DNA of 36,478 nucleotides from Candidatus Thorarchaeota archaeon (GCA_016839445.1 JAEOUG010000096.1:1-36478); one strand, 5' to 3'; counted from the first letter of the stretch, positions 1 to 36,478 are shown. Program-made: numbers and translations. The notes: generated by a model not told the origin, from the sequence alone.

Positions 1-85
1 TCACAACAGAGACTGCAGAGATTACCAGGATTGGTATCAGGGCTACAGTCACGAACGTGACGACTATACGTTTTGAAATGTCCAA
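1..85 (-). CDS. 5' end of a membrane-anchored sensor-like protein (MCP/Cache/HAMP type), runs off the window
   Basis: Manual translation from TTG at 85: MDISKRIVVTFVTVALIPILVISAVSVV, a basic residue pair followed by a hydrophobic helix; GGAGG SD at 93-97 on the minus strand. Not in the ORF track. Confidence 0.6.
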   Translation of the reverse strand, partial: MDISKRIVVTFVTVALIPILVISAVSVV

Positions 86-144
86 TCAGATTCCTCCATC
101 TGAGTCTCTTCTCTCTCTATTCTGTATTGCATCCATTGTAATGC

Positions 145-1590
145 TCAACCACTCCATTTTCTGAGTTCCTGCCCAATCTTCTTGGCAAACGCTCGTATGT
201 CCTCGCCCTCTGCAAGTCGGAACTGGTCCCCGTCCAGGGTGCCCTTGATGTCTCCTTCACCCAAGAGGATGATGAGTGTCCTGCGTAGAATGTCACGATG
301 AACCCCGGTCTCCTTCTCCAACCTGTCCACAGCGAAGGAGTCCCTCTGCCTCAGGAGGTCCATCAATGCGTCTGGCACTCTCTGAATCTCATTGGGCGCT
401 GGTTTCTTCCCTCCGGCAATCACATCCGCCTTAGTCCGCACGAATGTGTTCTCCTGAATGTATCCTTCGATTGCCCCGCTCTGGATCATTGCCTGTAGAC
501 TGCGGCGAAGATTGTAGGCAGCAGGTCGCGGCAATGTTCGCCGGAGTATCTTGTCGAGGTCGTTCAACTGAATTCTCTCGTGCCTTGACGTAATCGAGTC
601 AATGCTCTCCTGAATATACTCCTCGATCACGTACTCCTCGTACATCTCAAGTTGCGCTCCACAGGAGCTACATTTCGCTGCCTCTGGGGACACAGGTGCG
701 CCGCAATTGCCGCACTTTATTGCCCGTCTGTATAGTATGGTCTTAGTTGAGCCTAGCTGTTGAAGAATAACCTGTTCAGTTCTCGATACCTTACCTGTAC
801 CTTCCACTTCGAAGAAGGTCAGTTTCTTGTCTCGAGTGCTCACGACCAGATAGGCGATGTCTGAATCGTCATCTGGAATCCCCGTGGCAAGTGCGCGAGG
901 GCAGTCATCGACTTCGACTCTTGTCACCTCATTGCCATCCAGATCCCAGAGTCTCAGTATGGAAGAGTTGTCGCCCGTGACAAAGAGCTTCCTCTCCCCG
1001 AAAGACAACACCGCGAATGTCGTCAGATTCTCCCCCAGCTGAATTTCCTGTAGCTGGTAACCCGCAGAAGTCAGGACTGTCACGAGACCTGACCTGTCCG
1101 CAATGACTGCTTCAAGTTCCGAGTCGTTAGTGATGTCCTCAAGCCAGACGTCTGCGATGGGATTCCTCATGTTCCGACTGAATATTGCATCCTTATCGTC
1201 GTTCCAGAGTACTACTCGTCGATTCTGAAGTGCGACAATGACCTCAGCGGCCCCATCACCATCGACATCTCGCGCGTCGCAAGCAACTACAGGGCTTTCG
1301 AGGCTGATCTGCCAGAAGGCTTGCCCCCGGTGATCAACAACTAAGAGCTTCTTTCCCACTCCACCCACAAGTGAGTCCTGGCCCTCCCCCCTGATGTCTG
1401 CCACGGCAATGCAACGAACTTTGCTACTCCACTTCCTAGTGCTCCTCAAGGTACCTCTCGCATCAAAGATGCGCAGCCGGTCTGCATAGTCCAAGGAGAA
1501 GATCTGAGTGCTGGCATCCTTCTTCTGCCTTACATAGACAGAATAGACGTTGGCAGAAACGGGAACGTTCGCTACGGTGCGAATCCTCAA
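145..1590 (-). CDS. FG-GAP/WD40-like beta-propeller + C4 zinc ribbon + two PCI-like winged-helix domains
   Basis: Repeats VADIRGEGQDSLV, ARDVDGDGAAEVIV, LEDITNDSELEAVI; LRLWD; CGNCG-x9-CSSCG; C-terminal GAIEGYIQENTF and GDIKGTLDGDQF wing motifs; no signal peptide. Confidence 0.7.
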   Translation of the reverse strand: MRIRTVANVPVSANVYSVYVRQKKDASTQIFSLDYADRLRIFDARGTLRSTRKWSSKVRCIAVADIRGEGQDSLVGGVGKKLLVVDHRGQAFWQISLESPVVACDARDVDGDGAAEVIVALQNRRVVLWNDDKDAIFSRNMRNPIADVWLEDITNDSELEAVIADRSGLVTVLTSAGYQLQEIQLGENLTTFAVLSFGERKLFVTGDNSSILRLWDLDGNEVTRVEVDDCPRALATGIPDDDSDIAYLVVSTRDKKLTFFEVEGTGKVSRTEQVILQQLGSTKTILYRRAIKCGNCGAPVSPEAAKCSSCGAQLEMYEEYVIEEYIQESIDSITSRHERIQLNDLDKILRRTLPRPAAYNLRRSLQAMIQSGAIEGYIQENTFVRTKADVIAGGKKPAPNEIQRVPDALMDLLRQRDSFAVDRLEKETGVHRDILRRTLIILLGEGDIKGTLDGDQFRLAEGEDIRAFAKKIGQELRKWSG

Positions 1591-1658
1591 CTTGCTTTAT
1601 GCACCTCTGCTCTCTCTGTTCTGAACGGATTTAAGTCTGCACGGAGATAAACCGTGTA

Positions 1659-2741
1659 ATGAGTCCTTCTCCCTTTGAGTGCAGAGTTGGTTTCCTGTGG
1701 AGCGAGCTTCTTGAATCATTCGACTTTGGAGCGAAGCACCCAATCCAGCCTGGGCGATTCAGGAGAATAAGGGACTTCTATCGCTCGTGCGGGTTTCTAG
1801 GTCTGCCAAACGTAAGTGTCGTGCAACCACGCCCCCTGACACAGAATGAGCTTGAAGAGATACACGCAGCGGACTATCTTGCAAAGGTGAGGGCAATCTC
1901 AGATAGCGGGGAAGGCGAGATTGACATTGACACTCCTGGCTTCAAGGGGATATTCGAGAATGCCAGTCTTACTTCAGGGGCCACCGTTAGCGGCATCCGG
2001 GCTGTGTTAGCAGGTGAGATTGACCACTTCGTTTCGCCAACGGGGGGTTTTCATCACGCCAAGTTCGCTCGTGGAGGAGGATTCTGCATCTTCAATGACG
2101 TAGCAGCCGGAGTATACGAACTGAAGAGGTCTGGGCTCCAGAGGATTCTGATTGCCGACTTCGATGTTCACCATGGAAACGGCACCCAGGAGTACTTCCT
2201 ATCAGACCCCGGAGTGATGCAGATCTCCTTCCACGAAAGCCCTGAATGGATGTATCCACACGATGGGTACATTGACGATATCGGCGAGGGGCCAGGAGCC
2301 GGCTACAACATCAACATGCCGTTTCCAATGGATTCAGCAGATGCCGTCTACAGGTACGCGTTCCAGGAGCTTGTGCCGCCTCTGGTTGACTTCTACGAGC
2401 CCGAGTTCATCATATTCCTTCCAGGCATCGATGCGCACTACAAAGACCGCCTAGCACACCTTGTCCTGACCACACATACAATCAGGTTCGTCGCTGAATG
2501 GATGCATCAGGCCGCGCACAGATATGCCTCTGGGCGGATGGGGGTTCTTGCAGGAGGCGGATATCATCCTGACTCCTTCCAGTGGGGTATGGGTGTCGTG
2601 ATGTCTGTTCTCTCTGGCCATGACTATGGTCCGCCACCTCAGAGTCCTCCCTTTGAGGACAATGAAGAGACCTGGAGTGAAGTCCGCGAGAACGTTGCTC
2701 GGGTGAAGGAACGAGTGTTCCCCCTGTTCGGCATCAACTAG
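1659..2741 (+). CDS. Zn-dependent histone deacetylase / AcuC family deacetylase
   Basis: HP, GGFHHA, GFCIFND, DFDVHHGNG, GIDAH and GGGY motifs are intact. Confidence 0.95.
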   Translation: MSPSPFECRVGFLWSELLESFDFGAKHPIQPGRFRRIRDFYRSCGFLGLPNVSVVQPRPLTQNELEEIHAADYLAKVRAISDSGEGEIDIDTPGFKGIFENASLTSGATVSGIRAVLAGEIDHFVSPTGGFHHAKFARGGGFCIFNDVAAGVYELKRSGLQRILIADFDVHHGNGTQEYFLSDPGVMQISFHESPEWMYPHDGYIDDIGEGPGAGYNINMPFPMDSADAVYRYAFQELVPPLVDFYEPEFIIFLPGIDAHYKDRLAHLVLTTHTIRFVAEWMHQAAHRYASGRMGVLAGGGYHPDSFQWGMGVVMSVLSGHDYGPPPQSPPFEDNEETWSEVRENVARVKERVFPLFGIN

Positions 2742-3361
2742 CCCACGAAGCGCTTGGCCAAATCGACAGCACTCATAGCGTCACTACCGTATGCATCCGC
2801 TCCAGTGTAGTCTACGATGCTCTGGTCGATGTCGCCTCCACCTATGATTACCTTCACCTTGTCCCTTAGGCCGGCGACTTTGAGGGCCTCAATGGTGTCC
2901 TTCATCACATCGTGAGTAGTGGTGATTAGGCCGCTGAGTGCAAGCAGTGGAGCGCCAGTCTCTCTGAGCTTCTCTATGAACCTGTCCGGAGGGACATCCT
3001 CTCCGAGGTCGTATACATCATAGCCATTAGACTTCAGGAAGGCTACCACGAGGTTCTTACCGATGTAGTGTATGTCCCCCTTGACAGTCCCTATGACTAT
3101 CTTTCCTTTCTCCTCTTTCTGCTGGCTCTTAAGGAGGGCTGGCTCTAGGACCTCCATAGCTCTCTTGAAGATGTCTGCTGACATCACAAGCTCCACGAGG
3201 AAATACTCTCCCGTCGAAAACCTCTCTCCAACGATATCCATGCCATCCTTGAGTTCTTGCAGAACCTGAAACGGATCGGTTCCTTCTGACAGCTTCTCTT
3301 CCAGGAATCGCTTCACGTCCTTGTCCTCAAGATCCGCCATAGCGGTGGTCAGCTCTGACAT
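2738..3361 (-). CDS. Corrinoid (B12-binding) methyl-carrier protein, MtaC/MttC-like
   Basis: Cap domain (GMDIVGERFSTGEYFL), DIHYIGKNLV (DxHxxG), LSGL and IIGGG. Start placed at ATG 3361 after a GAGGT SD; the track start is 3424. Confidence 0.93.
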   Translation of the reverse strand: MSELTTAMADLEDKDVKRFLEEKLSEGTDPFQVLQELKDGMDIVGERFSTGEYFLVELVMSADIFKRAMEVLEPALLKSQQKEEKGKIVIGTVKGDIHYIGKNLVVAFLKSNGYDVYDLGEDVPPDRFIEKLRETGAPLLALSGLITTTHDVMKDTIEALKVAGLRDKVKVIIGGGDIDQSIVDYTGADAYGSDAMSAVDLAKRFVG

Positions 3362-3433
3362 CTGTAGTGAAACCTCTTGTTTCAGTTCTACGGGGGTTTC
3401 CATCATATATCTTTCATTGTCCAACGCTTGGGT

Positions 3434-4339
3434 CTACCCGATCTTGTATCTTGGATGCGACTTGTCGGGCCTGATTCCCTCTTCCAACAGAATCCCCGAG
3501 AGTGCGACATCTATCATTGCCACGGAAGGAAAGGTCACAGGCGCATGTTTGATTGGTCCATAGAGGACGAAGTCAGCTCCCAGTGCTACTGACATGAGGG
3601 CTGATCCGACTTGTGCAGGACGTTTTGCCTCTTTGCCGAACTTCGGAACGAGACCTGACCACATATTCACAGCATTGTGGGCTCCACAACCTGCGGGCCA
3701 ACCAGTTTCGTTCTTCACAAGATCAATTGACTTGCACGCGAGGCCAAGAGTAAGAAGGTCGACTACCCCAGTATCTATCATGACGTTCCCAATCCCCGCA
3801 GCGCTTGCTCTGGCAATGAGGGATTTCGCCAGCTCGAATCTCTTTGAGTAAGAGGCCATTGCAGAACTACTGAACGCGAGAAGCATTGCGGTCTCCACGC
3901 CCGCCTCGACGTATCGGAGAATCGTGTCCTCGTCGTCGTCGGGTCCAATAGAATTGAGAATGATCCTGTCGAGAATGCCCATCTCCTTGGCTGTTCTCAG
4001 TCCTGCAAGGTTGACTTCCAGAACACCGGACCCATCGATCATGAGTGGCATCTGGGTGGTCTCTCCAAGATATCGGATGTAGTTCTCCATCGCCTCAGGA
4101 GTTTCCGCAACCACATCCAGAACACTGGGTACACCCGTCTTCTCCGAGGTTTCCTCAAGCCTCCGGATAGCCTCTCGAGTGCTCTCTCTATCGAACTTGC
4201 CGGTCTTGGAATCCAGAACTAGTCGGTCCTTATTGAAGAACACTGACCCAATCATGACGGTTGGGGACCGGCCTGGTCTCCCCCCGATGTTGATTTGGCC
4301 CACTCTGATTGTCTTCTGCTCAACGCCATAGTCGTGCAT
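3434..4339 (-). CDS. mtrH: MtrH/MtgA-like corrinoid:tetrahydro(methano)pterin methyltransferase
   Basis: IGGRPG..PTVMIGSVF, ILNSI, MIDTGV, PAGCGAHNA and GADFVLYGPI motifs. Likely start MHDYG at 4339. Confidence 0.88.
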   Translation of the reverse strand: MHDYGVEQKTIRVGQINIGGRPGRSPTVMIGSVFFNKDRLVLDSKTGKFDRESTREAIRRLEETSEKTGVPSVLDVVAETPEAMENYIRYLGETTQMPLMIDGSGVLEVNLAGLRTAKEMGILDRIILNSIGPDDDEDTILRYVEAGVETAMLLAFSSSAMASYSKRFELAKSLIARASAAGIGNVMIDTGVVDLLTLGLACKSIDLVKNETGWPAGCGAHNAVNMWSGLVPKFGKEAKRPAQVGSALMSVALGADFVLYGPIKHAPVTFPSVAMIDVALSGILLEEGIRPDKSHPRYKIG

Positions 4340-4613
4340 TCTAGCAATCCGCCTTCTCATCTGACGTAGACTCCTTCCCCCTTTAAGAACGAAGTTATGG
4401 GCGTTGCGACTGATTGGGGCGTGCAGAAGCCACATCAACACCCTCGTCGAGTGTGCGTGCTCTCGAACGAGCGACTGAGTGCCGAAAATCCCATGTTTCC
4501 GAGCAGTTGCGTGATACAAGATTCGTTCAAATGACACTTATTATTGTCCCATGCATAATACAATGGTTGATTTAACGGAAGCAACCACAGAATCAAGGCG
4601 GGAATGAAACGTC

Positions 4614-6071
4614 ATGCCCCGGCAACAGAAGGCTCCGAAGAAGAAGACCCCCAGTGAGTCCTCTCCAGACATAGACCTGTACTCCCACAGTGACGAGATT
4701 CTCCACGCAGTTCTAGAGGAGTCTCAGACGGGCATTGCCATAGTTGGGGATGACTACCGACTGGAATACATCAACGAAGAAGGATGCAGGATATTTGGTG
4801 GGTCTAGAGGAGATCTTGTCGGGCACGACTTCCGTGAGTTCTTGAAGGATGACATAAAACAGATTGTTGCTGAACGCTACGAGAAGAGGCGTCTCGGTGA
4901 ACACGTTCCTACCTCTTACCCGTTCAAGCTTGTCCGAAAGGATGGAGAGATGCGCACTGTCGAGGGAAAGGTGTCCGTCGTTCGAGGGACGAACGGCTCA
5001 CTGAAGACAATTGCTCACTTCCTTGACATCACTCACATCGAGCTTGGCCAAATGCTTCTCGAGGAGTCACAAAGACGCTACCGCATTCTTGTTGAAACCA
5101 TGAATGACGGGCTGGCAATCGACGATGAAAACGGGAATCTGACGTACGCAAATGAAGCCTTCTTGAAGATGCTTGGATATGAATTCGAGGAGATTCTCGG
5201 CAAGCCCTGGGTGGAATTGACTTCGGGGCTCGAGCACAATGGTGTGATGGAGAAGATATCTGACAGGAAGAAGGGCCTCTCCGAAAAATACGAGCTCTCT
5301 TGGAAGAGCAAAACAGGCGAGATTATTCCGACGATCATATCCGCAACTCCACTCCATGACAACGATGGTAGGTTCCAGGGGACTTTCGCTGTGGTGACTG
5401 AGATATCCGCACAGAAGGATGCGGAGGAAGCAGTTCAGTTCTATCTCGACCTACTCTCTCATGACATAGCCAATCAGCTACAGGTCATAATGACCAGCAG
5501 CGGGTTGCTGGAGGAGGAGGTCCCAACATCCTATATCTCGGAGGCGAGAAAGGACATCTCAGACGCTGTTGAGAGGTGCAATCGGCTCATAACCAAAGTG
5601 AAGCGTGCAGCACAGAGCAGATACGTTCCTCTGACCAATGTCAATCTCATACCTGTCCTCAAGGAGAAGATCAAGATTCTCGAGCGCGTGTTTGACGCGA
5701 AAGTACACTTGGATGGAATTGGCAAGAGTGCTATGGTAGTGGCTGATGTACTCCTGGGCGAGATGATATGGAATCTACTTGAGAATGCGGCTCGGCACAA
5801 TCCCAAGGAACAGAAAGAGCTCTGGATTGAGGGCAAGAGCAAAGGGGGCGTCTACCAGCTCTCTGTAGCCGATGACGGACCTGGCTTGAGCGAATCTCGG
5901 AAGGCCGCTCTGTTCACGGAGAGAAAGCATGGCGGCGGGGTTGGCTTGACACTGGTCGGTCAGATGGTGCGCAAGTATGGCGGGTCGATTGAGGTTGACG
6001 ACAGAGTGAAGGGCAAGCCCAGCCTGGGGGCGAAGTTCACCATCACTCTTCGAAAGGCCAAGAAGTCCTGA
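4614..6071 (+). CDS. Cytoplasmic PAS-PAS sensor histidine kinase
   Basis: Two PAS/PAC repeats; H-box LLSHDIANQL, N-box NLLENA, DDGPG and GGVGL; no transmembrane helix. Confidence 0.93.
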   Translation: MPRQQKAPKKKTPSESSPDIDLYSHSDEILHAVLEESQTGIAIVGDDYRLEYINEEGCRIFGGSRGDLVGHDFREFLKDDIKQIVAERYEKRRLGEHVPTSYPFKLVRKDGEMRTVEGKVSVVRGTNGSLKTIAHFLDITHIELGQMLLEESQRRYRILVETMNDGLAIDDENGNLTYANEAFLKMLGYEFEEILGKPWVELTSGLEHNGVMEKISDRKKGLSEKYELSWKSKTGEIIPTIISATPLHDNDGRFQGTFAVVTEISAQKDAEEAVQFYLDLLSHDIANQLQVIMTSSGLLEEEVPTSYISEARKDISDAVERCNRLITKVKRAAQSRYVPLTNVNLIPVLKEKIKILERVFDAKVHLDGIGKSAMVVADVLLGEMIWNLLENAARHNPKEQKELWIEGKSKGGVYQLSVADDGPGLSESRKAALFTERKHGGGVGLTLVGQMVRKYGGSIEVDDRVKGKPSLGAKFTITLRKAKKS

Positions 6072-6074
6072 TCA

Positions 6075-6341
6075 CTAGCGAGTCCTGTTGTTGATTCGCT
6101 CATAGAGGCCTTCGAAGAAGTCCTTCTTCTTGATGGCATTTATCTTGAAGAAGTTGGTCTTGATTCTGTACAGTCTCCGTTTGATCTCGTCATAGTCCTT
6201 GAGCCCTCTCTTTCCCACAGCGTCATCAAACACGGTTGCCACCTTCTCTGGGAAATTGTCGATGAACTGGCATGATTTCACTTGGATGTGGAAAAGTGTG
6301 CTCTTCAGAATGTCATGTCGAGAGATGCTTCTACTCGCCAT
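6075..6341 (-). CDS. Small basic hypothetical protein (88 aa)
   Basis: Fills the gap convergent to the kinase; codon usage looks host-like (AAG, GAC, TTC); AT-rich promoter-like region at about 6370-6420. Confidence 0.6.
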   Translation of the reverse strand: MASRSISRHDILKSTLFHIQVKSCQFIDNFPEKVATVFDDAVGKRGLKDYDEIKRRLYRIKTNFFKINAIKKKDFFEGLYERINNRTR

Positions 6342-6520
6342 TGTTCGGTCCCCATTTTTCGGTAGTGCGGATTATACTTAAGATATCAGGTAAATATGTT
6401 CGAATATTATCTGTGAACTACACACAAAAGCGCATCGGGACCCTACATTCTGGCTGTCGAATGACAGTAGAGCTGGAGTTATATCGTGCCGGCCGGACCG
6501 ACAGTCAGGGTTGGACTCTC

Positions 6521-7213
6521 TTGCGACTGGCCTCAGTGATCGATGTAAGCCTGGTTGATGTTCCGAAGATCCCCGTCACGGTGATATTCCTCGCAGGATG
6601 CAACTTCGACTGCCCCTATTGCCAGAATGCAGAGATCATACCTCTAGAATCAGGTTCTGAGTCTACACCTTCAGAGATTGCAGGAAGCGCCAAGGGCTTC
6701 CTGACCGATGGCTATTGCATCACTGGAGGAGAGCCAACGATACAGAAGGAACTCCCGCTCCTGCTGAAGGAACTCAAGGCTCCCGGCAAGCACGTGAATC
6801 TCAATACACAGGGGTCTGTCCCTGATGTTCTGGAAGCCGCTGTTCCATTCTTGGATTCTGTCTGGTTCGATGTGAAGTCAAGTCCGAGGAAGTACCAGCA
6901 GGTTGCACGAACAAGAAATGACCCTTGGCCTCGAGTTCGCAGGAGTGTTGAACTCCTTCTGGACGCTGATGTTCTCTTCTGGCCAAGAACGACTTACGTT
7001 GGTGGCCTCACCCAAGCTGATGACATCGAGGATATCCTAGACTTCCTGTCTGAGATTGGCTTCCATGGCGAGTATGTGATTCAGAACTTCATCAAGTCCG
7101 CAGGCACTCGCGAGTCAGAGGTAGAGGAGTTCTATTCTGCTCCGGAATCCGAAGCGACGGGATTCGCTGGACTCGCCCGATCTGGGATCAGTGTCCGACT
7201 TGAATGGAGATAG
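6521..7213 (+). CDS. nrdG: Radical SAM activating enzyme, anaerobic RNR activase (NrdG)/PflA-like
   Basis: SLVD, IFLAGCNFDCPYCQN (CxxxCxxC), ITGGEPT, LNTQG, FDVK and RTT motifs. Probable TTG start at 6521. Confidence 0.8.
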   Translation: MRLASVIDVSLVDVPKIPVTVIFLAGCNFDCPYCQNAEIIPLESGSESTPSEIAGSAKGFLTDGYCITGGEPTIQKELPLLLKELKAPGKHVNLNTQGSVPDVLEAAVPFLDSVWFDVKSSPRKYQQVARTRNDPWPRVRRSVELLLDADVLFWPRTTYVGGLTQADDIEDILDFLSEIGFHGEYVIQNFIKSAGTRESEVEEFYSAPESEATGFAGLARSGISVRLEWR

Positions 7214-7253
7214 GCCTCTGCGTAGCGAATTATGGACAAACACACAGACAACC

Positions 7254-7260
7254 TTTTAAA
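7254..7260 (+). promoter_or_regulatory. Putative TATA box for the proteasome alpha gene
   Basis: TTTTAAA in the intergenic gap about 70 nt before the ATG. Confidence 0.45.
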
Positions 7261-7327
7261 CGCCCTCGGATTGAGTCTGTTTTGACCACGCCAGACCACT
7301 GGCACGTACATCTTGAGGTCACTTATC

Positions 7328-8059
7328 ATGTTTCCCACACAGAGTATGGGCTATGACCGAGCCATCACTGTCTTCAGTCCAGAGGGTCGGCTCTACCAAG
7401 TTGAGTACGCGACTGAGGCTGTGCGCCACGGGCCATTAGCCGTCGGCGTCAAGGCCACTGATGGCGTCGTCCTTGTCGGCGAGAAGAGATCTCCACATGC
7501 ATTGGCCGATCTCGACACCCTCCGCAAGATTCTGCTTATTGACGACCATGTGGGAACAGCGATTGCCGGACTCCATGCAGATGCAAGGAAACTCATTGAC
7601 CAAGCCCGAGTCCAATCTCAGGTCAATAGACTCAGCTACGACGAGCCCATCTCAATCCAGGCACTTGTTGTAAACATCTGCGACACAAAGCAGTTGCACA
7701 CACAGTATGGTGGAGTGAGACCTTATGGGGTTGCTCTCCTTGTTGCTGGTGTGGATGACCACGGTCCGCAGCTATACACAACAGACCCCTCCGGCTCATT
7801 CTGGGGCTGGAAGGCTGCAGCTATTGGTAAGGAGTCTGACGCTGTGCGCGAGTACTTCCAGGAGGAGTACAAGCCCACGCTGAAGCTTCCCCAAGCACAG
7901 AGTCTTGCTTTGGATGGCCTCTTGAAGGTCACGGACAAGAGCGAATCAGATCCTGCAGAGCTTGCCAAATCTATTGAGATTGGCCTCATCAATACCACGG
8001 ATAAGAAGTTCAAGATTCTAGAGCAGGATGAAGTACAGGCAATCTTGGCTGCAAGGTAG
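7328..8059 (+). CDS. psmA: 20S proteasome alpha subunit
   Basis: GYDRAITVFSPEGRLYQVEYA signature, GLHADAR, YGGVRPYGVALL and TDPSG. Confidence 0.97.
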   Translation: MFPTQSMGYDRAITVFSPEGRLYQVEYATEAVRHGPLAVGVKATDGVVLVGEKRSPHALADLDTLRKILLIDDHVGTAIAGLHADARKLIDQARVQSQVNRLSYDEPISIQALVVNICDTKQLHTQYGGVRPYGVALLVAGVDDHGPQLYTTDPSGSFWGWKAAAIGKESDAVREYFQEEYKPTLKLPQAQSLALDGLLKVTDKSESDPAELAKSIEIGLINTTDKKFKILEQDEVQAILAAR

Positions 8060-8060
8060 G

Positions 8061-8957
8061 CTATCGAGTAGACTGCTGCACTAGTCTGTCTACTATAAGA
8101 CTTGCCACATCGATGTTTGTCACTCGTGACAGGGCGCTCCATGAAGGAGCGGCGTTTGCTTCAATGACAGATGGTCCTTCCGGCGATTCCAGTATATCCA
8201 CACCCGTATAGTCGAGGTTAAGCACTTCAGCTGTCTTGATTGCACACTCTTTGTATTCGTCATCAAGCTCCGCCACTTCTGCTCTTCCCCCACCGTGTAC
8301 GTTCGTTCGCCACTCGCCCTCAACGTCTGGAAGATACCTGTACATCGCTGCCACCAGTTGGCCGCCGATGACAAACGCCCGGATATCTCGATCTGGCTTG
8401 CTTACCATCTCTTGAACGTAGAGGACCTGGCCGAGCTGGTGAATGAACTTCATGGCTCGGTACGTGAGCTCCTTGTGCTCAGCTCTGATGGCGCCCATTC
8501 CTCGGGCCCCAATGAGAGGTTTGATGACAACATCGCCGACCTCGTCGACGAATTCTATGGCTGCCTCAAGGTTCTCTCCGATGTACGTTCTTGGCACTCT
8601 GATGCCCGCCTTGTTCAGTGCGGTGAGAGTGGCGTACTTGTCCTTCGCTCTCCTGAACGAGTAGGCTGGGTTCATGACGTATATGCCTGCATCCTCGAGG
8701 TGCTCGAGCAGGCTTATCCTGTAGGTAATCTGGTCTCCCGTACCGAACCCAATCGTACGCACAAGAACCCCGTCCATGTCAGACACGTCCTCATCGAGGT
8801 GCGTGAAACGATTTGGGATCTGAGCCGCAATGTCCGGGAGTCTGAATGGCTTCGCAACGTGTCCCTTGTCATTGATTGCCTTGATTAGATTTGCAGTCGC
8901 CCAGTTGTTGATATTCTCGTGATAGACGACCCCAAACAGCAGATTCGACATTGACAT
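8061..8957 (-). CDS. RimK-family ATP-grasp alpha-L-glutamate ligase (MptN/CofF-like)
   Basis: DKY, PRT, VIKPLIGARGMG, YVQE, DIRAFV, WRTNVHGGG, GVDIL and EANAAP. Confidence 0.92.
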   Translation of the reverse strand: MSMSNLLFGVVYHENINNWATANLIKAINDKGHVAKPFRLPDIAAQIPNRFTHLDEDVSDMDGVLVRTIGFGTGDQITYRISLLEHLEDAGIYVMNPAYSFRRAKDKYATLTALNKAGIRVPRTYIGENLEAAIEFVDEVGDVVIKPLIGARGMGAIRAEHKELTYRAMKFIHQLGQVLYVQEMVSKPDRDIRAFVIGGQLVAAMYRYLPDVEGEWRTNVHGGGRAEVAELDDEYKECAIKTAEVLNLDYTGVDILESPEGPSVIEANAAPSWSALSRVTNIDVASLIVDRLVQQSTR

Positions 8958-9067
8958 CGCACCTACGAGTAGACATCGCTTCTCATCCTGTTAAAAGGGC
9001 TTGTCTACACAGGGCAACCATTAAGTGCCAGTGGCTTTTCGGGCTGACCTGAGGCGCTATCCTCAAG

Positions 9068-10069
9068 ATGATCAACAGAATCGTCGACCTGTCCGAGAAG
9101 CTGGCCAACAAGAAGAAAGATGATCCCGATCTTCTTGAGAGAATGGAGGTTGCAGCAAAGGGACAGTCGCCACGATTCCTACTCATCTCGCCCATAGACC
9201 GTAGCTCACAGGACCTTCAGGTGCTCGATATGCGCATGGGGGATGCGTTTCACGCCACACGTGTTCCCGGAAATGCTCTGCCACCCGCAGGAGAGTCTCC
9301 TGTTCTCTTTGGAGGACCCGCGTCGTACAACCGTGGATTCCTCCAGAAGAGAGGAGTGATTGTCACATTCGACTCACACGAATCTCACGAGATCGTCAGG
9401 GAATCTCTTCTCAATGTGTCTAGGCACTCAGACCTGTCTGGCCTCCCGATTATCGCGCTTCGCATTGATTACTCGAGTGGTTCTGCCAGACTCGAACCAC
9501 ATAGCTACGGGAGGGATTATGAAGGAGAGAACTGGGTTCTCTCCCGTCTACAGAGACCTGACCCTGTAGATGAAGACTATCTGGTGCTTATCTGCTCTGA
9601 TTCGCGTGTTCATCCTCCGCCCACTCCTGACGGGGTTCCCATGGCTATTCAGACACTTGGAGGATATGTGCCACCTTACAGTGCCGGAGTTGCCGAGTCA
9701 CAGCAGCTCAACGAGTTCTTCGAGAAATGGTTCGAGAGCAGCCACACAGAACACCGGATACTTGTCATCATGCATGGTAGTTTCAGAGGGGATGGTCCCC
9801 CCTGTGGGGCAGCTCAGGCCTCTCTTGACCCTGACAAGGTCTCAAATGATCGACTTCGACCATTGATTCAGAAACTGAGAGACGAGGCATCGAGATTCGA
9901 GGTCAGTCCCTCCGAGAACGCTGAGGATCGAGTTGTGGCTCTGGCATCTGCCATCAAAGAAAACCTGCTTTCCTATCCTGGTATCCAAGCATACAGTGAG
10001 AGGGACCAGCTGATAGAGATAGCGTTCATGAACACTGTAACCAACATCGTCGCCGCTCTCAGGGACTAG
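9068..10069 (+). CDS. Tandem beta-carbonic-anhydrase-fold protein; C-terminal half retains the Zn ligands
   Basis: C-half ICSDSRV ... H-x9-CGA; N-half KGQSPRFLLISPIDRS is a degenerate copy. Confidence 0.65.
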   Translation: MINRIVDLSEKLANKKKDDPDLLERMEVAAKGQSPRFLLISPIDRSSQDLQVLDMRMGDAFHATRVPGNALPPAGESPVLFGGPASYNRGFLQKRGVIVTFDSHESHEIVRESLLNVSRHSDLSGLPIIALRIDYSSGSARLEPHSYGRDYEGENWVLSRLQRPDPVDEDYLVLICSDSRVHPPPTPDGVPMAIQTLGGYVPPYSAGVAESQQLNEFFEKWFESSHTEHRILVIMHGSFRGDGPPCGAAQASLDPDKVSNDRLRPLIQKLRDEASRFEVSPSENAEDRVVALASAIKENLLSYPGIQAYSERDQLIEIAFMNTVTNIVAALRD

Positions 10070-10736
10070 TGGCACTGAATGACCCGGAGTAACTAGCAAT
10101 CAGATCTTCATACTGGTGCAAGTTCACCAAGAAAGAGTTCAACTTGAACACTGGTACTACTGGTACTCCTTCGTGAAGTTCGACCTCCTCCACTAGCCAT
10201 GTGACCACGGCAGGAAAGACTGTGTAGAAACCGGCCTTGAGCCCAGAGATCTTCTTCGATAGTGGGTTAAGCTCCTGCGCCAGACGTGCACACCGTTCCT
10301 TCTGCCTTTCAGCAGCTGTCCTGAGCGCTGAGGTCTTGCCGCCTCTTACTCCCCACATCTTCGCGTCTACCGAAAGAATCTGCCTTCCGCGCACACCCAC
10401 GACATCTATCTCCATGCCTTGAGTCTCTGAACTTCCACGCTTCCTGTAGCTTTCAATACACCGGTAATCGTTCTGAGTCAGAACCTCGGCCACGAACACC
10501 TCGAAGTCCTTCCAGCTGAGAAGCTCTACAACTTTAGCAAACTGAACTCCTCGTCTGATGATGTCCATCGCCAGATTGATGCGTTGGGATCTGCTAATCG
10601 CCACTCCGGACTCGCTAGTTCTGAGTTGCAGATCCTCTACGATTCCCTCGCCAATGTCTGTTAGGTCTTCAACAACCTCTGTATCTTTGGACCTTCTCAG
10701 AAGCTCCATCATCACTCGGACATCGTACAAGGGCAT
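10059..10736 (-). CDS. PD-(D/E)xK nuclease, Mrr-like restriction endonuclease family
   Basis: LSWKDFEVFVAEVL, EIDVVG and VDAK motifs; C-terminal GVPVVP. Confidence 0.8.
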   Translation of the reverse strand: MPLYDVRVMMELLRRSKDTEVVEDLTDIGEGIVEDLQLRTSESGVAISRSQRINLAMDIIRRGVQFAKVVELLSWKDFEVFVAEVLTQNDYRCIESYRKRGSSETQGMEIDVVGVRGRQILSVDAKMWGVRGGKTSALRTAAERQKERCARLAQELNPLSKKISGLKAGFYTVFPAVVTWLVEEVELHEGVPVVPVFKLNSFLVNLHQYEDLIASYSGSFSATSP

Positions 10737-10760
10737 GTTCTAGGCCCAGAAGCGAGTTAG

Positions 10761-10767
10761 TTTATAA
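10761..10767. promoter_or_regulatory. TATA box in a short divergent promoter
   Basis: TTTATAA between starts at 10736 (-) and 10800 (+). Confidence 0.5.
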
Positions 10768-10799
10768 CATCGATTGATGACTTGGATTTGGGAGTATCA

Positions 10800-11291
10800 A
10801 TGTCTGAAGCAGACGAAGGTTGGCGGCGAGTTCTGGCAGCCTTTGACGACTGGATCGCCTATGAGAGTACAGAATACGGACCGTATACCGGCTACTTCTC
10901 GGTTGACAGTCTTAGAGACCTTACTCACAAGGAACGCATAGGTTGGATGCACTCCATGTACGAGGAGATTATTCCTGGGCGTGTTGAGCGATGCAGGGCG
11001 GCAAAGGTAGCTTTTGAAGACTTCCTCCCATATATGCCAGACGCAGATGCGATTGAAGTAGTCCAATCGATGATTGACCTCTCAGAGGTCATAGCTGATG
11101 CTATGCTTGCCTTGAGCGATTCTGTTCACTCCATGCAGGAATCATACGTTGATGGGGACCTTGACGAAGTTGTGCCATATCTCGGTGAGATTGCTGAATC
11201 CGAGGAGAGCATCCGACATCACATGAGCCTCTTCAGCGGAGGCTTCGGCAGACTGCGTGCACTAGGGCTTGAAATGCCTGACCTGGAATGA
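10800..11291 (+). CDS. Acidic all-alpha hypothetical protein
   Basis: Clean ORF with GGGAG SD before ATG 10800; no motif recognised. Confidence 0.75.
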   Translation: MSEADEGWRRVLAAFDDWIAYESTEYGPYTGYFSVDSLRDLTHKERIGWMHSMYEEIIPGRVERCRAAKVAFEDFLPYMPDADAIEVVQSMIDLSEVIADAMLALSDSVHSMQESYVDGDLDEVVPYLGEIAESEESIRHHMSLFSGGFGRLRALGLEMPDLE

Positions 11292-11413
11292 GATGACTGC
11301 AAGACTTAAGTGATAATGCTTGACTGTTCAGTTGACCCATTGAAAAGAGGTGAAAATGCAAATGGGAGCTGAAACAACAACTACCCATCGATATCGGGTC
11401 GCGAACACCAAAG

Positions 11414-11782
11414 GTGAGTGCCAAATTAAGCACCGTCACCGAGGTGAATGTGTTCTCCAGTGACTGTAAGGTCTCTGAGTCTGGTTTTTGTAGTCTGGCA
11501 GCCGCGTTCTGTACGTTAGCAGACGCTAGGCTTACGGACACACAGAAGCAGGTGCTTGTAGTGAGCTATAGGCTTCTGGAATTCAGAGAGCTATCGATGA
11601 CGGCACTTGCGGATCTTGTTTCCCGAAACAGCTCGGTGCCGTACAGCACAGTGAAATGGAATCTTCGGTCGCTCAGGGAGATGTCCTTGATGAGCGGGGG
11701 CGATCTCACCTCAAAGGGTGAGCCCGCAAAGCTGACTGAAGAAGCCCGCATGCTCGCGGCCTACTTCGAGAAGCAAGTCTAG
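11414..11782 (+). CDS. Winged-helix DNA-binding protein (start uncertain)
   Basis: LTDTQKQVL ... SMTALADLVS ... PYSTVKWNLRSLREMSL ... AKLTEEAR. Confidence 0.75.
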   Translation: MSAKLSTVTEVNVFSSDCKVSESGFCSLAAAFCTLADARLTDTQKQVLVVSYRLLEFRELSMTALADLVSRNSSVPYSTVKWNLRSLREMSLMSGGDLTSKGEPAKLTEEARMLAAYFEKQV

Positions 11783-11820
11783 GTGATGGGGGCCAGCGTG
11801 CCCCCTCACTGTTTTTCTTT
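11783..11820 (+). terminator. GC hairpin followed by a U-tract
   Basis: GTGATGGGGGC-cagcgt-GCCCCCTCAC then TGTTTTTCTTT, directly after the stop codon. Confidence 0.65.
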
Positions 11821-11850
11821 CCACTGTCTTATAGGAGCCATACCGAACTC

Positions 11851-11867
11851 AAGGGGTGCTACCCCTT
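11851..11867. terminator. Second hairpin in the convergent intergenic region
   Basis: Perfect 7-bp stem AAGGGGT-gct-ACCCCTT. Confidence 0.4.
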
Positions 11868-11901
11868 CCTCCGCTGCCATCCTTTTCTTTCAAGGGCAGT
11901 A

Positions 11902-12702
11902 TCATCGGATCTTCTTGTCGAACACCTGCCACATCTCATCGGTGATTTCCTTCACCTCATCAGATGCGGTTGCGGATGCGATGACAATGTCGACCGATTT
12001 GCTCTCTCCTGGCTCAAGATTGCCGAGATTCCATTGGAGAGCGATCGCAATGTCACGCGGTCCAGCTTCGAGGTTATTTGAAAGGTCGCGCGTCTCTCCA
12101 TCCGGTCTGAGCTTCGTCGGGGAGGCTATCTCGTGCCCATCGGCCCGTGGCCGTGAGCTCAAGGATACCCAGAGGGGTGTTTCATCGTGAACCAACATCC
12201 TGCCGCTGTCCGGTTCGTATTGAGCAACATCATCCTTGTAGCTTGTCGGGCCACCAACGTCAAAGTCAACGATGAGGTAGACCCTCACATCTTCGATGAC
12301 ATCCCTTGACTGATTGCTTGTCGTGTGTCGGACGAGCAGCGCAGGTTTGTTCCGGCTCCAGATGTCCAATCTGAACCTGACCTTAGCCTCTTTCTCCTCT
12401 TCTGGAGTGTGGTCAAGGACTATCTTCAGCACTCCCGGTTTCGAGTCCTGTTGTGCCAAAGTGATTGCCTTGCTCTCGGTGGAACTAACGCTATGCACCT
12501 GGCCACCTAGGAGATAGCTGCACCAGAAGCCTGCTTTATACTCTGCAGGGTTCTTGAGCAGCAGTCTCTCGACACCGGTCGTGTCGATTAGGCTCAGTCG
12601 TTTGATGAAGAAACCCAGGCGACCCTGTCCACATGAGGAACACTCGATGCTGTACGAGATGTCCAACCTTGGACTTCGGTTTCCTGTGTCAAGGACTTCC
12701 AT
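11902..12702 (-). CDS. Beta-rich hypothetical protein (glycoside-hydrolase N-terminal/supersandwich-like)
   Basis: Alternating beta patterns; DFDVGG..YKDD and ALQWNLGNLEPGESKSV; N-terminal CSSC. Confidence 0.6.
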   Translation of the reverse strand: MEVLDTGNRSPRLDISYSIECSSCGQGRLGFFIKRLSLIDTTGVERLLLKNPAEYKAGFWCSYLLGGQVHSVSSTESKAITLAQQDSKPGVLKIVLDHTPEEEKEAKVRFRLDIWSRNKPALLVRHTTSNQSRDVIEDVRVYLIVDFDVGGPTSYKDDVAQYEPDSGRMLVHDETPLWVSLSSRPRADGHEIASPTKLRPDGETRDLSNNLEAGPRDIAIALQWNLGNLEPGESKSVDIVIASATASDEVKEITDEMWQVFDKKIR

Positions 12703-12861
12703 GACCGATCCCTTTACCTATGCTGTCGTTTCCAAGTCCGGCTCGGGATTTAAACATCCTGTTCCAGTCGCGAATCCGAGCGACTAGTTCATGACTTCAT
12801 AGTTCACAAGATTGATAAGCTGGCCAAATGACTGCCGCATTAAATTGGGTGAATCACGCCT

Positions 12862-14091
12862 ATGACGAATCTCACAGTCGAGCAGCTACAGAAGTGGTAC
12901 AGGAACCAGCTCAAGAAGTCCTCCAAGGATTTCCTCAAGCAGGCGGAGAGGAGCTACAAGATTGTTGAGAGTGCGTTGAAGGACATCGAGGAGTTAGTCA
13001 GGGAGTTCGAAGACGAAGAAGCCGACGAACAAGATATGGCAACTTCAGTCAGATTCGCGGGAAAGGTCAAGGAGATTGTAGACGACTTCTACGTTGAACA
13101 GGAGATTACATACGAGTCCACGGAGCTCCTGCAATCGGAAATTCAGCGCTTTGTGCAAGACCTGTGGGAAGCTGGCCGCAGATGGATCAAGCGAATGGAC
13201 AAACGATACAAGACCCTTGTAAAATCGCTCGACACCTCCCTGAAGGACCTCACAAGAGAGATGAATCGAATCCAGAAACTCCTCTACGAGTACAGCTGGG
13301 TCAAGGACCTCGAGCGCATCAGGGGGAGGATTGACACACTTCATGACCTTACCTTCTCTAAGGAGGTCTTCGAGGAGCAGATAGGAACGGTCCGACAGAA
13401 GATAGGGACTGCAGAGGAGGAGTACGACAAGGCAAAGAAGGCCTACAGCGAGTTCACAGAGACCTCCAATGTTGCTGAGCTCCTAAGCCTCGATGAACAG
13501 GCCGACAGGGTTTCCAGCATCTTGCGTATGAAGCTGAACCCGCTGAAGAAGCAGGTCAAGAAGTTCCTCCAGCATGATACTGGGGTCCGCGTAGGCCCTG
13601 CTGGACAGAAGGCTCTCATTGACTACTTCGAGGATCCGTACACTGCCATTGTAGGAGAGCCCGAGGGCTATCCCGGTCTGATGGAAGGTCTGGAGGGACT
13701 CAGAGAAGCCCTGGAAAAGGACCGTCTGTCCATGAAGGACCGATTGGCACGAAGAGCCACAGAAGAGATCGATGCAATCGGTGGCGGCAGTCTTCAGGAA
13801 TTTCAGAGTCAGGCAAAGGAGATTGAGGAGAAGCGCAGAGTGTATGCGGGCTCCGATGTGTACTCAAAGAGCAAGGATCTCGAGATGACGTTGAATGAGG
13901 CAAGGAAGAACCTCGAGTACCATCGCAATGACCTGCTTAGAATCCGTGACGACATTACTCGCCAGATTGAGAAGGTCGAGGACTTCAAGTCCAGAATTGA
14001 GACAGACATTGCCAAGGCCTTCAATGAGAAGGTGAACATTCAGGTGGAGGTCTCTCTGGGGCCTCTGCTGGAGCTATGCGCTATCACGTAA
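12862..14091 (+). CDS. Coiled-coil hypothetical protein (409 aa)
   Basis: E/K/L/R-rich heptads throughout with a short Gly/Pro hinge (DPYTAIVGEPEGYPG); no Walker A. Confidence 0.8.
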   Translation: MTNLTVEQLQKWYRNQLKKSSKDFLKQAERSYKIVESALKDIEELVREFEDEEADEQDMATSVRFAGKVKEIVDDFYVEQEITYESTELLQSEIQRFVQDLWEAGRRWIKRMDKRYKTLVKSLDTSLKDLTREMNRIQKLLYEYSWVKDLERIRGRIDTLHDLTFSKEVFEEQIGTVRQKIGTAEEEYDKAKKAYSEFTETSNVAELLSLDEQADRVSSILRMKLNPLKKQVKKFLQHDTGVRVGPAGQKALIDYFEDPYTAIVGEPEGYPGLMEGLEGLREALEKDRLSMKDRLARRATEEIDAIGGGSLQEFQSQAKEIEEKRRVYAGSDVYSKSKDLEMTLNEARKNLEYHRNDLLRIRDDITRQIEKVEDFKSRIETDIAKAFNEKVNIQVEVSLGPLLELCAIT

Positions 14092-14107
14092 CCCGGAGCT
14101 TGTCCCA

Positions 14108-14932
14108 TTGAGGATACTCGTCACATCGAAGAAGGACCTAGCTAGTCAGACGATGAAGGACATCCTGACTGAGGAGTATGACTTCGGTGAGACCGGTGAC
14201 TCATTCGAGGGAACGCCTGTACTCTCTCTTGGGGATTCGATCCTCCTCATCACTTCAGAGAGGGACCTGATACAATGCAGTCATCTGGAGGAAACCTATC
14301 GCCCGGAGGCATTCATCTTCTGCTCCCGCCACAGGTCCGAGTCGGGACGGCCCTCGCTCCTGGTGCACAGCACTGGAAACTATGGAGAGGAGGCTGACTT
14401 CGGAGGCAATCCTCGCGAGCTATCTGTTTCAGCACCGTCTCTTGTTTCCTCAGCGCTTCGCAAGCTGTACCACGAGAGGAATGCCCGTAATCTCGAGGAC
14501 TTCGATGTGACTCTTGAGGTGACACACCACGGACCTACCAATCTAGCTACGCCCATGGTCTTTGTCGAGCTTGGTAGTGATGAAGAACATTGGAGGAATG
14601 AAGAAGGGGCCCGCGCTGTTGTGGCCGCTGCTCTAGACGCGTGCAATGTGCCCCTTGACTGTGCTGCTGCTATAGGATTCGGTGGCACTCACTATGCAAG
14701 CAAGTTCAACAAGCTTGTTCTTGAGAAGAGCCTGATGATTGGCCATATTGCCCCGAAGTATTCCATTGACGGTCTCAATGCTGAGATCATAGAGCAGATG
14801 AGGTCAAGGACTGCAGGGAAGGTTTCGCAAGCCATAATCGATTGGAAGGGGACCAATGCAGAGAACAAGGCACATCTCTTTCCCCTCCTAGAAGCCTCAG
14901 GGCTTGAGATTGTGCGAGCGAAGGACTACTAG
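14108..14932 (+). CDS. dtdA: D-aminoacyl-tRNA deacylase (archaeal DTD2)
   Basis: SKKDLAS, SRHRS, VHSTGN, EVTHHGPT, FVELGS, GFGGTHYA, GHIAPKY and IDWKG. Confidence 0.96.
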   Translation: MRILVTSKKDLASQTMKDILTEEYDFGETGDSFEGTPVLSLGDSILLITSERDLIQCSHLEETYRPEAFIFCSRHRSESGRPSLLVHSTGNYGEEADFGGNPRELSVSAPSLVSSALRKLYHERNARNLEDFDVTLEVTHHGPTNLATPMVFVELGSDEEHWRNEEGARAVVAAALDACNVPLDCAAAIGFGGTHYASKFNKLVLEKSLMIGHIAPKYSIDGLNAEIIEQMRSRTAGKVSQAIIDWKGTNAENKAHLFPLLEASGLEIVRAKDY

Positions 14933-15032
14933 AGGTGACGAGTAGGTCCCTCGGGCACTCTACTATACTCCCGAAAGGCTAATGTACCGATTTGGTCTAC
15001 TCGCGACTATCGCCACCGTAGTAGGGGATGTC

Positions 15033-16016
15033 ATGCCCGCCGATGAAAAGTCCGATACCGCGGAACTCAACAAGAAGCTGGACGGAATCGCTAAGGATCT
15101 CGATGCGATACGTGACGAGTTGAAGGCAGTCTCAAGCATCGAAGACAAGGTCGATTCTCTTGAGAAGACACTTGCCTCTCTAGAGAAGATAGAGGAGTCA
15201 ATGAATGACGTAGCCACCGGAGTGAAGGAACTTGGTGGTCTTGAGAAGAAAGTGGACAAACTGAGTGACTCCACGGGCAAGCTTGAGAAGTCCATTGAAG
15301 CGGCAAAAGACTCCACCGACACTTCAGAGATTGCCAAGGGTGTCGAAGGACTTCAGAAGTCCCTTGACGAGATACTGGGCTCTCAAGAGACTGCGGTGAT
15401 CATAAAGAAGCTTGATGATCTCCTCATCCAGATTATGGATACGAACGTTCTATCAAAGAAACTTGACGATCTGCAGTCATATGTGGCAGGCTTGTCGAGT
15501 GTTGAGGAGAAGGTTGATGACCTCTCCAACAGCCTCTCGGAAACCAACGAGATTGTGTCCATAATAGTCCGGCAGCTTGATGATGTCGAACGCAAGTACA
15601 ATCAGGCCGCGGAAGTGATTACCGAGGCTGCGCAGAGGGTTGAAGCGGCAATTGCTTCAGGCGCCAGCACTGCTCCTCCGAGCAAGCCGGAGAAGAAGCC
15701 AGAGAAGGAAGAGCCGAAGAAGGTCTCGAAGGCCAGTCTGCCCTCCACGATTGATCAGATTATGAGTGACTTGATGGACCTTGTTACTCCGCAGACAGAA
15801 GCCAAGGCCATGGCTGAGTCCTTGGAAGAGGCTCGGGACCGGCTAACAACGATGATTAGCGGGCATACCCCTGTCCTGTATCAGTTCGGAACAAAGGCCC
15901 GCGAACTCAAGTCTTATCCGCCTACAGCTACACTGAATGAGAATGACATTGCTCTCTTGAGCAAGGACATCCGGTCTTGGACTTCGAAGCTGAAAGAGAT
16001 GGCAAAGAGCCAGTAA
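15033..16016 (+). CDS. Coiled-coil protein with Pro/Lys linker and C-terminal helical domain
   Basis: Repeats SSIEDKVDSL/SSVEEKVDDL and KKLDDL x2; linker APPSKPEKKPEKEEPKK; GGGGA SD before ATG 15033. Confidence 0.8.
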   Translation: MPADEKSDTAELNKKLDGIAKDLDAIRDELKAVSSIEDKVDSLEKTLASLEKIEESMNDVATGVKELGGLEKKVDKLSDSTGKLEKSIEAAKDSTDTSEIAKGVEGLQKSLDEILGSQETAVIIKKLDDLLIQIMDTNVLSKKLDDLQSYVAGLSSVEEKVDDLSNSLSETNEIVSIIVRQLDDVERKYNQAAEVITEAAQRVEAAIASGASTAPPSKPEKKPEKEEPKKVSKASLPSTIDQIMSDLMDLVTPQTEAKAMAESLEEARDRLTTMISGHTPVLYQFGTKARELKSYPPTATLNENDIALLSKDIRSWTSKLKEMAKSQ

Positions 16017-16203
16017 CTGTCCCAAAGCCAATCAGAAGCCATGAATCTGGCACTTCAGAGAAGGTTTGAGTGGAATAGGTTTATCTCGATGAAGCTACAA
16101 ATGCGCAAATGGTAGTCTGACCTATTGCTAAGATGTCATAGCGTTGGGTCAGTGCTAGCTAGGTCTCGGTCCAAGACCCGCGCACAAAGGACAGGTGGCA
16201 TAG

Positions 16204-17004
16204 ATGGAACTGAAGAAACATGACAGTCAACTAGCTGAGCGGATGAAGCTCCTTGACAACTCCGCAGACAAGTACCTTGCCAGAGAACTGATAGAACTCT
16301 ACGAGGACAAGTGTAAGGAATGCCAAGAGGATCGGCTCAGATGTGCCACACGTCCCGACTGCAAGGACCGCAACTTCCTGAATGCCTTGATTGAGATAGG
16401 TGTTCAGGCCGAAGACCTTCCTAGCTTCTGCTACAGCCAATATCTTGACCAAATCCGACGCTACGTGTTGGAGAAGAGGGGCAGAGGACTGAACGATCGG
16501 AGGCTTCCGATTAAGGATCTCCTGTCTACTCTTGATGTGAGTTCTATTCGACATTTCAGCACGAGATTTCGCAAGGAATGGCCGAAATTCACAAGAGCGG
16601 CAGCTGGAGATATCGTCCTGTTTGCAGGTAACGACCTGCTATTCAGATTCGACTTCTCACGAGGTGTTGTGACCATAAATCCGGTCCACAACGAGATCAC
16701 CGATCTTGAGGAATTCAAGCTGTACGTCAAGCTCTTCTCCGAGCACTATGAGCTAGCTTCGAAGGTCAAGGACCTTACACTGAACTGGTGGCTTCTCTCC
16801 ATAGAAGTGACTGGAGTGGATGCTACTGAAATGAGGTCCCTGGCGAAGAGCAGCACCGCAAAGAGCTTTGAGTCTGTATATTCTGTTGTTGAAGATGACA
16901 AGATGAAGATACAGGTTGAAGTCATGTCAGAGGGTGGCAATGACCCTCTTGAGACCGGCGAACTGCGCGATTTGTTCGAGAGAATCGTGAAGATGGCAAG
17001 CTAG
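16204..17004 (+). CDS. Hypothetical protein with an N-terminal Cys cluster
   Basis: CKEC-x6-C-x5-C ... FCY; AGGTGG SD. Confidence 0.8.
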   Translation: MELKKHDSQLAERMKLLDNSADKYLARELIELYEDKCKECQEDRLRCATRPDCKDRNFLNALIEIGVQAEDLPSFCYSQYLDQIRRYVLEKRGRGLNDRRLPIKDLLSTLDVSSIRHFSTRFRKEWPKFTRAAAGDIVLFAGNDLLFRFDFSRGVVTINPVHNEITDLEEFKLYVKLFSEHYELASKVKDLTLNWWLLSIEVTGVDATEMRSLAKSSTAKSFESVYSVVEDDKMKIQVEVMSEGGNDPLETGELRDLFERIVKMAS

Positions 17005-17057
17005 CATGCTTGCTCCTCTCCGCGAGCCGCAATCATATCCATTGGTGGGATGAAGAA

Positions 17058-20000
17058 GTGAGTGATGAAGCAGTGACAGAAAGCATGTCCATACTAAGGG
17101 ACACTCTGGGAGTAACCGAAGTTGAAACTCGTGTTCTACTTCCGATATTCCTTGGTGGGAACATGACCGCCGGAGGGATTTCGCTCCTATCCGGAGAAAA
17201 GATGACCTCGGTCAAGAGGGCGCTGAGCCGTCTTCAGACCAAGGGCCTAATCATAGAGATCGAGGGACGCGTTCCCGTCTACCAAGCTCTTCCACCCGGT
17301 CTTTCTCTTGGCGAGCTTCTTTCGGAGAAGCTTGAGGACATTGACCGTGTGATGAAGGAAGCCGAAACCATTGTGAAGGACCGAGACGAGCAGCTAGACG
17401 CTACTCTTGAAGCTGTTATGCAAGCCCAGTCGAAGGCACTTGACCATCTACAGCAGTCTTTGGACAAGTATGAGGAGAAGGTACTGAGTCTCGTGCAGTC
17501 CCAGATTGAGGGTGTGGTCAAAACCTCCACAGGAGTCATGGACAAGATCTCCGGAGACTTGGAGAAATCCATGCATCAATTGGACAGCTCCATTGACGAT
17601 CAACTAGGCACGAAGATGAAGGAGCTGCAAGTCGAGCTTGACAAGGGTCAGACCACGCTCAGCAAAGACATGAAGAAGATTGGCAAGGACTTCGACAATT
17701 GGCTGAAGAAGGAGCGTACCACAGTACTTGCCTCTACGCAGGAATTCGAGAAGAAGTCTCGCGAGGTTGTTGTCGCTGCCCGCGATGCTGTCACTGCCGC
17801 CCTTACGGAGTCCTCAGACTCGCTCAGGTCGATTGCCACTGGGGTTTCCGAGTCACTCACTTCTATGGCTTCAACTGCATCCGACGAGGGTCTGGAAGTC
17901 CTGAACGGCGTATCCAAAGACATCACAGATTTCATCACTCACTTGGACGCCGAGCTGGCTGAATCCTACGTCAATGGACAGAAAGCGATTGATGAAGTGA
18001 TTACTCAGGCAGGTGAGATCACTGCCGAATATGGTGAGTTCGCGAGAACGAAGATTGCGGCGGCTCGCGAGATTGCTGGCTCGATTGGTGAGCTTGCGGA
18101 CTCCTGGAAGGAGGAGGTTGGGGGCTTCATGGACGTGGCATCGCAGTCCGTGACCTCCCAGTTGACACAGGTTGCGAATACAGACACGAACTACCTGGAG
18201 ATGATGAAGACCTCCTTGACATCTCACATCGACAAGGTGAACTCACAGCTTGACACCGAATATGAGGAGCTAGGGAGCCTGGCCACAACTCTGGGAAGCG
18301 ACTGCGAGACCACCCTTGGCGAGACACGGGCACTTCTGCTTGAACTGCTGCAAGGCCAAGCAGAGTCAGAAACGGAAGCATGTGACCTAGCCACGAAAGG
18401 TCTCCATGACGAGCTTGACGGTTGGGTTGCGGGCACAGTGTCTTCCATCGAGAAAACACTGAACAGCGCCGCCACGGAAATAGGTGCCATTCTTGATACA
18501 GAATCAAATGAGATGAATGAGATTGCAGATGCAATGAGCAGTCGTCTCAAATCTGCTTTCGGAACGGTGATCAAGTCCACGCAGACGAAGAACGAGGGTC
18601 TCCTTACTGCAGTCAAGACAGCAGCTAGCGAGTTTGAGTCCAGCATTGGGGAGCGACTGGCAGAGATCATTGACAATTTCTCAGGTGCCACCCAGAAGCA
18701 GGTCAAAGACTCAAAGATGCATTATGAAGGATTGCGCGACAGGCTTGACAAGCGCATGGCGAGGTCTGTGGCCAACATCACATCTCACTCTGAGAGAGTC
18801 CAGAGGGAGGTCGAGACTACAATCACTGAGCAAGTCTCGAGGATGGACCAGCACACCGAGGCCATCAAAGCCGAGTTCCACACTCACCTAGAAGACATCA
18901 CGAAGCAGTTCGTCACCTTGACCCAAGGGCTCGAAGCCACCTTCAACGGACTGGTTTCAAGCCAGACTGTCGAAGCTCGGGACCTAATCACATCCACTCA
19001 CTCTGAGTTCAAGAGTGCTCTCAGAAACGAGATGGGCAGCCTCAAGGAGGAATCCACCAAGCTCCAGCAGGAGTATGCTACCGACCTTGGAATGAAGATC
19101 GATGAGGTCACATCTTCTGTTGAAGCCGCGAAGCGTGCATTGGATGAGCTTGCTCTAGAGAAGAGGCACGAGATTGCCCTACGAATGGCCACGACACTAA
19201 GCGATCTTGACGAGGCAGTCAGAAGTACCGAGACTAGTCTGATTGAGATGGAATCGGGAACTGTCAGGTCCTTCATAGACAACTTGGCTCAGGTTTCACA
19301 GGAGTTCAATACCACTGTAACAGGTGCCCGTGAATCCATCTCTGAGAAGCTTGAAGGCGCAGGCTCTGCGGTGAAGAGCGCTCTGGAGAAGAGCTCGGAA
19401 AATGCGAAGACCGCTGCGGACTCATTCGTGGGTTCTCAGAGCGATCTCAAGCAACGGTTTTTGGCAGATACGAGCAAGAAGATGAACAGGCTTGCCACAC
19501 GCCGCGTGAAAGCCGCAGGAGAAAAGATCGAGGCCTTCAGAACGGAGCTCTCGAACCGTGAAACCGAGGGTGTGAAGGACCGGGGGAAGGCCAAGACCGA
19601 GGTTGTCAGTGCCGTGGAGAAGCGTAGATCCGAAGTCGTCAAGGCTTTCGATTCGGCTTCTGAATGGGTGGACTCCACAATGGCAAACGTTGCCACTTCA
19701 TTAGACCAGTTGGGCACCAAGCTGAAGAATGAGCTGACCCTGATAGAGAGAGGTCTTCAGAAGGCCGCTGAGGAGTCTGGAGGCTCCATACAGGAACGTG
19801 GAGAATCTGACATTGAGAGGCTGCAGGAGATCAATGTGGCCCTCCTCAAGAGCGCTGAGAACATGATAAAGGTGAAGCTCGACGAGTTTGCCGACAAGTG
19901 TGCCTCGTCACTCTCAAGAGGAAACGAAGGTCTTGTTTCCATGCCGACAAGGATCTCAGAGCAAGTTGGCGACATTCAGGAGGGCATAGATGAGAAGACC

Positions 20001-20948
20001 ACTCAGAGCTACAGCGATGTAGCTGCCGGGCTCTCTGGCAAGTTCACAGAATATGAACGGGCGGCAGAATCTGCCACAGAGGACTTCCGAAACCTCCTCG
20101 AGTCTGTCTCAATCTCGGTGACTGAGAAGCGCGACGAATCTGTTGACCTGATGGAGAAGAACATCGTAGCGGCCAACCAGCTCGCCTCGAGGAAGTTCGA
20201 AGCAATTGGACTTGAGTTCAAGACGAAGCTCAGTAGTGAAACAGCAGCGCTTCTCGGAAGCACACAGTCCAACATCGCAACCAAGAGCCTTCGTATCACA
20301 GAGGCCGTCACTGATGCCACTAATCGGACAAACGAAGACACGTCTGCGCTATCACAGTCACGAATCGAGGCACTGACATCCTTTGGTGAAAAATCCGAAA
20401 AGGCCGTGCGCAAGTGGTCGGTTGATCAGAAGAAGCAGACTGCGAAGCTCTCGGATGGAATCGTGTCGACTCTGAGTGAGGTGAAGAATACAACCAAGAG
20501 TGCTGCAGATTCGGTCTCGGCCATTCACAGACTCAGCAAGACTCTACTCAAGGCTCCGCCGAAGCGGACTTGGTATCTATCTGGCCTAGAAGAGGCATGT
20601 GCGCATGTTCTCGACATGGTCGGCAGAGCAGAGGAGTCGATAGTGGTTTCGGTACCGAACATGGAGTGCTTGGACCTCAAGCAGCTAGGAAAGGCTAAGG
20701 ATGTCCCAAGAAGGATTCTCATCTTGCCTGATACCGATGAGGCGCAGGAGACTGAGGGTGTGGATGGCTGGCGTGTCTGGCGGACCAAGACCCCTATGCT
20801 TCTTGCAGTCTTAGACGACAAGGAATTGCTCATCGGTGGCTCAAGTGAGGGAGAGAGCCCAATGGTGATTGTGTCAGAAGAGGACTCATACCTCCGTCTT
20901 TACCACGACATCCTTGGACCCCGACTGGTCGCAGGTCGCATCCGCTGA
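17058..20948 (+). CDS. Giant TrmB-like protein: N-terminal wHTH, ~1100-aa helical insert, C-terminal PLD-like effector domain
   Basis: LGVTEVETRV..MTAGGIS..VKRALSRLQTKGLI..GRVPVYQALPP; C-terminal MVGRAEESIVVSVP ... AVLDDKELLIG. Start is either GTG 17058 or 17010. Confidence 0.82.
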   Translation: MSDEAVTESMSILRDTLGVTEVETRVLLPIFLGGNMTAGGISLLSGEKMTSVKRALSRLQTKGLIIEIEGRVPVYQALPPGLSLGELLSEKLEDIDRVMKEAETIVKDRDEQLDATLEAVMQAQSKALDHLQQSLDKYEEKVLSLVQSQIEGVVKTSTGVMDKISGDLEKSMHQLDSSIDDQLGTKMKELQVELDKGQTTLSKDMKKIGKDFDNWLKKERTTVLASTQEFEKKSREVVVAARDAVTAALTESSDSLRSIATGVSESLTSMASTASDEGLEVLNGVSKDITDFITHLDAELAESYVNGQKAIDEVITQAGEITAEYGEFARTKIAAAREIAGSIGELADSWKEEVGGFMDVASQSVTSQLTQVANTDTNYLEMMKTSLTSHIDKVNSQLDTEYEELGSLATTLGSDCETTLGETRALLLELLQGQAESETEACDLATKGLHDELDGWVAGTVSSIEKTLNSAATEIGAILDTESNEMNEIADAMSSRLKSAFGTVIKSTQTKNEGLLTAVKTAASEFESSIGERLAEIIDNFSGATQKQVKDSKMHYEGLRDRLDKRMARSVANITSHSERVQREVETTITEQVSRMDQHTEAIKAEFHTHLEDITKQFVTLTQGLEATFNGLVSSQTVEARDLITSTHSEFKSALRNEMGSLKEESTKLQQEYATDLGMKIDEVTSSVEAAKRALDELALEKRHEIALRMATTLSDLDEAVRSTETSLIEMESGTVRSFIDNLAQVSQEFNTTVTGARESISEKLEGAGSAVKSALEKSSENAKTAADSFVGSQSDLKQRFLADTSKKMNRLATRRVKAAGEKIEAFRTELSNRETEGVKDRGKAKTEVVSAVEKRRSEVVKAFDSASEWVDSTMANVATSLDQLGTKLKNELTLIERGLQKAAEESGGSIQERGESDIERLQEINVALLKSAENMIKVKLDEFADKCASSLSRGNEGLVSMPTRISEQVGDIQEGIDEKTTQSYSDVAAGLSGKFTEYERAAESATEDFRNLLESVSISVTEKRDESVDLMEKNIVAANQLASRKFEAIGLEFKTKLSSETAALLGSTQSNIATKSLRITEAVTDATNRTNEDTSALSQSRIEALTSFGEKSEKAVRKWSVDQKKQTAKLSDGIVSTLSEVKNTTKSAADSVSAIHRLSKTLLKAPPKRTWYLSGLEEACAHVLDMVGRAEESIVVSVPNMECLDLKQLGKAKDVPRRILILPDTDEAQETEGVDGWRVWRTKTPMLLAVLDDKELLIGGSSEGESPMVIVSEEDSYLRLYHDILGPRLVAGRIR

Positions 20949-20951
20949 GAG

Positions 20952-21413
20952 TCAGAGGTTCGACGAGTAGATGATGGCATCTTCGGCACCGTAGAACCCC
21001 ACTACGCGCCCTGATGCCGCAAACCCTGCTCGCTCGTAGAGGTGCCTCGCGATAGAGTTGCTCTCTCTGACTTCCAGTGTAGCATGTGTACGCCCTCTCT
21101 TCCTCATTTGCACAAGGACCTCCTCCAGGATGAGCCTGCCAAACCCTTGGCTTCTGTGCTCTCCCGCCACGGCGAGATTGATCAAGTGGCCCTCTCCTCC
21201 TTTCTGTTCCCAGACTGCGTACCCAACAATCTCCTGTCGGTGAGTGAGCACCATCATCTCAATCAGCGACCCAGTTGTTGAAAGCGCTCTTCCAGATTGT
21301 CTTGCCAGAATGCGGAACATCTCAGGGTCCCAAGGATCAGGGAAAGATGACTCCTCTATCTCGGCGATTCGCTCAACATCAGTCTCCAGGACTGGTCTCA
21401 GGTTTCCCTCCAA
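20952..21413 (-). CDS. rimI: RimI/Ard1-like GNAT N-acetyltransferase
   Basis: IEESSFPDPW, HLINLAV..HRSQGFG and LEVRESN..ARHLYERAGF. Confidence 0.92.
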   Translation of the reverse strand: MEGNLRPVLETDVERIAEIEESSFPDPWDPEMFRILARQSGRALSTTGSLIEMMVLTHRQEIVGYAVWEQKGGEGHLINLAVAGEHRSQGFGRLILEEVLVQMRKRGRTHATLEVRESNSIARHLYERAGFAASGRVVGFYGAEDAIIYSSNL

Positions 21414-21424
21414 TGTTCATCGTC

Positions 21425-21790
21425 TCATCGACTGTAGTTGTCATTGCGATTGGCGACCGGTGCGCCACAATATGCACAGAACTCCGCTCTCTCAGGAATC
21501 GGTTCACCACACACTGAGCAGATATCAGTGGATCTGATGTATCTGGGCAGTTCTCCTGTGACATCTCTGGACATCTCTGGCTGAATCACACAGAATCTTA
21601 GCGACACGACCAAAATGACAAGTGTTAGAAGAATTGAAACAACTGCTGCAGTTCCTCCTGTTCCCAGAAAGACGAAGGGAAACACAAAGAAGATGCCTCC
21701 ACCCTCGCCGCCTGAGATCATGGCAAGCAATACTACGCCAATCATTACGAAAGCAAAGCCTGCAGCGATGACATACTCGGACCGATTCAA
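21425..21790 (-). CDS. Small membrane protein (DUF131-like) with a C-terminal zinc ribbon
   Basis: Hydrophobic helices around GGGIFFVFPFVFLG; CSVCG-x9-CAYCG. Confidence 0.8.
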   Translation of the reverse strand: MNRSEYVIAAGFAFVMIGVVLLAMISGGEGGGIFFVFPFVFLGTGGTAAVVSILLTLVILVVSLRFCVIQPEMSRDVTGELPRYIRSTDICSVCGEPIPERAEFCAYCGAPVANRNDNYSR

Positions 21791-21811
21791 TGCGCTCTAC
21801 CTTCGCTATAC

Positions 21812-22165
21812 TCAAAGCATGTTTCTTTCTTTGAGTTGCCGAACGATATTCTGGTACTTCGTGTCATCGGAAATCATATCGTTCACTTGAGCCTCTAGCT
21901 GGTGGGTGCCAGGGAGCAGCTTCACGCTCACCTCGCTATCGGGGAACACTTCCTCGAGTTTGTGTCTGATAAGGATACCAATGAGTCCGCCCATTGGACA
22001 ATAGGGTACAGTAGGTTTGAACTGCACATTGATTGTGCTGTCTGCGATTTCGATGAACTCCTCCTTGACAATCCCCATTCTCGGGTCAGTGATTGAGATC
22101 GGATGCTCTGGGTCCATCACCGGCGCCAGGGCCTGAAAAACCTCAGTCCTCGTTGTCATTGGCAT
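21812..22165 (-). CDS. MIP18/Cia2 (DUF59) Fe-S assembly protein
   Basis: DPEHPISI, FKPTVPYCPMGGLIG and PGTH motifs. Confidence 0.88.
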   Translation of the reverse strand: MPMTTRTEVFQALAPVMDPEHPISITDPRMGIVKEEFIEIADSTINVQFKPTVPYCPMGGLIGILIRHKLEEVFPDSEVSVKLLPGTHQLEAQVNDMISDDTKYQNIVRQLKERNML

Positions 22166-22296
22166 CTCCTGACGACCCCGCCTTCTGGGGGCTTAATAAT
22201 CTATGCTTGCAGATGACAGAAACTCATGACACAAGACATATGAGCAGATACCCCCCCTCCACGTCTATTCCGATTAGTGGGATGGGTGTATCACCA

Positions 22297-22749
22297 TTGT
22301 CAAAGAAACGCGCCAAGTCAAGATACCTATTCAAGATTACTGTCCTGGGCCCCGACGATGCTCTTCTGGAGTCCGTCTTGTCAAACTTCAATGACCCAGT
22401 GGTTTCGGTTGATGGGATACGCATCGGGTCCACCGATCTGGATCTTGACTCCTCTGAGGTTCATGCGGTATTCATGTCACCTCGCCATAGCGCCCTCGAC
22501 ATTCTGCTTGCCCTCACATTCAGAGGTGCGAGCGGGGCAGTCATTGTCCTGAAAGAGGCCGATCCTCAAATCGAGGCTCTCTACAGAAACGAGGTTCGAG
22601 AGAACCTTGGAGCAAACGTTCCCACACGGACCGTCGTTATTGACTCCGAGCTTGACAAGTTCAAGCAGACCGAGATTCACCACCTCTTCGATGAGGTAAT
22701 CAGTGAGATTCTTGAGCAGCGGAAGAAGGGCCAGAAGAAGAAGAAATGA
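22297..22749 (+). CDS. Rab/Ras-like small GTPase homologue with degenerate G-motifs
   Basis: YLFKITVLG, FRGASGAVIV and EIHHLFDEVISEIL match the Rab scaffold; no GKS/T, DxxG or NKxD. Start is TTG 22297 or ATG 22282. Confidence 0.7.
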   Translation: MSKKRAKSRYLFKITVLGPDDALLESVLSNFNDPVVSVDGIRIGSTDLDLDSSEVHAVFMSPRHSALDILLALTFRGASGAVIVLKEADPQIEALYRNEVRENLGANVPTRTVVIDSELDKFKQTEIHHLFDEVISEILEQRKKGQKKKK

Positions 22750-22802
22750 ATGTAAGACAGGCGTAATCACAACGCTTTTCTCAGGTCTGCTCTCCATGCA
22801 AC

Positions 22803-23735
22803 ATGGTGTCAGTGGTGACAGAAGACGACGGCAGGTCTGACGACTACTGGATGGGCGTCAGGGACGCACTCAGAATGGTTGACTCCTTCCTGAAATGGAG
22901 ACAGAAGAACACGAGCCGAGCGAAGACCCTAGAGGACTTCATCCATGATGGTCTCATTGCAGCAGCAAAGAGGTGTGAGTCATGCCTCAGCGAGAAGCTT
23001 GGCGTGAGATTCGATTCACAGGAGCCGCCCACAGAACCCGACGAACTGCCATCCGACTTTGAATCTACTCCAACCACTCTGACAGATGCAGCTGTAGATG
23101 CCCTCTCTGAGTCGCCACCTGAAGAGGCAACATCCTATGAAGATGAAATACCCGCGGAAACCGAGATCCCAGAAGAGGGGATGACTGTCGACAGTGTGGA
23201 GAGGACCACAGATGAGCTACTGGAAGATGTCGACATTGAGGGGCCCGCAAGGGACTTCACCTCGGATTTCGAGCTTGTAGAGCCTTCACCTCTCGTGATC
23301 GACGAGTCTGAGGAGTCTGTTGAACCCGACGAGAGCGCTTGGATGACTGAGGACGAAGAGGATGATGAGCCAGAAGAAGCGCAGGCACCAGCCTCATTCA
23401 CTTGGGCCGAGTACGAGGAAGCTGTGACTCCATCGGAGGAGACCGCTGAGGAAGAGGAGGAGGAACTTGAGCAAGACGATGAACCGGATTTCCTTCCTGA
23501 AGAGCCTCCCGATGTCTGGAATCCGTATGACGAGCCATCAATCTCTGACGAGGAGCTGAGCAGGGAAACTCAGGATGAGCCGATACCTGACGCTGATACT
23601 CTCGACGATGTAGAGGCCGGCGAGGATATTGAAGAGGCTTCCGCAGCTCCCCCACCTCCACCCCCTCCTCCCGAGAGTGACGAGGACGAGGAGGAACGCA
23701 AGAGGAGGGCCCGAAGGCTATTCTTCGGTGCCTAA
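22803..23735 (+). CDS. Acidic intrinsically disordered protein with folded N-terminal domain, polyproline tract and basic/aromatic C-terminal helix
   Basis: N-terminal YWMGVRDALRMV..CESC; about 220 aa rich in D/E/P; APPPPPPPPE; EEERKRRARRLFFGA. Confidence 0.85.
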   Translation: MVSVVTEDDGRSDDYWMGVRDALRMVDSFLKWRQKNTSRAKTLEDFIHDGLIAAAKRCESCLSEKLGVRFDSQEPPTEPDELPSDFESTPTTLTDAAVDALSESPPEEATSYEDEIPAETEIPEEGMTVDSVERTTDELLEDVDIEGPARDFTSDFELVEPSPLVIDESEESVEPDESAWMTEDEEDDEPEEAQAPASFTWAEYEEAVTPSEETAEEEEEELEQDDEPDFLPEEPPDVWNPYDEPSISDEELSRETQDEPIPDADTLDDVEAGEDIEEASAAPPPPPPPPESDEDEEERKRRARRLFFGA

Positions 23736-24763
23736 TCCTGGGAGTCAACTATTCTCCTGTACAACCTGATTGCGTGGTCCGGAGAGGCAACTCCCTTCAC
23801 AATGGCGTTTCCACCCTGCATCAGTGTGACTCGAGATCCATCTTCAAAGGTCACACTCAAAGCTCTCTTACCACCTCTGGCGGCTAGGCTCTTGTCCAGA
23901 TTTGTGCGTATACTGTCAAGATCTAGTTTCTCTCCTTCAGCAGGCGTTACGTTGTAGTTCTTTGAGCAGAGCAGTGTGGCTGTTATCTCTGAAGGAGAAT
24001 CTGATACGAGGGTCTGTGGTGAAGAGCATTCAGGGCAGCCCTCTGCCCTTCCTATGTCAAATACCTCAAACGAAAGCGTCGCTGTTTCGATCGCCATCAG
24101 ACGGTTCTGCAAATGTGGCGTCTTTCCAGTGGCAATCCTAAGTGCTTCATCGACCTGTACTGATGCAGCTATTGATAGAAGTGTTGGAGACACGCCTACA
24201 TTGGCGCACGTGTTCTCGGGGTTGTCCTGCGCATCTCCCATGACACAACTAAGACAACCGGTCTCACCAGGGATGAATGTACTTAGATTGGCGTAGTATT
24301 CAACAGCTCCCGCGAAGATGTACGGCACCGAAAGGGCAAGGCTGGCCTTATTCAGAGCTCTCCTCGCCTGAAACGTGTCTAGTCCATCTACGATGATGTC
24401 TGTACCTCTGAGAATGGGCGTCGCGTTTCTCTCAGTTATTGACGCACACACAGGCTCATACTCTACATTGGGATTCATGAGCTCCAAGTTCTCAGCTGCA
24501 GCCTCGGCCTTCGGCCTTCCTATGTCCCTCGTGTTATAGACGGTCTGCCTCTGGATGTTGGACAACTCAACAATGTCCCTGTCGACAATGAGAATTCTGC
24601 CAAACCCTATTGCAGCCAGCAGTCTAAGTGCTGGACTCCCGAGTCCCCCTGCGCCAACCACTGCGACAGAAGTAGCCATAATGGACTCCATATCTTCCTC
24701 GCTGATGTCTCTCAGTGCAAGCATTCTGGAGTAACGGTCTCGCAAGTCATCAGTCAGTTTCAT
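23732..24763 (-). CDS. ThiF/MoeB/UbaA E1-like adenylyltransferase with a C-terminal extension
   Basis: RYSR, GAGGLG, DRDIVELSNIQRQ, CLSC, TCANVG and CPEC. Likely start MKLTD at 24763. Confidence 0.92.
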   Translation of the reverse strand: MKLTDDLRDRYSRMLALRDISEEDMESIMATSVAVVGAGGLGSPALRLLAAIGFGRILIVDRDIVELSNIQRQTVYNTRDIGRPKAEAAAENLELMNPNVEYEPVCASITERNATPILRGTDIIVDGLDTFQARRALNKASLALSVPYIFAGAVEYYANLSTFIPGETGCLSCVMGDAQDNPENTCANVGVSPTLLSIAASVQVDEALRIATGKTPHLQNRLMAIETATLSFEVFDIGRAEGCPECSSPQTLVSDSPSEITATLLCSKNYNVTPAEGEKLDLDSIRTNLDKSLAARGGKRALSVTFEDGSRVTLMQGGNAIVKGVASPDHAIRLYRRIVDSQD

Positions 24764-24824
24764 CGCTCTAGCTCCTAGGAGATGTGGAGTTTCACTTAAA
24801 GCCTTGGACATCAGAATGATTGCC

Positions 24825-25646
24825 ATGCCAGAGAAGGTCCATGTTGCAGTGGCAGTCAAGAGAACACCGAGGGAAGCTCTGATGACCGCCCTGGGATTCC
24901 TGCCTGATCCTCTTTCCAAAGGAGCCTCCGCCCAGAGAGTTGTTGTCAAGCCTTCGATATACGATCCTCGCCTCATTGGCAACACGGACCTTGAGATGGC
25001 ACGAGCTGTCGTAGGCCTGTTCAGGAAAGCAATGCAGATCTGTCTAGTTGAGAGCGATAATCCACTTCGTACATCAGAAGAAGCCTTCGAGATGACTGGA
25101 TACAGTACCTTGGCAGATGAGCGCGTTGAACTAGTGAACCTCTCACAAGCGGAGCTCCGCGAAGTTCAGTTTCTTGGGAATCATTTCGGAAAGAGAGAAA
25201 TGCCCTCGGTGCTACATGGGGCCAGACTGCTGCTCAATCTTGCCACAATGAAGGCCGAGCCTGGGGTCACCTCTGTTGGCGCAGGCGTGAAGAACCTCTT
25301 TGGACTCCTCCCCGAGCGAGACAAGAGCATCTACCACTCCACCATAGACTCGGTCCTTGTTGATTTGCTTGCATGCTACCGCCCCGACCTTACCATCATC
25401 GACCTCACGAACCCGGTCATTGGAAAGAGAGAGGCTGGTGTTTCGCGGCATCTTGGTGGCGTCATTGTCGGAGCTGACCCATTAGCGGTCGATGCTATCT
25501 GTGCTGACCTTCTGGGCGTTGACCCCCTCGAAGTGCCATTCCTGAGAATGGCATATGAGAGAGGACTTGGAGAAATCCTCCTGGACCGAATAAGTATCCT
25601 TGGAACTGATCATCAGAAGGAACGGCTGTTTCAGTTCTTCCACTAG
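24825..25646 (+). CDS. DUF362 family protein
   Basis: VVVKP, VESD, KNLFGLLP, PDLTIID, DPLAVD and AYERGLG. Confidence 0.85.
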   Translation: MPEKVHVAVAVKRTPREALMTALGFLPDPLSKGASAQRVVVKPSIYDPRLIGNTDLEMARAVVGLFRKAMQICLVESDNPLRTSEEAFEMTGYSTLADERVELVNLSQAELREVQFLGNHFGKREMPSVLHGARLLLNLATMKAEPGVTSVGAGVKNLFGLLPERDKSIYHSTIDSVLVDLLACYRPDLTIIDLTNPVIGKREAGVSRHLGGVIVGADPLAVDAICADLLGVDPLEVPFLRMAYERGLGEILLDRISILGTDHQKERLFQFFH

Positions 25647-25736
25647 TTGCCAATACACAAACAATTTATCAAACGACCTTCCCGAGCGGACCTGCTTGAG
25701 CATCGGTGGCAAGATGCTCGCTGGGTCGTGAACAGT

Positions 25737-26903
25737 ATGGACTGGACCTCACACACAATGGAACGCATCCCTCCCTCGGGAACTCTGAAAATGTTTGACT
25801 TGGCCAAAAAGCTTGAGAAAGAAGGACGGAAGATATACCACTTCGAGGTGGGACAGCCTGACTTCCCGACCCCTGACAATGTCGTTGAAGCAGGAGTCAA
25901 AGCTCTTCGGGGCGGAATGACGAAATACACACCTGCAAGAGGGATTCCTCCTCTCTTAGACGCAATTGAGGGGTACTACGCGAGCCGCGGTCACAAGATA
26001 GAAGGCGACAGCAACGTCGTGGTCACTCCTGGCGCAAAAATGGCCCTCTTCGCGGGCTTCCTGAGCACGATTGACGCCGGAGACGACGTCTTGGTCCTTT
26101 CACCTGCTTGGCCCACATACCGTGTGATGATAAGAACAGTGGGTGCAAAGCCAGTTGATGTCCCGACCAAACCAGGATACGAGCTTGACGAGGAGGTCTT
26201 GAAGAGCAAGGCGACAAAAACAGTATCTGCCTTGGTAATCAATACCCCTAACAATCCTACAGGCGGTGTCCTAGGCAAAGAGCAGTTGAGGTTGATTCTC
26301 GACCTTGCCGAGGATAGAGACTTCGTTGTCTTTTCTGATGAGATATACGAATCCCTTGTCTATGATGGCTTCAAGCAGACCTCGATGCTTGATGCTGACC
26401 CGAACATGGAGCACACACTAATCATCAACGGCCTCTCAAAGGCCTACTCCATGACGGGTTGGCGTCTAGGATATGCCATCGGCAATCCTGAAACGATTGA
26501 GAACATGGTTCGCATTCAGCAGAACACCACATCATGTGCGACATCCTTCGTTCAGGCTGCTGGAGTCGAAGCTCTCACAGGTAGCCAGGACTCAGTACAG
26601 AAGATGGTTGACGAGTATCAGAAGCGTAGAGACGAGATTACACGAATCTTCTGTGAGATTGAGGGAATTCAGTGTGTGAATCCCAAAGGCGCCTTCTACG
26701 TCTTCCCTGATTTCTCTGAGTGGGGTCTAAGCAGCATGACTCTGGCAGAGCTGATCCTCAAGAAGACTGGCGTCACAAGCACACCAGGAAGCGCTTTCGG
26801 AGAGCAGTATGACCATCACCTTAGATTCTCCTATTCTCTTTCGCTGGACGATATCCGAGAAGGTCTCGCTGAGATGCGCAAGTTCCTGGCCACCATCAGA
26901 TAG
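25737..26903 (+). CDS. aspC: Class I/II PLP aminotransferase (aspartate aminotransferase-like)
   Basis: GQPDF, NTPNNPTG, SDEIY, SKAYSMTGWRLG and PKGAFY. Likely start ATG 25737. Confidence 0.93.
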   Translation: MDWTSHTMERIPPSGTLKMFDLAKKLEKEGRKIYHFEVGQPDFPTPDNVVEAGVKALRGGMTKYTPARGIPPLLDAIEGYYASRGHKIEGDSNVVVTPGAKMALFAGFLSTIDAGDDVLVLSPAWPTYRVMIRTVGAKPVDVPTKPGYELDEEVLKSKATKTVSALVINTPNNPTGGVLGKEQLRLILDLAEDRDFVVFSDEIYESLVYDGFKQTSMLDADPNMEHTLIINGLSKAYSMTGWRLGYAIGNPETIENMVRIQQNTTSCATSFVQAAGVEALTGSQDSVQKMVDEYQKRRDEITRIFCEIEGIQCVNPKGAFYVFPDFSEWGLSSMTLAELILKKTGVTSTPGSAFGEQYDHHLRFSYSLSLDDIREGLAEMRKFLATIR

Positions 26904-26918
26904 AATTCACGACCGGAT

Positions 26919-27509
26919 GTGCGCAGATTGCCGGAAGGTAATGATGCAGTCAGATTCGAATGTCAGAAATGCGGAGCTTGTTGCAGAAGGCAACAGCTTC
27001 TGATCACTCTCAACGGAAGAGACATCGTGAGGATAGCCAGAGCACTTGGACTGGAGTCTGACAACATGCTGAAAATCGTCGATTTCATGATACTGCCGCA
27101 AGGAGCTACCCGGCCTGAGGGTCTCTTGGGTACTCCCAGTGCGGAAACGGAGCGTGGTCCGGCAGTTTTGGCTCTAAAGAAAATGAGAGGCGGCGACTGC
27201 GCCTTTCTTGAGAACAGCCTCTGTCTGATTCATGCTGCGAGGCCCTCTGTGTGCAGATCATTTCCGTTTGTGTTCAGGAGAGACTCTGAAGGAACATACT
27301 GGGGTCTGAGTGCTCAGAAGGAAATCTGCCCGGGACTTGATCATGGTCCTGAGGTGGAAGAGAGACAGCTCAGCAGTCTGGCCGCGGCTGTTCTCGATGA
27401 TATGGATGCGTATGCCGAGTTCGTCAACGAGTGGAACGAAGGAGAGCCTAGCCCCACGGCCCAGAAACTGATCGCTGCCATACTGATGGACTCAAGATTC
27501 AGAGATTAG
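26919..27509 (+). CDS. YkgJ/CxxCxxCC family Cys-cluster protein
   Basis: FECQKCGACCR, CAFL, CLIH..RPSVCRSFPF and CPGL. Confidence 0.92.
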   Translation: MRRLPEGNDAVRFECQKCGACCRRQQLLITLNGRDIVRIARALGLESDNMLKIVDFMILPQGATRPEGLLGTPSAETERGPAVLALKKMRGGDCAFLENSLCLIHAARPSVCRSFPFVFRRDSEGTYWGLSAQKEICPGLDHGPEVEERQLSSLAAAVLDDMDAYAEFVNEWNEGEPSPTAQKLIAAILMDSRFRD

Positions 27510-27513
27510 GGAC

Positions 27514-28470
27514 TCAGAGCTTGGTGAGTATCTGCAAGATGTTCCCGAAGTTGTGTTCGACTGTCCTGCTCTTCTCCGCGTAGCCTTCCAGTGCGTGCAG
27601 CCTCTCGTCGGCTCCCAGGATCTGCTGGAACCTGTCCGCCCGAATCTCATTGTGAATTCTCTCGTTGAGGCCGAGGATCTCGTCTGCCGTTCTCAGGATG
27701 TACTGAAGCATCTTTATGAGCAGATTGAAGTCGTTGATGTAGCGAAGCTGGAGTGTCTGGCTGTAGAACTGGAATTCTAGCCGTGCAAGTCTTTCTCGCA
27801 TGGCCGCTAGCTCAGAGAGCCACTCCTCTTTCCCTTCCTCGACAAGTGAATCCTCTGTCTTCTTCCAGTATGTCATCTGGTCTTGGAGCTGCACTAGGTA
27901 CTTGTGAAGAAAGGCGAAGTGGTCCACTCCCTCCTCGATGTCCTCTTCGGTGCCGATGGGTTCCATCATCTCATCCATCTGGCTGTGTTTTACAGCAATC
28001 ATGAGGGAGAACTTGTCCACGTACCTCTTGACCTCGTCCGTCTTCTCCTTCCTGGATAGTAAGTCGGCGAATGTATCACCTAGGGTCAGTATGAATTTGT
28101 AGAGACACTCTGAGCAGATCTCGGCCGAGGTCGTCAGCTCCTTCGTTGAAAGGAACTGCAACGCATCTTCAAGGTCGTCACCTGGGACGTCCTTTCCATG
28201 AATTCTGAGAACCCAGCCCTGAGAGATACAGTAGACCTTGTTGTCAGGGTAGTTGATGAAAATGGAGGCGTAGCAGATGTTCCCCTCTGTCGCTCTCTCG
28301 TCCTCCATGCCATCCTTTTTGGTGTGGAACGCAAAGAGGGAAGGATCCAGCTCAATTGCCTCGATTTCGAGGACACGGTCGTCGTTGACACATAGCTTCT
28401 CGTCTCCGAAGACCTTGTAGCACGGGCAGCCTCTGACTATCTTAATCTCCGATTGCCCCTGTTCAAGCAC
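27514..28470 (-). CDS. Hypothetical 7-Cys protein, paralog A
   Basis: GCPCYKVFGDEKLCVNDD ... ICY ... YCISQ ... CSECLYK, followed by a helical C-half. Confidence 0.85.
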   Translation of the reverse strand: MLEQGQSEIKIVRGCPCYKVFGDEKLCVNDDRVLEIEAIELDPSLFAFHTKKDGMEDERATEGNICYASIFINYPDNKVYCISQGWVLRIHGKDVPGDDLEDALQFLSTKELTTSAEICSECLYKFILTLGDTFADLLSRKEKTDEVKRYVDKFSLMIAVKHSQMDEMMEPIGTEEDIEEGVDHFAFLHKYLVQLQDQMTYWKKTEDSLVEEGKEEWLSELAAMRERLARLEFQFYSQTLQLRYINDFNLLIKMLQYILRTADEILGLNERIHNEIRADRFQQILGADERLHALEGYAEKSRTVEHNFGNILQILTKL

Positions 28471-28577
28471 TGTTCTCTGCTCCTAGCGTGTGGCCTCGAG
28501 GTTGCCCTCCAGAGAGGTCACCGTCATACGTTGGTTGGGATGCATTTAGCAGTTGTTGTGACGATACCGATACCAAA

Positions 28578-29564
28578 TCAGGACCTTCGTGAAGTGATCT
28601 CTTTGAGAACCGAAGCCAGTTCTCTGAATCTCTCCTCGGTCTTCTTCCGTCTCTCAGAGCTCTCGAGCAAGATTTCGGATAGACTTCCGTTCACTACACC
28701 CTTAGCCATCAGCCTGTTCGTCTCCTCTACGATGTGCTCGGAGAGAGAGATCATTCTATCGGCGATTCCTATCATCACTCGAATCATCGTTTCCGCATCA
28801 TCGTACTCGGATGGGTTCTCAAGTCCGAGGACCTGGTAAAGGAACACCGCTTCCAACCGATGGAGTGAACGGTACGCTTCAATGAGATCTAGAAGAGCTC
28901 TATCCGCGCCGCTTCTCCTCAGGCGAAGTATTACAGAAGCCCACTTCGACCTCGATTTCCCTACTCTCTGTATGTACTTCGAGAGCGCATGCCTCTGAGA
29001 GTCGTCCACACTCGAGGGATCTGGGATTCTCACTCCGCTTAGCTCGGACGACATCTTGTAGCCTATCTCGCGGATGTACTGGCTGACGACCTCTTCTCTC
29101 TCGGACGACGTGAAGTATCCCTGAGAGGCATCGCCAAGGGTTCGAAGATACTTGTATAGGCACTCTGAGCACATGAGGCCGTCTGACATCTTCTCTGTGT
29201 TTGTGACGAAGCTAAGCGCGCTGTCAATGTCTGAAACGGTGATGTCTTTGCTGTCGATTCGGATCTTCTGATACTGGCTAACGCAGTAACAGTGGTTCTT
29301 CTCCCGGTCGAGGAATATCAACAGGTAGCACATGCTCTCGTTCTCGCTCTTGGTTTCCTCCAGCTCCTCAGAAGAAGTCACACTCTCAAAGAAAGCAGCG
29401 TCCACAGAAATCGCGTTTACAGGAAGAACGTCGTCGTTGTTGAGGCAGACCTTCTCATCACCAAACTGCCTGAAACATGGGCAGCCCTTCACAAGTGTGA
29501 CTGGTTCGTCTTGGTTCCCTTTGAGAACAGCCTGGTCAAACTCCAATACGAGGGCCTCAATCAC
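28578..29564 (-). CDS. Hypothetical 7-Cys protein, paralog B
   Basis: GCPCFRQFGDEKVCLNND ... MCY ... YCVSQ ... CSECLYK; collinear with paralog A. Confidence 0.85.
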   Translation of the reverse strand: MIEALVLEFDQAVLKGNQDEPVTLVKGCPCFRQFGDEKVCLNNDDVLPVNAISVDAAFFESVTSSEELEETKSENESMCYLLIFLDREKNHCYCVSQYQKIRIDSKDITVSDIDSALSFVTNTEKMSDGLMCSECLYKYLRTLGDASQGYFTSSEREEVVSQYIREIGYKMSSELSGVRIPDPSSVDDSQRHALSKYIQRVGKSRSKWASVILRLRRSGADRALLDLIEAYRSLHRLEAVFLYQVLGLENPSEYDDAETMIRVMIGIADRMISLSEHIVEETNRLMAKGVVNGSLSEILLESSERRKKTEERFRELASVLKEITSRRS

Positions 29565-29608
29565 TTGGTTCTTTGGGCGCGCTTGGCGCCTCTGCCTGTG
29601 TATTAGTT

Positions 29609-29630
29609 GTTGATATAAGCTAATATCAAC
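29609..29630. promoter_or_regulatory. Palindromic operator overlapping a TATA-like box
   Basis: Perfect GTTGATAT-N6-ATATCAAC; the minus strand reads CTTATATC; lies 45 nt upstream of paralog B. Confidence 0.6.
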
Positions 29631-29752
29631 GTTTCTTTTACATCATCCTCGCGATACGACGCGCGCCGCACAGTGAGGCCTACTGCGCTTTTGAGTGAAT
29701 CTAGCACGTCTGATGTTTGGCGCGGGAAGCGTGTATGTTCTCTGTTCTCAGC

Positions 29753-29893
29753 CTAGCCCCAGAGCTCTCTCTTTAGAAGGTCGCGGATGGCGATTCGGAT
29801 TGCCTCTGATCTGTTAGGATAGAGGTTGCTCTCAACCAGGCGCTCGAGCCCTTCGACGTATTGCTCCGGTATGTGTAATGTTACGAGCTTCAT
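29753..29893 (-). CDS. Ribbon-helix-helix regulator, CdrS-like (46 aa)
   Basis: Manual translation: MKLVTLHIPEQYVEGLERLVESNLYPNRSEAIRIAIRDLLKRELWG; GGTGA SD upstream; below the ORF-track cutoff. Confidence 0.9.
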   Translation of the reverse strand: MKLVTLHIPEQYVEGLERLVESNLYPNRSEAIRIAIRDLLKRELWG

Positions 29894-30054
29894 GGTAGTA
29901 GTCACCAAGCAATCTCTGGGTCATACGGGGATATGATACTGAGTATTACCCGCTTGGATATTTGAATTCACGAAGCCATTGGAGTGGTTAGAAGCGATAA
30001 GTTATATCGGGTCCATATTGCACCCTGCCCGACCAACGTGAGGTAGTGTGTCAG

Positions 30055-32169
30055 GTGGACAGACAGAAAGGCATTGAAGTCCTCTTTAATCCACGTTCAA
30101 TTGCGGTGATAGGGGCTTCGTCAACAAAAGGGAAACTAGGCAATGATGTCATGCGCAACCTCATCGACAGTGGCTACGAGGGCAGGATCTATCCGATCAA
30201 TCCGAAGGGTGGAGAGATTCTGGGACAGAAGACATTCAGGTCTGTCAAGGACATAGCTAGCGACATAGACGTAGCGGTGATTGTGATTCCCGCCAAGTTC
30301 GTGCTCCCGGCTGTCAAGGAATGCGGCGAGAAGGGCGTGAAGGCTCTTGTCATTATCACCGCCGGTTTCAAAGAGATTGGGCACGAAGGTCAGGAATCTG
30401 AGAAGAAGCTTGTTGAGCTGGCCGAGAAGTACGGCATGGTCATCCAAGGGCCGAACTGCCTGGGCATAATCAACACGCACGCTCCATACAATGCATCCTT
30501 CTCTGCAGGGACACCGAAGAAGGGGACAATCGCCTTTGCCTCGCAGTCAGGCGCCCTCATGACCGGAATCCTGGATTGGAGCCTCATGGAGAAGATTGGA
30601 TTCTCCAAGTTCGTCAGTCTTGGTAACAAGGCTCACCTTGACGAGGCTGATTTCATCGATGCTTTTGGCAATGATCCTGATTCTACATTCATCTTGCTCT
30701 ATATCGAATCCGTGGTCGACGGCAAGAAGTTCATGGACGCCTGCCGCAGAGTCGTTCCACACAAGCCCATCTTCGTTGTCAAGTCCGGCGTCAGTGAAGC
30801 CGGAGCTCGCGCTGCATCTTCCCACACCGGTTCTCTGGCTGGAAGCGACACGGCATACGACGTGGCCTTCAAGCAGAGCGGCGTCAGCAGAGCTGTAGAC
30901 ATGGCGGCCCTCTTCGATGTTGCGTCAGTCTACGACGACATGAACCTTCCCGCAGGAAATCGAGTCGCCATTGTCACAAATGCCGGCGGGCCCGGAATCC
31001 TCACCACCGATGCCTGCGAGGCTAGTGGGCTAGACATTGCACAGCTCTCCAACGACACGATTGAGCACCTGAAGAGCAACCTCCCCGCCGCCGCAGCGGT
31101 CTACAACCCTATTGATGCACTTGGAACCGCTCAGCCTGAGGACTATGCTCTCTGTGTGGAGGCAGCTCTGCGAGATGAGAATGTCGACTCAGTGCTAGTG
31201 CTGCTTACCCCCCAGGCAATGACGAAAGAAACGGAGACCGCTCGAGTTCTCGTCGAATCACGAGAGAAGTACCCTGACAAACCGCTCATCGCAGTCTTCA
31301 TGGGTGGGAATTCGATGGTCTATCCTCGAATCGTACTGACTGAGGGCAAGATACCCGTATTTGATTTCCCAGAACGAGCAGTCCACGCCCTCGCAGAGCT
31401 CTACAAGTATACGCTGCACCGAGATAGCCTGAAGGATGAGGCCATCCCCAAGTTCAACCCCAACAAGAAGAAGGTTCAGGAAGTGATCGATGGGGTCCGT
31501 CGCGATGGGAGAAGGGTCCTACTGGGCAGCGAGGCTCACGAGATTGCAGAGGCCTATGGAATCAGGGTTGCCCGAATACGACTGGCCACCAGTTCTGAGG
31601 AGGCGAAGCAGCATGCTGAGGAGCTCGGCTATCCTGTTGTCTTGAAGATTGCCAGTCCTGACATTGTACACAAGAGTGATGTAGGTGGTATCAGGGTGGG
31701 TCTTACAAAACCTGAGGAGGTTGAGGAGGCCTTCCTGCAAATCCTGGACAGCGCTAAGCAGCACATGCCCAAGGCCATTGTGTACGGCGTAGACGTTCAG
31801 GAGATGGCTGAGAAGGGGAAGGAGCTCATAATCGGCTGCTCAAGGGATGTACAGTTCGGGCCGCTAATCATGTTTGGAGCAGGCGGCATCTTCGTGAACT
31901 ACTTGAAGGACATATCCTTCAGGCTGGCGCCTATGACAAGGACTGATGCGGAGGAACTCATCAATGAAACCAAGATGGGTATGCTTCTGAAAGGAGTCCG
32001 TGGAGAGCCTCCCAGTGACATCGCAGCTATCGAGGATACCATTCTTAGGATAAGCCAGATGGTGACAGACTTCGAGGAGATTGTGGAACTAGATATCAAT
32101 CCCGCCTTCGCCTATGTGAGCGGGCAGGGGATCTCAGCTGTGGACGTCAAGATCACGATAGGAGGTTGA
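30055..32169 (+). CDS. acd: ADP-forming acyl/acetyl-CoA synthetase, fused alpha-beta
   Basis: PRSIAVIGAS, GPNCLG, SQSGA, SHTGSLAG, TNAGGPG, NPID, HKSDVGG and ELDINP. Confidence 0.95.
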   Translation: MDRQKGIEVLFNPRSIAVIGASSTKGKLGNDVMRNLIDSGYEGRIYPINPKGGEILGQKTFRSVKDIASDIDVAVIVIPAKFVLPAVKECGEKGVKALVIITAGFKEIGHEGQESEKKLVELAEKYGMVIQGPNCLGIINTHAPYNASFSAGTPKKGTIAFASQSGALMTGILDWSLMEKIGFSKFVSLGNKAHLDEADFIDAFGNDPDSTFILLYIESVVDGKKFMDACRRVVPHKPIFVVKSGVSEAGARAASSHTGSLAGSDTAYDVAFKQSGVSRAVDMAALFDVASVYDDMNLPAGNRVAIVTNAGGPGILTTDACEASGLDIAQLSNDTIEHLKSNLPAAAAVYNPIDALGTAQPEDYALCVEAALRDENVDSVLVLLTPQAMTKETETARVLVESREKYPDKPLIAVFMGGNSMVYPRIVLTEGKIPVFDFPERAVHALAELYKYTLHRDSLKDEAIPKFNPNKKKVQEVIDGVRRDGRRVLLGSEAHEIAEAYGIRVARIRLATSSEEAKQHAEELGYPVVLKIASPDIVHKSDVGGIRVGLTKPEEVEEAFLQILDSAKQHMPKAIVYGVDVQEMAEKGKELIIGCSRDVQFGPLIMFGAGGIFVNYLKDISFRLAPMTRTDAEELINETKMGMLLKGVRGEPPSDIAAIEDTILRISQMVTDFEEIVELDINPAFAYVSGQGISAVDVKITIGG

Positions 32170-32173
32170 TTGT

Positions 32174-33238
32174 GTGGCGAAGAACATCGTCATCAGCGGC
32201 GACACTATGACTGGCAAGACGATGATCGCTGTCGCGCTCGCGCGGAAACTAGTGTCCGAGGGGAAGAAGGTAGGCTACTTCAAGCCTGCGGGAACCAAGT
32301 GCTTCCATCTCAGCACGCCTGGCGAAGATGTCGACGAAGATGCAACCATAATGAAGGGCCTTCTCGGGATGGATGAGCCCTTGGCTGTGATCTGTCCTAT
32401 TGTGCGCGCAACGTCTAGCTACGACGAGCTCCTCAAGATTGGCGATGCTGCTCTGAAAGAGCGTGTACGCGATTCATATGAAAGGATCTCCAAGGGTCGG
32501 GACTACGTCATTGTCGAGGGAACTAAGGCACCGTGGCATCTCCTGCATGTAGGGCTGTCCACCCCTCAGATTGCAGCAGAACTTGAAGCTCGGGTTGTCT
32601 GTCTCGTCAACTTCCCTGATGTAACTGCCATAGACGATGTGCTCTTGCAGAAGAATCTCTTCGCCAGAGAAGGCGCTGAGGACATAGGCATTGTCCTGAC
32701 TCAGGTTCCTCCAATGCTAAGGAAACCAATCACTGAAAGGATTGGGCCGTATCTGAAGACTCAGGGAGTTCGCTTCTGTGGGGCAATCTACCACCACAGG
32801 GAGCTCTTCAGTCCGACAATCCGAGAGATTCAGCGGGCTCTAGCAGGACAGATGGTCTTCGGCGAGGCGAAAGGGGATCTGCCCATAGACCAGTTCATGG
32901 TGGGCAGCATGGCTCCTGAGAATGCCCTGAAGTGGTTCAGGAGGGCGAAGGATAAGGCTGTGATAACTAGTGGGGATAGAACGGACATATGCCTCACTGC
33001 GCTTGAAACAGACACGAACCTGCTGATACTAACAGGCGGACTAGGACCCGACATGGCGACGCTAACCCGCGCGAGAGAGCTAGACGTGCCTATCATGACT
33101 ACGGCCCATGATACGTTTCGTACAAGCCAGATTGTGGATGGACTTGTCGGAACGGTTTCCGCAGACAATCCCGAGAAGCTATCTGATGTTGAGCGTATCC
33201 TTCGAGATTCGCTGGATCTTGATTGTCTTGGTGCCTAG
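32174..33238 (+). CDS. Phosphotransacetylase-N-terminus-like protein (BioD-like P-loop + DRTGG)
   Basis: TMTGKT, GYFKP, VIVEG, ITSGDRTD and LILTGG; no catalytic PTA domain. Confidence 0.9.
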   Translation: MAKNIVISGDTMTGKTMIAVALARKLVSEGKKVGYFKPAGTKCFHLSTPGEDVDEDATIMKGLLGMDEPLAVICPIVRATSSYDELLKIGDAALKERVRDSYERISKGRDYVIVEGTKAPWHLLHVGLSTPQIAAELEARVVCLVNFPDVTAIDDVLLQKNLFAREGAEDIGIVLTQVPPMLRKPITERIGPYLKTQGVRFCGAIYHHRELFSPTIREIQRALAGQMVFGEAKGDLPIDQFMVGSMAPENALKWFRRAKDKAVITSGDRTDICLTALETDTNLLILTGGLGPDMATLTRARELDVPIMTTAHDTFRTSQIVDGLVGTVSADNPEKLSDVERILRDSLDLDCLGA

Positions 33239-33520
33239 CATTCTCTGCGAGGAGCGGGATTGGGAGCACAAGGCTCCCTCCATAGAAACAGTTGAAACGC
33301 ACATTGCCGGGAGTCAGTTGTGCGCTTCCTGCCAAAGGATGCCTATGGGGCATAAGTCATCTTGTGTGTTGCAGCTAATACTAGGTCATTACTCGGAGCT
33401 GATTCTCCACAACACAGAGGACTTGTCAGAGTATCAGTCATCGACCGCCCTTTCTCGGAATACATAAATGGTCGCTGGAAGCACCGAGGGCTGCTTGACA
33501 AACCAACTTGAGGTGAACAA

Positions 33521-34291
33521 ATGGCTTCAGATGCTGCAAAGTCTGAATCTGACTCCGCCGGTAAGGCTGAAGATACGACTAAGACGACTGAAGAGCTTCA
33601 GTCGTTGAGGCTTATCCGAGACCGCCGCTCTATTAGGGAGTTTACTGGTGAGAGGATTCCTGACGAGCATATTGAGATGATATTGGAGGCGGCACGGCAT
33701 GCTCCCAGTCCGGAGAACATGCTGATGATCCGCTTCATCGTAATCCGCGATGACAAAGAGGCCAAGGAGTTCTTGGCTGACATCGCTCAAGAAATGGCCC
33801 AGACTGCATTCGGTGGTGCTCCATTCGAGCTCACTAGTGGGAGGAACTGGTTCATCAATGACCCCTACCGTGCCGCTGTCTACGCAAGGCTAAGGGACGG
33901 TGAGCTGTTTCGCTATCCAGAGAAGAGCGATGCTGTGATCATCGTCTGTGCCAGCGAGGCATGGCATGATGCAGGCTATCTCTATCCAAACGAGTTGTTT
34001 GGGTCAGTTGTAGCCGGAATGGCAGTGCAGAACATGTGGCTCACTGCAACCGAGCTTGGCTACGGTTGTGGATATGAGGCCCTCATCTGCTCTGATCCTC
34101 GTCATGCAGAGCTTGTGAGAGACAAGCTTGGAATTCCACCAATCTGGACTCCGCTTACAGCATTCTGCATAGGTAAGAGAATATCTCCGAGAGCTCTTGG
34201 TCCCAGCAGAGCTCCCCTCGAAGGACTCATGTACGAGGAGCGGTGGGGCTATCCGTACAAGCGGTTGGCTTTCAGGAAGGAGGAGAAGTAG
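33521..34291 (+). CDS. Nitroreductase-family flavoprotein
   Basis: RRSIREF, ILEAARHAPS and QNMWLTATELGYG; GAGGTGA SD. Confidence 0.92.
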   Translation: MASDAAKSESDSAGKAEDTTKTTEELQSLRLIRDRRSIREFTGERIPDEHIEMILEAARHAPSPENMLMIRFIVIRDDKEAKEFLADIAQEMAQTAFGGAPFELTSGRNWFINDPYRAAVYARLRDGELFRYPEKSDAVIIVCASEAWHDAGYLYPNELFGSVVAGMAVQNMWLTATELGYGCGYEALICSDPRHAELVRDKLGIPPIWTPLTAFCIGKRISPRALGPSRAPLEGLMYEERWGYPYKRLAFRKEEK

Positions 34292-34292
34292 G

Positions 34293-34820
34293 ATGGACGT
34301 GAATTTCGAAGGAAAAACCCTCGACAACATGAAGGAGATGGCTGAAGAGGCCGGTCTCACTCTTGAAGGCTTCATTGAAGTTGTCATGGAGCAGTTCTGT
34401 GACAACAAGGGTGGACGTGTCTACACTGGGAGATGGTCCAGCGGCGAAGTCGATGGGGAGAAGGGATTCCGCTATGTCCCACAGTGGCCGTTCAGACCTG
34501 GGTTCAAAGAAGCTACCGGCGACCTAGTGAAGAAGTGGAAGTCTGGTGGCAAGAAGTTCAGGCCCCATCCGACTGGTGCATGGCCTTTCTATCCACGTCT
34601 TGAGGATGGGGACATCCAGCACGAGTACTGGAACACCAAGAAGATGATCCATCAGTCCTTCATCAACGACCGCAAGGGCAGAATCGTTGTCCTCATGGAG
34701 GGCGACCGATATGATGAGTTCATTCACACGATAAAGGAGAGAAAGGGGAACTTCTGGAGCGTGACAATCGACGACGTCATGCAGGAAGCCATCAGTGATT
34801 GGATTGCGAAGGAGGAGTAA
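34293..34820 (+). CDS. Hypothetical protein with RHH-like N- and C-terminal segments
   Basis: GGAGGAG SD, ATG 1 nt after the upstream stop; beta-alpha-alpha patterns at both ends. Confidence 0.75.
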   Translation: MDVNFEGKTLDNMKEMAEEAGLTLEGFIEVVMEQFCDNKGGRVYTGRWSSGEVDGEKGFRYVPQWPFRPGFKEATGDLVKKWKSGGKKFRPHPTGAWPFYPRLEDGDIQHEYWNTKKMIHQSFINDRKGRIVVLMEGDRYDEFIHTIKERKGNFWSVTIDDVMQEAISDWIAKEE

Positions 34821-34822
34821 GA

Positions 34823-35191
34823 ATGTCACAACTGCAAGAATTCTTCCAGTTCTTAATCGCCAAGGTGCGAGAGAAGGACGACCTACAGAAGCAAGTGGCT
34901 GACTGGATTGGCCCGTACCACGGCAAGATACTCCAAGTTTCAACTCCAGAGCATGGGCACCAATACATCGTGGTCACCAAGCATGCGCCCTTCATGGAGC
35001 TCAAGAATGGAATCTATCCAAGTCCCGATGTGATCTACAAGGCGAATGCAGAGACCCTATTGGGAATCTTCACTGGAGAGGTGAAATTCAAGGACACCAT
35101 GAAGGATGGCAGCCTCGATGTAATTGGCAACGCTCACGAGAGTGATGCCTTGGCCAACCTGATCCTTGCGGCCATGATGGGCGCTATGTAG
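34823..35191 (+). CDS. SCP2 sterol-carrier-like lipid-binding protein
   Basis: PDVIYKANAETLLGIFTGE ... MKDGSLDVIGN. Confidence 0.8.
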   Translation: MSQLQEFFQFLIAKVREKDDLQKQVADWIGPYHGKILQVSTPEHGHQYIVVTKHAPFMELKNGIYPSPDVIYKANAETLLGIFTGEVKFKDTMKDGSLDVIGNAHESDALANLILAAMMGAM

Positions 35192-35203
35192 GAGGCTCTA
35201 TCT

Positions 35204-36328
35204 ATGGATGTCAAACGGATTGCAGTCATAGGCTCTGGACTCATGGGTTCAGGAATCGCCTATGTGTCTGCATGGAACGGGTACGACGTCACCATTAACG
35301 ACATCAAGCAGGAGTATGTCGACAGCGGGATGGATCGAATCCGGAATGATGTGATGACTGGCATCGACAAGGGCAAGATGTCCATGACCGAGGCTGAGGG
35401 TCTTATTGGCCGCATGAAGGGCAATGTGGACCTAGAGGCAGCGGTGAAGGACGCAGACCTGGTCATCGAAGCCATCTTCGAGAACATGGACGTGAAGAAG
35501 GAGGTATTCGGCCGTATCGATGCCGCCGCCCCCTCTCACACAATCCTCGCGACAAACACGTCATCCCTGAGCATTGACGAGCTGGCCTCCTCGACCAAGA
35601 GGCCTGACAAGTTCATTGGCATGCACTACTTCTCCCCTGTCGCAGCAATGAAGCTGCTCGAGATCGTGGTGGGTGACAAGACGAGCTCTGAAACCATCGC
35701 CATTGCTGAAGCTGTGGGGGCCAAGCAGAACAAGACAACTGTTCGTGCGAAGAACAGCCCCGGCTTCATCGTAAACAGGATTCTGATGCCTGTTCTTCGT
35801 GAGTCCATTCTCCTGTACGAACAGGGAGTGGCAACGATGGAGGAGCTTGACACTGCTATGGTAGCAGGCGCCAAGTTCGCAGCTGGCCCATTCGCTCTTG
35901 GCGACTTCGTTGGCCTAGATGTGGCGTTCAATGCCATGAGCACTCTGTACCGGGAGCTCGGTGATTGCTTCAAACCGCCTGAAACTCTCAAGAAGCTTGT
36001 CGATGCGGGCCACTTGGGCAACAAGACCAAGAAGGGCTTCTACGACTACAGCGGTAAGGGACCTGCGCCCGAGCCCTACAAGGGTGTGGACAGGGACTGG
36101 TTGGTCACACGAGTTTCAATGCCTGTCATTCGTGAAGCAATGATCCTGGTTGATGATGGGATTGCGAACAAGGAAGACATTGACAAAGCAATGATTCTTG
36201 GCGCAAGCTTCCCGGAGGGACCTTTCGCCATGGCCCAGCGTGTTGGTATGGACAAGGTGAAGACCGAAATCACCAAGCTCCACGAAGAGCTAGGCGAGTG
36301 CTACAGCGTTCCGAAGATGCTCCAATAG
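35204..36328 (+). CDS. 3-hydroxyacyl-CoA dehydrogenase with duplicated C-terminal domain
   Basis: GSGLMGSGIA, IEAIFE, TNTSS, GMHYFSP and PGFIVNR; two helical C-terminal repeats (AGPF / EGPF). Confidence 0.95.
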   Translation: MDVKRIAVIGSGLMGSGIAYVSAWNGYDVTINDIKQEYVDSGMDRIRNDVMTGIDKGKMSMTEAEGLIGRMKGNVDLEAAVKDADLVIEAIFENMDVKKEVFGRIDAAAPSHTILATNTSSLSIDELASSTKRPDKFIGMHYFSPVAAMKLLEIVVGDKTSSETIAIAEAVGAKQNKTTVRAKNSPGFIVNRILMPVLRESILLYEQGVATMEELDTAMVAGAKFAAGPFALGDFVGLDVAFNAMSTLYRELGDCFKPPETLKKLVDAGHLGNKTKKGFYDYSGKGPAPEPYKGVDRDWLVTRVSMPVIREAMILVDDGIANKEDIDKAMILGASFPEGPFAMAQRVGMDKVKTEITKLHEELGECYSVPKMLQ

Positions 36329-36337
36329 AGTACCCAA

Positions 36338-36361
36338 GAGGCAGGACTCTCGTCTTGCCTC
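36338..36361 (+). terminator. Hairpin downstream of the dehydrogenase
   Basis: GAGGCAGGAC-tctc-GTCTTGCCTC (one G-U pair), with a T-rich tract at 36368-36374. Confidence 0.55.
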
Positions 36362-36443
36362 CCTCACTTGTTTTCATTCGAGATGAACTCTTTATAAGGT
36401 GGTCCTGTAACGGCAGCTCAAAGTCTCTTGAGGAATATGAACA

Positions 36444-36478
36444 ATGGCCGAATACGAGACAATGCTCTACAGCAAAGA
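36444..36478 (+). CDS. 5' end of a probable enoyl-CoA hydratase (partial)
   Basis: MAEYETMLYSK resembles crotonase N-termini; TTTATAA at 36391 and GAGGA SD; beta-oxidation context. Only 11 codons are visible. Confidence 0.45.
   Translation, partial: MAEYETMLYSK

Follow-up and report, generated by a model that had tools for sequence, protein, structure and literature searches.

We identified, in a 36,478-nucleotide stretch of DNA from a Candidatus Thorarchaeota archaeon (hereafter the window), a gene for a 150-residue protein that probably belongs to an old, Asgard-specific family of pseudo-GTPases and would serve as a nucleotide-free docking module with electrostatically tethered tails, a reading to which we assign a probability of about 0.6. 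A fixed docking module is the most likely function, rather than a switch, because all of the parts needed to hold GTP have been lost.

An open reading frame outside the named families

The coding sequence, stop codon included, occupies positions 22297-22749 on the + strand of the window, as defined by the open reading frame, a database gene call (P0002, 150 amino acids) and the N-termini of orthologs. The open frame read from the sequence covers 22093-22749 (+ strand) and ends in a TGA stop codon at 22747-22749. The gene call begins at a TTG codon at 22297, the start also given in an earlier reading made from the DNA by itself (the sequence-only reading), and GGTG lies eight bases 5' of this codon. 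ATG codons at 22282 and 22240 are the other possible in-frame starts. Because ortholog N-termini align 8-15 residues ahead of a YLFKIT strand, a start at 22297 or 22282 is favored, and with either start the protein begins with a short basic tail. Upstream of the gene, TTAATAAT (22193-22200, + strand) reads as a possible archaeal TATA-like box; it falls in the intergenic region 22166-22296, which the pseudo-GTPase gene shares with a divergent DUF59 gene.

All of the protein strings quoted in the sequence-only reading (SKKRAKSR, YLFKITVLGPDDALLES, VDGIRIGSTDLDLDSSEVHAVFMSPRH, TFRGASGAVIV and RKKGQKKKK) were recovered in the 150-residue protein. Searches of Pfam and NCBIfam with this protein returned no significant family, and its closest named homologs carry the label Candidatus Thorarchaeota. 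Two matches were discarded as noise: one to Roadblock/LC7 (PF03259; E = 0.16, 12.2 bits against a cutoff of 23), an identity also at odds with the predicted G-domain fold, and one to an NCBIfam MBL-fold family (E = 0.095).

A truncated G domain of Rab/Ras-like ancestry

A single-sequence search of the PDB matched a Candida Rab11-like protein (5ub8) at E = 0.0095. With a profile of the family (alignment A2, 41 members), the best PDB match was Ypt32/Rab11 at E = 1.5e-7, and among the 60 profile matches listed, 60/60 were Rab/Ypt GTPases. We used the same alignment to build an AlphaFold2 model (pLDDT 87.7, pTM 0.83, with a pLDDT of 69 over the first 10 residues), which predicts the element order β1-α1-β2-β3-α2-β4-α3-β5 followed by one long terminal helix. 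The model comprises five strands and four helices, as against six and five in Ras-type domains. This truncated core spans residues 10-139 (22324-22713, + strand), carries a net charge of -12, and is supported by the AlphaFold2 model and by the Foldseek and VIA-align matches.

Structure comparisons of the model placed it close to Rab proteins. Foldseek searches of the PDB returned, among the matches listed, nearly all Rab/Ypt proteins and one Rac, with a probability of 1.0 for Rab11, Ypt32, Rab1, Rab23 and Rab8, a value of 4.8e-7 for the Ypt32 match, and TM-scores of 0.6-0.7. VIA-align, an independent search against representative structures, ranked Rab23 first (Z 15.0, r.m.s.d. 2.5 Å, 138 residues aligned), followed by Ypt32 (Z 14.6), Sec4 (Z 14.5), further Rabs, and MglA (Z 12.7). 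About 30 residues of Rab23 stay unaligned in this comparison, in agreement with the missing strand and helix. In the ESM Atlas, the protein's own Thorarchaeota cluster came first, followed by GTPase-like clusters at 0.87-0.91, which we treat as leads only.

The profile, Foldseek and VIA-align results agree with the sequence-only reading, which had traced a Rab scaffold through the protein, and the predicted fold is indeed a G domain. By fold and by homology the protein falls within the Ras superfamily, though with a fold cut down to five strands and four helices. Rab-specific sequence blocks are the RabF-type blocks; here the Y(K/R)GA.G block and the β1 and β2 hydrophobic patterns are kept, and the Rab blocks of the switch regions are replaced. 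The tail of the 150-residue protein also lacks a C-terminal cysteine motif for geranylgeranylation. Judged by its sequence, the protein appears to be a descendant of Rab/Ras-like small GTPases rather than a member of the Rab family; we place it outside both the Rab family and the working small GTPases because the motifs that define them, when looked for, proved to be absent.

Loss of the nucleotide-binding motifs

We used HMM alignments and the model to follow each of the five G motifs. At G1, GPDDxLLE aligns column for column on GDSGVGKS of Ypt32, with the lysine changed to leucine and the serine to glutamate. In this P-loop remnant (GPDDALLES, residues 18-26; 22348-22374, + strand), G18 and P19 are invariant across the family. 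At G2, a 5-residue gap takes out the switch-I segment along with its threonine. At G3, MSPxH aligns on DTAGQ, so that the switch II remnant MSPRH (residues 60-64; 22474-22488, + strand) stands in place of DxxGQ, with its M, P and H invariant among Thorarchaeota members. At G4, IDSELD aligns on GNKSDL, and NKxD is absent. Finally, the sixth strand and the G5 (SAK) loop are absent from the model: short of a Ras-type domain by one strand and one helix, it is missing the element that carries G5.

Motif counts over 132 retrieved relatives (P0002-P0133) gave the same picture. GP[D/E/N][D/E] occupies the P-loop position in 127/132, the remaining five being N-terminally truncated fragments, and GxxxxGK[S/T] occurs in 0/132. 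Ten GK[ST] tripeptides appear to sit in basic N-terminal tails, as at the start of P0051 (KKRGKSKYLFKIT), and none forms GxxxxGK[ST]; [NT]KxD occurs in 2/132, both times within a basic tail. The genome's own canonical small GTPases served as an internal control: of the 12 best paralogs, 12/12 keep G1, G3 and G4 intact, and none has a polybasic tail. Together, the alignment and the motif counts uphold the loss of G1, G3 and G4 put forward in the sequence-only reading, and the alignment and model indicate that all five G motifs are gone from the family. Since the nucleotide-contacting elements are all replaced or deleted, we infer that the 150-residue protein neither binds nor hydrolyzes GTP, and consider it very probably nucleotide-free.

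A contrary reading is that the protein binds a nucleotide or phosphate ligand in a non-canonical way, as an atypical active or nucleotide-locked G protein. A pocket could be lined by a set of invariant polar residues (numbered as in P0002: D21/D39, R42, H64, R97, N98, E99 and R101), and the N-terminal domain of p190RhoGAP, called a pseudoGTPase, binds GTP without hydrolysis according to PMC10211241. However, the G1 lysine and serine/threonine have become leucine and glutamate, the phosphate-wrapping loop carries two acidic residues and a proline, and neither NKxD, the motif for guanine specificity, nor any of the G5 element is present, making non-canonical binding quite improbable.

We also considered a GPN-loop GTPase (PF03029), given the GP[D/N] motif and an ESM Atlas lead scoring 0.90. 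GPN-loop GTPases have a canonical Walker A motif and a separate GPN loop between G2 and G3. The present protein has no Walker A motif, its GPDD lies at the P-loop position itself, and Pfam gave no PF03029 match; this assignment was rejected.

Distribution and selection

With a cutoff of E = 0.01, a word-indexed search returned 170 homologs, one with a JGI label and the others unnamed or "hypothetical"; the 120 of these that were listed share 60-99% identity. An exhaustive search of 1.8 billion cluster representatives yielded just 14 matches, marking the family as narrow. To map its distribution we counted strong profile matches by family across 400 genomes of the phylum. These occur in 74/85 genomes of the window's own family (f1), in the single f2 genome (1/1), and in 3/3 matching f30 genomes, where the pseudo-GTPases are two tandem paralogs; in the window's own genome, the gene is single-copy.

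Diverged relatives in three further families (f19, f17 and f16) carry GPND, GTSD or GPRE at the place of the P-loop. These weaker relatives share the switch-I deletion, often together with a basic C-terminal end, with the exception of the f16 relative, which keeps a longer switch-I region. They are 271 (f19), 190 (f17) and 333 (f16) amino acids long, and the f17 relative has a cluster mate labeled Candidatus Helarchaeota. Diverged relatives that appear to carry the same defects exist in at least four other Asgard families, Helarchaeota included. Beyond the pseudo-GTPase clade, the top-scoring matches are a group of f22 proteins of about 180 residues (E down to 9e-12), one of which, a Lokiarchaeota "GTP-binding protein" (P0150, 182 amino acids), has all of its G motifs intact. 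The family profile found no fused forms at E = 1e-5 or better among proteins of 362-2000 amino acids; proteins of about 297-361 residues lay outside both length windows of this search, and the longer f19 and f16 relatives came from the whole-genome search.

Within Thorarchaeota, G-P-D, V-D-G-I-R-I, M-x-P-x-H and Y-R-N-E-x-R are invariant. The most invariant segments of the protein are switch II/α2 (MSPxHSALDILL), strand β2 (VDGIRI) and helix α3 (YRNE.RENLG). We estimated dN/dS by the Nei-Gojobori method from 27 coding sequences of related genomes; in the 25/351 pairs that were unsaturated at synonymous sites (dS below 1.5), the median was 0.071 and the maximum 0.227, which indicates strong purifying selection. 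Across the f1 loci compared, the pseudo-GTPase is 59-72% identical to the window's copy and at least as conserved as its five neighbors (DUF59 protein, 59-70%; the other four mostly 23-54%, among them the downstream neighbor at mostly 35-50%, a GNAT acetyltransferase at 37-45% and a ThiF-type enzyme at 38-54%).

Orthologs with intact motifs, as a sign of recent decay, would have counted against the sequence-only reading. The data side with maintenance: the degenerate motifs are themselves invariant in Thorarchaeota under a dN/dS near 0.07, and none of the 132 relatives restores an intact P-loop. As diverged relatives in other Asgard families carry the same defects, we conclude from these comparisons that the motif loss is ancient and shared, and not a sign of decay. 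Were the gene a pseudogene in decay, or its reading frame open by chance, the missing catalytic motifs and the lack of a Pfam match would be accounted for, but the homolog count, the invariance of the degenerate motifs, the confident model and the low dN/dS refute this explanation, and most by far of the matches listed read through without an internal stop; its likelihood is negligible.

Polybasic tails on an acidic core

Both ends of the 150-residue protein are strongly basic. The N-terminal tail MSKKRAKSR (residues 1-9; 22297-22323, + strand) has a net charge of +5, and the C-terminal tail EQRKKGQKKKK (residues 140-150; 22714-22746, + strand) has a net charge of +6 and no cysteine. We surveyed charge in the 122 family members whose core is complete. 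A charge of +3 or more is reached by the N-tail in 113/122 and by the C-tail in 104/122; at least one tail reaches it in 119/122 and both do in 98/122, and members without a basic C-tail tend toward a stronger N-tail. Conversely, the core is at -5 or lower in 118/122, with a median net charge of -11. C-tails range from 0 to 47 residues across the family, their charge conserved and their sequence not; in many orthologs they are lysine-rich and of low complexity, with a net charge of up to +23.

A cysteine is found in just 1/122 of the family's tails, consistent with the sequence-only reading's description of basic ends lacking a CAAX motif. That reading had also called the C-terminal tail "K-Ras-style". 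The K-Ras4B membrane anchor needs a farnesylated CAAX cysteine. The polybasic stretch fits the comparison, but such a cysteine is missing from the family, and since cysteine is so rare in these tails, they are polybasic without being K-Ras-like in the prenylated sense.

What the tails bind can be narrowed to a few candidates. They may tether the protein to membrane lipids, a proposal we hold tentatively. The acidic, proline-rich protein encoded next door (below) offers the basic tails an alternative target, and engagement of its acidic region is conceivable, if doubtful. By their charge the tails would suit nucleic acid just as well; we consider such binding distinctly unlikely. Lipids and the neighbor are not mutually exclusive targets.

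A conserved downstream neighbor

The gene directly downstream encodes a 310-residue protein (22803-23735, + strand) that we propose as a candidate partner, based on synteny, alignments A3 and A5, and a structural model. It begins 53 bases downstream of the pseudo-GTPase gene on the same strand, and its product has no Pfam or NCBIfam match. The model shows a confident helical hairpin at the N-terminus (residues 9-66), an N-domain for which the ESM Atlas gave nothing usable. A disordered region of about 210 residues is 39% Asp+Glu (net charge -80) and 11% Pro, with conserved short motifs around residues 150-165 and 198-210. The protein then carries a run of eight prolines and a basic RRLFFGA C-terminal end; across orthologs this end is nearly invariant, acidic and then basic (E-E-R-R-R-R-A-R-R-L-F-F-G-x). 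The hydrophobic moment of this end (0.59) does not stand out, as 29% of shuffled sequences attain it. MinD and FtsA use an amphipathic membrane helix, and that the neighbor's end might be a similar helix is a lead only.

The neighbor lies directly downstream, on the same strand, in 31/33 other f1 loci examined. The two exceptions are a contig end (L010) and a locus with a TnpB-like insertion right after the pseudo-GTPase gene (L014). Synteny within one archaeal family partly reflects relatedness alone. In f2 the neighbor is adjacent but divergent. A profile of the neighbor's hairpin matches the same 74/85 f1 genomes as the pseudo-GTPase, as well as f2, f3 and 18/19 f14 genomes, and gives no match in f30, f19, f17 or f16. 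In f14 and f3 the neighbor family is present with no strong pseudo-GTPase match, and beyond f1 and f2 the distributions of the two families do not coincide. Both genes are missing from the same 11 f1 genomes, which are 62-93% complete; given this incompleteness and the adjacency of the genes, joint loss and assembly gaps are inseparable here, and these shared absences are explained by adjacency as readily as by co-evolution.

Two further observations bear on the pairing. First, predictions of a complex between the pseudo-GTPase and residues 1-75 or 270-310 of the neighbor gave ipSAE values of 0.02 and 0.01, which speak neither for nor against binding; these fragments leave out the motifs around residues 150-165 and 198-210. 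Second, one RNA library (X16) contained two short contigs identical to parts of the neighbor gene, at 22904-23102 and at 23279-23462, and the pseudo-GTPase gene had no contig; short contigs from a single RNA library are silent on transcription, and the missing cover carries no weight.

Upstream and divergent lie genes for a DUF59/FeS-assembly protein, a small zinc-ribbon protein (21425-21790) and a GNAT acetyltransferase, as assigned by Pfam; the hydrophobic N-terminal half of the zinc-ribbon protein reads as a putative membrane segment, and Pfam reports the zinc ribbon only. A gene for a ThiF-type enzyme follows the downstream neighbor. In one genome (G368; 77% complete, one scaffold with N gaps), the ortholog of ThiF is part of a molybdopterin-synthesis cluster with the gene pair not nearby, which suggests that its adjacency in the window is incidental.

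The gene context in other families bears on a nucleic-acid- or ribosome-associated role, in which lysine-rich tails bind RNA or DNA, as do the tails of ribosomal and chromatin proteins, and the G-like core is a structural adaptor. Such a role would suit the long, lysine-rich C-tails of many orthologs, the f2 locus, where the pseudo-GTPase gene overlaps the zinc-ribbon gene by 4 bases and a GNAT acetyltransferase gene follows, and the f30 tandem copies, which adjoin what by its sequence is a putative ribosomal protein L15e. We nevertheless regard it as a rather remote prospect: the strongly acidic core disfavors contact with nucleic acid, Pfam and NCBIfam searches found no nucleic-acid-binding domain, the zinc-ribbon neighbor appears to be a small membrane protein with a transmembrane segment, and flanking genes vary between families.

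At three f14 loci, a neighbor homolog of the same architecture ends in K-R-R-T-F-F-F and adjoins a weak Roadblock match (E = 0.0086, below the Pfam cutoff), a thioredoxin and an Arf-family GTPase (E = 7e-16). The neighbor family is therefore associated with G-domain genes in two settings. Overall, the sequence-only reading had the motif loss and the basic ends right; it had missed the switch-I deletion, the loss of the strand and helix with G5, the acidic core and this conserved neighbor.

Proposed role

We propose that the protein is a single truncated G domain whose ancestors were Rab/Ras-like small GTPases, a plentiful group in Asgard archaea. If it binds no nucleotide it would be a "class i" pseudoGTPase, acting as a constitutive protein-docking module. 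Its binding face would be formed by the former switch II/α2, β2 and α3, the three most invariant segments. Two flexible, cysteine-free polybasic tails would tether the acidic core by charge to a polyanionic surface, the candidates being anionic membrane lipids and the acidic disordered region of the downstream protein.

The same invariant surface could be read differently. The protein might be a decoy or regulatory subunit in a GTPase network, either pairing with a real GTPase or occupying a GAP, GEF or effector of the Roadblock/longin type. It would then compete in a permanently "locked" state, unlike a charge-tethered scaffold; this idea overlaps with our main explanation. The most invariant residues do fall in the former switch II, interswitch and α3, regions that GTPase partners normally read; the same genome encodes at least 25 small-GTPase-like loci; the f14 neighbor homolog stands beside a Roadblock-like gene and an Arf-family GTPase; and many Roadblock and longin proteins occur in Asgard genomes, as described in PMC10933270. 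However, no Roadblock, longin or GTPase gene adjoins the pseudo-GTPase in f1, f2, f30, f19 or f17, and switch I, the contact site for most GAPs and effectors, is 5 residues shorter. We judge the decoy role to be unlikely and retain the docking module as the preferred reading.

A broader proposal is that truncated, nucleotide-free G domains make up an ancient clade across the Asgard archaea, that the protein represents the branch conserved best, and that it forms, with its neighbor, a nucleotide-independent organizer at the membrane or cytoskeleton; we consider this a speculative extension with low odds. Such a clade would take in Thorarchaeota, Helarchaeota and no fewer than three other families.

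Comparison with known systems

The family shares the G-domain fold with Rab/Ypt proteins (Ypt32/Rab11, Rab23, Rab1, Rab8 and Sec4; E = 1.5e-7, Z 14.5-15.0, TM-score 0.6-0.7), and with it the β1 strand YLFKI..(I/V)G, the block Y(K/R)GA.G.(I/V)(I/V)V after switch II, and the layout of α3 and the terminal helix. Unlike Rab/Ypt proteins, it lacks G1-G5, has a switch I shorter by 5 residues, and is missing one strand and one helix; it also has no C-terminal prenylation cysteine, and its core is acidic with polybasic stretches at both ends. Lokiarchaeota P0150 shares three segments with the pseudo-GTPase (FVFKITVIG, FYKGSKAAIIV and CGNIP in P0150), whereas P0150 and the 12 best paralogs from the pseudo-GTPase's own genome keep GxxxxGKT, DxxG, NKxD and, in most cases, SAK, and none has a polybasic tail.

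Polybasic membrane-targeting tails are known from K-Ras4B and from the CAAX-less Rit/Rin and RGK proteins. The likeness lies in a Lys/Arg cluster directly after the last G-domain helix. In contrast to K-Ras4B, the pseudo-GTPase has no cysteine or lipid anchor, and in contrast to all of these proteins it has a second, N-terminal polybasic cluster, a tail that varies from 0 to 47 residues, and a membrane role that is putative.

Within the same phylum and superfamily, Thor-Rab (PDB 7EZB) likewise has no prenylation cysteine, as described in PMC10933270. That study, which covers structures of Thorarchaeota Rab, Roadblock and TRAPPC3, presents Thor-Rab as a canonical nucleotide-binding protein that binds GDP and GTP-gamma-S in crystals.

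According to two papers (PMC12490416, PMC10211241), the class i pseudoGTPases CENP-M, the AAGAB/Irc6 psGD, and p190RhoGAP pG1/pG2 have a G-domain fold without the G motifs, bind no nucleotide, and serve protein-protein docking. The 150-residue protein has the same combination of a G-domain fold with the nucleotide-binding motifs missing, a class assignment that here draws on sequence and a model, and by analogy it probably works in the same way. No specific sequence or structural relationship to these proteins emerged: CENP-M, AAGAB/Irc6 and the p190 domains do not appear among the PDB profile, Foldseek and VIA-align matches listed, though a relationship may exist. Compared with these eukaryotic proteins, the present one is archaeal, stands alone at 150 amino acids, ends after β5, and bears polybasic tails.

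The pseudoGTPases in the literature we searched are from eukaryotes, with bacteria mentioned in passing; supplementary alignments apart, that literature yielded no archaeal or Asgard pseudoGTPase and no Asgard G domain with a polybasic tail. Of the "eukaryotic signature proteins" that Asgard archaea possess, small GTPases belong to the best known and have so far been discussed as working switches. A single-copy, strongly selected, family-wide pseudoGTPase of Thorarchaeota, related to proteins in other Asgard lineages, would show that the Asgard GTPase repertoire diversified beyond switching. Moreover, a small, soluble-looking and readily testable protein with a candidate partner gives a handle on what Asgard G-domain proteins dock to. 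If the organizer proposal were true, the conversion from switch to scaffold seen in CENP-M and AAGAB would already have taken place in the archaeal relatives of eukaryotes.

The downstream neighbour and its homologs

Directly after the pseudo-GTPase gene, and on the same strand, lies a gene encoding a member of an uncharacterised protein family (window 22803-23735, + strand), with homologs at loci L002-L031, L039-L042 and L055-L059 of related genomes (L-numbered loci are given in their own coordinates). Within the phylum, the family is found in the archaeal families f1 (that of the window), f2, f3 and f14. The N-terminal part of these proteins is a helical hairpin of ~65 residues carrying the motif Y-W-x-G-V-x-D-x-L, followed by a long disordered stretch that is both poly-acidic and proline-rich, and then by a run of eight prolines. 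The C-terminus reads R-R-L-F-F-G-x, with K-R-R-T-F-F-F in the f14 version. Two contigs from an RNA library match the neighbour gene, both of them short.

At the f14 loci, the homolog is convergent to a same-strand set of three genes (L055 4749-6289, L056 5848-7298 and L059 4753-6228), encoding a Roadblock-like protein (only weakly matched by Pfam) together with a thioredoxin and an Arf-family small GTPase. In L056, an inserted TnpB-like gene separates this set from the homolog.

One f1 locus, L014 of genome G348, is exceptional. The pseudo-GTPase ortholog there (1486-2004) has an intact reading frame, but an isoleucine stands where the others begin M-T-P, and ATG, GTG and TTG are all absent at that point. 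Immediately 3′ of it, in place of the usual neighbour, is a TnpB-like gene encoding 451 residues (2060-3415); the usual neighbour gene of G348 is found on a different contig.

Relatives of the pseudo-GTPase

Family f30 carries tandem pseudo-GTPase paralogs of ~147 residues each (L033 3995-5144 and L032 3986-5136), one a GPND version and the other a GPDD version. The genes flanking the pair are ones that we take, from their sequences, to encode a D-2-hydroxyacid-dehydrogenase-like protein and a ribosomal-protein-L15e-like protein. Longer relatives occur in f19 (L034 3611-4426) and in f17 (L035 3995-4567 and L036 3791-4372), and share a conserved C-terminal extension comprising aromatic-Y/K-[IV]-D-x-x-G, then G-x-P-L-F and a basic end. 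The gene directly 3′ of the L034 relative encodes another proline-rich, low-complexity protein, for which BLAST detected no relation to the window's downstream neighbour.

The closest canonical GTPase (182 residues, full set of motifs intact) is encoded in a Lokiarchaeota-labelled genome (L037 1043-2438), on the same strand as a 70-residue ORF and a gene for a V4R-domain protein, which matches both V4R and DUF2507 in Pfam at scores above cutoff. Next to the GTPase gene is an ORF that presumably encodes a TATA-binding-protein-like protein.

Other genes in the window

A very large coiled-coil protein (window 17010-20945, + strand, 1312 residues; f2 counterpart L031 5206-8289, − strand, 1027 residues), which has apolipoprotein-like repeats in addition to a TrmB-type HTH at its N-terminus, is encoded next to the GNAT, Zn-ribbon and pseudo-GTPase block in f1 and f2 alike. 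Elsewhere, adjoining genes for an MtrH-family methyltransferase and a B12-binding corrinoid protein (window 2738-4537, − strand) form a methyl-transfer pair, after which comes a PAS histidine-kinase-like gene (4614-6071).

Beyond the downstream neighbour lies a ThiF-type gene (window 23732-24985, − strand). Its listed GTG start adds ~74 residues outside the Pfam match, and the true start is probably a methionine near 24763. Its ortholog in genome G368 (L061 5995-7026) sits within a putative molybdopterin-synthesis cluster, whose ORFs we take to be MoeA, MoaB, MoaC, MoaE and MoaA-like; this placement suggests that the gene's adjacency to the pseudo-GTPase and neighbour pair is incidental, and that the ThiF-type protein has a MoeB-like role.
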